A stretch of DNA of 64,000 bases from Promethearchaeota archaeon (GCA_008080735.1 SHMW01000014.1:11490-75489), one strand, 5' to 3'; positions 1 through 64,000 are shown, counted from the first letter of the stretch. Notes: generated from the letters alone by a model not told the origin. Numbers and translations: made by a program.

Positions 1-1041
1 GCTGTTTCCAATGCAGATCTTATTTATGTAAATGAAGCAGCATGTCATTCACTTGGATATTCTCGAGAAGAACTGCTCAATATGAAAGTGTATGATATTG
101 ATCCTAATATGCAAGAAAATGTTTGGAAAGATCATTGGAATAGGTTGAAAAAGCGAGGAACTTTCACTATAGAATCACATCATCTCTGTAAAAATGGAAA
201 AACATTTCCCGTGGAAATTACCGTAAATTATTTGCGCTATGAATCTAATGAATTTAATTGTGTTATAGCTCGTGATATAAGCGAAAGGAAAGTAGCTGAA
301 GAACGACTAAAAAAATCAGAACAAAAATATAGAGAAGCATATAAACGAGCATCTCTCTATAAAGATATATTCACTCATGATATGGGCAATCTACTTCAAA
401 ATATACAATCCTCAAGCGAACTTGCCTCTCTATACCAAAATAATGAAGATGAATTAAGCACATTTATGGAATTAAATGAAATTATTAGGGATCAAGTTAA
501 ACGAGGGTCAAAATTATTATCAAATGTAAGAAAATTAACAGAGATAGAAAATAGTGAAGAGAACTTGACCTCTACATATATCATTCCAATATTAGAGGAG
601 ACAATTGAATATGTTAAAAAATCAGTTGTAGATAAAATATTAAACATCCATTTAGATATTCCGGATCCAGAACTGCGAGCTTGCAGGATATATGCCAATG
701 AACTTCTCATGGATGTGTTTGAGAACATTCTTTTCAATTCCACAAAACATAATGAAAATTTCCAAGTAGATATAATCATAAAAATTTCCAAACATAAAAC
801 TAATGATACTAATGATATAACTATTCGATTTATTGATAATGCTATGGGTATAGCAGATTCAATTAAAAAACAAATATTTCAAAGAGCTGCTAATCAATCC
901 GTTAAAGGAATGGGTCTCGGCTTAACATTAGTTAAGAAAATCGTTGATTCTTATGAAGGGAATATCTGGGTGGAAGATCGTGTAAAAGGAGATCATACAA
1001 AAGGAAGTATTTTTCATCTTTGCCTTCCTTTAATCAGTTAA
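1..1041 (+). CDS. PAS-domain sensor histidine kinase (5'-truncated by window edge)
   Basis: Frame is open from base 1 (AVSNADLIYVNEAAC...). PAS/PAC (CKNGKTFPVEI...ARDISERK), H-box THDMGNLLQNI, N-box FENILFNSTKH, G-boxes DNAMGI and GMGLGL. Confidence 0.9.
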   Translation, partial: AVSNADLIYVNEAACHSLGYSREELLNMKVYDIDPNMQENVWKDHWNRLKKRGTFTIESHHLCKNGKTFPVEITVNYLRYESNEFNCVIARDISERKVAEERLKKSEQKYREAYKRASLYKDIFTHDMGNLLQNIQSSSELASLYQNNEDELSTFMELNEIIRDQVKRGSKLLSNVRKLTEIENSEENLTSTYIIPILEETIEYVKKSVVDKILNIHLDIPDPELRACRIYANELLMDVFENILFNSTKHNENFQVDIIIKISKHKTNDTNDITIRFIDNAMGIADSIKKQIFQRAANQSVKGMGLGLTLVKKIVDSYEGNIWVEDRVKGDHTKGSIFHLCLPLIS

Positions 1042-1104
1042 TGAATAAGATTTTTAAAGGCTCTCATCACTTTTTCTAATTAACTGGCCTTCTATTTCGT
1101 AAAT

Positions 1105-3060
1105 TTGATCATTATGGGAACTTCAGCAATAGGACAAATATTTACCCCGGATTTCGTAGCTAAATTTATGGTATCAAATATCCTCACTCATTTAAAGCAA
1201 AGCACCGATATCTCCACATATTTTAAAGAGATTGAAACTATATCCGTTTTAGAACCTTCTGTAGGAAAAGGAGTTTTTCTGAAATCTTTATTAGAATATG
1301 GTTTTACTGATATTACAGCATACGAGTTAGATTATTCTTTTGAAAAGGCCCTACGAAAAAATTTCCCTGATCTCACAATACATTATAAAAATATTTTAAC
1401 TTCTACTCCAAAAGAAAAATTTGAAATTATAATAGGAAATCCTCCCTATTTAGGTCATAACTATAATTCAGAACTTTTTCAAGATTATATTTCCAAATCA
1501 GAACTCTGTAAAAGATATTTTGTTGGGAATATGGATTTATTCTATTACTTCATCCATCTTGGGATTGAATTGCTTAAACCGGGAGGTTATTTATCCTTTA
1601 TAACGACTAACTATTGGTTAAGTAAATCAAAAAAAACGGGTATTAAACATCTTAAACCTCACATTTTAGATGAATGCTATTTGCTACAATATATTGATCT
1701 TTCGAAATTAAAACTTTTCCCCCAAGCTCTAGGACAAGAAAACTGTATTTTTGTATTACAAAAAAAGAATGAGAGGGATAAGAGACTCAAGCTTAATAAA
1801 AAAATAAAAATTATTCAAGTAAATCCTAATAGAAATCCACAAGAGCTATGTGATACAGAGTATAATAGGCTGGTTTTTAACCTCCTTAGTAATGGTTCTA
1901 ATTCGGGACACTTTAAACGTTATTTATCGGCAACTACTCATAATGACTTGGAAGGAAATAGATCATGGAATCTTTTGTATCCAATGGAAGTGAAAGATTT
2001 AACAGATAAAATTGAACAATTTTGCATTAAAAACTGTAGGATCTCTTATTTAAAAGACTACTTTTTAATTCGGAATGGCTTAATTTTCATCAAAGATGAT
2101 ATATTCATTTTACAAGAAAAGGAAACCATTATTCACGAAAATGGGGGTTTTTCTATAAAGATTGATGATGATTTTATTCAGCTTAATAAAAAAGAACAAA
2201 TGAGATTGAAAAAGTTATATAAAAGCTCATCAATTCAAAAATATGGATACATTAAGGATGCCTATAAAGGATACGCTTTATATTTCAATAGAAATTCATT
2301 TATTATTGATAAGGCAACTTCGTATGGGTCAGAGATTAAAAATGAATACCCCAATCTCTATGAGTATTTACAGCAATATCAAAAAGAATTACAAGCTACA
2401 TTAAAAAACGCCAAGGAGGATCAAAGCCATTATTTTTTCCCGCGTCGTGGAGATAGAATAAGAAAAATGGCGAAGAAAGGCTCATTAGTCTATTTACAAG
2501 AGCATTACGAGAAAGCTAAAAAGATTTTCTTCCCGTATATTACCGATAGGAATATATTCGGATATTCTGATGAGCCTTTTTTCGCCACTTCTGATGTATA
2601 TTTTCTCTGGCCAAAAATTCCCGAAGAAAAAATTGATTATAATTTTTTGCTTGCGTATCTCAATTCTGAGATAGTGCATTTTCTCTTTCATACAAAAAAT
2701 ATTAAAATTAAACGGAGTAAAACAAAATTGGAAAATTCTTTACCAATCCCTAATTTAGATCACCCTAGTTTTTATGATAAAAAAGAATTAATCACTCTAA
2801 TTCGAAATTTAAGTGGACTCCTCATTCGTCTTAACACTGATACCCTCAAAACTAGCATTGATGAACAAATTACTCGATTAAAACAGCTCGAATATTTTTC
2901 ACCACCAGAAAAGAATGGTGAATTCCAAACCTTATCGAGTTTAATAGAAGAAGGAAAGAAAGTAAAGATTGAAAATTATGTGAACCACCTTTTTTATGAT
3001 CTATTTGATATTCAGGAAGATACAATGAAAGAATTAATGCGGAAATATTATAATTCTTGA
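1105..3060 (+). CDS. N6-adenine DNA methyltransferase, Eco57I/TaqI-like (gamma class) with C-terminal target-recognition region
   Basis: GQIFTP, motif I VLEPSVGKGVFL, motif IV IIGNPPY, DLFYYFI, LKPGGYLSFIT; TaqI_C-like FLLAYLNS near the C-terminus. Confidence 0.88.
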   Translation: MIIMGTSAIGQIFTPDFVAKFMVSNILTHLKQSTDISTYFKEIETISVLEPSVGKGVFLKSLLEYGFTDITAYELDYSFEKALRKNFPDLTIHYKNILTSTPKEKFEIIIGNPPYLGHNYNSELFQDYISKSELCKRYFVGNMDLFYYFIHLGIELLKPGGYLSFITTNYWLSKSKKTGIKHLKPHILDECYLLQYIDLSKLKLFPQALGQENCIFVLQKKNERDKRLKLNKKIKIIQVNPNRNPQELCDTEYNRLVFNLLSNGSNSGHFKRYLSATTHNDLEGNRSWNLLYPMEVKDLTDKIEQFCIKNCRISYLKDYFLIRNGLIFIKDDIFILQEKETIIHENGGFSIKIDDDFIQLNKKEQMRLKKLYKSSSIQKYGYIKDAYKGYALYFNRNSFIIDKATSYGSEIKNEYPNLYEYLQQYQKELQATLKNAKEDQSHYFFPRRGDRIRKMAKKGSLVYLQEHYEKAKKIFFPYITDRNIFGYSDEPFFATSDVYFLWPKIPEEKIDYNFLLAYLNSEIVHFLFHTKNIKIKRSKTKLENSLPIPNLDHPSFYDKKELITLIRNLSGLLIRLNTDTLKTSIDEQITRLKQLEYFSPPEKNGEFQTLSSLIEEGKKVKIENYVNHLFYDLFDIQEDTMKELMRKYYNS

Positions 3061-3148
3061 TTTTTTTGGCAGCTATTTTCTTATTCTCAACTTTTTTATG
3101 TTCCAAAACTACAAATTTTAAATAAGCGCGAAACAATTTCTATTTGGT

Positions 3149-3781
3149 ATGCTCGATGAAATTGCGTTTTGTATATTTTGCTTCAGTGTAATTTTATACA
3201 CCTCATTATTATTTATTAGGTTTCGAAGCGATAAACCGTTCAAACTTACCTTATATAATGAGATTTATGAAGATTGGGTTAAAAATCGCTTGGAGATGTC
3301 TTCTGAAATCTCTACTGTCCAAATACTAAGGAATGTGCAAGTAGCCAATTCCACTCTGATTTCTGCTTTATTTATCCTTTTAGGGATTTTAATAGGATTT
3401 TATAACTCCGCTTTTCTTGATACCTCTCCTTTTTTCTGGATCGAAGGTTTAGAGCGTGGTTTTATTAAAATATCTGTAAATATTTTTGTTATTATGTTTT
3501 GCATTATCAATTTTATCTTGTCTATCCGTTCAATTACGCGATGCTCCCTTTTAATCAGTGGAAAACCCCAAAATTATGCTATCGGGAATATGAATGGAGT
3601 AGACGCCGCAAAAAAGGCCTTTCTCTCGGGTAAAAATCATTGGATGTACGGTATCAGAGGGCTATTCTTTCTCATAGCTACGTTAACATGGTTTCTTGAT
3701 TCCATCCTCTTTATAGTATTAACTTGTCTTATATCTGGATATTTAATTCTCTTTAGAGACGCAAGACGGATAGAAGAGTGA
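3149..3781 (+). CDS. DUF599-family membrane protein
   Basis: Four hydrophobic segments; VQILRN...ANSTL and HWMYGIRGLFF motifs typical of DUF599. Confidence 0.65.
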   Translation: MLDEIAFCIFCFSVILYTSLLFIRFRSDKPFKLTLYNEIYEDWVKNRLEMSSEISTVQILRNVQVANSTLISALFILLGILIGFYNSAFLDTSPFFWIEGLERGFIKISVNIFVIMFCIINFILSIRSITRCSLLISGKPQNYAIGNMNGVDAAKKAFLSGKNHWMYGIRGLFFLIATLTWFLDSILFIVLTCLISGYLILFRDARRIEE

Positions 3782-3837
3782 AAATTCCTGATAAAAGAAA
3801 AAAAAGATTGTTAATAATAAAGAAAACTACTGCTAGA

Positions 3838-5088
3838 TTATGATAGTTCAGAACCGCAACTTTCACATACTTTTGCATCTTTTGCAACGATCTTTCCACA
3901 ATACGTACAAACTCTTTCTGTTGCTGTTGGTTGTGCTCCTTTTTTTGTTGTCAATTCTATTTCTTGAGCAAGCTCTTTTGAATCGATATCGTACTGAATT
4001 AACGGTTTTCGGACTAAAAGATTGAACTGGTCTTCCCCGGCTTTTTTATACGTTCTTAAATTTAAGAAAGGCATCAATCCACCTAAAACTAAAGCTATAC
4101 CTAATATCATAAATATTGGTATTAAAGTCCAGATATCTTCGAAAAGATCGAAAACAAAGAATATCACACCCATCATAATTCCCATAGAAAGAAAGATCAT
4201 TGGTGAAATGAATGCATTTCTGAACATCTTTCCAGGATTCAGTTCCATCTTGATAAGGGTCTTTCCATCTCCTTCCAAGAAATTGATAATAGAATTGTAT
4301 CTTATCGTGTAGGTATATGGTCGGGTAGTGGAATATGAACCGCGGTATCCTGAACTTGATGATGAATATGTTGAGTGTGTAGTAGTATAATACCCTACGC
4401 CTGTCTGTTTAAGCTCTGTTTCTATCATTTTATTCTCTTCGTAATTAAGAATGCTGAGATTGTTAATATGAGTACAATATTTCAAAATTTTACTATATAT
4501 TTTGCTTCTCTGCTTGTCTGTTTCTATCTCAAATTTTATTTCGCGGGTTTTACTTTTTGCCCGTTTTATCGATAAAAAGGTGACCCCCACAGTTAAAGCA
4601 GCTAATAGGATAATCAGACCAATTTTAACATACTCCATCAGAAAAAGAAATCCATTCGAAACTAGAACAGCTACATCCCCAATACCAGAATTATGTTCAA
4701 TGATAATATATATCGTGGTTGGATTTTCAAAAGATAGTTTTTTATTAACATCGCCAACTTGATTGCTCACATTATAAATAATGTCAGTGTAACTTACATT
4801 TCGAGCAATAGTTAGATTATAATTAAGACCGACCGAAGCGGGCAAGGTTACTTTTATATCAATATCACCAGCAGTAACTACGAGATAATATTCAAGAGCA
4901 CTATGAGATGATGACAAAGTTTCTTTATATTCTTGATTCAAACCAATTTCCTTGGCGGCATTTAATTCAATTTCTGAGTCCCTATCTATAACTGATGGGA
5001 ATAGGACAAGAGTACTAAAAACGCAAAAAAATATACAAAAACCAATTATACTTAATATTGATATTTTTTTTGATTTTTTCATTTTCAT
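3838..5088 (-). CDS. Membrane protein with extracellular beta domain, Ser/Thr/Tyr-rich stretch and C-terminal zinc ribbon
   Basis: N-terminal TM/signal, three further TM segments, C-terminal CTYCG...CESCG. Confidence 0.7.
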   Translation of the reverse strand: MKMKKSKKISILSIIGFCIFFCVFSTLVLFPSVIDRDSEIELNAAKEIGLNQEYKETLSSSHSALEYYLVVTAGDIDIKVTLPASVGLNYNLTIARNVSYTDIIYNVSNQVGDVNKKLSFENPTTIYIIIEHNSGIGDVAVLVSNGFLFLMEYVKIGLIILLAALTVGVTFLSIKRAKSKTREIKFEIETDKQRSKIYSKILKYCTHINNLSILNYEENKMIETELKQTGVGYYTTTHSTYSSSSSGYRGSYSTTRPYTYTIRYNSIINFLEGDGKTLIKMELNPGKMFRNAFISPMIFLSMGIMMGVIFFVFDLFEDIWTLIPIFMILGIALVLGGLMPFLNLRTYKKAGEDQFNLLVRKPLIQYDIDSKELAQEIELTTKKGAQPTATERVCTYCGKIVAKDAKVCESCGSELS

Positions 5089-5370
5089 CGGTTTTTTTTG
5101 TAGATGATTAATTAGAGAAAAATATAAATTCGTGAGTTAGTGAAATTATAGTAAAATTTATATTTTGTTAAACTCGTTTACTTTTTTGTATAATAACACT
5201 TGCTTATTGGAAATAAAAATAAATGAATTTCCTAGCATCTTAACATATTTTCTTTTTTTTAATACTAGTAATATTTTAGCTGGCTTACTTTAGGAGTATT
5301 ATGTTATTGAATTTTTTATCTATCTTCAAATACAGCATAGTAAATTGCCGCCTTTCTTTTATTAACCAAA

Positions 5371-5387
5371 ACCGAGACATTTAAATA
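5371..5387 (+). promoter_or_regulatory. Putative BRE + TATA box of the hsp20-cdc48 locus
   Basis: ACCGAGACA followed by TTTAAATA (5380-5387), about 100 nt upstream of hsp20. Confidence 0.45.
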
Positions 5388-5416
5388 CTCTCGAAAACTT
5401 CATAAAAATAAGTGTT

Positions 5417-5437
5417 TTGTAAAGACTAAGTTTACAA
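5417..5437. promoter_or_regulatory. Palindromic operator candidate for the heat-shock repressor
   Basis: Perfect inverted repeat TTGTAAA-GACTAAG-TTTACAA, about 30 nt downstream of the TATA box. Confidence 0.55.
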
Positions 5438-5485
5438 GATGGTCTTTAACTTCACAAAAAACTAAAAAATTTATAAATAAAAAGG

Positions 5486-6163
5486 GTGTTTATTTTGTTC
5501 GACGATGATAAAGACGACTATAAGAGCTTTATTGAGAGACTAAAGGAATATTTGAATGTAGATTCAGATATTTTCGATGCGGAATTCTATATTTTTCCAA
5601 GTACAGATTTAGGCAAGAAATTCGGCTTAGATCCGAATGAGGATAAAGGATTTAAGATCTCCTATCATTATGAGAAAGGGATGGATCAGCCAGATATTAA
5701 AATTCACGGTAATGTTGATGAAGAGAAAGTGAAAGATTATATAAAAAAAATGAATTACATGAAGAATAATCCTAAATTCAGGGAATATGTGAAGAAAGCA
5801 CAGGCACGGCAAAAGCAAACTCAACAGAAAACCAAAAAAGCGTTCGATGCAAAAGACTTATCATTACGCTCACCTGAAACCGAAATTGAAGCTTCTGAAT
5901 CGGACTTACTAAAAATGAGAGAGCCGATCGCGGAAATCCACAATTTTGAGAATACATTTCAATTGATACTCGAAGTGCCCGGAATTAAGGAGAATGATGT
6001 ATTTATTAGCCTAAATGATGAGCAAAAGACATTGACATTTAGTGCGGAAAATAAGAACAGAAGATATCATAAAAAGATTCATTTACCATGTAAAGCGTCC
6101 TTATTAAATGATTCTCTGAGTCTGTCTAATGGAATTTTAACATTTGAATGTGAAAAGAAATAA
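5486..6163 (+). CDS. hsp20: Small heat-shock protein, Hsp20/alpha-crystallin family
   Basis: C-terminal alpha-crystallin domain (EPIAEI...LILEVPGI...YHKKIHLP...SNGILT); adjacent to cdc48. Confidence 0.8.
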   Translation: MFILFDDDKDDYKSFIERLKEYLNVDSDIFDAEFYIFPSTDLGKKFGLDPNEDKGFKISYHYEKGMDQPDIKIHGNVDEEKVKDYIKKMNYMKNNPKFREYVKKAQARQKQTQQKTKKAFDAKDLSLRSPETEIEASESDLLKMREPIAEIHNFENTFQLILEVPGIKENDVFISLNDEQKTLTFSAENKNRRYHKKIHLPCKASLLNDSLSLSNGILTFECEKK

Positions 6164-6239
6164 ATTCATATTTTTATTTACAATTTATAGATTTTAAGAA
6201 TTAATTACATACAAAAAAATAGAGAGGAAAGATACTAAT

Positions 6240-8465
6240 ATGTCAGAAATGAGTGAAGCTGGTGGGAGACAGGGAAGAAAGGTAAGAGTAAAGGATGCGT
6301 TTAAACAGGATGCTGGCAGAGGCATCGTCAGAGTAGATCCAGAATTAGTGAATTTACAAGGCTGGAAAACTGGTGATGTGTTGGCTATTCGGCACCCAAA
6401 AACGCTTGAAAAGACCGCCGCTTTATTATATCCTGGGAGATCTGAAGATAAAGGTACGAATGTAATTAGAATGGATGCTTCCTTGAGAAGAAACCTCGGG
6501 GCGTCTATAGATGATATTGTATTTATTCGGAAAGTAGATGCTGCCTTAGCGGAAAAGGTAACTTTTGCAGGATTAGAAGAGGCAGTTATTTTAAGAAATT
6601 CTCAACAACTTGCGAGTAAATTGGAAAATAGAGTAATTACGAAGAACGATATTTTATCCTTTTATGCGTATGGACGCCGAGTGGATCTGATTGTTGTGAA
6701 TTTTAGTCCAAAAGCAGCAGCAGTTCGAATTCACTTGGATACTCAGATTGTTTTAAGTGAAAAAAGTCATAAAGAACTCGTACAATTAGAAAAGTCCCGA
6801 GTCACTTATGAGGATATTGGTGGCTTAGAGGAGGAAATCCAGAAAATCCGCGAAATGATTGAGCTCCCTATTCGACATCCCGAATTATTTAAGAGGATTG
6901 GAATCGATCCACCTAAAGGTGTTCTATTGCATGGACCTCCTGGCACGGGAAAGACATTACTAGCAAGAGCTGTGGCTTATGAGACCGATGCTAATTTTAC
7001 AACCATAAGCGGTCCCGAAATTATGAGCAAGTTTTACGGACAGAGTGAGGAAAACTTACGTAAAATATTTGATGAGGCAAAAGAGAATTCTCCCGCAATA
7101 ATCTTTATAGATGAGTTAGATTCCATCGCCCCGAAGCGAGCGGAAGTGACGGGAGAAGTAGAAAGAAGAGTAGTCGCTCAACTCCTATCCTTGATGGATG
7201 GTCTCGAGGGAAGAGGAGAAGTTATCGTGATTGGTGCTACAAACCGTGTGAACGATGTGGACAGCGCATTACGGCGTCCTGGTAGATTTGACAGAGAGAT
7301 TGAAATCGGAGTTCCGGATACTGAAGGACGACATGAGATTCTAATGATCCATACTCGTGGAATGCCGCTTGATAAAAAAGTGGAACTGAGAGAGATTGCG
7401 GAAAGAACCCACGGATTCGTAGGTGCAGATATTGAGGCATTAGCTAAAGAAGCTGCGATGTTGGCCATTCGGGAGATATTACCGAATTTAGATCTGGAAA
7501 AAGAAATTCCTCCTGAAATATTGGCGGAGATTCGCATTAAAAATAAAAATTTCCAAGATGCATTAACGAGTATAGAACCATCCGCTCTGAGAGAAGTTCT
7601 CATCACGAGACCTCAAGAGACTTGGGATGATGTGGGCGGATTGGAAGATGCGATATTTCAATTAAAAGAAGTCGTTGAATGGCCTCTTAAATATCCTGAA
7701 CTATACGATCATTTAAAATCGAGACCTCCGAGTGGAATTCTATTACATGGACCTCCAGGTACAGGAAAAACATTAATCGCAAAAGCATTAGCCCATGAAA
7801 GTGAGGTAAACTTTATATCTGTCAAGGGTCCCGAATTCTTATCTAAATGGGTTGGAGAGAGTGAAAAAACCGTACGAGAGACCTTTAGAAAAGCACGATC
7901 GGCAGCTCCGTGTATAATCTTCTTTGACGAAATCGACGCAATCGCGGGAATGAGAGGGAGAAGTGCTGGTTCTACGGTGACTGAACAAGTTGTTTCACAA
8001 TTATTAACAGAGATGGATGGCCTTGAAGGATTAGAAGATGTAATCTTATTAGCCGCCACTAACAGACCGGACATGCTCGACCCTGCATTATTACGGGCGG
8101 GAAGATTTGGAAAACATATAGAAATTCCTATGCCCGATGAAAATTCACGCCAAGAAATATTTAAAATACACCTAGAAGGTAAACCAATATCTTCAGATGT
8201 ATCCATAAAAGAATTTGCTAAACGAATGGAGGGATATACAGGTGCTGACATTGCTGCGGTATGTGAAGAAGCCACTTTACTTACAATAAGAAGGGCGATA
8301 TCAGATACTTCAATTGATACGAAAGATAAAGAATCAGTTAAGAAAGTAAAAGTTGACCGTGAAGCATTCAATCAAGCTTTAGAAAAAGTTCTAAAAAGTG
8401 CAGAAATGGCCCAAAAAGCGCATCAAAGATTATCTAAAGAACCATCAGAGGAATTGTATAGATAA
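6240..8465 (+). CDS. cdc48: CDC48/VCP/p97-family AAA+ ATPase
   Basis: N-domain ([10 protein letters not shown]), two AAA modules with [16 protein letters not shown] Walker B, and [11 protein letters not shown] / [11 protein letters not shown] motifs. Confidence 0.97.
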
Positions 8466-8513
8466 TTTTTTTTACTATCTTTATTTCAATTATGAAATTG
8501 AGGAAAATACATA

Positions 8514-9293
8514 ATGACATTAGAAAAATCTCGAGGTAGTCAGATAAGTTTAGATGAAATTTTAGAGATTCTTGGAAATCCTACGAGAAGAGTTATTTTG
8601 TCTAAATTAGCTAAAGTACCGCACTCTACATCAGAATTACACAAAGCCTTAGGGATAAGTCGCCAAGCTGTACATAGCCAGTTAAAAATCTTAGAGCAAT
8701 ATAACATAATAGAGAATTTGGATCCAGACACGCGTGGAAGTAAATATAAAATCAAAAGTAATTTGTTTGTCACAATTGATATTTCTCCTGATTATTATAG
8801 TATTAAATATAATATGACGGAAATCGGAGAAGATTCTGAATCTATTCTCCTAAAAGATACCAAAGATTCTAATGTGTATGAAACGATTAAAGAATCAAGC
8901 CAAAAAATAAAATTCTTAGGAGAAAAAATAAGAAATATAGAGGAGGAACTCCTTGAGATTGAAAAGGAGAGAAGGGAACTTCTACAAAAGAAGGAATGTT
9001 TTATTATTGAATTAAAGGACTTAATGGAAAAGAAATATAGAGACAAATTAAGAAAAGAAAAAGCTCTACATGATAATCTGGAGATGGAAATTTTTTATAC
9101 ATTATTTTTTAACACGGGAAAATTTCACAGAAAAATAAATATTGACAAACTATTGGATGAGTTATTTTTTACTGATCTTGATAGCATATCTCGCGAAAGC
9201 AATAGAGGTCACATTGAACTTTTACTAAAAGATCTTGCGAAAACTATGGATATTTTCCGAAAAATCGAAGATGAATGGTTCCTTGATATCTAA
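8514..9293 (+). CDS. ArsR-type winged-HTH regulator with coiled coil (Phr/HSR1-like heat-shock regulator)
   Basis: ILEILGNPTRRVILSKL...ISRQAVHSQLKILE wHTH, then a coiled coil; directly follows hsp20-cdc48. Confidence 0.75.
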   Translation: MTLEKSRGSQISLDEILEILGNPTRRVILSKLAKVPHSTSELHKALGISRQAVHSQLKILEQYNIIENLDPDTRGSKYKIKSNLFVTIDISPDYYSIKYNMTEIGEDSESILLKDTKDSNVYETIKESSQKIKFLGEKIRNIEEELLEIEKERRELLQKKECFIIELKDLMEKKYRDKLRKEKALHDNLEMEIFYTLFFNTGKFHRKINIDKLLDELFFTDLDSISRESNRGHIELLLKDLAKTMDIFRKIEDEWFLDI

Positions 9294-9407
9294 TCTAATA
9301 AAAGGTTTTATTTGAAAATTATCACTTCAAAGGTTCTAAAGGTTTTTAGTTTTTGTTTTGTTTTGTTTTTAATTATTATTAAATAATATTCCAATTTAGG
9401 TGAAGAA

Positions 9408-9908
9408 ATGAATTTAGGAGACTTAAAAAAGGAATTACCGGATATTTTTGAGAAAGTGAAAAAAGATGTGAAGAAAATCTTTGGACGCCAAAGAGCAGGT
9501 TTAAGTCTCGGACTTGCCGATTTAGGGATGTTTAGAGGGGGATTCATTGGTGGGATGCATTTCTATCCCGGTACGTCCATCGTGATGAATACAACGCCAT
9601 TAAAACTGATCTTAGAACAACAAACCACTGATATCGTTTGGGCGTATACCTATCATATTCTCTTACATGAATACATTCATTCATTAGGAATTATTGATGA
9701 AAAAATGTGTCGAGCGGCTACACTTAAGGTAAGTGAACAAATTTTTGAGAATGACGAGCATCCTGCTCTAATTTTCGCTAAAAATGGAATAGGCGCATAT
9801 TTTCCAGATTTGAATGTTGTTTACGTGCCTCCCCAGAGAAAACCCGATGGGATCTCCATAGAATATGTGAAAGGATTTGATAAAAATAGTTATTCCTATT
9901 ATTCCTAA
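9408..9908 (+). CDS. Small zincin-like metallopeptidase
   Basis: HEXXH motif in YHILLHEYIHSLG, with downstream E and H candidates for the third ligand. Confidence 0.65.
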   Translation: MNLGDLKKELPDIFEKVKKDVKKIFGRQRAGLSLGLADLGMFRGGFIGGMHFYPGTSIVMNTTPLKLILEQQTTDIVWAYTYHILLHEYIHSLGIIDEKMCRAATLKVSEQIFENDEHPALIFAKNGIGAYFPDLNVVYVPPQRKPDGISIEYVKGFDKNSYSYYS

Positions 9909-9941
9909 TGAAATAGGATTAAATCGGAAGTGTCTATTTGA

Positions 9942-11444
9942 TTAAATTTTCACTACTATTCCTTTTTTTTCTAATGAGAATAATAATTTTGATTTAGTTC
10001 TTATTTTATTAAAACTAATATCAATTTCTTTCAGACTTTTAAGGTTTTTAATTGACTTAGAAATGGTCTTGATCTTATTTCCAGATAAATTAATGGTTTC
10101 TATTGAGCTTATGTCAAATATTTCTCTGGGAATGATTTCTAAATTATTCCAACTGATATCTAAATGTTTTAAAAATCTTAGCTGAGAAAAACTGTCGGGA
10201 AGATCTTGCAATTGATTATTATGGATGGATAAATCTCTTACTTGAGTTAATTCTCCAATCGAATTAGGTAAGGTTTTAATATTGTTATCATATAACTCAA
10301 TCTGTTTCAAACTTTCCAGCTCGTTAAGCAAATGAAGAGTATCTACATCCACTTTATTTCCTCCTAATCCTAACCTTTCAAGCGATTTCATTTTCAATAA
10401 ATTCTGTTCAATAGAGTTAATTGCATTCAATCCGATTTCCAAATAACTTAATCTATTCAACCCAGCTAATTCATTTGGTATCTCATCAAAATTATTACCG
10501 TACAGTTTTAAATTTTCTAAATTTTTTAGATTTTTAAAACTCATAGGAAGAGAGATTAGCTTATTATGACTTAAGTCTAAGGATCTAAGGGTTCTTAAAT
10601 CTCCGAAGGAGTCTGGCAGAGAAGTTAGACTATTATGTCTTAAATTAAGGTGCTGCAAGGATTCCATTTGGGAGAATGAATCTGGAATAATTTGTATTTG
10701 ATTGTTGCTCAAATCCATCTGCTCAAGAGATACAAGATTCGCTATATTAGTCGGGATTTTCCTTACTTTGTTCACCTTTAAATCGAGCTTTTGTAATTTA
10801 CTTAAAAAGCCTATATAGTGGGGTATTTTCGTAATAGTATTCCAATTAAAAATATTATGTCCGATACAAGAGAAATCCAAGTCTCTGATGTGGCCGTTTT
10901 TAATTTTATAGCGGAGTCGGTCAAATTTGTCCACAAGAAATTTGATGATATAATAATTTATTAACATTAATGCTAATTCTTGATTAGAATAATTTACTAG
11001 TTTGTTCTCTTCGATTAATGAAGTGATGTCTTTTTGAAACTTAATCATTTTTACATTAATCAGTTCATTTATTAGATATTCTCTTACTATATGATTATCT
11101 ATTTTTCCCAAAATCTTAATGATTGTTAAAATGCATTCCATCGAAGATTCATGCTTGTATGCCCAACACATCGGCTCAAATGCTTTTCCTAAATAATATT
11201 TACCTATTGTTTTTATCGCTAAAGCCCGGATTATCTCATTGGAATCGGAAATCATCAGATTTTCAAAAAAATCAAATAAAAAATTCCCCGCAATCCCAAT
11301 AGATTCTAAAAAATAGACACTATCAATTCTTCTTTCAATATCTGAAGAGTTTTGAATAATGCTGATCAATCGAAGTACTGCAGAATACTTGTCTAATCTT
11401 TTTTCTTCATAATGCTGCCAGATTATATTGGGATCCAATACCAT
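9942..11444 (-). CDS. HEAT-like + leucine-rich repeat protein
   Basis: N-terminal HEAT-like helices (LMISDSNEIIRALAIKTIG); 12 LRRs of about 23 aa (LxxLxLxxNxIxxLP). Confidence 0.9.
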   Translation of the reverse strand: MVLDPNIIWQHYEEKRLDKYSAVLRLISIIQNSSDIERRIDSVYFLESIGIAGNFLFDFFENLMISDSNEIIRALAIKTIGKYYLGKAFEPMCWAYKHESSMECILTIIKILGKIDNHIVREYLINELINVKMIKFQKDITSLIEENKLVNYSNQELALMLINYYIIKFLVDKFDRLRYKIKNGHIRDLDFSCIGHNIFNWNTITKIPHYIGFLSKLQKLDLKVNKVRKIPTNIANLVSLEQMDLSNNQIQIIPDSFSQMESLQHLNLRHNSLTSLPDSFGDLRTLRSLDLSHNKLISLPMSFKNLKNLENLKLYGNNFDEIPNELAGLNRLSYLEIGLNAINSIEQNLLKMKSLERLGLGGNKVDVDTLHLLNELESLKQIELYDNNIKTLPNSIGELTQVRDLSIHNNQLQDLPDSFSQLRFLKHLDISWNNLEIIPREIFDISSIETINLSGNKIKTISKSIKNLKSLKEIDISFNKIRTKSKLLFSLEKKGIVVKI

Positions 11445-11492
11445 TTTTCAAAAAACATATATTTCTAGAATTTAAATTTTTATTGTTTAGAT

Positions 11493-12569
11493 TTAATCAG
11501 ATAGATTTGCCAATCTCATAATCTCTCCGGCAATCTCCCTATACTTATGTTCCTCAATAAAATGTCCAATATTTTTAAAATATTGCACATTTCCCTTCAA
11601 TTGAGGAATATTTTCAGTCCATTGACTGATAACTCCCGTCTTTCCTAAGGGATCCCATCCACCAATTATCGCGCTCACTCCAATATTATGTCCATCTGGC
11701 CCCCAAGAAGAACGAATTTTATCTTGGATCATTTTATAAAATGGTTCTGTGTCTCTTTTTCCTAATTTAGGATCTTTATAGAGATTTCCATACCCCCACA
11801 TCTTTGTCTGCATTACCAATCGTTTTGAGCTCCTTACATTCATCTTAGAATAGAATTGTTCTTTGAACACTCTCTGGGCAATTGTATGGGTTTTTTGATA
11901 TAACTCCAATTCCATTAATGCGATATTTTTAACCATATTGGTTAAAAGCGGCAATGGTTTATTTGGATTTGTAAAGATAGCATAAGCCGCAAAATCCCCC
12001 CAAAACTTATCCGGAATGATGTATGGTGTATAACACCAACCCAACCACGAAATTGGATAATTCTGAAAAGTCAGTCCTGTTTTTGGGATTGGAAAGACCG
12101 TAGTATTAAGCAAAATTAAGTTGGAAACTCTTTCTGGTTCCCTTAAAAACGTACCAATTCCAATTGGACCACCCCAATCGTGGACAATTAGAGTTACCTT
12201 TTGAAGATTAAGGTGCTTGATGAGTTGAAATAAGTTTTCCGCGTGATCCATGCACACCATCTCATATGAGGCTTGGTCAGACAGCCCAAATCCAATATGA
12301 TCCATTGAAATTATCTGACATGCTTTTTTAGTATTATTTATTATATTTTTAATAATATTTCGATAGGTATAGGAACATTCAGGATTTCCGTGCACGAAAA
12401 CAATACATTCGTCTGGATTGCTCCCTAAAATATGTGATTTACGATAAAACATCTTCTTTCCTTTATCAAGGCCTTTTTTAAGGGTAAACCAAAAATAATC
12501 GCCTTCTGGACAATAATCATCTGGAATATGTTGAATCGGACTATTGCTTTTTATGTCTTGGATTTTCAT
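11493..12569 (-). CDS. Alpha/beta hydrolase, haloalkane dehalogenase/OleB-like
   Basis: HGNP oxyanion motif, DHIGFGLSD, nucleophile elbow HDWGG, catalytic His in GHF. Confidence 0.85.
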   Translation of the reverse strand: MKIQDIKSNSPIQHIPDDYCPEGDYFWFTLKKGLDKGKKMFYRKSHILGSNPDECIVFVHGNPECSYTYRNIIKNIINNTKKACQIISMDHIGFGLSDQASYEMVCMDHAENLFQLIKHLNLQKVTLIVHDWGGPIGIGTFLREPERVSNLILLNTTVFPIPKTGLTFQNYPISWLGWCYTPYIIPDKFWGDFAAYAIFTNPNKPLPLLTNMVKNIALMELELYQKTHTIAQRVFKEQFYSKMNVRSSKRLVMQTKMWGYGNLYKDPKLGKRDTEPFYKMIQDKIRSSWGPDGHNIGVSAIIGGWDPLGKTGVISQWTENIPQLKGNVQYFKNIGHFIEEHKYREIAGEIMRLANLSD

Positions 12570-12617
12570 ACTTAGAAATATTAAAAAGGATTAATTAATA
12601 GAGTGGATACTAGGATA

Positions 12618-14489
12618 TTAAAATGCTATAAAATTCCTCCTTTTCACACTTTCGATGAGATAGTTATCTATGTCAGAATCGCTCGTTTTTCTCTTTATCC
12701 CTTTAAGTAATTTGCAGTAATTACCCAATAAACGGAATTTAAAATTATTCCAACTCATTGAGAGTTTCGTCTTTACTGGAGTATGACCAGGAAATTCAGT
12801 TTTATAGGGAACAGCGCCATCTTGTAATTTTCCGTTTTTCTCATATTTATATCGCTTAAACGGTTCTTCTTTTGGATGTCTGTTGAATGGATCAATGTCA
12901 TTTTTAATTTTAAACTTCTTCGCTAATTTGTCAACCACCTTTCCTAAAAATTCCATGACAGCGGTCGGCTCTCCAATAAAATTTCTATATTTCTCGTCTA
13001 TTTTTCTTACTCTTCGTCTCACGACTCCGTTTGGAGCAAATCTATCCATTGCAGGAATTAAATTCCATAATACTGCCGCTTGTCGTTTGAAAAATTTCGA
13101 CTTATGTTCTTGCATTATTGGATTATCGGAATTTAAACAATATTCATATCCATTTAAACTAACATCAAGTTTTCTAAGTACAGATGGACCCCATGTTTTA
13201 TATAATAGATCATAACCATATTCTGTTAGATTTAAAGTCTCATGGGTTTCTAATGAGATATTTTCTTGAGAACCACTCCAAAAATGGACATCTTCCCACG
13301 GGACGTTCTTCACTCTACCATCTTCTTTCAATTTATCATAAAGAACAGTCCCCGGAAATGGGCTTAATCGAGTTATCTGCTGAAAAGTCGGATAACATGC
13401 CACAAAGTAGTTCAAATCCTCATACATATTTGAATGATCGTGCCAATCCCAACCACAGATCCAAGCACCAAGAGTTCTAATGCCCATTGAATGCAATTTG
13501 TGGAATAATTCACGAGCGTCAATTTCAGCTCTTTTATCATATCCATGCTCTCCCGCAAACTTGGATTCAACTCCGATAAAAATGGCACCAATCCCTATCT
13601 CCGCCACCGCATCCCAACCATATTTATCGGCAAATTTCCAGATATTATCAACTGAGCCAAAGGCTAACCAATCCATTGATTCTACGACTTCTGGATTTTT
13701 CCCCCAATAATCGCGTGTTTTAATTAAATATTCGGGATGTCTGAAATGATCCTCCTCAATAGTAAATATCTGCCGAACATTAGGAAAATGCTTATGATAT
13801 AATTCAATATGCTTCACAAATTCTTCAGGAGACAGCAATTGAAGCCGCTTAAACCCAAACATCTCTGTAGATGAACAAAAATCGCATCCTCCGGGGCATC
13901 CTAATCCTGATACTAAAAAGCCTACATTACCAATCGGATATTTATCAATAAACCACGGAACCCCGCCGCATTTAGGCATCAATTTCTGGTCGATTGGTCG
14001 TCCTGTTTCTTCTCCGAGAAATTCCCTCAAAAATCGGACACCCTCACCTTTAACTACATGATCGACATATTCTTTCTGAGTTTGTTCATCATATTTTCCT
14101 TTAAACGCTTGAGCTCCGTAAGATCCTAACAAAATTGTCGTTTCCGGGGAATTTTCTCGAATATATTTACACATTTTCATTACCATCTTAAGATGGACGG
14201 GAAACGCACTAATACCTATGGTTGCGTAGTGTTTATTTACTTCTCTCGTAAAATCTTTCCATCGAGGGTATTCCAAGAGAGTAGCAGGAATATCAATATT
14301 TTGAGCAAGGATATGGTTGGCATAACAATGGGTGTGAGAGATTAATGTAAAAATCTCATCTCCCTTTGTAAATCTCTGACCCGTAGCATCCGTCAATGAA
14401 TCATTTGCAGGAAGAGTTGGGTAAGGATAAGCGGGAGTTGTTAATAGGATTCGATCTTCAATCATATTATCACTTTTTTTATTATTCAA
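12618..14489 (-). CDS. Cobalamin-binding-domain radical SAM enzyme
   Basis: N-terminal B12-binding-like Rossmann region (IGISA...ILLGSYG); CPGGCDFC (CxxxCxxC); IFIGVES; SPFPGT. Confidence 0.85.
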   Translation of the reverse strand: MNNKKSDNMIEDRILLTTPAYPYPTLPANDSLTDATGQRFTKGDEIFTLISHTHCYANHILAQNIDIPATLLEYPRWKDFTREVNKHYATIGISAFPVHLKMVMKMCKYIRENSPETTILLGSYGAQAFKGKYDEQTQKEYVDHVVKGEGVRFLREFLGEETGRPIDQKLMPKCGGVPWFIDKYPIGNVGFLVSGLGCPGGCDFCSSTEMFGFKRLQLLSPEEFVKHIELYHKHFPNVRQIFTIEEDHFRHPEYLIKTRDYWGKNPEVVESMDWLAFGSVDNIWKFADKYGWDAVAEIGIGAIFIGVESKFAGEHGYDKRAEIDARELFHKLHSMGIRTLGAWICGWDWHDHSNMYEDLNYFVACYPTFQQITRLSPFPGTVLYDKLKEDGRVKNVPWEDVHFWSGSQENISLETHETLNLTEYGYDLLYKTWGPSVLRKLDVSLNGYEYCLNSDNPIMQEHKSKFFKRQAAVLWNLIPAMDRFAPNGVVRRRVRKIDEKYRNFIGEPTAVMEFLGKVVDKLAKKFKIKNDIDPFNRHPKEEPFKRYKYEKNGKLQDGAVPYKTEFPGHTPVKTKLSMSWNNFKFRLLGNYCKLLKGIKRKTSDSDIDNYLIESVKRRNFIAF

Positions 14490-14673
14490 TACAAGAAATG
14501 AGTATTATTGATCATCAAATCTCGCATCATTGTTGTAATTTATAAATTTATTACATAATTATATCGAAGAGTTACTATTTAAGTATTGTGCACATATAAC
14601 CAACACAATTAAACATATCTTTTTTAATTCAGATGAGCTATTATATAACATAATTGGAACTTCTCAAACTATT

Positions 14674-15369
14674 TTGGTTCTCGATGAGATGAAAAATCAA
14701 CAAGAAGAGAATAAGAGAAAAATTTTGGAAACATTGGAGGATTATCCGTTTGGATTAACAATCAAAGAACTCTCGGAAAAAACTAGATTTCACAGAAACA
14801 CGATTTCGAAGTATATGAGTATTTGTGAAGCTGAAGATCTAGTGGATAAAAAAGAAATTGCCGCCGCGAGTGTATATTTTACAAAAAAGCGAAAATATCT
14901 TAGAAAAGAGCTAGTAGTTTCCTTTATTAAGGCACTTCTTTTTGGATTGAAACAAAAAAAGCCAAATCAAGAAGAAAAATATAAGGAGATTGGTCATATA
15001 ATCAGTAAAGAATTCCAATTTCCCATAGGAAACACCCATGCTGAAGTATTTAAGAAAGCAAAAAAAAGTAAGGATATTATTCCAAAACTTAAATTATTCC
15101 AGCATTTTTATAATTCCTTTGATTTTTTTCAAGACACCTTAGAAATAACCATTGTTGAGTTAAATAATCATAAAATTACCTTCAGGTTAGAAAATTCTGA
15201 ATTTTTAGAACCATCGGAAAAATATCTCTATTTTTTCTATATAGCATGTGGGATTACTGAAGGAATTTATTTACAAAATTTAAATATGAAAGTCGAATGT
15301 TCTATTCAACATATTTCTAATTCAGATGAAAGTATTAGATATATAGACGTTCGTATAGAAGCGAAATAG
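14674..15369 (+). CDS. HTH transcriptional regulator with V4R-like C-terminal domain
   Basis: GLTIKELSEKTRFHRNTISKYM HTH; FFYIACGITEG V4R-like motif. Confidence 0.7.
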   Translation: MVLDEMKNQQEENKRKILETLEDYPFGLTIKELSEKTRFHRNTISKYMSICEAEDLVDKKEIAAASVYFTKKRKYLRKELVVSFIKALLFGLKQKKPNQEEKYKEIGHIISKEFQFPIGNTHAEVFKKAKKSKDIIPKLKLFQHFYNSFDFFQDTLEITIVELNNHKITFRLENSEFLEPSEKYLYFFYIACGITEGIYLQNLNMKVECSIQHISNSDESIRYIDVRIEAK

Positions 15370-15378
15370 AACTTAGGA

Positions 15379-15756
15379 TTAGTGGATAAAGAATGAATGT
15401 TTTTCCTTGAAAAATTTTTCCACCAATAATTCTGCGTCCTTGAATACGCTAATATTCGCCCCTAAATCGATAATATGTTTTCTAAACTGATCCTCGAATT
15501 TTTTTGAGAAGGCATCTAATTTTTTCAATAGCACGGGTAAATCCATAGAGGATATTAAGGATACCACATGATTTTTTCCATTACTAAAATACAGATATTT
15601 CCCCTCTTTAGCAATTTTCCGTAATTGTTTTTTGCTCTTATTTAATACATTTTGAAATATACTGTGTATATGATGCTTTTTAATGCGCTCAATTTTGTGT
15701 TTAAATTTTTTTGCATAATCTTTAGGCGCTGAGGCGTTTATATTCCGTTTGGCTAA
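15379..15756 (-). pseudogene. N-terminally truncated longin/roadblock-like domain remnant
   Basis: The frame extends upstream of the called GTG without an ATG: SIFQNVLNKSKKQLRKIAKEGKYLYFSNGKNHVVSLISSMDLPVLLKKLDAFSKKFEDQF...SVFKDAELLVEKFF, which resembles the second half of an Asgard longin-like domain. Confidence 0.45.
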
Positions 15757-15944
15757 TCAATCCTTTGATTGCAGAAATGGACTGGTTTTTTCGTGCTATC
15801 ATTTGCTATTAACTGAGATTTTCAGCTAAATTAAGTATAAATTATAAAAGTGAGTTTAAATAGATTTCTAAAAATAGTAAGCCTTATTTAATTCAAGGGA
15901 ATATGTAGTAATAATCTAAATTACATTTTTAGGAGCAATAGTTT

Positions 15945-16454
15945 ATGCTTATAGATAACCTCAATAAAGAAGAACTCAAGAATCTCTTGGTGAAAAATTG
16001 GATGAGTCATGATGGTGCGTGGTTTTTAAATACTTTTATGCGAGTGGGCATAAAAGAAGCTAACAAAATTAATAAAGGAGCCATAAGGACGTTAGCCTCA
16101 TTGGAAATTGCCAGAATAAAAAGATTGTCCGAATTCAGTGATAAGCAAATTTCTAATTACCAAGAATTAAAAGAATTCATGAAGACCACGTACAGCGTCC
16201 TGAAAGGGGATTTTATGGACTTTACCATCTCTTTCCCGGGTGAAAATCGGTTTCATTGGGAAATGCGCAAATGTTTCGCATTCGAAGGAATGAAACGGCT
16301 TGGAATTGAAAATAAATATGAATGTGGAGTGATTTACCGAGTAAGCTGTTGGTTAAAAGAACTGGGAATTAAACATAAAATTGTTCCAAAGTTTAAACAC
16401 TGCCTTTTAAATTCCCAGAACCAGTGTAGTGGGGATATAATTATAGAATTTTAA
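15945..16454 (+). CDS. DUF6125-family / V4R-like small-ligand-binding protein
   Basis: KNWMSHDGAWF motif and conserved cysteines (KCFAF, YEC, HC...QC). Confidence 0.6.
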   Translation: MLIDNLNKEELKNLLVKNWMSHDGAWFLNTFMRVGIKEANKINKGAIRTLASLEIARIKRLSEFSDKQISNYQELKEFMKTTYSVLKGDFMDFTISFPGENRFHWEMRKCFAFEGMKRLGIENKYECGVIYRVSCWLKELGIKHKIVPKFKHCLLNSQNQCSGDIIIEF

Positions 16455-16647
16455 AGTGTTAACTCATTTTATTATGATTTTCCTCTACTCGTTTTTTAAT
16501 AGGATGCAATATCAGTTTCTTTTATCTCGATGAATTCTGGGTTTAATAATTTTAGATAAGAAAAAGGCTTTTTCAAGCTAATTTATTCAATCGTTAAAAA
16601 TAAGTAAAAGTATATCATTAACTACTTAGCATTAAAAATTATTCGAA

Positions 16648-17736
16648 GTGATTAAGATCAGTCAAGCTACTTCTGATAAAGAATCTCCAGAAGAGGAAGA
16701 GGAGATTAAAAAACAACTTGGGATGGAACCCAACAAGCTTATTTTATCATGGAAATATAAAGATGTCGATAAAAAATTAACATATGACATAGAAAAATGC
16801 ATTGGATGCAGTTTATGCAAGGAAGTGTGTCCCGTTGATGCGATTGAACTCGGGCCAGTTCCCGAAATCGCTCAAGGGCTTTTAGATGAGTCTAATCCAA
16901 AAATTATGATTGACCACGAGAAATGCTGTTATTGCATGCTTTGTGCGATCGTATGCCCAAACGATGCGTTCCACGAGCATTTCCAACCAGAAGGTAGGAT
17001 CGACATGAATCAGTTCCCGCGTCTCGGGAAATTCTATAAAATCGATGAAGATAAATGTATTGAAGACGAGTCCAATGAAATATGTCAACTCTGTATCAAT
17101 TCGCGTGAGAGAAATAATGTTAAGGCGTATCACAAGATTCAGCAAGAATGCCCCACCCAATGTTTTCAAATAGAATCCCCCATTTCCGGAGAAGTTGTCC
17201 TAAAGGAGCATATGCTATATAAATGCGACCCTTCCGGATGTAAAGCTTGTGTAAATATTTGCCCCGTAGAATCGTTCTTTATCCCTCAAAGTGCGGAGGA
17301 TGTGAAAAAATATGGAAAAATTGCGTGCAACGAGGATGAATGTTTTTATTGTGGTGCCTGTGTAAATTCCTGTCCCGATGATTTAATTATTGTTGACCGC
17401 AAGAGCGTCGAAATTTTAGATCCAAAAACACCGGGTAATTATCCCTGGGTTGAAGCATGGATTAAACATATAAAAGAGATAATCAGAGAGCGGATTACGA
17501 AAGGAAAACCTCCAATTCACATTCCCTTAATAGAGGAAAAGATCGAAAAAGAAGCAAAAAAAGTCGAAGAAACGATTCCGCAAATCTCAGAAGAAGAAAA
17601 ACAACAACTCAGAGAAATTAATGACAAAATACAAGAGCTCTTAAAAAATAAAAAGGTACGATATTGGATTAAAGACGGAAAAGCTGACAAAGTTGCCGCC
17701 GAATTAGATAAGCTTCTTAATAAAATGACTACCTAA
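16648..17736 (+). CDS. Polyferredoxin (multiple 4Fe-4S clusters, FwdF-like)
   Basis: CIGCSLCKEVCP, CCYCMLCAIVCP, CDPSGCKACVNICP and CFYCGACVNSCP, plus a degenerate cluster motif. Confidence 0.85.
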   Translation: MIKISQATSDKESPEEEEEIKKQLGMEPNKLILSWKYKDVDKKLTYDIEKCIGCSLCKEVCPVDAIELGPVPEIAQGLLDESNPKIMIDHEKCCYCMLCAIVCPNDAFHEHFQPEGRIDMNQFPRLGKFYKIDEDKCIEDESNEICQLCINSRERNNVKAYHKIQQECPTQCFQIESPISGEVVLKEHMLYKCDPSGCKACVNICPVESFFIPQSAEDVKKYGKIACNEDECFYCGACVNSCPDDLIIVDRKSVEILDPKTPGNYPWVEAWIKHIKEIIRERITKGKPPIHIPLIEEKIEKEAKKVEETIPQISEEEKQQLREINDKIQELLKNKKVRYWIKDGKADKVAAELDKLLNKMTT

Positions 17737-17814
17737 ATAATATCAGTTCAATTTTTTAACAAATAATCGTTTTCATAAGATTTAAAACAAAAAAATAAAA
17801 AAATACCTATAAAA

Positions 17815-18567
17815 TTAGGTTTTGCCATATTTTTTAAAGATTAGAATTCCAGCAATCACTATTATGATGCTGAAAATTGAGACTATGGCAAGATTTGACC
17901 ATATCGAGATGTCAGTTAGTACTGTTCCGCTCAGTATCTTAGTAATAGATTCGGTAACATAATAACTTGGCAATACCATTGCTATTATCTGGGTGGTGCT
18001 AGTTATTGGAATAAAGGTTCCAAAAAACATCTGAGGTAAGATAAAAATGAACGCCAGTCCTGTTGCGGTTCCAGAATTTTTTGAAATGGTGGCGGTTATG
18101 AGTCCTAAACCTACTGAACAGATCGAAAGAATAGCAATAAACACAAAAGATAAGCTTATTCCAATAAGATGTGCTTCTGAACGGTATCCTATTAAGAAAG
18201 ATGTGAGTGCCACTATCGCTACTTGAAGCATCGAAAGAATTGTATTAGAGACAAGATGACTTCCCATGAATTCTGAAGAAGTGGTAGGCGTAAGATTAAT
18301 TCTCTTCAAAAGTCCCGTTTCTCTATCGTCAGTAAAAGTCTGAGCAACCGTCATTATTATAAATATACACGCATATGCGTATAATCCTGGAACCATAAGC
18401 TCGAATTGATTTTTACCTGGTATTGCGGATTCTATCTCTGAAAAACCTAATCCAAATGTCAAAGTTAATGCCGCAGGGAATAATAGCATCAAAAAAAGAT
18501 AGGCAGGTTCTCTAATCATCTTTTTTAATTCCATTAATGTGAGGGCAAATAGTTTTCGCATTTTCAT
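17815..18567 (-). CDS. ABC-2 type transporter permease
   Basis: Six TM segments; DRETGLLKRINLTP signature. Confidence 0.9.
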   Translation of the reverse strand: MKMRKLFALTLMELKKMIREPAYLFLMLLFPAALTLTFGLGFSEIESAIPGKNQFELMVPGLYAYACIFIIMTVAQTFTDDRETGLLKRINLTPTTSSEFMGSHLVSNTILSMLQVAIVALTSFLIGYRSEAHLIGISLSFVFIAILSICSVGLGLITATISKNSGTATGLAFIFILPQMFFGTFIPITSTTQIIAMVLPSYYVTESITKILSGTVLTDISIWSNLAIVSIFSIIIVIAGILIFKKYGKT

Positions 18568-18568
18568 T

Positions 18569-19348
18569 TTAGATCCCCTCCAATATTCTTCTACCAGTTA
18601 TCTCTAAAAAGACCTCCTCAAGATTTTTCGCATTATATCTTTCTAACAAAATTTGGGGTGGTCCTAAAGCTATTAATTCGCCATAATCGATAATTGCGAT
18701 GGTATCACTCAAAGCTTCCGCCTCCTCAATATAATGGGTCGTTAAAATAACCGTCTTATTGCGTTCTTTAAGAGAGGATATAAACTTCCACACATTTCTG
18801 CGCGCTCGAGGATCCATTCCAACAGTGGGCTCATCAAGGAAAACTATCTCTGGATTCCCGATCAAAGCCATGAGCATATTTAATATTCTTAACATTCCTC
18901 CACTGTATGTTTTTGCCTTTCTTTTGCTTTCTTCAACGAAATTAATTGATTTTAGAAGGAAATCGGTTCTTTCTCTTATCTCTTGTTTCTTTAAATCATA
19001 TAGAACTCCAAATAACTCGATATTTTCTCTACCTGTAAGGAATTTATAAACGGCTTCATGTTGGGGACATACTCCAATTAGATTTTTAATTCTTCTCAGA
19101 TCTTTTTTTATATTGTAGCCATTTACAAAAATTTCACCTTCAGTTGGTTTTAGTAAACCATTTAGCATATTGATAGTAGTCGTCTTGCCAGCACCATTTG
19201 GACCTAATAGACCGAATACCTCCCCCCTTCTAATTTTTAAAGAAAGGTTATTCACAGCTTCCAAATCTCCATATTTTTTGGTCAAATTACTAATCTCAAT
19301 TGCCATTTCTGGCATAGATTTTTCTTGTTTACTTTTCGTTTGAGACAT
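18569..19348 (-). CDS. ABC-2/multidrug transporter ATP-binding subunit
   Basis: GPNGAGKTT, YSGGM, FLDEPT, LTTH. Confidence 0.95.
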   Translation of the reverse strand: MSQTKSKQEKSMPEMAIEISNLTKKYGDLEAVNNLSLKIRRGEVFGLLGPNGAGKTTTINMLNGLLKPTEGEIFVNGYNIKKDLRRIKNLIGVCPQHEAVYKFLTGRENIELFGVLYDLKKQEIRERTDFLLKSINFVEESKRKAKTYSGGMLRILNMLMALIGNPEIVFLDEPTVGMDPRARRNVWKFISSLKERNKTVILTTHYIEEAEALSDTIAIIDYGELIALGPPQILLERYNAKNLEEVFLEITGRRILEGI

Positions 19349-19527
19349 TTCTAATTATTATTAAGTTTTTTATACTATTGATAAAATAGTATTGAATATA
19401 CTTAAGAGATTTTGAGTCCAATTTTTATTCATTGGCATTTAAGATTATAAAATTCAAAAATAAAATTTGTACTTAATTCCCTATGAAAATATAAATATTT
19501 AATTAGTTGTTGAAATAAAAGTTTACT

Positions 19528-20061
19528 ATGTACTTTCCTAAATTATCGGAATGGCCATCGGCTAAGATTTTAAAGCGAATTATTATCGGTGCGGTAATTC
19601 TTCTCATCATTGTATATCCTTTTATGAGCTGGTATTTTATGGTATCTGCATTTCCAGTTGGGTTCTTTGAAAGTCAATTGTCGTTTAATGGAGAGATTCT
19701 GAAGATATATTATAGTACAACTAATATAGACCTATATAGAATTGGACAACTACTAGATTATGGATTTATGGTAAGTTATGGACTACTATTTTTTTCTGTT
19801 TCACTAATTATCGCACGGAAATTTGAAAATGAATCGAAAGGAAGACAAGTGGGATCTATCATTGCATTGATCGGTGTATTCGCCGCAATATGTGACGGAA
19901 TTGAGAATTTATTTATTCTTATTATGCTCGTTGACCCTCTCGGATTTCCGAATATTATCGCAATTATCCACTCGGTATTCGCCCTCATTAAATATGTCTG
20001 TTTTATTCCTGCCTTGGGATATATAATAATTGCTGGTCTGGTGCAATTGATTAAAAAATAA
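19528..20061 (+). CDS. Conserved hypothetical 4-TM membrane protein
   Basis: Four hydrophobic helices with polar motifs LDYGF and CDGIEN. Confidence 0.65.
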   Translation: MYFPKLSEWPSAKILKRIIIGAVILLIIVYPFMSWYFMVSAFPVGFFESQLSFNGEILKIYYSTTNIDLYRIGQLLDYGFMVSYGLLFFSVSLIIARKFENESKGRQVGSIIALIGVFAAICDGIENLFILIMLVDPLGFPNIIAIIHSVFALIKYVCFIPALGYIIIAGLVQLIKK

Positions 20062-20126
20062 TTTTCACTACTTTTTTCTTTTTTTGAAAGGTCTAATAGA
20101 GTGAGGAGAACTAAGAAAAGCCTTAT

Positions 20127-20695
20127 TTATTTAAATGATTCAATGGCAATCTGACCATGATATTCATCAGCATGGACTATAGTATATGCCCATCCCGCCG
20201 CGCAATGTTCCGCCGGCATTAATCCGTCATATCCAGGATTGCCTCCTTGAGTCTGAAATTCCTCTGCCGTCATTCCGAATTTAGGGGCTAATGACATAGT
20301 TGCCTCTTGGAGACCTGGAGTATCCACCATTCAAGGCCCAAACGTAAGCAAAAATCCTTTGTTTCGTCTAATACCCCGGCTAATGATTCGCCAATCGAAG
20401 TTAAGACCGCTCTACTAGCAAAATAGGGTGTCATAAAGGGAGTACCCCCGCCAGAAGTTGTATTCACAATAACTCCTTGATTTTGTTGCAGTATATAGGG
20501 TAGGAATGTTTTAATCGCAAAAATGGCGCCTCTGATATTTACGCTATAGGTTTTGTCCCAGATATCCATCGGTAATACTCTGATTTCCCCTGCTGTATAA
20601 ATAATGGCGTTGCTTCTGCTGGAATTTCAACGAGATTTTTCTCTTAGTATTGACCAACCAAATACATACTTCTCGCCTTTTACTAATTGTTGCAT
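20127..20695 (-). pseudogene. Chimeric remnant: AbrB-like N-terminus fused to a frameshifted short-chain dehydrogenase (SDR)
   Basis: MQQLVKGEKYVFGWSIL...(frameshift)NLVEIPAEA joins directly to SNAIIYTAG...WDKTYSVNIRG...PYFASR...(frameshift)...MVDTPG. The SDR Rossmann GxxxGxG region is missing. Confidence 0.7.
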
Positions 20696-20869
20696 ACGAT
20701 CCTCTTCTATTTTATATTAATCTTAATGAGAAAATTTTTTCCTTAATAAAATTGAACTCAAGTTGTCATAATTCTTTGACATGATAAAGAAAGGAAAAAA
20801 TCTTTGAGTTTAAGAATGTAGATCAATATAAATACTTAAAACATCTTATTTTCAAGAATGTGAATTATT

Positions 20870-21142
20870 GTGATTCTAAAATTAAAATGTGGATTCGCTC
20901 AAGGTATTAAAGAGAGTTCAAATCATCATATCTTGTTGATCGAACGAGATTCTACGATTGAGGATGATTTGAAGGCTCTTTTTAAATTTTTTAAAGACAG
21001 CATTGAGATCTCCAAAATTAGGCGTTTGCATAAATATTACAAGATAAAATCATCTAATCTAGCCATAATTATCTCCCTTCTCTCAACCATCTTGGAACTT
21101 ATCCCAGAAGCAGTTGTTGTCAATGAACCTAGTATAGTGTAA
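20870..21142 (+). CDS. Hypothetical protein
   Basis: 90-aa ORF filling the intergenic space; no recognised motif. Confidence 0.5.
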   Translation: MILKLKCGFAQGIKESSNHHILLIERDSTIEDDLKALFKFFKDSIEISKIRRLHKYYKIKSSNLAIIISLLSTILELIPEAVVVNEPSIV

Positions 21143-21231
21143 TTAATTTTTTTCCTTACGTATACAAAACTCTTTCAAAATTTTTAATTATTAACGAAAT
21201 TTACTAAGTTTAAAACTTTAGAAGAGTAATT

Positions 21232-22113
21232 ATGAAATTCGCAACAGTTAAACAGAAAAATCAAGAAATTGCCGCTCTAGTGGTGGGAGATCATTTCTTT
21301 CCAATCCCACAAATAAATACAACCTTATCTACAGATTGGTATAATACATTAGGAGAGATTTTGGAGCACAATCAACTTGATAAATTGATTTCTTGGTTTA
21401 ATAGGACTGGAAGAGAATATTTAGAAAATACCAATGATTTAGGACAGCCGTTATCAGATATTAACTTTTCTCCGCTATATCGACACCCACATAAGATATG
21501 GGGTATTGGACTCAATTATCGAGACCATGCTGAAGATTTATTGGAAAAAACTCCTTCCTTGATTCCCGCAAGTTTTATGAAATCTGATACCACCATCATC
21601 GGCCCAAATGATACTATATTCATCCCAACACAATCCAGTAAAACTACGGGTGAGGCTGAGTTGGGCGTAATTATTAAAAAAAAATGTAAAAATATTCCGC
21701 GTGAAGATTGGTTGGAGGTAGTAGCAGGCTTTACCACGATTATCGATATGACCGCCGAGGATATACTCAGAAAAAATCCAAGATACCTCACGTTATCCAA
21801 AAATTTTGATACCTTCTTTAGTTTTGGACCACTTTTAATAACGCCAGACGAGTTTGCAGATATTATGGATTTATCGATAGCGACAGTTATTAATGGGGAG
21901 GTTCACGCGAAAAATACGCTTTCAAATATGACCTTTCCCCCCGATTTTTTAGTGTCATTTCATTCCGAGATTATGACATTATTACCAGGAGACATTATTT
22001 CTACTGGCACTCCGAGAGCGGTTCAATTGCGTGATGGGGATATCATTGAATGCCAGATTGACGGATTTATGTCTCTGAAAAATCCTGTAAAAGATTTAAA
22101 AAATTTCCAATGA
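21232..22113 (+). CDS. Fumarylacetoacetate hydrolase (FAH) family protein
   Basis: KIWGIGLNYRDHA, EAELGVII, DMTAED, KNFDTF, LLPGDIISTGTP. Confidence 0.93.
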   Translation: MKFATVKQKNQEIAALVVGDHFFPIPQINTTLSTDWYNTLGEILEHNQLDKLISWFNRTGREYLENTNDLGQPLSDINFSPLYRHPHKIWGIGLNYRDHAEDLLEKTPSLIPASFMKSDTTIIGPNDTIFIPTQSSKTTGEAELGVIIKKKCKNIPREDWLEVVAGFTTIIDMTAEDILRKNPRYLTLSKNFDTFFSFGPLLITPDEFADIMDLSIATVINGEVHAKNTLSNMTFPPDFLVSFHSEIMTLLPGDIISTGTPRAVQLRDGDIIECQIDGFMSLKNPVKDLKNFQ

Positions 22114-22163
22114 TTCTCATTAATGGTCATTCTTTAAATTGACCAAACTCGATAACACAAGAA

Positions 22164-22237
22164 TGGGAGGGACGGGATTCGAACCCGCGGCCTCCTGGTC
22201 CCAAACCAGGAATCATACCAAGCTAGACTACCCTCCC
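22164..22237 (-). tRNA. tRNA-Pro (anticodon UGG), intronless, CCA not encoded
   Basis: Reverse complement GGGAGGGTAGTCTAGCTTGGTATGATTCCTGGTTTGGGACCAGGAGGCCGCGGGTTCGAATCCCGTCCCTCCCA. Acceptor stem GGGAGGG/CCCTCCC, anticodon stem CCTGG/CCAGG around TT-TGG-GA, T-loop GTTCGAA. Confidence 0.96.
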
Positions 22238-22436
22238 ATTTAATAGAAAGAGTATAAATAGAACCATTCTTAAATTTGTATAGAATATTTAATATTTTGT
22301 AGGTTTTTAATTTTGTTATTCATATTCCTTAACAAGCAGAATCTTGAAAAAGAGAATAGATAATTTGAAAATTCGAAGAAAAAATCATACTAAAAATTTT
22401 TTTATTATCAATTATTTATAATAAAGCCGAGTAGAT

Positions 22437-23084
22437 ATGAGAAAACGAAATAAGGAAAATAGAGATTATATTATCCCCACATTTGATATAAACTCAGAAG
22501 GCTTTATACTCTGCAAAGATCATTCACAATATGAAAATCTTAAAACTTCTGCTTATGATTTTTTTCTGAATTTTTTAACTTTCAAACATCTAACTTGTAA
22601 ATCATGTCAAAACTTTAAAAATGACAAGTGTTATTTTCCGCAATCTGACCTCATTAAAATATCGGATGATTTAACCGTTTTTCAAAATCCCTTTATTTGT
22701 CAATTCTGTGGGCGAAAAGTTAGAAATCTATTCACTATTCTTAATAAGTTTAAAAAGGAGCGAGTTTCGAATCAAGTTTCGTCATTAATTTGTTATCGAT
22801 GCCAAAAGATACTTTTGATGGATAATCCTAAAAAAGGATTTATAGATTCTGCGAAACTTACTGCTATGTATTCAATAATAAATTTTTTTGGTATTTTAGG
22901 TGTTTTTTTCTTTTTTCCCCTTTTCCTACGTCTTCCTATGCTGATAGATTCATTTCTTATAAGTCTCATCATCGTGTCTATTATGTTCTACTTTTTTATT
23001 CATTATGGAAGCTTATCATTGAAATACTTAAAAATTGTAAACAATTATGAGATTAATTTCTCAGAATTCAAATCTTTAAAATAA
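22437..23084 (+). CDS. Cys-rich (multi zinc-finger-like) protein with two C-terminal TM helices
   Basis: CKDH, CKSC, KCYF, CQFCG and CYRC motifs, followed by two hydrophobic segments. Confidence 0.6.
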   Translation: MRKRNKENRDYIIPTFDINSEGFILCKDHSQYENLKTSAYDFFLNFLTFKHLTCKSCQNFKNDKCYFPQSDLIKISDDLTVFQNPFICQFCGRKVRNLFTILNKFKKERVSNQVSSLICYRCQKILLMDNPKKGFIDSAKLTAMYSIINFFGILGVFFFFPLFLRLPMLIDSFLISLIIVSIMFYFFIHYGSLSLKYLKIVNNYEINFSEFKSLK

Positions 23085-23153
23085 TTTTAGACTTGCACTT
23101 CTAGTCAGCTTTAATATAACAATCTAAAGGTTGAAAATATGTAGAATAAATTT

Positions 23154-24158
23154 TCAAAGATATCGTTTCTGGAATCCTTCGTAAAGTCTTTCTGCCACAT
23201 CAATAATATAATTCCTATTTTTAATAAAAGAAAGTAGCTCATCGGGAATATTACTATATCCATAATAAGTACCAAGAAGGGCTCCTCCAATGGCGCCCAC
23301 CGTATCTGTATCTCCTCCTGCAGTCACAAGTTCAAACACACACTCCTCCAGAGATGTATATTTTTTTAAAAACATAAAAAGAGAACAAATCATCGTGCTA
23401 AGGGCATATGGATGCACAAATGCCTTACCCAAATATTGTTCAATAAAATAAGGAGATTTTACACCTAACTGAGAGAATTTTATAAGTCCAGACTCTATAG
23501 TGAGGTCCAGATTATTTCTTAAAAGATCCACTCCTTCAGAAAATTCTCTCCACTCAGCCTTTTGAGAATTTAGGGTGGTCACGATTATACTGTCCAAAAA
23601 ATCATCAACATCTAAGCCACTTTCAATTGATTGATATGTTAAGTATGAGACTGCTTTTGCCATCATTCGTGCTCCTGCTGTCGCGGCGGGATGAGAATGT
23701 GTTAGTAAACTTTGTGCGTCAGCGGATTCCAAGAGTTTTTCTAAATCATTGCAATAGAACAAACCTATGGGAGAAACTCTCATTAAAGTCCCATTTCCTC
23801 CACTTTTTGATGCCGCCTTTTGCCATGATATTCCATACTTCAATTTTTTAATCGATGTCAAACATCCGTATCCAGGACCTATCGGAGGATCTTCTAGCCA
23901 TTTAACAAATTCTTTAATGAGATATTCCATATTAAACCCCCCTCCTTTTATTAACGCTTCGGCTAAATGAAGTGTTAACTGTGTATCGTCTGTATAGGAT
24001 GAGAACTTCTTTTTATTTTTCCAGAGAAAATCTTCAAAAAATTCAAATTTTGAACGGATCTTTTCCCTCAACTTCCCCTCAAAAGGACGCCCCAACGTAT
24101 CTCCTATCGCAACTCCTATTAAACATCCTTTAAACTTATCTAAAAAATTTTTTTCCAT
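23154..24158 (-). CDS. ADP-ribosylglycohydrolase (DraG/ARH family)
   Basis: GCLIGVAIGDTLG, YTDDTQ, GNGTLMRVSP, THSH, GGDTDTVGAIGG. Confidence 0.93.
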   Translation of the reverse strand: MEKNFLDKFKGCLIGVAIGDTLGRPFEGKLREKIRSKFEFFEDFLWKNKKKFSSYTDDTQLTLHLAEALIKGGGFNMEYLIKEFVKWLEDPPIGPGYGCLTSIKKLKYGISWQKAASKSGGNGTLMRVSPIGLFYCNDLEKLLESADAQSLLTHSHPAATAGARMMAKAVSYLTYQSIESGLDVDDFLDSIIVTTLNSQKAEWREFSEGVDLLRNNLDLTIESGLIKFSQLGVKSPYFIEQYLGKAFVHPYALSTMICSLFMFLKKYTSLEECVFELVTAGGDTDTVGAIGGALLGTYYGYSNIPDELLSFIKNRNYIIDVAERLYEGFQKRYL

Positions 24159-24195
24159 ATCGAAGAAGATTAGTGTTGACTATATTTCATAAGAA

Positions 24196-24573
24196 TTAAA
24201 TGTGTTTGTGAGTTGCCATATTTTTAATATACTCAATAAGCACTTCTAAACTAAAAGGTTTCTCAAGAAATCCTAGAATGCCAAGCTTTAAGGCTTCTTG
24301 CTTTACGGTTTTATCTGCGCTAGCAAAAATAATATTTGCGTTTTGTTCTATTGACAAAATCTCTTTAGTGGCTTTCAATCCATCTTTCACGGGCATTCTA
24401 TGATCCATTAATATAATGTCTGGTTTTCGTTCGAACGCTTTAAATTTTTGAACTGCTTCTTCTCCATTACTTGCCGTACCTGCAACCTCGAATCCATATA
24501 AATCCAAAAATTTCTTATAAAGGGTTTGAATGGATTTGTCGTCTTCGACGATAAATACGCTAACCAGAATCAC
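24196..24573 (-). CDS. Stand-alone response regulator receiver (CheY-like)
   Basis: VEDD, PDIILMDHRMP (phospho-acceptor Asp), FASA, EKPF. Confidence 0.93.
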   Translation of the reverse strand: MILVSVFIVEDDKSIQTLYKKFLDLYGFEVAGTASNGEEAVQKFKAFERKPDIILMDHRMPVKDGLKATKEILSIEQNANIIFASADKTVKQEALKLGILGFLEKPFSLEVLIEYIKNMATHKHI

Positions 24574-24907
24574 ATCACCCGAGACATTTTTTAACGTGTT
24601 TGTTATATTCTTTAAGATGAATATTATGCTTGATATTTATTTTAGAACCCCCAACAAATACAAAGCCTTACCTCTTCTAAATATTCTATATTGGACCAAA
24701 TGCTATTAAACAATATAAAAGATATTCCTTTTAAATTTAGTTTAATTAAAAAATCACGCATTGAAATCATTCCCACCTCATAAACAAAAAATAAACACTT
24801 TCATCTCTAATAATCATTAATCTTAGGTACTATAAAAATATAAAATAGGAGATATTTAATTTTAATCATATTGAAAAAATCAAAGAAAAAAAAGATTCGT
24901 TTCAAAA

Positions 24908-26461
24908 CTAAAGAAAGGGCTCCATTTCTGGAAAACGAAGCAAAAATCGAGTTCCTTGGGTGGGATCTTGCTCAAATCTGTTTTTAATTATGATTTTCCC
25001 ACTAAATTTTTCTACAATTGCTTTGATTAGCATAAAACCTAATCCAATCCCCTCATATCGATTGTAATTAATGCTTTTTTGTGAAATATCATCTATCAAT
25101 TTTTGGGGAATTCCAACTCCATTATCTACAAATTCGATGTTTATGAATTTACCATCATTATTGATAACTTTCGATATATTAATTTGAATTTCTATTAGAT
25201 CATTTTTGTTATGTAATACAGAGTTTAGAAGAAGATTATAGAACAAATGTTCTATTAAATTATTACCTTTTATAAAATAGTTTTTTTCCCCTTGATCCAT
25301 AATTATTGCAACATTTTGATTATACTTTATATTATTTCTGAGTTTTTTAATTGATTTTTTTAAATAATCAAAAAGATTGATGGGAATAAATCTATCTGAC
25401 TTTTCTTCTAATTTTGATAGAATATCCACGTTTGTACTTAAATTTCCCCCTCTGACGACTTGTTTCTCAATAATCTTAAGAATCTCTGTGAAATGTTCCG
25501 ATTTATAAGTGTCGTTCGAATAAAAATCCAATAATTCCATTGATGTGCAAATATTTTGGAGGATATTATTGATATCATGAGAAAAGATATCGCGATACAA
25601 ATCTATTTGGGTATATGCCTCTCTATAGCTTCTCTGGGATTTTTCTAACCGCTTCTTAGTACGGATCTCTTCTGTAATATCATCAATCGTACTGATGATA
25701 TTCACCAATTCATTACTATCATCAAATAATGGCACGGAATTAATTGAGAGATATTTTAATTCTCCAGATGAATTTTTAATACAATGTTGAATGTTAAGGG
25801 CTGGTTTTTTTGTTGTCAAAACTCGGTTATACGGTAATTTCTCTTCTGGAAATGGATTGCCATTAAAATCGGTAATAAACCAATCTTCAGAATTATATTG
25901 TCGTTTTAAAACTTCGTTTTTATTAATACCGAAAATTTCTCCTGCACGCTTGTTAGAAAATACAATATTTCCCTCAATATCTAAAACCGTAATAGCTATA
26001 GGGCTTGTGTCAGTGATTTTATGCATTAATTTTGTTCTATTTAACAGCTCTTTTTCTAAATCTGTCCATTCAGTGATGTTTATTGTATATTCTATCGCCC
26101 CAATTATATTTCCATCCTTACCTTTAACGGGATAACCTTTAATTAACCAGCCTCTTCCATCATAGGTGGTTTGTTGCCCTATTTCTGACTTGCCAGATTC
26201 TAACGCGGCTTCTACGGGGCAATTCTCGCAAGAAGTCTTACTCTTTGCCCACACTTTATAACATTTCTTGCCTATTATATCGCTTAGGTTGACATGTATC
26301 GAGTCGGTAGCGACTTTATTTGCCCATAGAATCCTGTGGGCTTTATCTTGAAAAACTGTATGCTCAATAAGGTTGTGAAGTATCTGTTCATCTTTTAGAT
26401 TAAAAAAATTCCTATCTTCTGAATGGTTTCCTTTTTGGTCAGTTGGTTTAATATACTTCAC
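24908..26461 (-). CDS. Two-PAS sensor histidine kinase
   Basis: Two PAS/PAC domains (the first with CY-x7-CxxCP), SHDINNILQNI, DNGVGI, GIGLG. Confidence 0.92.
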   Translation of the reverse strand: MKYIKPTDQKGNHSEDRNFFNLKDEQILHNLIEHTVFQDKAHRILWANKVATDSIHVNLSDIIGKKCYKVWAKSKTSCENCPVEAALESGKSEIGQQTTYDGRGWLIKGYPVKGKDGNIIGAIEYTINITEWTDLEKELLNRTKLMHKITDTSPIAITVLDIEGNIVFSNKRAGEIFGINKNEVLKRQYNSEDWFITDFNGNPFPEEKLPYNRVLTTKKPALNIQHCIKNSSGELKYLSINSVPLFDDSNELVNIISTIDDITEEIRTKKRLEKSQRSYREAYTQIDLYRDIFSHDINNILQNICTSMELLDFYSNDTYKSEHFTEILKIIEKQVVRGGNLSTNVDILSKLEEKSDRFIPINLFDYLKKSIKKLRNNIKYNQNVAIIMDQGEKNYFIKGNNLIEHLFYNLLLNSVLHNKNDLIEIQINISKVINNDGKFINIEFVDNGVGIPQKLIDDISQKSINYNRYEGIGLGFMLIKAIVEKFSGKIIIKNRFEQDPTQGTRFLLRFPEMEPFL

Positions 26462-26611
26462 CCAAGAATCACTTTTTAGTCAAGCTTCACAGCCCAATAT
26501 AAATAAATGTACATACTAAATATTAAAAGTTAATTCTTACAAATTAATAATCGAAATCAAGAAAAATTATTTCCTACTATTAATTATAATATTAAAATTA
26601 AGTGAGAAACG

Positions 26612-27862
26612 ATGAATGATTTAGGTCCGAAAAAAAAGACATACAAAAACATTCTGCTTATGTACTCCGGCGGATTGGATACCAGCACGATTCTAAAGTG
26701 GCTCCAAGAAAACTATAATGCTGATGTATATACATTTACCGCAGATTTGGGCCAAGAATTTGCCGATCCCACGAGGTTTAAGGAAATTGAAGAAAAGGCG
26801 AAAAAGTTAGGTGCTAAAAAACATTTCACTGTTGATTTAAAAGATATATTTTTCAAAGAGTATATTGTGCCTACAATTAAAGCTAATGGGTTATATCAAG
26901 GAATATATCCCTTAAGTACAGCAGTTGGCAGACCATTAATCGCAATTGAAGCTGTAAAAATTGCGAAGAATGAAAATATTGAAGCATTAGCTCATGGCTG
27001 TACGGGAAAGGGGAACGATCAAATCAGAATTAATACGACGGCTAATGCCTATGCACCTGAAATTGAAGTGCTGCAACCACTTATTGAATGGAATATGGGT
27101 CGCGACGAGGAGATAAAATATGCTGAGCAACACGGTATTCAAATTCAAAATCAAAATAAAAAGTATAGTACAGATGAAAATCTATTCGGTAGGAGCGCAG
27201 AGTGTGATATTTTAGAGCATCCAGAAATAGAACCTCCTGAGGATTCGAAAGCATGGACAGTTGCTCCAGAAAAGGCACCCAATACCGCCGAATACATTAC
27301 TATAAATTTTGAAGAGGGTATTCCAGTAGGTTTAAACGGTGAAATGATGAATGGAGTTGAATTGATAAGACAATTGCATGAAATAGGATGTAAACATGGA
27401 ATCGGACGGATTGAACATATGGAAGATAGAGCCATTGGATTAAAATCCCGAGAAACATATGAGGTTCCAGCTGCACTAATTCTAATAAAAGCTCATAAGG
27501 ATTTAGAGAAATATGTTTGCACCAAACATGAAAACTCCTTTAAACAATTGGTAGATCAGAGATGGACAGAATTAGCATATGAAGGATTATGGGTTGACCC
27601 CCTAAGAGAAGCACTTGAGGCTTTTATTAATGAGATCAATATGAAAGTGACGGGAAGCGTCAAGGTTAAATTATTCAAGGGATCAGCAAACGTGGTCGCA
27701 CGAGAGTCACCCTATGGCATTTATGATCTAAACTTAGCTACATACGACACTGACAGTTCATTCAACCAGAAATTAAGCTATGGGTTTATTCCTTTATGGG
27801 GGTTGCAAAGCCGGATGGGATTCATTACCAAACGAAAATTAAAACAAGAAAAAAAGAAATAA
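26612..27862 (+). CDS. argG: Argininosuccinate synthase
   Basis: YSGGLDTS, AHGCTGKGNDQ, YSTDENLFGRS, GLKSRETYE. Confidence 0.97.
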   Translation: MNDLGPKKKTYKNILLMYSGGLDTSTILKWLQENYNADVYTFTADLGQEFADPTRFKEIEEKAKKLGAKKHFTVDLKDIFFKEYIVPTIKANGLYQGIYPLSTAVGRPLIAIEAVKIAKNENIEALAHGCTGKGNDQIRINTTANAYAPEIEVLQPLIEWNMGRDEEIKYAEQHGIQIQNQNKKYSTDENLFGRSAECDILEHPEIEPPEDSKAWTVAPEKAPNTAEYITINFEEGIPVGLNGEMMNGVELIRQLHEIGCKHGIGRIEHMEDRAIGLKSRETYEVPAALILIKAHKDLEKYVCTKHENSFKQLVDQRWTELAYEGLWVDPLREALEAFINEINMKVTGSVKVKLFKGSANVVARESPYGIYDLNLATYDTDSSFNQKLSYGFIPLWGLQSRMGFITKRKLKQEKKK

Positions 27863-28027
27863 CTCCATTTCTATTATTATTATTTTCTCTTTTTATCTTC
27901 GATCTATAGTTCCAACCGAATAATTTTGCTAATTTTTATTCAAAAAAATGAATAACAATTTAAATTATCTCAAATATTTATATAAGAACAAAGAAAAGGA
28001 AACTATAATACGAGAGGAAATATAGTT

Positions 28028-28936
28028 ATGAACCTAAAAAAATTATCAGAGTCATTGGGTATAACTTTCACCGCGATGATTACTCCGTTTAAAGAAGATA
28101 TGGAAATAGACGAGGAAAAGTATCGGGAATTCATTCGTTTCCAGATTGATAATGGATGCAACCCATTAACAATGGGGACTACTGGAGAGAGCGCAACCCT
28201 CTCACACGATGAACATCATAAAGCGATTGACATAACAATTGACGAAGCGAGAAAAAGCGCAAAAGATCCCTTCGTTTTAGCAGGTACTGGAAGTAACTCA
28301 ACCAAAGAAGCAATTTCTTTAAGTCAATATGCTGAGAAAGCAGGCGCAGACGGATTATTAATAGTCGTCCCATATTATAACAAACCAGTACAACACTCAC
28401 TTTATGACCATTATGCTACCATCGCGGATGCGGTATCAACCCCAATTATTCTTTATAATGTTCCAAGTAGGACAGGTCGAAATTTAGAACCAGAAACAGT
28501 ATCTAAATTGGCATATGCAAAAGAAAATATAGTAGGGATTAAATGTGCGAGTGGAGATATTCATCAGATTACCAGAATAATCAAATCTACTCCCGACGAA
28601 TTTCTAGTTTTAAGTGGTGATGATCCCTTGACCTATCATTTGATGGCATTAGGCGGCAGAGGTGTCGTTAGTGTCGCATCAAACATCATTCCAAAACGGA
28701 TATCGGAGTTTATAAACTCAATGGGAGAAAATAATTGGATTAAAGCAAGACGAGAGCAATTGGAATTATATGATCTGTTTAAAATTCTATTTATAGAAAC
28801 TAATCCTGGTCCAGTTAAATATGCGGCTGAATTAATAGGTATCATGGACGGTAGTATGAGATTACCTCTTACCCCTCCTTTAGACGAAAATAAAGAAAAA
28901 ATAAAAGCAGTTTTAGACCAACTTAATTTAATTTAA
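28028..28936 (+). CDS. dapA: 4-hydroxy-tetrahydrodipicolinate synthase
   Basis: GTTGES, AGTGSNST, PYYNKP, YNVPSRT, GIK (Schiff-base Lys), ETNPGPVK. Confidence 0.95.
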   Translation: MNLKKLSESLGITFTAMITPFKEDMEIDEEKYREFIRFQIDNGCNPLTMGTTGESATLSHDEHHKAIDITIDEARKSAKDPFVLAGTGSNSTKEAISLSQYAEKAGADGLLIVVPYYNKPVQHSLYDHYATIADAVSTPIILYNVPSRTGRNLEPETVSKLAYAKENIVGIKCASGDIHQITRIIKSTPDEFLVLSGDDPLTYHLMALGGRGVVSVASNIIPKRISEFINSMGENNWIKARREQLELYDLFKILFIETNPGPVKYAAELIGIMDGSMRLPLTPPLDENKEKIKAVLDQLNLI

Positions 28937-28954
28937 ATTTCTATTTTTTTAGAG

Positions 28955-29788
28955 ATGGTTTTAATGTTAAAATTATTAGTATTTGGACCTTCTGGGTCTA
29001 TGGGAACACTTATATCTCGATTAGCTTTACAAGATGAAGAGATAAAAATAGTTGCGGCTTGTGATGTAAAAAATATAGGTGAGAAATTAGCTGACGTCAT
29101 TGGGAGTTCAGATCCCAATAATATTATCATAACTGATAGTACGGATCTTGATAAAATCATTAAAGAAACCCAACCTGATGTTGCGGTTGACTTTACAGTG
29201 GCAGAAGCAACAGAAGCAAATTCAATAATATGTGTTGAGAATGGTATCTCATGTATAATAGGTACGACGGGATTATCCGAGGAATTCCTAATTAAATTCA
29301 AAACCAAGGTCGAGGAAAATAATGTTCCCGCGGTTTTATCCTCCAATATGGCTACTGGGGTCAATGTGTACTTTAAAATGATTTCAATTATTTCAAAATA
29401 CCTTCAAGATTGGGATATAGAGATTATCGAAGCGCATCATCATCGGAAAGTTGATTCACCTAGTGGGACGGCTCTGACTCTCGGGGAAATCATTTCTGAG
29501 GCCATTAATTGTGATTTTGACGAAGTGGCAAAATTTGGTAGAGATAAAGGCCCAAATAAGCGTGAAATCGGAGCGAAAAATGAGATCGGCGTTCATTCAA
29601 TAAGGGCGGGAGATATTGTGGGAGATCATATCGTACTCTATGCTGGCTCGGGCGAGAGGATCGAGTTCAAACATCAAGCTCATAGTAGAGATTGCTTTGC
29701 CACCGGAGCAATAAAGGCTATAAAATTTATTGTAAACCAAACAGAGCCGAAAATTTTTGAAATGAGGGATGTCTTGTCTTTAAGATAA
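28955..29788 (+). CDS. dapB: 4-hydroxy-tetrahydrodipicolinate reductase
   Basis: GPSGSMG, DFT, IGTTG, EAHHHRKVDSPSGTA, IRAGDIVGDH. Confidence 0.96.
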   Translation: MVLMLKLLVFGPSGSMGTLISRLALQDEEIKIVAACDVKNIGEKLADVIGSSDPNNIIITDSTDLDKIIKETQPDVAVDFTVAEATEANSIICVENGISCIIGTTGLSEEFLIKFKTKVEENNVPAVLSSNMATGVNVYFKMISIISKYLQDWDIEIIEAHHHRKVDSPSGTALTLGEIISEAINCDFDEVAKFGRDKGPNKREIGAKNEIGVHSIRAGDIVGDHIVLYAGSGERIEFKHQAHSRDCFATGAIKAIKFIVNQTEPKIFEMRDVLSLR

Positions 29789-29928
29789 ATTTTTTTTTTA
29801 AAATCTTTTTTTCATTTATTCTAATGCTGATATCCACTATCTAATTTTAATTAGATAGTAATGAATCAAAGAATTTTTTTGGAAATGCTCATTACAATAA
29901 TTATTGAATTTTTTGTCTTTTTATTGAT

Positions 29929-31437
29929 GTGAATTTTTTCATGGAAAATCATGGGATTAAAGATTTTATCGAGACTTATTATAGCCTTATTTTAATTATA
30001 GCTATTATAATATTGGTTTCACTAACAAATCTTGTTAATTTTTTGTTATTCCATACTATTACAGAGCTTTTTAGTATTGTTATTGCGATAAGTATTTTTA
30101 TTCTTGGGTGGCATACTCAACAATATACAAACTCACAGTTCTTTATTCGGTTCGGAATCGGTGCGGTTTTTGTTGCGATAATAGATTTACTGCATACTCT
30201 TTCTTATGAAGGTTTGGGTATTTTTAGACAATATGATGCCAACCTTCCTACTCAATTATGGATCTTAGGGCGTTATATACAATCGAGTTCATTTATTATT
30301 GCTTTAATCCCTTTCTCCATTAAAAAAGATCATTATTACTTAATTCTTCTTTATGGTATTGCTAGCATAATGCTCATAACTAGCATTTTCACTGGAATTT
30401 TTCCCGACTGTTATATTTCGGGTATAGGGCTGACACCTTTCAAAATCATTAGTGAATATATAATAATTTTGCTTCTCGCGATTGCTATACTCATACTCTA
30501 TTTGGAAAAGAGGAACTACTCAAAGGATCTCTCTATATTAATCAGTTTATCTCTCCTCTCAACTATTGTATCAGAATTCGCATTTACTTTATACATTAAT
30601 GTCTATGGTTTTTCTAATTTCATTGGACATATTTTTAAGATTTTATCCTTCTTTTTTATCTATGTTGGGGTTATCCAGATAGGATTAAAAGATCCAATGC
30701 GAGTTTTATTTAGACAGCTAAAAGAGAGAGAAGAATCGCTAAATCAAGCCTATAATCGTACTAATTTTTATAAAAATTTATTTGCACACGATATAAATAA
30801 TATTTTCCAAAATATTCTCTCCTCCTTGGAACTTTACGATTTGGAGGGAAAAAATATTGAGAAATATCATGATAGTATAAAAAATCAATTAATTCGAGGA
30901 AATAAATTAGTTAAAAATGTGATAAAACTTACCGAGCTTGATGAATATAAAGAAGAATTAAAAAAGATGAGTCTTCACCAAGCACTCGAACATGCGATCT
31001 CATTTTTAAAGGAAAGCTATTCTAACAAAAGTATTAAAATAGATTTAAATCTTCCTGAAGAACCAATAAAGATACAAGCTAATGAACTCATAAACGATAT
31101 TTTTGAGAACATTTTAATCAATGCGGTCAAATATAATCAAAATAATCTTATAAAAATTAAGATAAAGACTTCGATAATAACTAAGAAAAACCAGCAGTAT
31201 TCTAAAATACAGTTCATTGATAATGGAATTGGAATACATCCTTCAAGGAGAGAAGAAATTTTTAAAACGGACATCCAAAAGACTTCAAAAACAAAAGGAT
31301 TGGGTTTGGGACTTTCCCTCGTAAAGAAAGTAATCGAGCTCTATAATGGAGATCTTTGGGTAGAGTCTCGAGTGGAAGGTGAGTATGAAAAAGGAAGTAA
31401 TTTTGTCCTTATCATACCGCTAGCTGAAGAGAAATAA
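29929..31437 (+). CDS. MASE3 membrane-sensor histidine kinase
   Basis: NFLLFHTITELFSI, DLLHTLSYEG, NLPTQLWI, GLTPFKIISEY (MASE3), then AHDINNIFQNI and a HATPase domain. Confidence 0.9.
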   Translation: MNFFMENHGIKDFIETYYSLILIIAIIILVSLTNLVNFLLFHTITELFSIVIAISIFILGWHTQQYTNSQFFIRFGIGAVFVAIIDLLHTLSYEGLGIFRQYDANLPTQLWILGRYIQSSSFIIALIPFSIKKDHYYLILLYGIASIMLITSIFTGIFPDCYISGIGLTPFKIISEYIIILLLAIAILILYLEKRNYSKDLSILISLSLLSTIVSEFAFTLYINVYGFSNFIGHIFKILSFFFIYVGVIQIGLKDPMRVLFRQLKEREESLNQAYNRTNFYKNLFAHDINNIFQNILSSLELYDLEGKNIEKYHDSIKNQLIRGNKLVKNVIKLTELDEYKEELKKMSLHQALEHAISFLKESYSNKSIKIDLNLPEEPIKIQANELINDIFENILINAVKYNQNNLIKIKIKTSIITKKNQQYSKIQFIDNGIGIHPSRREEIFKTDIQKTSKTKGLGLGLSLVKKVIELYNGDLWVESRVEGEYEKGSNFVLIIPLAEEK

Positions 31438-31458
31438 GAGCAAATTCTGTTAATATCT

Positions 31459-32772
31459 TTAATTAAGATGTTTTGGAACTTTTTGTTTCTTGATAAGATC
31501 CTTAAATTCCTCAGCTTCACGAATAATATAGGATTTTTTACCCTTTATCAATACTTCAGGTGCTCTTGGTCTGGAATTATATACACTTGACATAACAAAA
31601 CCATAGGCTCCTGAATCAAGGATTGCCAAATAGTCTTCTTCAATCGGCTCTGGAAATTTTCTGTTCTTCCCCAATATATCTCCAGATTCACATATTGGTC
31701 CCGCAATGTCATATTCTTTTACATCCGAATTTTCATGTATCTGACAAGGAATAATATGATGATAAGAACCATACATAGTTGGTCTGATTAAAGTATTAAA
31801 ACCTGCATCTACCCCGAGGAATTTTTTATACCCATTATCCTTTTTTGTATTGATTTGAGTGAGAATAATTCCAGCTTCAGCAACAATGAATCGACCAGGT
31901 TCAATTTTTATTACAGGTTTGCCTATCTTATGCTGCTCAAGCAAATCTACCATTGGCTTAATAACGATTTCTTTATATTTATCTAAATCCAGTGGTTCTT
32001 GTTCGGGATTATATGGAATTCCTAATCCCCCTCCAAAATCTATGAACTCGAACTTAATATCAAGTGTGTCTGCTAAATTCATTACAATATCAATATATTT
32101 CCCAATTGCTTTTTCATAATCGGTTGCATCAATAATCCCAGATCCTATATGAATATGTGTACCAAATCGAGTAAATCCATAATCTTTCGCTTTTTTATAT
32201 GCTTCAATAACTTGATTATTTAATATTCCGAACTTAATTTCTCTTCCCGCGGTAATTGTATGTGCGTGATGTCCCGCCCCAAATTCAGGATTGATCCTAA
32301 ATGAAATCGCACCTTTCTCTTTCCCCAAATCTTCATAAATTCTCGTCAATCTGTCTAACTGGCTAATGCTATCTAAGTTAATACCAACACCATTCTCAAT
32401 AGCGTATCGAAAATCTTCATTAGTAAACATATTTCCAGTATATAATATCTTATCCGACGGAAATCCCGCTTTCAAAGAAAGAAAAACCTCCCCAGCAGAA
32501 CTACAATCTACACTGGCACCTTCAGAATTAAGGATCTTAAGCACAGAGAGGTTTGAGTTTGCTTTAACTGCATAATGAATCTCATTATTCGTATATACGG
32601 AATCCAAGAGCTCTTTCAGAACGTTATATCTCTCTCTGATTATAATTTCATTTATAACATATACAGGAGTTCCATATTGCTCAGCTAAATCATTACATCG
32701 GATATTACCGTAAAAAAGCTCATTGTTTTTGTACTCAAGATCTTTTCTTTTTAACCAATCTTTTTTATTCAT
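31459..32772 (-). CDS. lysA: Diaminopimelate decarboxylase
   Basis: YGTP, YAVKAN (PLP Lys), HIHIGS, DFGGG, IEPGR, GPICESGD, GAYG, YNSRPR. Confidence 0.96.
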   Translation of the reverse strand: MNKKDWLKRKDLEYKNNELFYGNIRCNDLAEQYGTPVYVINEIIIRERYNVLKELLDSVYTNNEIHYAVKANSNLSVLKILNSEGASVDCSSAGEVFLSLKAGFPSDKILYTGNMFTNEDFRYAIENGVGINLDSISQLDRLTRIYEDLGKEKGAISFRINPEFGAGHHAHTITAGREIKFGILNNQVIEAYKKAKDYGFTRFGTHIHIGSGIIDATDYEKAIGKYIDIVMNLADTLDIKFEFIDFGGGLGIPYNPEQEPLDLDKYKEIVIKPMVDLLEQHKIGKPVIKIEPGRFIVAEAGIILTQINTKKDNGYKKFLGVDAGFNTLIRPTMYGSYHHIIPCQIHENSDVKEYDIAGPICESGDILGKNRKFPEPIEEDYLAILDSGAYGFVMSSVYNSRPRAPEVLIKGKKSYIIREAEEFKDLIKKQKVPKHLN

Positions 32773-32830
32773 TTTAAAATTTTTTAATTATACTTATTTT
32801 TGATTAAACCAATATAAGGTACAAAATATT

Positions 32831-33718
32831 CTAGAATTCAAGTTGTTTTATTTGGCCTATAAAAACCCTTTCTACGGGTCCTTCCATAAGAACATTTTCT
32901 CCATCGAAACTAATAATAAGATCCCCTCCATCATTATGGACAACCACTGATTCACCTCTTTTAAATTTCCCAAGGATCACTCCCGCCACAATGGAGGCAC
33001 AACTACCCGTTCCGCAAGAATTGGTAATACCAACCCCTCGCTCAAAGACCCTTACTGTACATTCATGTGGTGAGATGACTTTCACAAATTCAACGTTAGT
33101 CTTATTTGGAAAGCGTTTATGAGTTTCTATCGCAGAACCATATTTATTCAAGTCATTATCATCTAATTGCTCGTCTACAAAAATCACCGCATGTGGATTT
33201 CCCATTGAAACTGCTGAAATATTAAAAATCTTATCCAAGACGGGGAGAGCTTCGTTAATACATTCGAAGGAATCATTCTTATCAGGAATAATTGGAATTT
33301 CTTCACATTGTAATATAGGTTCTCCCATATTTATTTCCACGCTTGTCACCTCCTCAACTTCTGCTAGCTTTAATCTAGCATGGATAATACCCTTTAAAGT
33401 TTCAACATCAAATTCTTGTGATTTTATGATATTATGTTCATAGATGTATTTAGAGAAACATCGAATCCCGTTACCGCACATCTCCGCCTCGGTTCCGTCA
33501 TTATTAAAAATTCTCATCTTAATTTCTGCTATTTGGGAATCACATACATATATTAGCCCGTCAGCACCGATAGAAAAATGCCATTCACAGAGTTTCTCCG
33601 CTAGTTTCGCCTTTTTATTTTCCGGAATTTGGAGTTCGAGATCATTCACAATAATATAATCATTCCCTAATCCGTGAAATTTTTCAAACTCAAAATTTTG
33701 TAGAATAAACCTTTCCAT
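32831..33718 (-). CDS. dapF: Diaminopimelate epimerase
   Basis: KFHGLGND, GADG, EMCGNGIRC, SMGNPH, ERGVGITNSCGTG. Confidence 0.96.
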   Translation of the reverse strand: MERFILQNFEFEKFHGLGNDYIIVNDLELQIPENKKAKLAEKLCEWHFSIGADGLIYVCDSQIAEIKMRIFNNDGTEAEMCGNGIRCFSKYIYEHNIIKSQEFDVETLKGIIHARLKLAEVEEVTSVEINMGEPILQCEEIPIIPDKNDSFECINEALPVLDKIFNISAVSMGNPHAVIFVDEQLDDNDLNKYGSAIETHKRFPNKTNVEFVKVISPHECTVRVFERGVGITNSCGTGSCASIVAGVILGKFKRGESVVVHNDGGDLIISFDGENVLMEGPVERVFIGQIKQLEF

Positions 33719-33886
33719 ATTTTCAATTTTATAGTAGTAGTATAATTTATTAAAAATAGTTCCAAAAAAATTTCTATTATGGATTGAAACCTATTCTTGA
33801 ATGTATGGTAAATAAAAATTTAAGCAATTGATTATTTTCTAAATCAAAGATTTATCATTTAGAGACTTTCTTGTTGATTTAGAAAA

Positions 33887-35170
33887 ATGGGACTTACCAT
33901 AACTGAAAAGATATTACGAGATCACGCCCAAAATGACAAAGTGGTGGCTGGAGATTTCATCTTTGCCGATATTGACAAATGTTTGGCAAATGATATAACA
34001 GCACCTATTGCAATTGATGTATTCGAAGAAGTGGTAAAAGGAACTGATAAGACTGTTTTTGACAATGAAAAAATCATCCTCACGCCAGATCATTTTACTC
34101 CTAATAAAGATGTTGAATCTGCTCAGCAATGTCAAATTATGAGGGATTTCGCTCATAAATACCATATCACAAATTATTTTGAGATGGGGAGAGTTGGTAT
34201 TGAACATTGTCTTATCCCCGAACAAGGATTAGTCGTACCTGGTGATCTATTTATCGGAGCCGACTCACATACTTGCACATATGGTGCTTTAGGCGCTTTC
34301 TCCACAGGTGTGGGTTCCACAGACTTGGGAGTAGCTATGGCATTAGGGAAATGTTGGTTGAAAATACCCGAAACTATAAAATTCATCTATTCTGGGGATT
34401 TAAATAAATGGGTTTCAGGAAAAGATTTGATCTTGTATACAATTGGGCAAATCGGAGTCGATGGTGCGACATATAAGGCAATGGAATTTGCAGGAGAAGT
34501 TATAGAGAATCTTTCAATGGCAAATCGGTTTACTATATGCAATATGGCAATTGAGGCGGGAGGAAAAAATGGTATCATTGTCCCAGATAATATTACTAAA
34601 AAATATGTGGACCAATTAGAATTAAATCAACTTAAATTTTATAAAAATGATAATGATGCGGAATATGAGGAAGTTTACGAATTTGATTGCGCTAAAATCG
34701 AACCGCAGGTGGCATATCCACACCTTCCGGAGAATACAAAACCCATATCTGAAGCCCATAATGATAGAATTAAACTCAATCAAGTGGTAATAGGATCATG
34801 CACTAATGGGAGATTGGAAGATTTAGAAATTGCCGCTTCTCTACTCAAGAATCGAAAAATTCATCCAGACATAAGATGTATTATAATCCCTGGGACGCAA
34901 CAAATCTATTTGGAAGCAGTAAAACAAGGGTTGGTGGAGATTTTTCTTACGAGTGGAGCAATTGTTTCAACTCCTACTTGCGGACCTTGTCTTGGAGGAC
35001 ATATGGGTATTCTTGCTGCAGGAGAAAAAGCTCTATCCACCACAAACAGAAATTTTCTAGGACGTATGGGGCATATAGAAAGTGAAATTTATCTTTCCAG
35101 TCCAGCTATTGCCACTGCTTCTGCAATAACGGGATATATTACATCTCCCAAATATCTTGACAATCCTTAG
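33887..35170 (+). CDS. leuC: 3-isopropylmalate dehydratase large subunit (aconitase family)
   Basis: [37 protein letters not shown]. Confidence 0.9.
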
Positions 35171-35206
35171 ACTATACAATCAAAAAACAAAACTATTGAT
35201 AAAAAA

Positions 35207-35704
35207 ATGAATGGAATTGTATTAAAATACGAAGAAAAGAATATTAATACAGATCTGATAATTCCAGCACGATTCCTAAACAAATCGGATTTTGATCATC
35301 TCGCAGAGCATTGTATGGAAGATTTAGACCCCAATTTCCATAAAAGAAAACAAGACTTAAATGCATCTATATTAGTTGGGGGTGCTAACTTTGGAAGCGG
35401 TTCAAGTAGAGAACAAGCACCTATTTCTCTCAAAGCGGCGGGAATAAAATGCATAATAGCACCATATTTTGCAAGGATCTTTTTTCGCAATTCGATTAAT
35501 ATTGGATTACCTATAATTGAATTTGTGGATATCTCTCAATTCTCAACGGGAGATCAGATAGAAATCTCCCTAGTGAAAGGTTTCATTAGAAATATCACTA
35601 CTGATAAGGAGTTTTCTATTAAAAAAATGCCGCCATTCCTCAGAGAGATCATTTCTGCGGATGGACTTATCAATTATGCTAGAAGTAAGATAATCGAAAT
35701 ATAA
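35207..35704 (+). CDS. leuD: 3-isopropylmalate dehydratase small subunit
   Basis: NINTDLIIPAR, NFGSGSSREQAP, FARIFFRNSINIGLP. Confidence 0.9.
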   Translation: MNGIVLKYEEKNINTDLIIPARFLNKSDFDHLAEHCMEDLDPNFHKRKQDLNASILVGGANFGSGSSREQAPISLKAAGIKCIIAPYFARIFFRNSINIGLPIIEFVDISQFSTGDQIEISLVKGFIRNITTDKEFSIKKMPPFLREIISADGLINYARSKIIEI

Positions 35705-35758
35705 ATATATATAAAGATTATTTACTATAAACAAAGCGGTTATTAATTTTTTGGAAAA

Positions 35759-36286
35759 ATGAAACAGCGAATATTGATATTTGTCCTATTTATCTTACTC
35801 TTATTTATTCCCTTTGGTCATGTGAAAGCTTTCGAAGATGCCGTAGAGATAGAAGAAAATACTCCCGTTTTTTATTTGTTTAGCTTAGAGAAAGATGCGC
35901 CTCTCAATAATATCAAAATAGATATTTCAAGGGAAAAAAAAGGGAATATCTCTGTTTTCCTTTTTGATAGGAGACCGATGACTAGCTATATCACTCCAAA
36001 TCAAACCTTAGATGATGCGATCTTTTCGGATTCAATCAATTTCACTGAATCGGAGACCCCATCGCTGAATGTAACCGCGTCTGAGGCAAAAATCTACTAC
36101 CTCGAGATTCTTATTTTTGCAAACGGGTCCGATATTTTATATGTCCAATCGAATAGAGAATTATCTCGCTATTATCTTCCCAGTATTCCTGGATTTCCCC
36201 TCGCAATTATGTTAGGTACGATTATTATCTCAGTATCAGTTCTATTCATCACCCAAAAAAGAAAGCTTAAAACTTCCACGATCTAG
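35759..36286 (+). CDS. Secreted protein with IPGF-type (Loki-CTERM/PGF-CTERM-like) C-terminal anchor
   Basis: N-terminal signal peptide; C-terminal SIPGFP + TM helix + KRKLK. Confidence 0.75.
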   Translation: MKQRILIFVLFILLLFIPFGHVKAFEDAVEIEENTPVFYLFSLEKDAPLNNIKIDISREKKGNISVFLFDRRPMTSYITPNQTLDDAIFSDSINFTESETPSLNVTASEAKIYYLEILIFANGSDILYVQSNRELSRYYLPSIPGFPLAIMLGTIIISVSVLFITQKRKLKTSTI

Positions 36287-36370
36287 ATTTTTTAAATATT
36301 ATACTATACCTTTTAAACTATTTTTTATTACTTTTCCGTAGTTCAATTTTGTAAAAAAAGTGATCTTAAG

Positions 36371-37153
36371 ATGGCGAAATTAAGTAAAAAACAGTATCTT
36401 CAAATTGGTAATATATTAGCGGTAATTGGAACTATCGTGGTTAATCTTTTGGCAAATGTGATTCCTATTGGTGGCAATACAACAGGGGATTTAGCTGAGG
36501 ATTATCCGAATTTATTCGTTCCTGCGGGATATGTCTTTTCCATATGGTTCATTATATACGTACTAATTGTGATTTTTGCTGTCTATCAAGCAAAAGACCT
36601 GTTTAAATCGGAAAAGGAAGATCTTCCTTTTATTGAAAAAATCAGTGTATTTTTCATTATCGGAAGTCTTGGAAACATTACATGGATCTTTTTCTGGCAT
36701 TATAAAGTGTTAATTGGAGCCTTGATTGCGATATTAATTCTGTTCCTCTCGCTGCTTATTATATACTGGAATTTGGAGATTGGTATTTCAGATGCTCCGC
36801 GAAATGAGAAATTATATGTTCATTTACCTATAAGTGTGTATTTTGGATGGCTCACTGTAGCGACAGTAGCCCAGATCGTCGCTCTTTTGGTTGATTTAGG
36901 TGTACCTAGCTTTGGTATTCTTGCGGATTTTTTAACAGTTGTAGTGATAATTGTTGTTCTACTGCTCGCTCTTATAAACCTTTATACTAGAGAGGATATA
37001 GCATATAATTTAGTCATTGTCTGGGCTTCTATTGGTATATTTGTAAAACAGTTGCCCTCAAATCTATTAATTTCTATTACTGCACTAATCGCAGCTCTCA
37101 TTGTCGGTATTTTTATCATATATTTAGTCTACAAGAAGTATATTAAAAAATAG
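36371..37153 (+). CDS. TspO/MBR-like tryptophan-rich sensory membrane protein
   Basis: NLLAN...YPNLFVPAGYVFSIWFIIY, NITWIFFW, SVYFGWLTVA; multiple TM helices. Confidence 0.7.
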   Translation: MAKLSKKQYLQIGNILAVIGTIVVNLLANVIPIGGNTTGDLAEDYPNLFVPAGYVFSIWFIIYVLIVIFAVYQAKDLFKSEKEDLPFIEKISVFFIIGSLGNITWIFFWHYKVLIGALIAILILFLSLLIIYWNLEIGISDAPRNEKLYVHLPISVYFGWLTVATVAQIVALLVDLGVPSFGILADFLTVVVIIVVLLLALINLYTREDIAYNLVIVWASIGIFVKQLPSNLLISITALIAALIVGIFIIYLVYKKYIKK

Positions 37154-37371
37154 ACACATGGCAAAATCAAAATTTACCCCAATTCTTTTTCTTTTTTTCC
37201 TTTTTAAGACTAATTGTCAATTTAATGTTTTTTTCCCAGATAATTGGAGTCAGAATTGATGAAACCTAAAAATCTAACACCTATCTCTATAGGAGAAATA
37301 GAATAACTCAAAAGCTCACTTTCTTTTTATTATTATCTTAACTACTTTCCTATTGGTTAAGTTTTGTTTTT

Positions 37372-37608
37372 TTATCAATATTCAATCTCAGCAATAATTT
37401 CAGGGTCTCCACTCTCGGGATCATCTTCTACAATAATATCGAGCTTATATCCCTGTTCATTGAATTCTCTCTTCACATTGCTTAGATTGATATAAGTACA
37501 GTTCCCCTTATTAAACACTATTTTATCTTTTATACTAATATCATATCACCATTTATTTTCATAATGACCTACTCTTATGAAATGATGTCCTGCAAATCAT
37601 CAACTCAT
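37372..37608 (-). pseudogene. Interrupted reading frame with in-frame TGA codons (pseudogene or recoded small gene)
   Basis: ATG at 37608 to TAA at 37372: MS**FAGHHFIRVGHYENKW*YDISIKDKIVFNKGNCTYINLSNVKREFNEQGYKLDIIVEDDPESGDPEIIAEIEY*(TAA); every * is TGA. Confidence 0.3.
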
Positions 37609-38000
37609 TTCTTAAGCTTAGGTGAGTCCTAATTTCCTTAATTCCTAAAAAAAAGGGTAACCTTTTAAACATTTCAAAATCCTACAAAGATCTCTACCTT
37701 ATAGGGGACAGTGTAAAATATGCAAAATTTTATAAAGGAAGGTTTAGTCATTCAAAAGACTTCATAATATTCTGATCATGTGGATTTATAAGGAAATTAA
37801 TGAATTTCGTAAATTTTAAAAACTTCAATTTTCCAAAAGCACTAAAAATTCCCAATTCCTTAAAGTCGTGATCTTACTACAACGATCAATTTTATATTTC
37901 ATTCTTCAATTTCTTAACTATACCTATTACTATAACAAATAACAATAAAAAGTGATGAGAAATTTCTTTCGAAGAGTTATCTAAAGAATTAGCAAAGCTC

Positions 38001-39167
38001 ATGGAAGATACGAAAGAGCTCGAACTTAAGGATGTAGATTTGTTCGCTGAATATTTAGAGTTTCAGATGCTTCCTACTATCGTCGCATCGGCAGCGCAAG
38101 CCGCAGGCTTACCCGCACCTGGTAAACTTGGAAAAGCAGAGTGGACATCAAAACAGTTTAAATTAGAGGTGCAATATCCTGGAGAAATCGAGACAATTCA
38201 ATTCATCCGATCGAATGGGAAAACGTGTACTATCGGTGGAGAAAAAGTCCCTCCATTTTATAGCTTTTTGGGAGTGGGTAAACAGAATCCTCATCCTCCC
38301 TTGATTACTTACGATGTATTTGATATGGGGGATAAGATGATGCTTCCAAAACCCATCAAGAACGAGTATAAAGATGTATTGGGTAATCCCGCAGAATGGG
38401 CTAAGTTTGCAGTTGATAAGTTTGGTGCGGAATGTATCACTTTTCACTCATTAGGAATTGACCCGGGAACACTTGATTGGCCAGTCTCAAAATCTAAAGA
38501 ATTATTTGAGGACGTGCTTCAAGCAGTCGACGTACCTGTTATTATTGGTTGTTCTGGAAACAAGGAAAAGGATGTAGAGATGTTTAAAGAGCTCGCAGCT
38601 ATGTCTGAAGATGATGTTTTAATGCTTTCGGCAGCTGATAAGGCTACCTGGGAGGAAGTTATCCCACTCGCAGTGAAATACGATCATAACTGCCTATTAT
38701 GGACATCCCTCGACTTAAACAATCAGATTAAAATGAATAAAGATGCAATCGAATTAGGTCTTCCGCGCAATCGCATCGTTATGGATCCCACCTGTGCTAC
38801 TTTGGGGTATGGTATGGAATATAGTTTCAGCATCTATCAGAGAATGAGGATGGCTGGACTCTTGGGTGAAGAAGATTTAGCCTATCCGATTAGTGGTGGT
38901 ACTACTAACGCATGGGGTGCTCGTGAAGCATGGATGAGTGAGAAAAAGACTCCAAGCGATTGGGGAGCGAGAGAATACCGAGGACCAATTTGGGAAATCT
39001 TGAATGCGTTGAGCTTATCGCTTGTTGGGCTTGATCTCGCAATGATGTTCCATCCAATATCAGCGAAGCATATGAAGGATATCACTACACAGTTCTTCGC
39101 AGAGATGCCAGAGACATTAGAAGATATGGGCTACTATAACTGGGTATCCGGTCAGATGAAGCGTTAA
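38001..39167 (+). CDS. cdhD: Acetyl-CoA decarbonylase/synthase delta subunit (corrinoid Fe-S protein small subunit)
   Basis: IGGEKVPPFY, TYDVFD, PAEWAKFAV, VLQAVDVPVIIGCSGN, MDPTCATLGYGMEYS, NAWGAREAW, MMFHP. Confidence 0.93.
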   Translation: MEDTKELELKDVDLFAEYLEFQMLPTIVASAAQAAGLPAPGKLGKAEWTSKQFKLEVQYPGEIETIQFIRSNGKTCTIGGEKVPPFYSFLGVGKQNPHPPLITYDVFDMGDKMMLPKPIKNEYKDVLGNPAEWAKFAVDKFGAECITFHSLGIDPGTLDWPVSKSKELFEDVLQAVDVPVIIGCSGNKEKDVEMFKELAAMSEDDVLMLSAADKATWEEVIPLAVKYDHNCLLWTSLDLNNQIKMNKDAIELGLPRNRIVMDPTCATLGYGMEYSFSIYQRMRMAGLLGEEDLAYPISGGTTNAWGAREAWMSEKKTPSDWGAREYRGPIWEILNALSLSLVGLDLAMMFHPISAKHMKDITTQFFAEMPETLEDMGYYNWVSGQMKR

Positions 39168-39168
39168 A

Positions 39169-39194
39169 TTTTATTTTCCTTTTTTTACTTTTTT
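39169..39194 (+). terminator. Oligo-T archaeal terminator after cdhD
   Basis: Consecutive T runs immediately after the stop codon, facing a convergent gene. Confidence 0.45.
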
Positions 39195-39394
39195 CCACAT
39201 ACATTATCATCGTATTCTGATTATTTTATAAGAGGTTTAAATGATCTATTGAATACAGAACGTATAATTTCCATGAAAACTTCAGAGAAATAGCTTGGTT
39301 TTTTTTGTGGAATGAAAAGAAATGAAGTTAAGGTTAAAACGTGCTTAAAAATGCATAGAGCTACAAATGAAATGCCTGCATTTTATCAGTGAAT

Positions 39395-39634
39395 TTATGA
39401 TTTTTGAATTTTCAGAAAATAGGTTTCGCCATTGATTTTATGCTCCACTACATCATGTCCCTCTTTTTCTGCGAAGCGTTTTATGTTTTCGGAAGCTTCC
39501 GCAAAGTCCCCAGTTATTTCGAGGATATCTCCCGAATTTAATTCTTTTAATTTCCTTTTCGTTTGTGCCACAGGCATCGGGCATACCATCCCTTCACATT
39601 TCAATTCATAATTAGTCATTATTTTTCCCTCCAA
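39395..39634 (-). CDS. tusA: TusA/SirA-family sulfur carrier
   Basis: LKCEGMVCPMPV (CPxP motif), GDILEI, ASENIKRF. Confidence 0.9.
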   Translation of the reverse strand: MEGKIMTNYELKCEGMVCPMPVAQTKRKLKELNSGDILEITGDFAEASENIKRFAEKEGHDVVEHKINGETYFLKIQKS

Positions 39635-39646
39635 TTAGAAGTATTA

Positions 39647-40006
39647 TTAACTAAACAATATTTTATCTGCTTCTATAGACATCTCTAAAAAGCCGTGCAT
39701 CGTAGTTTTTTCAATCCCATCCATTAATTCGTCCTCCTTCATACCTCTTGCTTTCATACATACCCCGCATGCTTTCACGTTCGCCCCTTCATCTAATACG
39801 TCCCGCAACCACTTTCCCACATTATCATAGTTTGATGGATCTTGTCCTCTTTTTCCTACAAAAATTCCATCTTCTACTAAAAAAATGTTCACCTTATGAC
39901 CATCTAATAAAGCGGTGTAAGCAAAACGTAACATAGTATAAGGTCTTTCTTTCGTGTAGGCGCCATCTCCAATAGCGATGGTGAAAATTTGGTGATCTTC
40001 CGTCAT
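39647..40006 (-). CDS. DsrE/TusD-family sulfur relay protein
   Basis: IFLVEDGI, KRGQDP, ACGVCMKARG. Confidence 0.88.
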   Translation of the reverse strand: MTEDHQIFTIAIGDGAYTKERPYTMLRFAYTALLDGHKVNIFLVEDGIFVGKRGQDPSNYDNVGKWLRDVLDEGANVKACGVCMKARGMKEDELMDGIEKTTMHGFLEMSIEADKILFS

Positions 40007-40096
40007 TTTTTAAATTTTCTATTTTAATTATAATAGTATAATAAATCAAACATTCGAAAATTTATTAATATTTTCGTAATGATTTATTTATAGTTT

Positions 40097-40115
40097 CGAT
40101 AAACTAATTAAATCG
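40097..40115. promoter_or_regulatory. LysR-box candidate (T-N11-A within a dyad)
   Basis: CGAT-N11-ATCG in the divergent lysR/dsrE promoter. A second dyad, CGAAAAT-N8-ATTTTCG, lies at 40055-40076. Confidence 0.45.
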
Positions 40116-40158
40116 CAAAATATTTTTTCTATCAGAGAAACCTTATAAGTGATTAGTT

Positions 40159-41058
40159 GTGAATATTGAATATATTAGAAATTTTATTGCACTTACTAAA
40201 TACAGAAGCTTCTCAGAATTAGCGAATACTTTATCCATCTCCCAGAGTACCTTGTCTCACAGGATATCACAATTGGAAGAAGAATTAGGAAATGTACGAT
40301 TAATCCATAGAACAACAAAATCATTTGAATTAACGCAGCAAGGGAAGATTTTTTTGGAATATGGGCAAAAAATTATTTCCTTGTATGATAAAGTTATCCA
40401 AGAGTTGAACGCATTTGGGGAGAGTATTATTGAAGAGATCACCATAACTACCTCCAAATTACCAGGATCTCAGATCCTTCCAAAATATATTGCTCAATTT
40501 AAGACTCAAAATCCCCGTGTTAGTTTCAAAACCCTTATTAATAATTCTAAGAAATCAATCAATTTATTGAAAAAAGGGAGCGCGGATTTTGGGGGGGTTG
40601 GCAGTTTTATGGAGAATGAGAAAGACCAATTCGATTTTATAGAGATAGGTGAGGATGAGATGTTTTTTATTTGTTCCCCAAACCATGAACTTATCCAGCA
40701 GGGGGGTAAAGAAGTGAGTTTCGATCAACTCAAAAAATATCCATTTATTTCACGCGAGCTTGGATCAGGTACCAGGCATACGTTCGAGAAGAAGTTTCCG
40801 AGGAATAATGAACTTAAGGTGAAATTAGAAATAAACGATAATGATTCTATTATCTCTGCCGTAAGCGGGAGTGATTATATTTCGGTCTTGAGCAAGAAGA
40901 TTGCTCAAAAAGCTGAAGATGCTGGATTAATTTCCACCTTACACTTGAAAAACTATCCCATAGTTGCCAGACGAGAGATTTTTTTTTTAAAAGTAAAAAA
41001 TAAAGAATATAGTAATTTGAAAAATAAATTTTGGAATTATTTGAAGAATTCTCTGTAA
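40159..41058 (+). CDS. LysR-family transcriptional regulator (CysL-like)
   Basis: SFSELANTLSISQSTLSHRISQLEEELG HTH; PFISRELGSGTR substrate-binding motif. Confidence 0.92.
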   Translation: MNIEYIRNFIALTKYRSFSELANTLSISQSTLSHRISQLEEELGNVRLIHRTTKSFELTQQGKIFLEYGQKIISLYDKVIQELNAFGESIIEEITITTSKLPGSQILPKYIAQFKTQNPRVSFKTLINNSKKSINLLKKGSADFGGVGSFMENEKDQFDFIEIGEDEMFFICSPNHELIQQGGKEVSFDQLKKYPFISRELGSGTRHTFEKKFPRNNELKVKLEINDNDSIISAVSGSDYISVLSKKIAQKAEDAGLISTLHLKNYPIVARREIFFLKVKNKEYSNLKNKFWNYLKNSL

Positions 41059-41062
41059 TTAT

Positions 41063-42319
41063 TTATTTAATCAACGGGGTTATTTTATCAAAGTTTAATA
41101 AATTATTCCACTTCTGCTTGAGTGGGTGAAATCCTCTGATAAGTGTGATAATATAAAATCCAAAAAATATCACGGATGCTAATCCTGGAATAAACCCACC
41201 TAAGAACTCTGTGAACCCTGGTCCCGAACCATAGGTAATTATGGTATAGATAAATGAAGCACTCGCAATGAGCACAGAGAATAACGAAATAATAAAGGCT
41301 GATCTTTTACTTAAATACAATTGAATGGGTCCTAAATCTAAGCGGAAATACTTGGGTTGTACAATTATTCCGAGAATTGTTTTACTGATGACATTTTCTT
41401 CATATTCCACCATAACATTAAGAAATCGTCTCTGAGGATCTTTTTGCTTCTTTCCCTTCTCCATTTTTAGGGGCATTACAGAAAAAATCATCACTGGGGG
41501 ATTTACAGCATCTTTGTGCACAACCACACGACCATTTAGGGGGTGGGTTTCAAATCCCTCTCCTTGTATTATGATATTTAACACTGGCGGTTCCTTCTTT
41601 GTTGTTTCGATATGGACGGTCGTGGTATATATCACCTTACCTTCTTCATCCATTATTTTAAGTTCTTCGTGGGAGAGAAATACATAAAATAGATAGCTTT
41701 TCTTCTCCATCATTACTGAATAGTATTGGAAACCCATATTTACATCATAGACAATTTTTTCCTCATCAAAATCATCACTCAATCGTTCCTCATCTCTGCG
41801 TAAAGTTTTTGCTAGATCCTGAGAAAGGCTTCCAGATCCTCCTGCAAGACTGTCCCCTTTTGGTGGAGCACCAGGGGCACTTGGCAAAGCTTCCTCTCTA
41901 TTTCTGATTTTAACTTCTTCTTTTAGCTCTTCGGCGTCGTAAAAAATGGCAGAATCCTTTTTAGTATCAGATCGGATCTTCTTTTTCGAGGGGGGTGCTT
42001 GTGGTTTTTCTGTCTTAGGTATAATCGGGACCTCTGGGATAATTTCTTTTTTAAATTCCATTAATTCCTTTATCTTTTTATTTTCAGAAATACTTTTATT
42101 ACCAAATGCTACTACACTGATTTTTTCCCTATTTAATCCCGTATCTTTTAAGCATTCAGCAATATCGTTCAAAATGGTTTTGAGTTTAGTAGATTTTTTA
42201 TAAAGTCCAACATATGAAAAATTCAAGATTTCGATGGTCAAAGTTTTAGAATTTGTATTATAATGAATTTTATCTATTGTAATCTTAAGCGAAGATAACT
42301 TTTGAGTCATTGTTTGCAT
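41063..42319 (-). CDS. Hypothetical membrane-anchored multidomain protein
   Basis: N-terminal alpha/beta domain, Pro/charged linker, beta-rich domain, two C-terminal TM helices. Confidence 0.7.
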   Translation of the reverse strand: MQTMTQKLSSLKITIDKIHYNTNSKTLTIEILNFSYVGLYKKSTKLKTILNDIAECLKDTGLNREKISVVAFGNKSISENKKIKELMEFKKEIIPEVPIIPKTEKPQAPPSKKKIRSDTKKDSAIFYDAEELKEEVKIRNREEALPSAPGAPPKGDSLAGGSGSLSQDLAKTLRRDEERLSDDFDEEKIVYDVNMGFQYYSVMMEKKSYLFYVFLSHEELKIMDEEGKVIYTTTVHIETTKKEPPVLNIIIQGEGFETHPLNGRVVVHKDAVNPPVMIFSVMPLKMEKGKKQKDPQRRFLNVMVEYEENVISKTILGIIVQPKYFRLDLGPIQLYLSKRSAFIISLFSVLIASASFIYTIITYGSGPGFTEFLGGFIPGLASVIFFGFYIITLIRGFHPLKQKWNNLLNFDKITPLIK

Positions 42320-42490
42320 TAATATCTCACCTTTACAAATAACTATTGATTAATAACTATGAGATGGGCTAGTAATATAAACTTTATTCGAAATTGACAT
42401 TTTTATGATAAGCTGAAAAAAATTTTCCATCTTATATCTTTAAATAATATGAATGCTGAATATTTATTTAATACACTTTAGGGGATATTT

Positions 42491-44065
42491 TTGAGTAATA
42501 AATATATTATTACATATGATCTTGGAACAACGGGAAATAAGGCTGCTCTGTTTGATTTTAACCTTAATCTGATTTCTCAATATAAGGAAGATTATCCCAT
42601 TTATTACCCTCAAAAAGGTTGGGCGGAACAAGAGGCAGAAGATTATTGGAAATCGATGATTCAGACTACAAGATCTCTGCTAACTGATTCGAATATAGAT
42701 CCTGAACAGGTAAAAGCAATTATTTGCGATTGTCAAATGAATTGTACCGTTCCCATCAATAAAAACGGCGAAGATTTGATGCGATGTATAAATTGGCTAG
42801 ATACACGAGCGGCCAATATTACCAAAAAGTTTAGAAAGGGACTGATAAGAATTTCTGGGTTTGGTATTCTTAAATTGTTACGATTCATAAAAATAACGGG
42901 CGGAGCTCCAGGAGTAAATGGAAAAGACCCAATATCGCATATATTATGGATTAAAGAGAAGAGACCAGAAATTTATCAAGCCACATATAAATTTCTTAGC
43001 GTAAAAGATTTCGTGCTATATAAATGCACCAATAATGCGGTCACTTCTCGAGATTTGGGAAATACTTCTTGGTTAATGGATACCAATCTGGATGTGTTGG
43101 ATTGGTCAGATAAGCTCTTAAACAAATTAAAGATCGATAGGAATAAGCTTCCAAAAATAAAAAAATCAACAGAAATTGCGGGGAAATTAACTGAGGAGGC
43201 TGCTACTTCTTTGGGACTCAATTCTGGCATACCCGTATTTGTAGGTTCGGGAGACATTACATCCGCTGCGATTGGGTCAGGAGCGATTAAAGAAGATGAG
43301 ATCCATATTTGTTTAGGTACAGCCGATTGGGTGGCAGCACATACGTCCGAGCGAAAAAAAGATCTTGTGCATTATACTGGATCCATCTGCTCGGCTAAGG
43401 ATGATTATTTGTGTCTCTCAAAACAAGAAACTGGAGCGGCATGCTTAGATTGGGCGCGAGACCAGATCTTCACAGGCGAGATCGCTCAATTTGGGGATAA
43501 CAAGCAAGAATTATATGATTATTTAGATGAAATAGTAGAGAAAGCGAGACCAGGATCTAAAAATCTAATTTTTACTCCTTGGCTTTTTGGAGAAAGAAGT
43601 CCATTGAATGACCCCGATGTGAGAGGAGGATTTTATAATCTTAGTCTTGAACATACTCGATCGCATTTACTTCGGGCTATTTATGAAGGAGTCGCTTATA
43701 ATATCAAATGGGCTTTAGAATATATCGAAAAGTTGGTGGGACAATCGAAAACGATAAATATTATTGGGGGTGGTGCTTTATCGGATATTTGGTGTCAAAT
43801 CTTAGCTGATGTATTGGACAGAGAAATAAAACAAATGAAGGAACCAAATTTGGGAAGTACGCGAGGTTCTGCCGTAATTGCCCTAGTGGGATTAGGAGAA
43901 TTCAAGGATTTTAATGAGGCAACTCATCTAATCGAGATTGAAAAACGATTTACTCCTCGATCTGAGACTAAACCTATTTATACTAAATTATATAAGGAAT
44001 TTTTGAAAGTATATAAGAGAAATAAAAAGATGTTTAAGAATTTAAATCTTGAAAATACACCTTAA
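42491..44065 (+). CDS. FGGY-family carbohydrate kinase (xylulokinase-like)
   Basis: DLGTTGNK, GWAEQ, WLDTR, LGTADW, PWLFGERSP, YEGVAY, GGGALS. Confidence 0.92.
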   Translation: MSNKYIITYDLGTTGNKAALFDFNLNLISQYKEDYPIYYPQKGWAEQEAEDYWKSMIQTTRSLLTDSNIDPEQVKAIICDCQMNCTVPINKNGEDLMRCINWLDTRAANITKKFRKGLIRISGFGILKLLRFIKITGGAPGVNGKDPISHILWIKEKRPEIYQATYKFLSVKDFVLYKCTNNAVTSRDLGNTSWLMDTNLDVLDWSDKLLNKLKIDRNKLPKIKKSTEIAGKLTEEAATSLGLNSGIPVFVGSGDITSAAIGSGAIKEDEIHICLGTADWVAAHTSERKKDLVHYTGSICSAKDDYLCLSKQETGAACLDWARDQIFTGEIAQFGDNKQELYDYLDEIVEKARPGSKNLIFTPWLFGERSPLNDPDVRGGFYNLSLEHTRSHLLRAIYEGVAYNIKWALEYIEKLVGQSKTINIIGGGALSDIWCQILADVLDREIKQMKEPNLGSTRGSAVIALVGLGEFKDFNEATHLIEIEKRFTPRSETKPIYTKLYKEFLKVYKRNKKMFKNLNLENTP

Positions 44066-45041
44066 ATTCGAGTAAATATTCTTTCAAATCTTTATACTCT
44101 TCTAAGTTAATTTCTTCTCCCAGAATACTTTTAATTGCCTCATCCACAATCTTTAAATCCCTATAGAGCTTTGGATCTTGATAGCTTTGATTTGAAATAG
44201 GTTTATTCCAAGGTTTTAATTTAGGGAATGAATTTATTGCCCTCTTCTTCCAGTTGAGACGCTTTTTATATTCGGGTGTGAGCGCTTTAATGGAATTCGC
44301 ATCCCATTTTTGAATAATCCACGGCGCATATAAATTTAATTTGTCAAAATCTAAAGCCAAATCATATCTCCATTCGTATTGGTGATACCAATTGGCAGTA
44401 GAAATATAATTTTCATTAAGCACTTTTTCATAGGGAAAAAATTGCCAGGGACTATCTTTAAGATCTTTTGTTCGGAATAATGTTCCCTCTCCATATTGAA
44501 AGAAAAATCCTTCCTTTTCAAACTTTTTAGGATTCTTATCCTCGAATTTAAGATAGAGTTCAATCTGGGTAATATCTATTGTACTTCCCAATACTTCGTC
44601 CTCATAAAGCTTAAGGATTAGATTTTTTGCTTCCTCTGGATGTACTTTACCAGAAAACACGGGATAAAATATAAAACAATAATAAGATTGATTGGCCTCA
44701 GTATTTCCTCTAAAGATCTCAATCCAACACTCAATTGGTTTTATGTGCACGTTAGATCGCCAATAATTAAATAATAATGCGATAGCAAAGAGCGAGCTTA
44801 TAATGATTACAGCAATAAAAAGTGGAATACTAAAAAATATGGAGGAGATCAATACAGATATCGCAATATAGATTAATAGCCCCCCAATGATAAAAAAGAA
44901 TCCAATTAATGAGTTATAAGATTCGGGTTCTTTATCTTCTTTAGAAAATAGAATTTTAGGAGCATTATCAGTAATAATTTTAATTCCAAATTGACTTACA
45001 AATTGCTTGAAATTGACTCTCGTCCATTCAGATTCTGACAT
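44034..45041 (-). CDS. Hypothetical membrane protein
   Basis: Two N-terminal TM helices followed by an aromatic-rich soluble domain. Confidence 0.65.
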   Translation of the reverse strand: MSESEWTRVNFKQFVSQFGIKIITDNAPKILFSKEDKEPESYNSLIGFFFIIGGLLIYIAISVLISSIFFSIPLFIAVIIISSLFAIALLFNYWRSNVHIKPIECWIEIFRGNTEANQSYYCFIFYPVFSGKVHPEEAKNLILKLYEDEVLGSTIDITQIELYLKFEDKNPKKFEKEGFFFQYGEGTLFRTKDLKDSPWQFFPYEKVLNENYISTANWYHQYEWRYDLALDFDKLNLYAPWIIQKWDANSIKALTPEYKKRLNWKKRAINSFPKLKPWNKPISNQSYQDPKLYRDLKIVDEAIKSILGEEINLEEYKDLKEYLLEFKVYFQDLNS

Positions 45042-45096
45042 AATAATCTATCGATTCTTTTTCATATAAATAATTTGTCTATTTCAATAAGAATTG

Positions 45097-45120
45097 AAAA
45101 ACAAAAACAAAAACAAAAAC
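45097..45120 (+). repeat. (AAAAAC)4 microsatellite
   Basis: Four exact copies in the divergent intergenic region upstream of the helicase. Confidence 0.8.
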
Positions 45121-45188
45121 AAATAAAAAAATCGGCGCTCCTTGATATTTTTAATTGGAATTATTAATTATATAACTTGAAGAGATAA

Positions 45189-47498
45189 ATGGTTGACTTC
45201 GACGAATTTGTTAAAACTATAAAGTCTGAAAATTATTACGACGAGCAGATCGCCTATGTACAGCATATCCCCAAAAAAGAACCAAAATTCGGAAATCTTG
45301 ATAAACCATTAAAATCAAGACTCCAAAAATGGTTAGTTCATAATAATATAGACATCTGGGCTCATCAAGCGAAAGCGATTAATGCTATACGGGAAGGAAA
45401 AAATACTGTAATCTCCACCTCGACTGCCTCTGGAAAATCGTTATGCTATAATTTATCAGTTCTCCAATCAATAATAGAAAACCCCAAAACTACCGCCATT
45501 TATGTTTTTCCCACGAAAGCCCTATCTCGAGATCAATACCATACCCTTCAAAATTTACTCTCTCAAACGAAAATTAAAGAATCACGAGTAGGGTTGTACG
45601 ATGGAGATATCGAATCAAATGAGAAGCGAAAAGTATTAGCAAATGCGAATATTATAATTACCAATCCATACGGACTTCATTTCTATTTACCATGGTTTAA
45701 ACGTAAATGGGGAAGAATTTGTCAAAATCTCAAATATATTATCTTGGATGAGATACATATATACCGCGGGATATTTGGCTCAAATTTTGCCCTTCTTATG
45801 CGGAGATTGAAACGTATATTAGAAAATTATGGAGTTAAGCCCACGTGGATATTATCGAGCGCCACAATTAATAACCCTCAACAATTCGCGGAAAAGCTAG
45901 TGGGAGAGAAGTTCACCGTTATTGATGAGGATGATTCTCCCTCAGGAGCGAAAAAAGTCATTTTATGGGATTTACCTTACGATGAATATTCCGAAAAATA
46001 CCGCTCAGCCCATCAAGAAACTAAAAACTTATTTATTACTCATTTAAAGCACAATATTCAGACACTCACCTTCACATTATCCCGAAAAATGGCTGAACTC
46101 CAGGCAATATGGACTAGAGAGGCGCTCCCTACCATTCGAGAACAAATTCATAGTTATCGAGCGGGGATCAGTAAACAAAAAAGAAGGTTAATAGAACGGA
46201 ATTTTAAAAATAAAAATATATTAGGTATTAGCTCGACAAATGCCTTAGAATTAGGAATCGATATCGGAACTCTTGAAGCCACGATATGTTCCGGCTTTCC
46301 AGGAACCTTATCCAGTTTTTGGCAGCAGATCGGAAGATCTGGGCGGGGTGAGGAATTATCCCTCTCAACTTTTATTCCTATGGAAAATCCGTTGGATCTT
46401 TTTTACATTCATAATCCAGATATTCTTTTCGGTCCCATCCAAGAAGAGATACTCATCTCTCTTAAAAACAAATATATTCTAAAAAATCATCTTTCATGCG
46501 CAGCAAAAGAACGACCTTTAGAAATGGATGAATATAGCAAGTTTGGAATTACTGAGAAGGAATTATATACTGATTGTTTAAAGGAACTTCTGGAAGAGGA
46601 TTTAATGATGAAACGCGGAGGGAAATTCTACTGGAAAGGGACCTTCTATCCTAATCAGAAGTACAGCTTAACCGATCTCTCCAATAGAAGCTATAAAGTG
46701 ATTTTAAAAACCCCATTAAAAGAATATTTGCTCACCAGTGAGGATGAGAGCTATGTGTTTCGGGATTTACATCCTGGAGCGGTTTATTTATATGAGGCTG
46801 AAACATTTGTTGTAGAAGAGCTTGATTTAGAGGAGCGAAAAGTATACATATCTAAACAGAAAGTGGATTACTACACCCAATCACTAAAGCATACCGATAT
46901 AATGGTTCTTGAAGAGACCTTCCAAAATAAAATGGGTCCAAGAGGGGATATTGAAGTGCATTTTGGAGATGTTCGCGTAGAACATGAATATTATTCCTAT
47001 AAAGTTATTGATACATTATCTCAAGAAATTAGATCTCGTCATCCACTTGAAAATATTCCTATCATCGAATATGAGACGCAAGCTTTTTGGTTTTATATCC
47101 CTTTTGAAATTCAAAAGAAATTGGAAACTGAGGGTTTTGATTTGGGGGGCTCCATCCATGCGATCGAACATGCGATGATAGCAATGGCGCCAGCGCTTGC
47201 CCAAATCTCGCGTTGGGATCTTGGGGGCGTTTCGATTGATTTCGATTCAGTCAAACAAATGCCTGTAATATACATATATGATGCATATCGGGGCGGGATA
47301 GGTATTTCAGAACTTCTTTATTTCCATTTTAATGAATTGTTAGATCTTACTTATAAATTAATTGATTCTTGTAGCTGCAAGGCTTCGGATGGCTGTCCAG
47401 CCTGTCTAATGAGTCCAAAATGTGGGAACAATAATGAGCCGCTGGATAAAATGGGATCTCTATTTCTTTTAAGGAGATTAAATAATAATAACCATTAG
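45189..47498 (+). CDS. Hrq1/YprA(MrfA)-family SF2 helicase with DUF1998 (MZB) zinc-binding domain
   Basis: STASGKS, DEIH, SAT, STNALELGIDIG, QQIGRSGR, HAIEH, CSC...GCPAC...C. Confidence 0.93.
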   Translation: MVDFDEFVKTIKSENYYDEQIAYVQHIPKKEPKFGNLDKPLKSRLQKWLVHNNIDIWAHQAKAINAIREGKNTVISTSTASGKSLCYNLSVLQSIIENPKTTAIYVFPTKALSRDQYHTLQNLLSQTKIKESRVGLYDGDIESNEKRKVLANANIIITNPYGLHFYLPWFKRKWGRICQNLKYIILDEIHIYRGIFGSNFALLMRRLKRILENYGVKPTWILSSATINNPQQFAEKLVGEKFTVIDEDDSPSGAKKVILWDLPYDEYSEKYRSAHQETKNLFITHLKHNIQTLTFTLSRKMAELQAIWTREALPTIREQIHSYRAGISKQKRRLIERNFKNKNILGISSTNALELGIDIGTLEATICSGFPGTLSSFWQQIGRSGRGEELSLSTFIPMENPLDLFYIHNPDILFGPIQEEILISLKNKYILKNHLSCAAKERPLEMDEYSKFGITEKELYTDCLKELLEEDLMMKRGGKFYWKGTFYPNQKYSLTDLSNRSYKVILKTPLKEYLLTSEDESYVFRDLHPGAVYLYEAETFVVEELDLEERKVYISKQKVDYYTQSLKHTDIMVLEETFQNKMGPRGDIEVHFGDVRVEHEYYSYKVIDTLSQEIRSRHPLENIPIIEYETQAFWFYIPFEIQKKLETEGFDLGGSIHAIEHAMIAMAPALAQISRWDLGGVSIDFDSVKQMPVIYIYDAYRGGIGISELLYFHFNELLDLTYKLIDSCSCKASDGCPACLMSPKCGNNNEPLDKMGSLFLLRRLNNNNH

Positions 47499-47637
47499 GT
47501 AAAATCAAGTTTATGATTCTGCTTTTCCTATATTTTTTTATCTACCATTTTATAATTTATATTTTAGAAAAATGAAACATATTAATGGATAATACCTATG
47601 ATTGTTAGAATTATAATTCTATTAGATTTAAGAAGGT

Positions 47638-48147
47638 GTGAAAAAGGTGGCTCTTAGTTGGAACGATATCGAGTCTTCCACAATGAATCTAGAAGACTAT
47701 TTGGACTATATCCAGAAACATCCAAAACTAAAAGAAAATTACAAACAATATTCTCCGAATAAAGAAATTTTAGATAAAATCTCCAATATTATTACCAAGA
47801 AAAATGAAAGAGTACAACTTTTGGCGATAGGGGCAGAATGGTGCAAGGATTGTTCCGAGCAAGTACCCGCTATGCTCAAAATCGCAATTTTAATTGAAAA
47901 TAATATATTTCATTTTGAAATTTTATACGGCGTGAAAACTAATCCTTTTCATAAAGAAGATGAACCCCTCTGGCATGAAAAACATTCTCCTCTGGAAGCT
48001 ACCAATCCGAAATTTGCCTTAGAGGCAATACCTACATTCTACTTTTTTACCAAAGAAGGTACACATCTGGGAAGAATTGTTGAGGGTCCACAAGATAAAA
48101 AGACTCTGGAAGAAGAGATATTGGAAATTCTCGAAGAAAATTTATAA
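47638..48147 (+). CDS. Thioredoxin-family protein
   Basis: WCKDC active site and cis-Pro IPTF. Confidence 0.85.
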   Translation: MKKVALSWNDIESSTMNLEDYLDYIQKHPKLKENYKQYSPNKEILDKISNIITKKNERVQLLAIGAEWCKDCSEQVPAMLKIAILIENNIFHFEILYGVKTNPFHKEDEPLWHEKHSPLEATNPKFALEAIPTFYFFTKEGTHLGRIVEGPQDKKTLEEEILEILEENL

Positions 48148-48186
48148 TTTCTTTCCGTCAATAAAGTTAAATGTGGGACTTGCTAT

Positions 48187-50232
48187 ATGTTTTTTATGAA
48201 TAAATTAAAAGTTCAAAGAGTAATCATCTTCAAACACGGAGTCAGTTATTTCATACTTACCGGAAAAATCAAAGGCAACGGGACTTTTGAACTTGAATTC
48301 AAAATAGATGAGATGAATGATGTATTAAAGTCATTATTTGTCTTAGATACGAGCGAAAAAGGATTCGTTTCCAGTATATCGTATGATGCGGCTCTGGAAA
48401 CCTCACAATTACTTAAATCAATTATTATCGAAGTTCCAGATAAAGACTCACTCACTTCTCTTCTCACGCAAATTAAAGGTGCCAGAGTTAAACTCATCCT
48501 TGGAAATGATGTCAAGGAAGTGAAAGGCACAATCATGGGTATTGAATTCAATGAAAAACTACAAAACGAGATGAAACTCATAGAAAAATTGCTGGTACTC
48601 CTAAAAGATGACGATGTGATTGTAAAAATCCCCTTTACTGAAATCTCCTCATTCGACATTCTAAATGACGAGATAAAAAACGACCTTAAGTTCTACCTTG
48701 AGACGATAATCGCTGGCAAAAAGAAGGATAGCAAAAATATTATCATTAATTGTGAATCGGGAGGAGATAATAATGTGGAAAGAGAGATTGTAGCAAGTTA
48801 TATTCGAGAGTCTCCAATATGGAAAACTTCTTATCGGCTTATCATGAGCAAACAACAAGATGCGCGTGAAGTAGCATTGCTTTCTGGATGGTGTATGGTC
48901 GAAAATACTACAAACCAAGATTGGGAGGACATTGACCTTACTTTAGTAGCGGGTATGCCGGTTTCTTTTGTGTATGATTTTTATCGCCCAATATTTATCG
49001 ATCGCCCGAGAGTCGAACCACCAAAAGTCTTAAGCGCAAAACCAACAGATATCGAGGAAGGTATTGCTAATGAACGCTTTAGGGAATATAAGATGGCGGA
49101 AGAAATGGAGGAAGCTGCACCCCCACCTGCAAAAGCCAGAAAAGCTGCCTTTGGGGGTGGGGCTATGAGAGCGATGGCACCCGAGCCTACGGCCCAAATG
49201 GATGATTCAGCCCTTATGGATAAGGTTAAGTCCTCTACGAGGGCGACCACCAAGGATTTAGGAGAATTATTCGAATATAATATTTCGAATCCCGTTTCTA
49301 TCAAACGGAAAAAAAGTGCATTAGTTCCCATTCTTACTGAGGAAATTAAAGCGAAACGAATTTTATTATACAATAAACAAGAACACGTCAAAAACCCTAA
49401 CGCTTGCCTTGAGATTACCAATAATACCAACTTAAAATTAGAACGAGGACCAGTAACCATTGTTTATGATAATAATCTCGCGGGAGAGGCCATTATTCCG
49501 TTTATGAATAAGGATGATACGCGCCTCTTGAATTACGCGATTGAGCAAGCGGTGCTTATCGATACGGAACAAAAAACAGAGAATAAAAATATTCACAAAA
49601 TTTCTTTCGGAGGTGCCTATTGTTATGAATATTATTACACAAACTTGACTAGCATCTATAAGATTAAGAATAAAACCGATGAGACAAAAGAACTATATAT
49701 CGATCATCCGAAGAAATCTGGTTATGATATTATTGAAAAGCCAATAGAGCCCGAGGAAACTGCGAATTATTGGCGATTCAAGCTTACCTTAAAGCCTAAA
49801 GATGCGATTAATTTCACGATTGTCGAGCAGAGAGAAAATTATTCCAGCTATTACATCTGGAACTGGAATAAAGATGATATCCTTAAAAAAGTATCCTTCT
49901 ATATTCGAAAAGAATTCATTGATAAGAAGCTGGAAACTCAATTAACTGATATCGCGGATCTCATAGGAAGGGTAAACCAATTAAACCAAGAAAAAGCTAA
50001 GTTAGAAACGGAGCGAAATACTCTAACCTCTGAGCAAGAACGCCTGCGAGAAAATATAGCCGTTCTGGGAAGCACCACACAAGAAGCATCCTTAAGAGAA
50101 AAATATGTTAAAAAGCTTACAAATCAAGAAAATCGATTTGAAGAGATTCGGACGAAAATTGACGAGTTAGATAAAGAAATTAAGCAACTTAATGCTCAAA
50201 TCGAGAAGAAAATTAACGATTTAAAAGCTTAG
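48187..50232 (+). CDS. DUF4139/DUF4140-type protein with C-terminal coiled coil
   Basis: RVIIFKHGVSYF, SYIRESPIWKTSYRL, VENTTNQDWEDIDLTLVAG; about 90-aa C-terminal coiled coil. Confidence 0.8.
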   Translation: MFFMNKLKVQRVIIFKHGVSYFILTGKIKGNGTFELEFKIDEMNDVLKSLFVLDTSEKGFVSSISYDAALETSQLLKSIIIEVPDKDSLTSLLTQIKGARVKLILGNDVKEVKGTIMGIEFNEKLQNEMKLIEKLLVLLKDDDVIVKIPFTEISSFDILNDEIKNDLKFYLETIIAGKKKDSKNIIINCESGGDNNVEREIVASYIRESPIWKTSYRLIMSKQQDAREVALLSGWCMVENTTNQDWEDIDLTLVAGMPVSFVYDFYRPIFIDRPRVEPPKVLSAKPTDIEEGIANERFREYKMAEEMEEAAPPPAKARKAAFGGGAMRAMAPEPTAQMDDSALMDKVKSSTRATTKDLGELFEYNISNPVSIKRKKSALVPILTEEIKAKRILLYNKQEHVKNPNACLEITNNTNLKLERGPVTIVYDNNLAGEAIIPFMNKDDTRLLNYAIEQAVLIDTEQKTENKNIHKISFGGAYCYEYYYTNLTSIYKIKNKTDETKELYIDHPKKSGYDIIEKPIEPEETANYWRFKLTLKPKDAINFTIVEQRENYSSYYIWNWNKDDILKKVSFYIRKEFIDKKLETQLTDIADLIGRVNQLNQEKAKLETERNTLTSEQERLRENIAVLGSTTQEASLREKYVKKLTNQENRFEEIRTKIDELDKEIKQLNAQIEKKINDLKA

Positions 50233-50319
50233 GAATTTTTCTACTTAATTTTATTAAAAATTAAAACTGAGATTCACCAAATATCGATAAAGAAATTAAA
50301 CACTTTTTTTTGTATTTTT

Positions 50320-50640
50320 CTATTTTAAGTATATAATTGGAATATGAAAATTATAAATGTGGAATTTAATGACAGAATTCAAAATTAACAAATATTTAAA
50401 ATTAAATTCTTTACACCCAGTATATCGAGGGTGAGTTATTTTCTTTCTAAAATCTGTAAAAACATCATGATTCCATGCTTCATACAGATTGAATTTATGA
50501 AGATCTACACCATGATCCGCTTGCATAAAAGAGCAGGATTTTGCTCTTAAGCTCCAATCCACGTAGCAAGAATAACGAGCTCCATTGCATCCATTGCATC
50601 CTCTCTGATTTTCTTTTTGGATTATATTGGTCTCTTTTAG
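50320..50640 (-). pseudogene. Radical SAM SPASM-domain remnant
   Basis: GCNGCNGARYSCYVDWSLRAKSCSF...LYEAWNHDVFTDFRKKI...GCKE (SPASM-like). No radical SAM core upstream; 9-bp tandem duplication GGATGCAAT. Confidence 0.55.
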
Positions 50641-50723
50641 CTCTTAGGTTATACAAGACTTTAATTTCTTGATAAAGGAGAACCATTCCAGTTAAAAGGA
50701 AGATTGCAAAAAAGAATTAAATC

Positions 50724-50966
50724 ATGCATAATTTGTATTTTCTAAATTTAATGGTGAATTTAGTGAGTATCGAAAAGCTTGAAAAACAAGTAGAAGACCT
50801 CATGGAGCAGCGAGATGAACTAGAAGAAAACTGTGATACTCTTCCTCAATGCAAAGACGAAAACGGCTGTTCTTCTTGTGATATTTATACAAAAATCGAG
50901 AAGATTGATAACAAAATTGAGGAAATTGAAGAGCAGATTGAAAAAATAATGTCAGAAGATGAATAA
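50724..50966 (+). CDS. Small acidic coiled-coil protein with a central four-Cys loop (start may be 50751)
   Basis: Heptad helices flank CDTLPQCKDENGCSSC. Confidence 0.65.
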   Translation: MHNLYFLNLMVNLVSIEKLEKQVEDLMEQRDELEENCDTLPQCKDENGCSSCDIYTKIEKIDNKIEEIEEQIEKIMSEDE

Positions 50967-51137
50967 CCTCATCAAAGTGTATTTAATCATAACTTCCTAT
51001 TAGAATTCAACGATTTATTCCCTATTTTTTCTTAATCTTCTTTTTTGCCTTCTTTATTATATCTAATCTATTATCATCAAATTGATTGGATAAATATACC
51101 GATTTAAAAAAAGAAAAAAGGAAATTGTTATTTGATC

Positions 51138-52451
51138 TTATATCCCTGACATCTTATATAGCGTTCTAAGGGCTCTACTCATGATATATTGTTGAATCTG
51201 TCTACTACCTCCCACAATCTCCTGAATCCTAGAGATGTTTATATAATCATGCATCAAGGTGTTATCGCAGAGTCCCGCTCCGCCCATCAAATTCCCTGCT
51301 TCATAACAAACATCCTTAGACAGCTTTGCTGCTTGATATTTCAGTTGGGATGCTGATGCAACCATTGCCTGTTGGATATTTCCTGGAATCTCCATATCTC
51401 CTCCGAATTTTTCAACTTTCTCATCATATGCTTGACAGAATTTAAGCATTGCCAGACTTAGATTCGTGGTCTGTGCCCATAAGTCGCTCAGTAAAAAGCC
51501 TACCCCTTGAAACTTAAGAATCTCTTGATTAAATTGCTCTCTCAAGTTAGCATAGATAGCAGCGTGCGCCACAGAGCCCCAACACTGTGCTAGACTCATA
51601 ATTGCAATTGAAATTCTCTCGGGAACCAATCCTTCGAAAAGATATTCCCGACCTTTCCCTGGAGCGCCTAACACATATTCCCTCGGCACATGTAAATTAT
51701 TTAATTCCTCTTTTCCAAGCCATAACTTCGGTACCCAAGGGATATTCACTCTTTCAACGTTAAAGCCATCCCAGCTTGTATCGATTAAAAACTGGGCCAT
51801 CTGATTGGGATTATTGGCTTCTGTGGTTGCATAACATACTACATACCCCGCTTTTGGAGCATTGGTATTGTAAATCTTGGTTCCGTTTAAGATAAAGCTT
51901 CCATCGTCTTGTTCATCGCATGTGGTTAATTGATGAACTGCATCGGACCCTCTGTCGGGCTCTGTTATTAAAATTGCTCCAGGTGTCTTTCCTGTTACCA
52001 TCGCTTTTAAGGCTTCTAATCTAACGGGCACATCATCATGATGCCAGTATACAGGATTCACCGCTAATACTGTTGCGCCACTCCCCATTAAGAACTGGGG
52101 AGAAAACATATCTATCGCGAGGGTTTTAATAAATTCTGCGGTTAATCCCCAATATTCATAATTGACATCTACCATATCAAAATTATGTGCGCGCGTAATA
52201 TAACCTTCTTGTCCGAAGTCTTCAACCCACTCATATAAATCCTCCTCTGGTCCGTGTGTAATATTGTTCTTTTTTTCATATCTCTGGCAAAATCGCTCTA
52301 CTTCTTTAAGAAAATTGAATTCATCCGGTGTAAGTATTGACATCAAATTGGTGTTTAAAAACGAATATCGATTCTTCAAACTGAGTTTTTCTAGAATCTC
52401 ATCATTTATAGCTTGTGTCATGTATTCTTTTGTCATTTTTTTCTTCCTCAA
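51138..52451 (-). CDS. Acyl-CoA dehydrogenase (paralog 3)
   Basis: ITEPDRGSD, LNGTKIYNTN, REQFNQEILKFQGV, IQEIVGGS. Confidence 0.93.
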   Translation of the reverse strand: MRKKKMTKEYMTQAINDEILEKLSLKNRYSFLNTNLMSILTPDEFNFLKEVERFCQRYEKKNNITHGPEEDLYEWVEDFGQEGYITRAHNFDMVDVNYEYWGLTAEFIKTLAIDMFSPQFLMGSGATVLAVNPVYWHHDDVPVRLEALKAMVTGKTPGAILITEPDRGSDAVHQLTTCDEQDDGSFILNGTKIYNTNAPKAGYVVCYATTEANNPNQMAQFLIDTSWDGFNVERVNIPWVPKLWLGKEELNNLHVPREYVLGAPGKGREYLFEGLVPERISIAIMSLAQCWGSVAHAAIYANLREQFNQEILKFQGVGFLLSDLWAQTTNLSLAMLKFCQAYDEKVEKFGGDMEIPGNIQQAMVASASQLKYQAAKLSKDVCYEAGNLMGGAGLCDNTLMHDYINISRIQEIVGGSRQIQQYIMSRALRTLYKMSGI

Positions 52452-52721
52452 AGTTAAGATTTCAATATAATTGTTACATTATATTTTGAATATTATAAAT
52501 TATGACTATTATATCTAAAACTATTGCTGAAATTTTTGGATGTGGAAGAATAATATGAATTTGTTTTCATAACTTAGCAATTCTTTCAAAACAGATGTTA
52601 AAAAAACATATTGTACTATTTTCCTTTAGTTTGGTATAGAGTAATTTAACAAATTGAAGAAATTTCCAAATAAAGAAGGAAAGATAATAAAAAAGAAGAA
52701 TTATATTTAGGGATTAATAGA

Positions 52722-54029
52722 TTATACAGACATCTTAAAGAGCGTCCGTAAGGCCAAAGACATGATATATTGCTGTATTTGACGTGAACCGCCAACTATT
52801 TCTTGGATTCGAGAAATTCCTATATAGTCTTGCATCAAGGTGTTATCGCAGAGTCCCGCACCCCCCATTAAGTTGGCCGTTTCATAGCAGACGTCCTTAC
52901 AAAGTGATGTACAATCAAATTTCAGTTGAGACGCTGCAGAAACCATTGCTTGACTAATATTTTTTGGAATTTTATCTTCCCCTCCGAATTTTTCGACTTT
53001 CTCATCAAACGCTTCACAGAACTTCAGTAACGCAAGAGTTAAGTTTGTCGTCCTCGCCCAATAGCTCGAGAGAAGGAATCCGACCCCTTGAAATTTGAGG
53101 ATCTCTTGATCGAATTGTTTCCTCATGTTGGCATAGATTGCAGCGTGTGCCACGGAACCCCAACATTCACATATGGCCATAATGGCGATTCCTATACGCT
53201 CGGGGACAAGTCCTTCGAATAAATGTTCTCGACCTTTTCCCACCCCTCCTAAAATATATTCTGGAGGTATGTGTAAGTTTTCAAAATGTTCTTTACCAAG
53301 ATACACTTTTGGTACCCACGGAATGAAGACTCTGTCGCAATGCCATCCCTCCCAATCCGTATCAACAAGGAATTGTGCCATTTTATTACCATTGTTCTTT
53401 TCCGCTGTAGCATAAATAACCGCCCATTTGGAACGGGGTGCGTTAGTATTATAGATTTTATCACCATTTATAATATAACTTCCATCCTCTTGCTCATCGC
53501 ATGTTGTGAGTTGGTGGACGGCATCCGAGCCTCTTTCTGGCTCTGTAATGCATATACATCCAGGAGCATTCCCAATGACTAAATCCTTTAATGCTTCTAA
53601 CCTGATGGGAACATCATCATGATGCCAATGGAGGGGATTAATTGCAAGAACAGTTGCTCCGCCTGCCATCGCAAATTGCGGATCGAACATATCCATCGCC
53701 AAATTCCGCATCAATTCAACGGTTAACCCAAACTCTTCATAATTAAGATCACACTCTTTAAACGGATGTGCCCTGGAAATATAACCTTTCTTCCCGAAAT
53801 CGGGAATCCATTCATAAATATCCTCTTCTGGTCCATGTGTGATTTCATTCTTTTTTTCATATCTCATGCAAAACCTTTGCACGTCTCTGAGAAATCCAAA
53901 CTCTTCTGGCGTTAAGATACTCATCAAATTATTATTTAAGAAGTTGTAGCGATTTTTCAAGCTTAATCCTTCCAAAATATCATCGTTTATTGCCTGAGTC
54001 TGAAATTTTTGACCCATCTTTCTTTTCAC
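52722..54029 (-). CDS. Acyl-CoA dehydrogenase (paralog 2)
   Basis: ITEPERGSD, INGDKIYNTN, RKQFDQEILKFQGV, IQEIVGGS. Confidence 0.93.
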   Translation of the reverse strand: MKRKMGQKFQTQAINDDILEGLSLKNRYNFLNNNLMSILTPEEFGFLRDVQRFCMRYEKKNEITHGPEEDIYEWIPDFGKKGYISRAHPFKECDLNYEEFGLTVELMRNLAMDMFDPQFAMAGGATVLAINPLHWHHDDVPIRLEALKDLVIGNAPGCICITEPERGSDAVHQLTTCDEQEDGSYIINGDKIYNTNAPRSKWAVIYATAEKNNGNKMAQFLVDTDWEGWHCDRVFIPWVPKVYLGKEHFENLHIPPEYILGGVGKGREHLFEGLVPERIGIAIMAICECWGSVAHAAIYANMRKQFDQEILKFQGVGFLLSSYWARTTNLTLALLKFCEAFDEKVEKFGGEDKIPKNISQAMVSAASQLKFDCTSLCKDVCYETANLMGGAGLCDNTLMQDYIGISRIQEIVGGSRQIQQYIMSLALRTLFKMSV

Positions 54030-54200
54030 ATACTTTTCTTATTTATTCTAATCAATTTTAGCAGTATTAACTACTACTAATTCTAATTATATGCTTTGTC
54101 GAAGAAATATAAAAACATTTATACTCGAGTATATTAAATGTAGAAAAATAGGAAAAAGAAAAAAAGAAAGTGGCTTAAGTGTCTGAAAGGATCAATCCAA

Positions 54201-55502
54201 TTAAACAGACATTTTAAACAAGGTTCGTAATGCCATGCTCATGATGTATTGCTGGATTTGTCGACTACCACCAACAATTTCTTGGATCCGTGAAATATTC
54301 ACGTAATCATGGGTTAAAGTGTTATCACTTAATCCGGCACCACCCATTAAGTTGGCACATTCATAGCACACATCCTTGGAAAGCATTGTCGCATGGTATT
54401 TAAATTGAGACGCGGATGCGACCATCGCTTGACTAATATTCTTGGGAATCTTATCTTCTCCGCCGAACTTTTCGACCTTCTCGTCAAAAGCTTCAGCGAA
54501 TTTCAATAATCCAAGCGTGACGTTAGTTGTTCGTGCCCACAAATCGGTTAACAAGAAACCTACGCCTTGGAACTTAAGAATTGCTTGATTAAACTGTTCT
54601 CTTAGGTTGGCATAAATCGCAGCAAATTCTAAAGCACCCCAACATTGAGCTATAGCACCATAGGCTATACCTATCCGTTCAGGAACTAATCCCTCAAAAA
54701 GATGTTCTCGCCCTTTTCCTATACCGCCAAGAATATATTCTTTTGGTACACGGAGATTATCTAAATGTTCTCGTCCGAGATATAATTTAGGAACCCACGG
54801 AATAAAGACTCTATCACAATTCCATCCTTCCCAATCAGTATTGATTAAGAACTGAGCCATTTTATTCCCGTTATTCTTCTCAGCAGTGGCGTATGCGACT
54901 GCCCATTTACTTTTCGGAGCGTTTGTGTTATAGATCTTTTCTCCATTTAAGATAAAGCTTCCATCGCCTTGTTCTTCACACGTGGTTAATTGATGTACAG
55001 CATCTGACCCTCTCTCAGGTTCTGTAATTAATATGCAACCCGCAGCTTGTCCAGTTACAAGATCTTCTAATGCTTCTAGTCGTTCTGGAATGTTTTCGTG
55101 ATGCATGTAAATGGGGTTAATAGCCAATACTGTAGCTCCGCTTCCCATTGCGAATTGTGGATCAAAGTTATCGATTGCGAGATATCTTAACATGTCGGCG
55201 ACTGCACCGTGTTGCTCATAGTTTTGGTCGATTTCGGTGAACGCATGAGCACGAGTAATGTAACCCTTCTTTCCAAAATCGGGTATCCAATCATAGACAT
55301 CTTCTTCTGGACCGTGTGTGACTTTCTTTTCGTATCGTTCACAGAATCGCTCAACTTCCCTGAGCCAGCTAAATTGCTCGGGAGTTAAGATGCTCATCAG
55401 ATTGTTATTCAAGAACTTGTATCGGTTCTTGAGGCTCATCGCTTCTAAAATATCGTCATTGATCGCTTGTGTTTGAAATTTTTTAGCCATATTTTTTCTC
55501 AT
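54201..55502 (-). CDS. Acyl-CoA dehydrogenase (paralog 1)
   Basis: ITEPERGSD, LNGEKIYNTN, REQFNQAILKFQGV, IQEIVGGS. Confidence 0.93.
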   Translation of the reverse strand: MRKNMAKKFQTQAINDDILEAMSLKNRYKFLNNNLMSILTPEQFSWLREVERFCERYEKKVTHGPEEDVYDWIPDFGKKGYITRAHAFTEIDQNYEQHGAVADMLRYLAIDNFDPQFAMGSGATVLAINPIYMHHENIPERLEALEDLVTGQAAGCILITEPERGSDAVHQLTTCEEQGDGSFILNGEKIYNTNAPKSKWAVAYATAEKNNGNKMAQFLINTDWEGWNCDRVFIPWVPKLYLGREHLDNLRVPKEYILGGIGKGREHLFEGLVPERIGIAYGAIAQCWGALEFAAIYANLREQFNQAILKFQGVGFLLTDLWARTTNVTLGLLKFAEAFDEKVEKFGGEDKIPKNISQAMVASASQFKYHATMLSKDVCYECANLMGGAGLSDNTLTHDYVNISRIQEIVGGSRQIQQYIMSMALRTLFKMSV

Positions 55503-55657
55503 CTAATATTTTTAATTATGTATTATAATAGGGAATTAAGAAACATTTTTTAATTTTGTTTAAATCGAAATGAGAGTATTGAAAAATGTAATACAAATTA
55601 TTGAAATTGGATTGTAAGGTTTATACTTTGGTCAACCCAATTAATGTGATCAAATAC

Positions 55658-56410
55658 TTATGTGATTAGATTTCTAAGCCGATTACTGAATTTCTTAGTG
55701 GTAATTAAGCTGGTTTCAAAGGGACAATTTTCCTTAAACAACACAACTGATATAAAATGTTCATTAATGCCTTTTAATGATAAAATACCAAAATCCTCTA
55801 GAGAAATCAATTCGTTGATCTTATAATTGCCAGTTATAAACCTTCCTTCAAGCAATCTAATAATCTCTGATAACACATGGGGGTCTAAATATGACACGAT
55901 TACTCGCCCAGTTTGAGTTAATAGTGCTGATGAGACCACATACACAGAAAAAGTTTGTAGTTCATTGAATACTTCAATTATATCATTTTTCACATCATCA
56001 GATACTAATGGTTTATTATTTTCGAATATATTTTCGATGTTTTGTTCAAAATCGTTAAACTTAGAAATCTCTCCATCAAATTTGTGAGTGAGGTCATCTT
56101 GATCAAATTTTTGGAGAAATTGGGCCTTGACTTCTCGTAATTGATTTCTCAGTTCTACGAGATTATCTGTTCTATCGGCGAATAATGCAAATAATAATTC
56201 ATCCCGTCCAATCCGTTCAATTTCAAAAATAAAACGAAAGGGACCGACTTCAATCTCACTAAGTTTTTCTGTTTTTAGTGTTTGCTTAACGAATGAAAAT
56301 ATAGCACTTAAAAAACTACTGGTTAATTTCACATCGAAAATATCTTCATAAGTTTTATAAAAGATTAGTTCTCCTGTATTTCCTTTCTGTATAAAGACGT
56401 TTTTTATCAT
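55658..56410 (-). CDS. Longin-like + Roadblock/LC7 fusion protein (eukaryotic-signature type)
   Basis: N-half follows the longin pattern (NVFIQ..GELIF...LTSSFLSAIFSF...EIEVG.FRFIF...LFALFAD...QFLQKF). C-half follows the roadblock pattern (VVSSALLTQTGRVIVS...ELIS....ILSLKGI...ISVVL). Confidence 0.7.
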   Translation of the reverse strand: MIKNVFIQKGNTGELIFYKTYEDIFDVKLTSSFLSAIFSFVKQTLKTEKLSEIEVGPFRFIFEIERIGRDELLFALFADRTDNLVELRNQLREVKAQFLQKFDQDDLTHKFDGEISKFNDFEQNIENIFENNKPLVSDDVKNDIIEVFNELQTFSVYVVSSALLTQTGRVIVSYLDPHVLSEIIRLLEGRFITGNYKINELISLEDFGILSLKGINEHFISVVLFKENCPFETSLITTKKFSNRLRNLIT

Positions 56411-56630
56411 TGTGACGGATAGATGATGTTTAATGTTGCGTTAAAGAGACAACCCTATATAAACAACAAATAAATCTATCTATAAAAAGATTTACTCACA
56501 TTAAATTCTATAGGCTCAGTCTATTCTTCTCTTTTAGAGAATGCTAGAGAATTATATGTTTTATAAAACATAATGAACAAAAATGAAAATATCAAGAGAG
56601 AAAAAGAAATAGACTGGGATTTGATCTTAT

Positions 56631-57413
56631 TTAAAAACCGTCAAATTTCGCCCATTCATCTTCCTCTTCTTCAAATTCCTCATATTCATCATCCTCTTCG
56701 AGCTCTTCGTACTCCTCACCCTCTTCATAACGAACCTCCTCCTCATATTCATATTCCTCCTCATCAAAGCTTAATGCCTTCTCCAGCTCCGAGATAGACT
56801 CTTCTTGAGGTGCGGCAACTCTGACCTGTGGTACGGGTTCGGCTTCTTCCTCTTCTTCTTTCTTTTTTTCTACAAGTTTCAAGTAGTCTCCATGGATTTT
56901 GATGGTAATTGGGGTCTCTTCTTGTAATAAACGAACAACTACTTCCTCATTGCTAGAAGTATCATGGGGCATTCTCATTACCTTTGCCCGTGCACCTTCA
57001 AATACGCCGCTAATAATTTCGACTGTATCTCCGACTTCCAGAAATTCGGTCACGGAGCGTGGTAAGAGTACATGCTTTATCTCCTCTAATACGATATTTT
57101 GGACAATTCTGCCCTTAATATGCGGGATCCCTTGTACTGCGATTTGCACATCTCGCTTTTGAGGAGCTTCAAAAAAGATATACCCCGGAAGTAAAGGAGA
57201 GACCAACATAGCTTTAATATCGGGAATGACATCTAAAATTCTAAAGCGATAAAAGATCTGTTTTAGTATGTTACTTTCCTGATTGATGGTGGTGCGCACG
57301 GCAAATAAAGTGGTCAGATCTTCTTGCCCTTCCACCTGAGCACTGCTTACAGCCTCGTCAGCATCAATATCTTCTACTTCCGGATCCGTAAATTTCTCTT
57401 CCTGCTCGGTCAT
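56631..57413 (-). CDS. spt5: Transcription elongation factor Spt5 (NGN+KOW) with acidic N- and C-terminal extensions
   Basis: FAVRTTINQE, LPGYIFFEA, GIPHIKG (NGN domain); GDTVEIISGVFEGARAKV (KOW). Confidence 0.93.
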   Translation of the reverse strand: MTEQEEKFTDPEVEDIDADEAVSSAQVEGQEDLTTLFAVRTTINQESNILKQIFYRFRILDVIPDIKAMLVSPLLPGYIFFEAPQKRDVQIAVQGIPHIKGRIVQNIVLEEIKHVLLPRSVTEFLEVGDTVEIISGVFEGARAKVMRMPHDTSSNEEVVVRLLQEETPITIKIHGDYLKLVEKKKEEEEEAEPVPQVRVAAPQEESISELEKALSFDEEEYEYEEEVRYEEGEEYEELEEDDEYEEFEEEEDEWAKFDGF

Positions 57414-57613
57414 CTTTTCTCTCTACCTAATTTGAATTGTTCTTAATTTGATGGTTCAATAAATTATTAGAAAAATAAGTTATATAAAACTAAGTGTTAC
57501 GATGGTTAAAAAATTTTTGATGCCTATAAGTGAAATTAGAATCCGTCGAAATACCCTAAAAATCTAGGGGAGAGGTGTAAAATATGGAGGTTTTAAAAAG
57601 CTGTAGAACCCTT

Positions 57614-57958
57614 TTATACGGGGATGTTGTTAATATCAAGGATTTCAGGAATTTTGCCGTGCCTTTGTAACCAAGACACTTCATTTTTTTTATAACGCCA
57701 AGTAATTTCACATTTCCCGAGCTGGTCTTTCGTTTCGGTTTCCCAATCCCATGGATTTACGACCACCAAATCTCCCTTACGTATCCATACCCGCTTTTTG
57801 ATTTTTCCCCGAATACGTCCAATTCTATGTTTACCATCCTCACAAAACACACGCATTCGATCATTTCCGTAGATATCAATCACACGCGCAAACATCTCGC
57901 CAGCACGTCGATTTGGCGCCTTTACCCGTCCCACACCCTCATCAGAATCTCTACTCAT
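57614..57958 (-). CDS. eif1a: Translation initiation factor aIF-1A
   Basis: GEMFARV...GNDRMRVFCEDGKHRIGRIRGKIKKRVWIRKGDLVVVNPWDW...ITWRY. Confidence 0.95.
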   Translation of the reverse strand: MSRDSDEGVGRVKAPNRRAGEMFARVIDIYGNDRMRVFCEDGKHRIGRIRGKIKKRVWIRKGDLVVVNPWDWETETKDQLGKCEITWRYKKNEVSWLQRHGKIPEILDINNIPV

Positions 57959-58015
57959 ACTTTTTTCCTTTGATTAATTAATTGAAATTTAATTATAATT
58001 TTATAATGAATATAC

Positions 58016-58366
58016 TTAGATTTTATCATCAGGTTTATAATCTCCTTTAATAAAAATCACCTTTATTGGCTCTGATGAATCGTTTCGAATGTTATGCATT
58101 TCTTTTGGTTCAATAAGAAATACACTCCCTTCGGGGGCCTTATATTCCTTTTTATCCACTAGCATAATTCCGTCTCCTTCCATAAAATAAAATGTTTCAT
58201 CAATAATATTATGACCGTGGGCTTTATCAGCCATTTTATCACCGGGCATAATTTTAATAACCCCCCAATCGATGCTGGGTCCTCGCATAAGGTATTTCAC
58301 CCCAGAATCACCATCGCGATATTCAAAATCTTGTTCACTTACTCTTTTCATAAAAATATCACTCAA
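58016..58366 (-). CDS. Cupin-domain protein
   Basis: HGHNIIDETFYFMEG and EPKEMHNIRN cupin motifs. Confidence 0.9.
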   Translation of the reverse strand: MSDIFMKRVSEQDFEYRDGDSGVKYLMRGPSIDWGVIKIMPGDKMADKAHGHNIIDETFYFMEGDGIMLVDKKEYKAPEGSVFLIEPKEMHNIRNDSSEPIKVIFIKGDYKPDDKI

Positions 58367-58484
58367 ACGTTTCCAATAAGGTTTAGGAAATAATATTCTA
58401 CGTTCTTAATAATTTTTATTATAATAAGCTAAAAACTTTGGTCTGAGAAATATGTAAAATTCATATCTATTCCCACGACTATTT

Positions 58485-59012
58485 TTAAAGTTTCCCTAAC
58501 TCTTCAAGGATGTTAATCGTAAGAATTTCAAAGGATTTCTTTACATTTTCTCCCGTCTTAGACGATATTTTCAAGTAGTCGATTAAATCATAATGTTCCA
58601 TCAATTCTTCCACATACTCCTCATTAACCGATATCTCGTCTTTTAAATCATTTTTTGTGCCTATAAATAAAATAGGGAGTTGATCATTATCTGATCGACA
58701 AATTTCAATCCATTGTCCAATTCTATCAAGAGTTAACGGACGAGTCAAATCGAACATTAACAGGGCACCTTTCGCCCCAGAAGTATAGGATTTCAATAAA
58801 AAACGAAATCGCTCTTGTCCTCCAAAATCCCATAGTTGGAGCATTATGTTTTTTCCTTCAATATTAACTTCTTTAAGAAAGAATTCTACTCCAATTGTCA
58901 TCTTGGTATTTGCTTCAAATTTGCCTTCGACATAGCGATGGAGTAGCGTTGTTTTGCCCACCCCGCCTTCTCCTGCCGTCAATACTTTTAACACAATGGG
59001 TTTCCCAGACAT
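58485..59012 (-). CDS. Rab-like small GTPase
   Basis: G1 GEGGVGKT, TIGVEF, G3 WDFGGQERF, G4 TKND, G5 SSK. Confidence 0.93.
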   Translation of the reverse strand: MSGKPIVLKVLTAGEGGVGKTTLLHRYVEGKFEANTKMTIGVEFFLKEVNIEGKNIMLQLWDFGGQERFRFLLKSYTSGAKGALLMFDLTRPLTLDRIGQWIEICRSDNDQLPILFIGTKNDLKDEISVNEEYVEELMEHYDLIDYLKISSKTGENVKKSFEILTINILEELGKL

Positions 59013-59183
59013 TTTCCTCGATAGAATAATTTGATTTAGTGTTATTTAAACAAAAGACCTTATTTCCTAATTATAAAATTCACATTAAAACATTACGAAA
59101 TGAACGTTTTAGTATATATGATTAAACTAGCCTATGATTTAAATAATTATTTTTTTAATTTTTTTTTTATTTTTCTTACAGTT

Positions 59184-59645
59184 TTACACTCTTGTTATAG
59201 AAATAAATTGTTTTTGTTTTAAATAAATTGCAGAAATTTGTGATTGTTTAGCTTTTTTTCTTAATTCATAATCATTTGTCGCTAAAAATATATGATGATA
59301 TATATCTTTCAAACTTAGCACCTTTCTAAGAAGAAATTCGTCCGTTGTTTCATCTTTTTCTTTCACTTCATCAATAAAAGAAATATGGTACTCTTGTCTC
59401 TTCATTTCTAAATAGCGTTTTCCCGCCTCAAATTGAGCTCGAAATTTGTTATTTTTTCCTTTTTTCGCTAACCGCTTTTGTTTAGCTTTAAGTTCATCAT
59501 ATACTTGCTGATAAATAATAAAATGAGTTGCCCCTTCCAATAGATAAACTATATCCTCAATGTAATCAATGCGAAATTGAATGGGAAGCAAAATAAAATT
59601 AGAATCCACCACGACAACATTATTATCCCGTTCTCTCTTATCCAT
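59184..59645 (-). CDS. PIN-domain nuclease, archaeal Fcf1/Utp24-like
   Basis: VVVDSNF, VYDEL, TDEFLL, LATNDYELRKK. Confidence 0.85.
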   Translation of the reverse strand: MDKRERDNNVVVVDSNFILLPIQFRIDYIEDIVYLLEGATHFIIYQQVYDELKAKQKRLAKKGKNNKFRAQFEAGKRYLEMKRQEYHISFIDEVKEKDETTDEFLLRKVLSLKDIYHHIFLATNDYELRKKAKQSQISAIYLKQKQFISITRV

Positions 59646-59716
59646 TATACCTTTTCATATAGAAATTTTTCAACTAAATTAATATTTTTATAAAGATAAG
59701 AAGAAAATTTTGAATC

Positions 59717-60247
59717 TTAGGGTTGCTGGCGCTCTAATATCCTTTTGGTCAATAATTCAAACGACTCTTGGACATTATGTCCTGTTTTGCTGGAAATTTT
59801 GATATAATCGAAAAGATTTAATTCCTCTAAAAAGCTTTTGGCATAATCATCTTGGACCATAATTTCATCCTCCAAATCTAACTTTGTACCAACAAATAGA
59901 ATTGGCAGGTTAGGGTCCCCTTTTCTAACAATATTTACCCATTGCTCTAAATTTTCAAGTGTTTGAATCCGAGTTAAATCAAACATCAAAAGGGCTCCTT
60001 TAGCTCCTAACACATAGCTTTCTAACAAAAAGCGAAACCGTTCTTGCCCTCCAAAATCCCAGAGTTGAAGAGTACACTGTTGCCCATCAACCTCGACTTC
60101 TTTTAAGAAAAACTCCACACCGATGGTCATTTTGGTCGACTGGGAGAATTTTCCTTCCACATAGCGGTGAAGAAGCGTTGTCTTTCCAACTCCGCCCTCT
60201 CCCGCGGTCAGAAGCTTTAGAATAAACTTTTTGCCCATTTTCTTCAC
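59717..60247 (-). CDS. Rab-like small GTPase
   Basis: GEGGVGKT, TIGVEF, WDFGGQERF, TKLD, SSK. Confidence 0.93.
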   Translation of the reverse strand: MKKMGKKFILKLLTAGEGGVGKTTLLHRYVEGKFSQSTKMTIGVEFFLKEVEVDGQQCTLQLWDFGGQERFRFLLESYVLGAKGALLMFDLTRIQTLENLEQWVNIVRKGDPNLPILFVGTKLDLEDEIMVQDDYAKSFLEELNLFDYIKISSKTGHNVQESFELLTKRILERQQP

Positions 60248-60717
60248 GTATTTATAGTTATTTAAAGTTTACTTATAAAAATGATATCTAATTAATTTGT
60301 GATCTTCCTTTAATCATTTCATTCAAAGGGTATGTTTAAATAATTAAAATATTGTTTTATTAATTTAGCGATTTGATGATTTTTATGTTCTAATCAAGAG
60401 AATATCAATTTATTTTATAAGTGATCGGTTTGTTATTAGTGTTTAATAATTATTCAAATTATGAGTATAATACTTTAATCAAAATTTAAGTTAATATAAT
60501 TTTCCTTTCGTTTGCATTCCTTCATCGGAAAAATGAATATCGCCTAATCCCCCTAATTTTAATACTCTCATTTTTCGGGGATTATTTAAAGGCTCTCGGT
60601 ACGCTTTCACTGATGGTTAAAATCGTTATGAACCAAACTATAAAAAATTTCGATTCCTATTCTATTTATACATAATTAAAGATATGAGCAAAAAATAAGT
60701 AGAGGTCTAATCTGGAT

Positions 60718-61011
60718 ATGGCAAAAATAAAAAAGAAGAAACCCTCTGAAGAATTAATTGAGAAACTCAATGTTGAATCATGGGGAACCTGGGAAAAGGA
60801 AAAAAGCGAATTCGATTGGTCTTACTCTGATACAGAAACATGCTTTATTCTAGATGGTGAGGTGGAAGTTACTACTGAAGATGGAGAGAAAGTTGAATTC
60901 GAAAAAGGAGATCTTCTGCAATTTCCAAAGGGTCTCAATTGTAGATGGAATGTAAAATCACCCGTCAGGAAATATTACAATTTTGGTCCTTTAGATATTG
61001 ATGAAGAATAA
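60718..61011 (+). CDS. Cupin_3 (DUF861/EutQ-like) protein
   Basis: WGTWE...FDWSY..TETCFILDGEV...GDLLQFPKG..C.W.V..PVRKYY. Confidence 0.88.
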   Translation: MAKIKKKKPSEELIEKLNVESWGTWEKEKSEFDWSYSDTETCFILDGEVEVTTEDGEKVEFEKGDLLQFPKGLNCRWNVKSPVRKYYNFGPLDIDEE

Positions 61012-61231
61012 TTCTTTATAGTTTATTATAAAATCTTCACGTTTTTTTACGAATTTTTCAAATTAACAATGGATATTCTTATTTCTTTATTTTATTGAGA
61101 TAAAAAATATTCTCCCCTAATTAATGCATATTTAAATCCAGAAATTTTAAATATCTATGTCACAAATATAACAATATTCACACACAGAAGGATTAATTTT
61201 CATAATTTTGCAAGTTATATTTAGGTAAAAA

Positions 61232-63856
61232 GTGAAAATGGGGATGATTATGAGTCCAAATATTGATTATAAAACTCTGGCAAAACGAGTAAGGGCAGGA
61301 TTTTACAAAACACGTTTAGATGGCACTATTCTCGATTATAATAATGCATTAAGACAGATTTTTGGCTTTAAACCTTCAAAAGAATTGAGAGGTACTAAAT
61401 CTCAAAAATTATGGCAAAATGTTGAGGAAAGAAATGACTATATACAACAATTACAAGAACATGAGAAAGTGAGCAATTTTGTTGCCCATTTAAAGAAAGT
61501 AAATGGCGAAAAAATCACTCTCTTACTGAACTCTTATCTTAGAACAGATGATAAGGATAAGGATCTTAGCTATTCAGAAGGGCTTGCTATAGAAATCTCT
61601 GATTTATTTAACAAATGGACTAAAATCAAGAAAGTTAAAGCTAAACTGAAGGATTCGGAAAAGAAATTTAAGACTATTACGGAAGAATCTTCCATCGGCA
61701 CTTTTATAATTCAGGATAAAAGAGTAGTGTACATCAATGAGCAGTTTAAAAATTTGTTTGGGTATTCGCAAGAAGAGTTTGATAATTTAAAAAATAAGAA
61801 TTTTTTTCGCTTAGTCTTCCACGAAGATCGTAATTTGTTAGCAGACCAAATGTCTAAACATCTCACAAAATCTAAGGATGCTTTATCAAACTTTCAGATC
61901 AGAGCGATTCATAAATCTGAAGAAGTAATCTGGCTCAATATTTTCGTTAAGAGGATTGAATATGAGGGAAAGCCAAGTATATTGATCTCAGTGTTTGATA
62001 TAACCGAAAGAAAAAAATTAGAGAAAGAATTAAAGGAATCAGCAGAAAAATTTAGAAGAATTTTTGAATCGATCCCAGACGCGTTTCTTTTGGTTGCTCC
62101 TGATACAACTATCATTGATTATAGCGGGGAGGATGACCAATTTTATGTTTCTCCTAAAAATTTTATTCAAAAGAAGATCACGAATTTCTTACCAGAAGAT
62201 ATTGCACAGCTTAGCATTACCTCCATCGCACAGACCCTCAAAACTAAAAAATCGATAACAGTAGAATATTCACTAAAAATTAAGGATAAAAAAAAATTTT
62301 TTGAGGCGCGTCATCTCTATTTTTCGGAGGAGAGAGTGGGTATATTTATACGAGATATAACCGAAAAGGAGAGAAATAAACAACTTTTAAAAAATACCAA
62401 AGATAAATTCAAATCCTTATATGAAGAGGCTCCTCTCGGATATCAATCACTTGACAGTAAGGGAAATATTTTGGATGTGAACAAATCTTGGTTAGAATTT
62501 TTCGGATTTGAGAAAGAAGAGGTCATAGGCAGTTGGTTTGGGAATTATTTAGCAGAAAAAGATAAACCTGAATTTATGCAGTGTTTTGTAAAATTCAAAG
62601 AAGATGGTGAGGTGCATGATGTCGAATTTAGAGTCAAGAAAAAAAATGGAGACATAGCCACCGTTAAGTTTGAAGGAAAAATCTCATATCGAGAGGATGG
62701 TGCTATAAAACGCACTCATTGTATTATGTATGATATAACTCAGCAAAGACGGCTTGAAAAGAATCTCAGAGAATCAGAAAAAAAATATCGTACTTTGTTT
62801 AAAGAAGCTCTAAATCCAATTTTTATTGTTGATGAAAATGGAAATTATGTTGATGCAAACAAGGCAGCTGCGGAATTTCTGGAATGTAAAATTGATGATA
62901 TCATAGGAAAAAATGTTTTTGATTATTCTCCGCCCGGATATGAGGACAAACAAAGAAAAGAACACAGTCCTTTTTACTCACGTAGGACTCTAAAGACGGG
63001 CTATTTTGTAGATGATAAGGTTAAAACCCTAATTCTAAATGTAGTTCCCTTCCAATTTAAAAGTAAACAATTTCTTTATGGAATTGGGCAGGATATAACA
63101 AGCAGGTTGAAGACAGAGAAAAAACTTAGGAAATCTGAAGAGGAGTATAAAGAAGCATATGAACGAGCAAATTTTTATAAGGATTTATTTGCTCATGATA
63201 TAAATAATATCCTCCAAAATTTACACTCTTCCTTGGAACTCTGTAAACTGTATTTTGAATCTTCTGAGTTGGAAAAGGCAAATGAATTAATCTCTTTAAT
63301 GCGAGAGCAGATTTCTCGAGCAGAAAAATTGGTGAGCAATGTTCGAAAACTATCCAAGATAGAAGAGGAAGAACTCACTCTTTTCGGGGTAGACCTTATA
63401 GAGTACCTTAATCAAGCAATAGATTTAACCCGAAAGAAAGTATCTACAAGAAACCTTCAAATAACCAAGAAAAGATTTAAGGATGAGATTAGAGTAAGAG
63501 GAAATGAATTATTATTAGATGTGTTTGAAAATATATTGGATAATGCAATTAAGTATAATGATTCTGATACAGTTAAGATTCAAATTTATGTGGATGAAAT
63601 TTTAAAAAATAACAAACCATTTGTGCGAATAGAATTTATAGATAATGGGATAGGAATTCCCAATTCTAAAAAGAAAATCCTTTTTTTACCCGGATTCCAA
63701 AAAGAAAAACAAGGTAAAGGAATGGGATTTGGTCTATCGCTTGTAAAGAAGATACTTAGAACTTATAATGGAGATATTTGGGTCGAAGATCGAATAAAGG
63801 GAGATTTTTCAAGAGGCACTAAATTTGTAATTATTATCCCAATTTACAATTTATAA
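61232..63856 (+). CDS. Soluble five-PAS sensor histidine kinase
   Basis: Five PAS/PAC units (DITER/DITEK/DITQQ/DITSR linkers), AHDINNILQNL, FENILDNAIKY, DNGIGI, GMGFGL. Confidence 0.93.
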   Translation: MKMGMIMSPNIDYKTLAKRVRAGFYKTRLDGTILDYNNALRQIFGFKPSKELRGTKSQKLWQNVEERNDYIQQLQEHEKVSNFVAHLKKVNGEKITLLLNSYLRTDDKDKDLSYSEGLAIEISDLFNKWTKIKKVKAKLKDSEKKFKTITEESSIGTFIIQDKRVVYINEQFKNLFGYSQEEFDNLKNKNFFRLVFHEDRNLLADQMSKHLTKSKDALSNFQIRAIHKSEEVIWLNIFVKRIEYEGKPSILISVFDITERKKLEKELKESAEKFRRIFESIPDAFLLVAPDTTIIDYSGEDDQFYVSPKNFIQKKITNFLPEDIAQLSITSIAQTLKTKKSITVEYSLKIKDKKKFFEARHLYFSEERVGIFIRDITEKERNKQLLKNTKDKFKSLYEEAPLGYQSLDSKGNILDVNKSWLEFFGFEKEEVIGSWFGNYLAEKDKPEFMQCFVKFKEDGEVHDVEFRVKKKNGDIATVKFEGKISYREDGAIKRTHCIMYDITQQRRLEKNLRESEKKYRTLFKEALNPIFIVDENGNYVDANKAAAEFLECKIDDIIGKNVFDYSPPGYEDKQRKEHSPFYSRRTLKTGYFVDDKVKTLILNVVPFQFKSKQFLYGIGQDITSRLKTEKKLRKSEEEYKEAYERANFYKDLFAHDINNILQNLHSSLELCKLYFESSELEKANELISLMREQISRAEKLVSNVRKLSKIEEEELTLFGVDLIEYLNQAIDLTRKKVSTRNLQITKKRFKDEIRVRGNELLLDVFENILDNAIKYNDSDTVKIQIYVDEILKNNKPFVRIEFIDNGIGIPNSKKKILFLPGFQKEKQGKGMGFGLSLVKKILRTYNGDIWVEDRIKGDFSRGTKFVIIIPIYNL

Positions 63857-64000
63857 TATATGATCTGTATTTATCAGCTTTTAAGAGAGAATTATTCTCT
63901 TTCCGTTTTGAATTCTAAAAATGTAGTATATTAATATTAATATTGATAATTAATAATTTGTAATCATAAAATTGATTATGATTTCATAAATTATATAAAC

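Follow-up and report, generated by a model that had tools for sequence, protein, structure and literature searches.

A conserved acidic tail with a tryptophan-containing end on Spt5 of one Lokiarchaeal order

In one Lokiarchaeal order, the transcription elongation factor Spt5 continues beyond its NGN and KOW domains into a long acidic tail, predicted to be disordered, which varies in sequence except for two short motifs, the second of which forms the extreme C-terminus around a conserved tryptophan. A second elongation factor of the same cells, Elf1, carries a C-terminal extension of parallel architecture. We propose that the Spt5 tail probably acts in trans, offering an aromatic docking motif on the elongation complex to a partner protein. 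Spt5/NusG is, to our knowledge, the only transcription factor common to all life, and for archaea it is regarded as a minimal NGN-KOW protein. The presence of a conserved, motif-bearing Spt5 tail throughout an Asgard order, together with a matching Elf1 extension, shows that disordered "tentacles" were acquired on archaeal elongation factors too, and the 10-residue terminal peptide with its invariant Trp offers a concrete handle for finding the partner. Should the partner be a histone, the tail would bear on the pre-eukaryotic evolution of transcription through chromatin, and should it be a translation factor or another factor, the tail would represent a new coupling route. The full-text literature that we searched, including PMC13289920, PMC10833476, PMC7289017, and PMC12993045, does not describe tails on Spt5 or Elf1 of this kind.

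A single-copy Spt5 with a canonical core

The window, i.e., the whole stretch of 64,000 nucleotides from a Promethearchaeota archaeon that was analyzed (GCA_008080735.1 SHMW01000014.1:11490-75489), encodes a 260-residue protein that is a member of the archaeal Spt5 family and the cell's general elongation factor (Table 1). The NCBIfam equivalog model for Spt5, TIGR00405, covers residues 37-186 over its entire length (profile positions 1-145 of 145) with a score of 109.5 bits (cut-off, 69.95 bits). Pfam's own KOW model was not listed for this protein at E <= 0.01. Close homologues in our homologue search bear the name Spt5 and originate from Lokiarchaeota or Promethearchaeota MAGs; one of them is a 98%-identical protein of that name from a Lokiarchaeota MAG. 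As in other archaeal Spt5 proteins, which comprise NGN and KOW in about 150 residues, the core (residues 36-186) matches the family profile and the solved structures, with the NGN region aligning to PDB entries 3p8b, 4zn1, and 9bct. The solved archaeal chains found in the PDB sequence search (147-163 aa) align to residues 36-190 only. A gene for the partner Spt4 is present, and there is one Spt4 and one spt5 in the genome, which is 93% complete; a second spt5 near rpl11, for which the earlier note had proposed to look, was not found in it. In characterized Spt5 proteins the NGN domain binds the RNA polymerase clamp and, by family membership, the NGN-KOW core of the window protein should bind Spt4 and the clamp as in characterized archaea.

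Unlike typical archaeal Spt5, the window protein adds an N-terminal extension of 33 residues and a C-terminal tail of 74 residues with two motifs, and its gene does not lie beside rpl11. In a full-length AlphaFold2 model, built with a 36-sequence alignment, NGN and KOW are folded with pLDDT values of 80-92, and residues 1-30 and 187-247 fall below 50, which predicts disorder. According to TIGR00405 and the model, there is only one KOW domain, and the tail contains neither repeats nor a fold. Charge is distributed very unevenly, with -12 in the N-extension (residues 1-33), a neutral core, and -33 in the C-tail (residues 187-260), giving -45 for the whole protein. Thus, an Spt5 with additional acidic tails, as first noticed from the sequence, is what the open reading frame and the profile match confirm.

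Among the 80 other archaeal loci that we compared, the majority, with those of Thor, Hermod, Odin, and Baldr among them, have rpl11 immediately after spt5. This adjacency is typical of archaeal Spt5 but not strictly defining. In the genome studied here, the rpl11-rpl1-rpl10 cluster is found on a separate contig (C15), without spt5 and with a membrane protein upstream, so that the earlier note was also right to place the gene outside its usual context. A TATA-like box upstream of the start codon suggests that spt5 has its own, putative promoter. When the 200 bp upstream of spt5 were compared with this genome by blastn, the matches were confined to short AT-rich stretches, so that a duplicated upstream module shared with rpl7ae is absent.

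Table 1. Features of the spt5 locus and other genes mentioned in the text. Positions are those of the window unless a contig or locus is given.
Feature	Position	Strand	Residues	Basis and remarks
spt5 coding sequence	56631..57413	-	1-260	260 codons and stop (56631-56633); ORF list, translation
Acidic N-extension	57315..57413	-	1-33	Predicted disordered; charge count, pLDDT <50
NGN domain	57066..57308	-	36-116	Pfam PF03439, E 2.8e-14; AlphaFold2 pLDDT 88-92
KOW domain	56868..57041	-	~125-182	Five-strand barrel; TIGR00405; AlphaFold2 strands 130-182, pLDDT 80-90
Acidic C-tail	56634..56855	-	187-260	Predicted disordered, 74 aa; charge count, AlphaFold2
Motif A	56757..56801	-	205-219	Predicted short helix ending ..(A/K)(I/L)SF(D/E)(D/E); conservation, tail-only model
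Motif B	56634..56663	-	251-260	EDEWAKFDGF-COOH, putative docking motif; conservation
TATA-like TTTATATAA	57480-57488	-		66 nt upstream of ATG; sequence reading alone
Shine-Dalgarno-like AGGTAGAG	57421-57428	-		7 nt upstream of ATG; same basis
aIF1A gene	57614..57958	-		Pfam eIF-1a, E 1.3e-21; 200 bp upstream of spt5
Conserved gene block	55658-60247	-		Ras-like GTPase, PIN_9, Ras-like GTPase, cupin, aIF1A, spt5, 250-aa protein
Tandem paralogous ORFs	52722-54029 and 54201-55502	-		~434 aa; alike on inspection
Spt4 gene	G000:C9:27329-27508			PF06093, E 7.8e-14
Elf1 gene	G000 contig C1, 64094-64675	-	1-193	Outside the window; also locus L224:1098-1676 (-)
L32e with acidic tail	G000 contig C6, 88393-88890	+		Also locus L225:594-1088
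Mre11-like ORF	C46:13057-14640			527 aa

The C-terminal tail is conserved in two short motifs

The C-tail contains 37 Asp/Glu residues (50%) and 10 aromatic residues, and it is present in every family f1 homologue among those listed, with a length of 68-80 aa and a composition that is 44% acidic and 11% aromatic. Conservation was measured in an alignment of 121 sequences, consisting of the query and the best 120 of 590 homologues, all 120 of which are 238-277 aa long. In these 121 sequences the mean frequency of the most common residue is 0.955 for motif B, 0.94 for the core, 0.76 for motif A, and 0.66 for the linkers, and the 9-mer DEWAKFDGF occurs in 106 of the 121. In the more divergent set of 36 sequences, which reaches down to 33% identity, only 22 columns are invariant; W254 is among them, and at least 90% of the sequences keep each of F216, D252, K256, and F257. 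Motif A has the consensus ..LEKA(I/L)SF(D/E)D.. and forms a helix at positions 22-31 of a model of the tail alone. Other families of the window's order end in variants of motif B such as DDWAKFF, DEWSKFTF, and DDEWT.

Between the motifs, the linkers drift in sequence and length yet remain acidic, and tails range from ~70 to ~150 aa in the broader alignment. Short conserved motifs separated by drifting acidic linkers are what one expects of short linear motifs carried on a disordered tether, and conservation to this degree exceeds chance. The tail is thus not peculiar to one strain but conserved across the order, and its WAKF end behaves, as far as conservation tells, like the docking motif that the earlier note had suspected in the terminal WAKFDGF. 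A regular spacing of the aromatic residues, which had also been claimed, is not found. They are enriched, at 5-12 per tail, but only F216, W254, F257, and F260 are conserved positions.

The N-extension behaves differently from the core. Its start, M-x-(D/E)-Q-E-E, is conserved and the remainder is variable, with a mean top-residue frequency of 0.49. Among homologues with a locatable NGN start it measures 23-50 aa and carries a net charge of -3 to -15, and it is absent in the sister families f2, f28, and f29 as sampled.

Within the genome's ORFs, the motif [DE][DE]W[AS][KR]F and related patterns match Spt5 only. Because no other protein of the genome shares motif B, a family of motifs that recognize a common receptor is not indicated. 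A pattern drawn up afterwards, [DE][DE].?[FW].{1,4}GF.{0,3}$, matches three of 10,793 ORFs (Spt5, Elf1, and an unannotated ORF of 418 aa), but it is too post hoc to count. The general combination of an acidic C-terminus with a hydrophobic end is found in 10 of the 10,793 ORFs, including ribosomal P0, aP1, and L32e, an Mre11-like protein, Spt5, and Elf1. Ribosomal protein L32e (PF01655, residues 20-124) has an extra acidic C-tail of ~40 aa that ends in ..ELEDFDY, and the acidic C-terminal tail of the Mre11-like protein ends in ..DIDDIIDDGELDL.

Long Spt5 tails were seen in one order only

The survey of Spt5 tails, defined as the residues beyond KOW, covered 201 Asgard genomes, 151 from the window's class, and 80 archaeal loci with names; the labels Thor, Heimdall, Hermod, and non-Asgard were taken from record titles. 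Among the scanned genomes and loci, tails of at least 74 residues are confined to the window's order (families f1, f2, f28, and f29). There they measure 74 to ~125 aa and end in D(D/E)W(A/S)KF.. in f1 and f2 and in DDEWT, DDDWI, or EDWK in f28. As to other orders of the same class, f31 has no tail, f30 has one of ~40 aa, and f32 one of ~55-60 aa. Thor-labelled proteins have tails of 15-42 aa ending in DSFWAHD and a zinc-finger insertion in NGN, Heimdall-labelled ones tails of 35-39 aa ending in DDVFTELFKS, and Hermod-labelled ones tails of 10-14 aa ending in EEELLEL. The median in other Asgard families is 5 aa, and families with a short or absent tail are common in the sample. For the 55 loci with non-Asgard titles, the median is 2 aa, i.e., Spt5 ends at KOW.

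Because sister orders of the class have short tails or none, the long W-K-F tail is, judged by its distribution, a derived trait of one Lokiarchaeal order, and acidic tails with a hydrophobic end are, in the sequences sampled, a looser Asgard-wide tendency. Long tails being the mark of a single clade, the comparison draws on only a few evolutionarily independent events. The insertion in thorarchaeotal Spt5 (L033-L037 and the Thor-labelled L075, L079, L082, and L090) comprises ~50-60 aa within NGN and follows the pattern C-x2-C-x12-H-x3-C, resembling a C2H2/C2HC zinc finger.

Eukaryotic Spt5 (DSIF) likewise carries an acidic disordered extension on an NGN-KOW factor. It differs, however, in that the conserved extension is C-terminal in the window protein, which has one KOW domain instead of several and no CTR repeats, and the PDB sequence search returned no eukaryotic Spt5 chain at E <= 0.001. 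The proposal that the window protein is an intermediate between archaeal and eukaryotic Spt5 is therefore not sustained: besides these differences in architecture, the N-extension is poorly conserved and missing from the sister families sampled, the Heimdall-labelled tail is shorter and different, and the restricted distribution within the window's class is that of a derived feature. What stands of the earlier note's interpretation is the genuinely tailed Spt5 and its genomic context, but not the intermediate status; a strain-specific or unconserved tail, which the note had named as a ground for refutation, is not what the homologues show. The acidic N-tail has been called unique to eukaryotic Spt5 (PMC8886531, 2022), a statement that the short acidic N-extension described here weakly qualifies.

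Elf1 is extended in parallel

In Elf1 of the same genome, a zinc ribbon (PF05129) occupies residues 2-76 and is followed by a helical block of ~70 aa and a charged tail, which contains ..ESLF.. and has a near-invariant end, ..DDPGFLEF (110 of 121 homologues). Like Spt5, it is a polymerase-cleft factor with a lineage-specific C-terminal extension, an internal aromatic motif, and a near-invariant aromatic end. Unlike the Spt5 tail, the Elf1 extension contains a helical block, and its Lys and Glu residues are mixed, so that it is not purely acidic. Homology of the two tails was ruled out (hhalign probability 0.1%), which leaves a parallel architecture only; as their profiles show no similarity, a shared partner is suggested by architecture and nothing else.

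Among the 201 Asgard genomes, Elf1 frames reach 171 aa or more (mostly 193-211) in f1 and f2 alone, the families in which both Spt5 and Elf1 are extended, and elsewhere Elf1 frames measure 75-134 aa. In f31, Spt5 ends at KOW and Elf1 has a long acidic tail ending in ..DEDDW or ..EKWTDKWED. Which of the two cleft-closing factors bears an acidic tail with a near-terminal Trp therefore varies, in the sequences compared, with the lineage. This placement fits a function of the whole elongation complex that is directed at a third party.

The f31 Elf1 proteins (L267 = G219:C64; L268 = G223:C1) contain three tandem zinc ribbons in open frames of 261-320 aa. In elf1 of genus g3 and others (G159, G117, G030, G019, G153, and G162), an in-frame stop interrupts the zinc-ribbon match within a slightly longer stretch.

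The tail probably docks on a partner in trans

We regard docking on a partner in trans as the probable role of the tail, given its pattern of conservation, its predicted disorder, its free C-terminus, and a module that changes place between Spt5 and Elf1; both the docking function and the action in trans are what we infer from these features. Spt5 of the window's order has gained a flexible polyanionic C-tail of 74 to ~125 residues, free to drift in sequence except for the short helix ..SF(D/E)D and the terminal amphipathic D-E-W-A-K-F-D-G-F-COOH around the invariant Trp. In the mechanism that we envisage, the acidic linker would remain extended, repelled from DNA and RNA, and would serve as a leash that lets the aromatic motif reach tens of angstroms from the polymerase (up to ~200 A by our estimate, if fully extended). 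On the partner protein, the motif would then dock into a basic-rimmed hydrophobic pocket, and docking would retain the partner at the elongating polymerase.

Acidic runs joined to a conserved aromatic or hydrophobic peptide dock on partners in the ribosomal P0/aP1 proteins, at the C-terminus of bacterial SSB, in activation domains, and in the acidic region of WASP-family proteins, which has a conserved Trp. None of these is related in sequence to ..DEWAKFDGF, and the resemblance is one of possible mechanism, not of membership. Eukaryotic Spt5N, also an acidic tail with an aromatic motif, is a further model for this mode of action. Docking is favored, too, by the rarity of such tails in the genome, where the known docking tails of P0 and aP1 are among the few, and by the recurrence of shorter acidic tails with hydrophobic or aromatic ends in Thor-, Heimdall-, and Hermod-labelled genomes but not in the 55 loci with non-Asgard titles. 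Against docking on a partner speak the lack of profile similarity between the Spt5 and Elf1 tails, the absence of a counterpart of motif B elsewhere in the genome, and the small number of independent events behind the comparison. In addition, a conserved C-terminal peptide could equally serve binding in cis, protein turnover, or localization.

Histones displaced during transcription, as dimers or tetramers, are one plausible candidate partner nested within the docking proposal, with a minority of its probability. The tails of Spt5 and Elf1 would capture the histones that polymerase displaces, shield their DNA-binding surfaces, and aid their passage or their return to DNA, which strikes us as rather unlikely on the whole. 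In favor of it, the tail with its 50% acidic residues, 10 aromatics, and conserved aromatic anchors resembles histone-binding tails. Spt5N, MCM2N, and the FACT C-tails share with the window Spt5, at the level of sequence, an acidic disordered region with such anchors, and there are four canonical histone genes in the genome. Eukaryotic Spt5N binds H3-H4 via a conserved motif with an essential Phe, which in yeast reads F-x3-E-x2-V (PMC8886531). For the yeast elongation complex, contacts with exposed histones have been proposed for the acidic N-tail of Spt5 and the acidic C-tail of Elf1 (PMC12462365), and these two factors are the ones extended here. Archaeal Spt4/5 helps transcription through histone-bound DNA, according to the part of a review (PMC12993045) that cites Sanders et al. 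(2019). The stretch F216-x3-E220-x2-Y223 looks like the Spt5N motif, but we take it as a chance occurrence in an acid-rich stretch, and its Glu position is not kept in homologues.

Several points weigh against histones. The conserved tail is C-terminal, after KOW, unlike the position of eukaryotic Spt5N; Methanocaldococcus has histones, yet its Spt5 ends at KOW; and Asgard families with short or no tails are frequent, as shown above. The near-invariant W-x-K-F suggests a specific pocket rather than a general attraction between polyanion and histone, and nothing unusual was noted in the four histones of the genome, which are minimal (66-72 aa). A complex prediction of the tail with two copies of a Lokiarchaeal histone and aIF1A gave a score of 0.00, which is evidence neither way. 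In its broadest form, the idea would be that the Spt5 and Elf1 of Lokiarchaeia carry interchangeable acidic tails with near-terminal Trp/Phe that jointly take up histones, or some other basic chromatin protein, and return them during elongation, as a prokaryotic counterpart, independent or ancestral, of Spt5N and the Elf1 C-tail; we give this, too, limited credence.

Less probable still is a role in cis, in which the tail would fold onto Spt5 itself (the clamp-binding face of NGN, or KOW) or onto the polymerase and its RNA and DNA paths, either gating loading or competing with nascent RNA as a nucleic-acid mimic. The tail directly follows KOW, which sits near the RNA exit in characterized complexes, and with a net charge of -45 the protein would tend not to bind nucleic acids non-specifically. 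Interdomain autoinhibition is known in the NusG/Spt5 family from RfaH, and the acidic tails of SSB proteins and HMGB1 act by folding back or by competition. However, AlphaFold2 gave no sign that motif B packs on the protein's own domains, as its pLDDT is no higher in the full-length model (68) than in the tail alone (78-81), although this comparison is a weak test. Furthermore, the occurrence of a Trp-ended tail on Elf1 in f31 and the different ending in f28 are hard to square with a binding site that is specific to the Spt5 core.

Gene neighborhood of spt5 and a possible link to translation

Across the genera of f1, the genes keep a constant order, in which a PIN gene flanked by two Ras-like GTPase genes is followed by cupin, aIF1A, spt5, the gene for the 250-aa protein, and a presumed acyl-CoA dehydrogenase. 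The gene for aIF1A adjoins spt5 in 12 of the 14 f1 loci examined; in some f1 genomes (G030 and G183) it is found away from spt5. Family f2 and two divergent long-tail relatives also keep spt5 close to genes for aIF1A, a Ras-like GTPase, and a PIN_9 protein, in differing arrangements, whereas in none of the 80 other archaeal loci is aIF1A near spt5. The 250-aa protein encoded after spt5 had no significant Pfam match.

This closeness of spt5 and aIF1A, kept through three arrangements across the order, is one point in favor of a tail that either imitates the P-stalk C-terminus or binds aIF1A or aIF5B, and thereby tethers the polymerase to the lead ribosome or to translation factors. Such a tether, which we judge very improbable, would have a precedent in bacteria, where the KOW domain of NusG couples transcription to the ribosome. 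NusG-type coupling of transcription and translation has been reviewed for archaea (PMC8116511). The architecture of the Spt5 tail is also like that of the P0/aP1 tails of this genome, in which an acidic run is followed by ..GIGSLF-COOH. P-stalk tails bind translation GTPases through an end of the form G-x-G-x-L-F, however, and share only the general architecture with Spt5, the terminal motifs being different (WAKFDGF vs. GIGSLF). Gene proximity within a clade may be inherited synteny, and the displaced aIF1A of the two f1 genomes above also speaks against the link. Lastly, an essential protein might tolerate a functionless low-complexity expansion at its end, as the compositional bias and the variable length and sequence of the linkers might suggest. 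This is scarcely credible in view of the invariant Trp and the near-invariant 9-mer, which are kept in hundreds of homologues, and of the second conserved motif, and conservation comes close to refuting it.

Downstream of the spt5 block lie two tandem paralogous ORFs, presumably acyl-CoA dehydrogenases, and the pair is kept among f1 relatives. The aIF1A proteins of f1 (that of the window and those of loci L164-L193) often have a Lys/Arg-rich N-tail starting MAKKKK... and a conserved C-terminal ..IPEILDINNIP(V/L/F), tails that recall those of eukaryotic eIF1A, whose N-tail is basic and whose end reads DIDDI. In several genomes, aIF1A is present in two copies.
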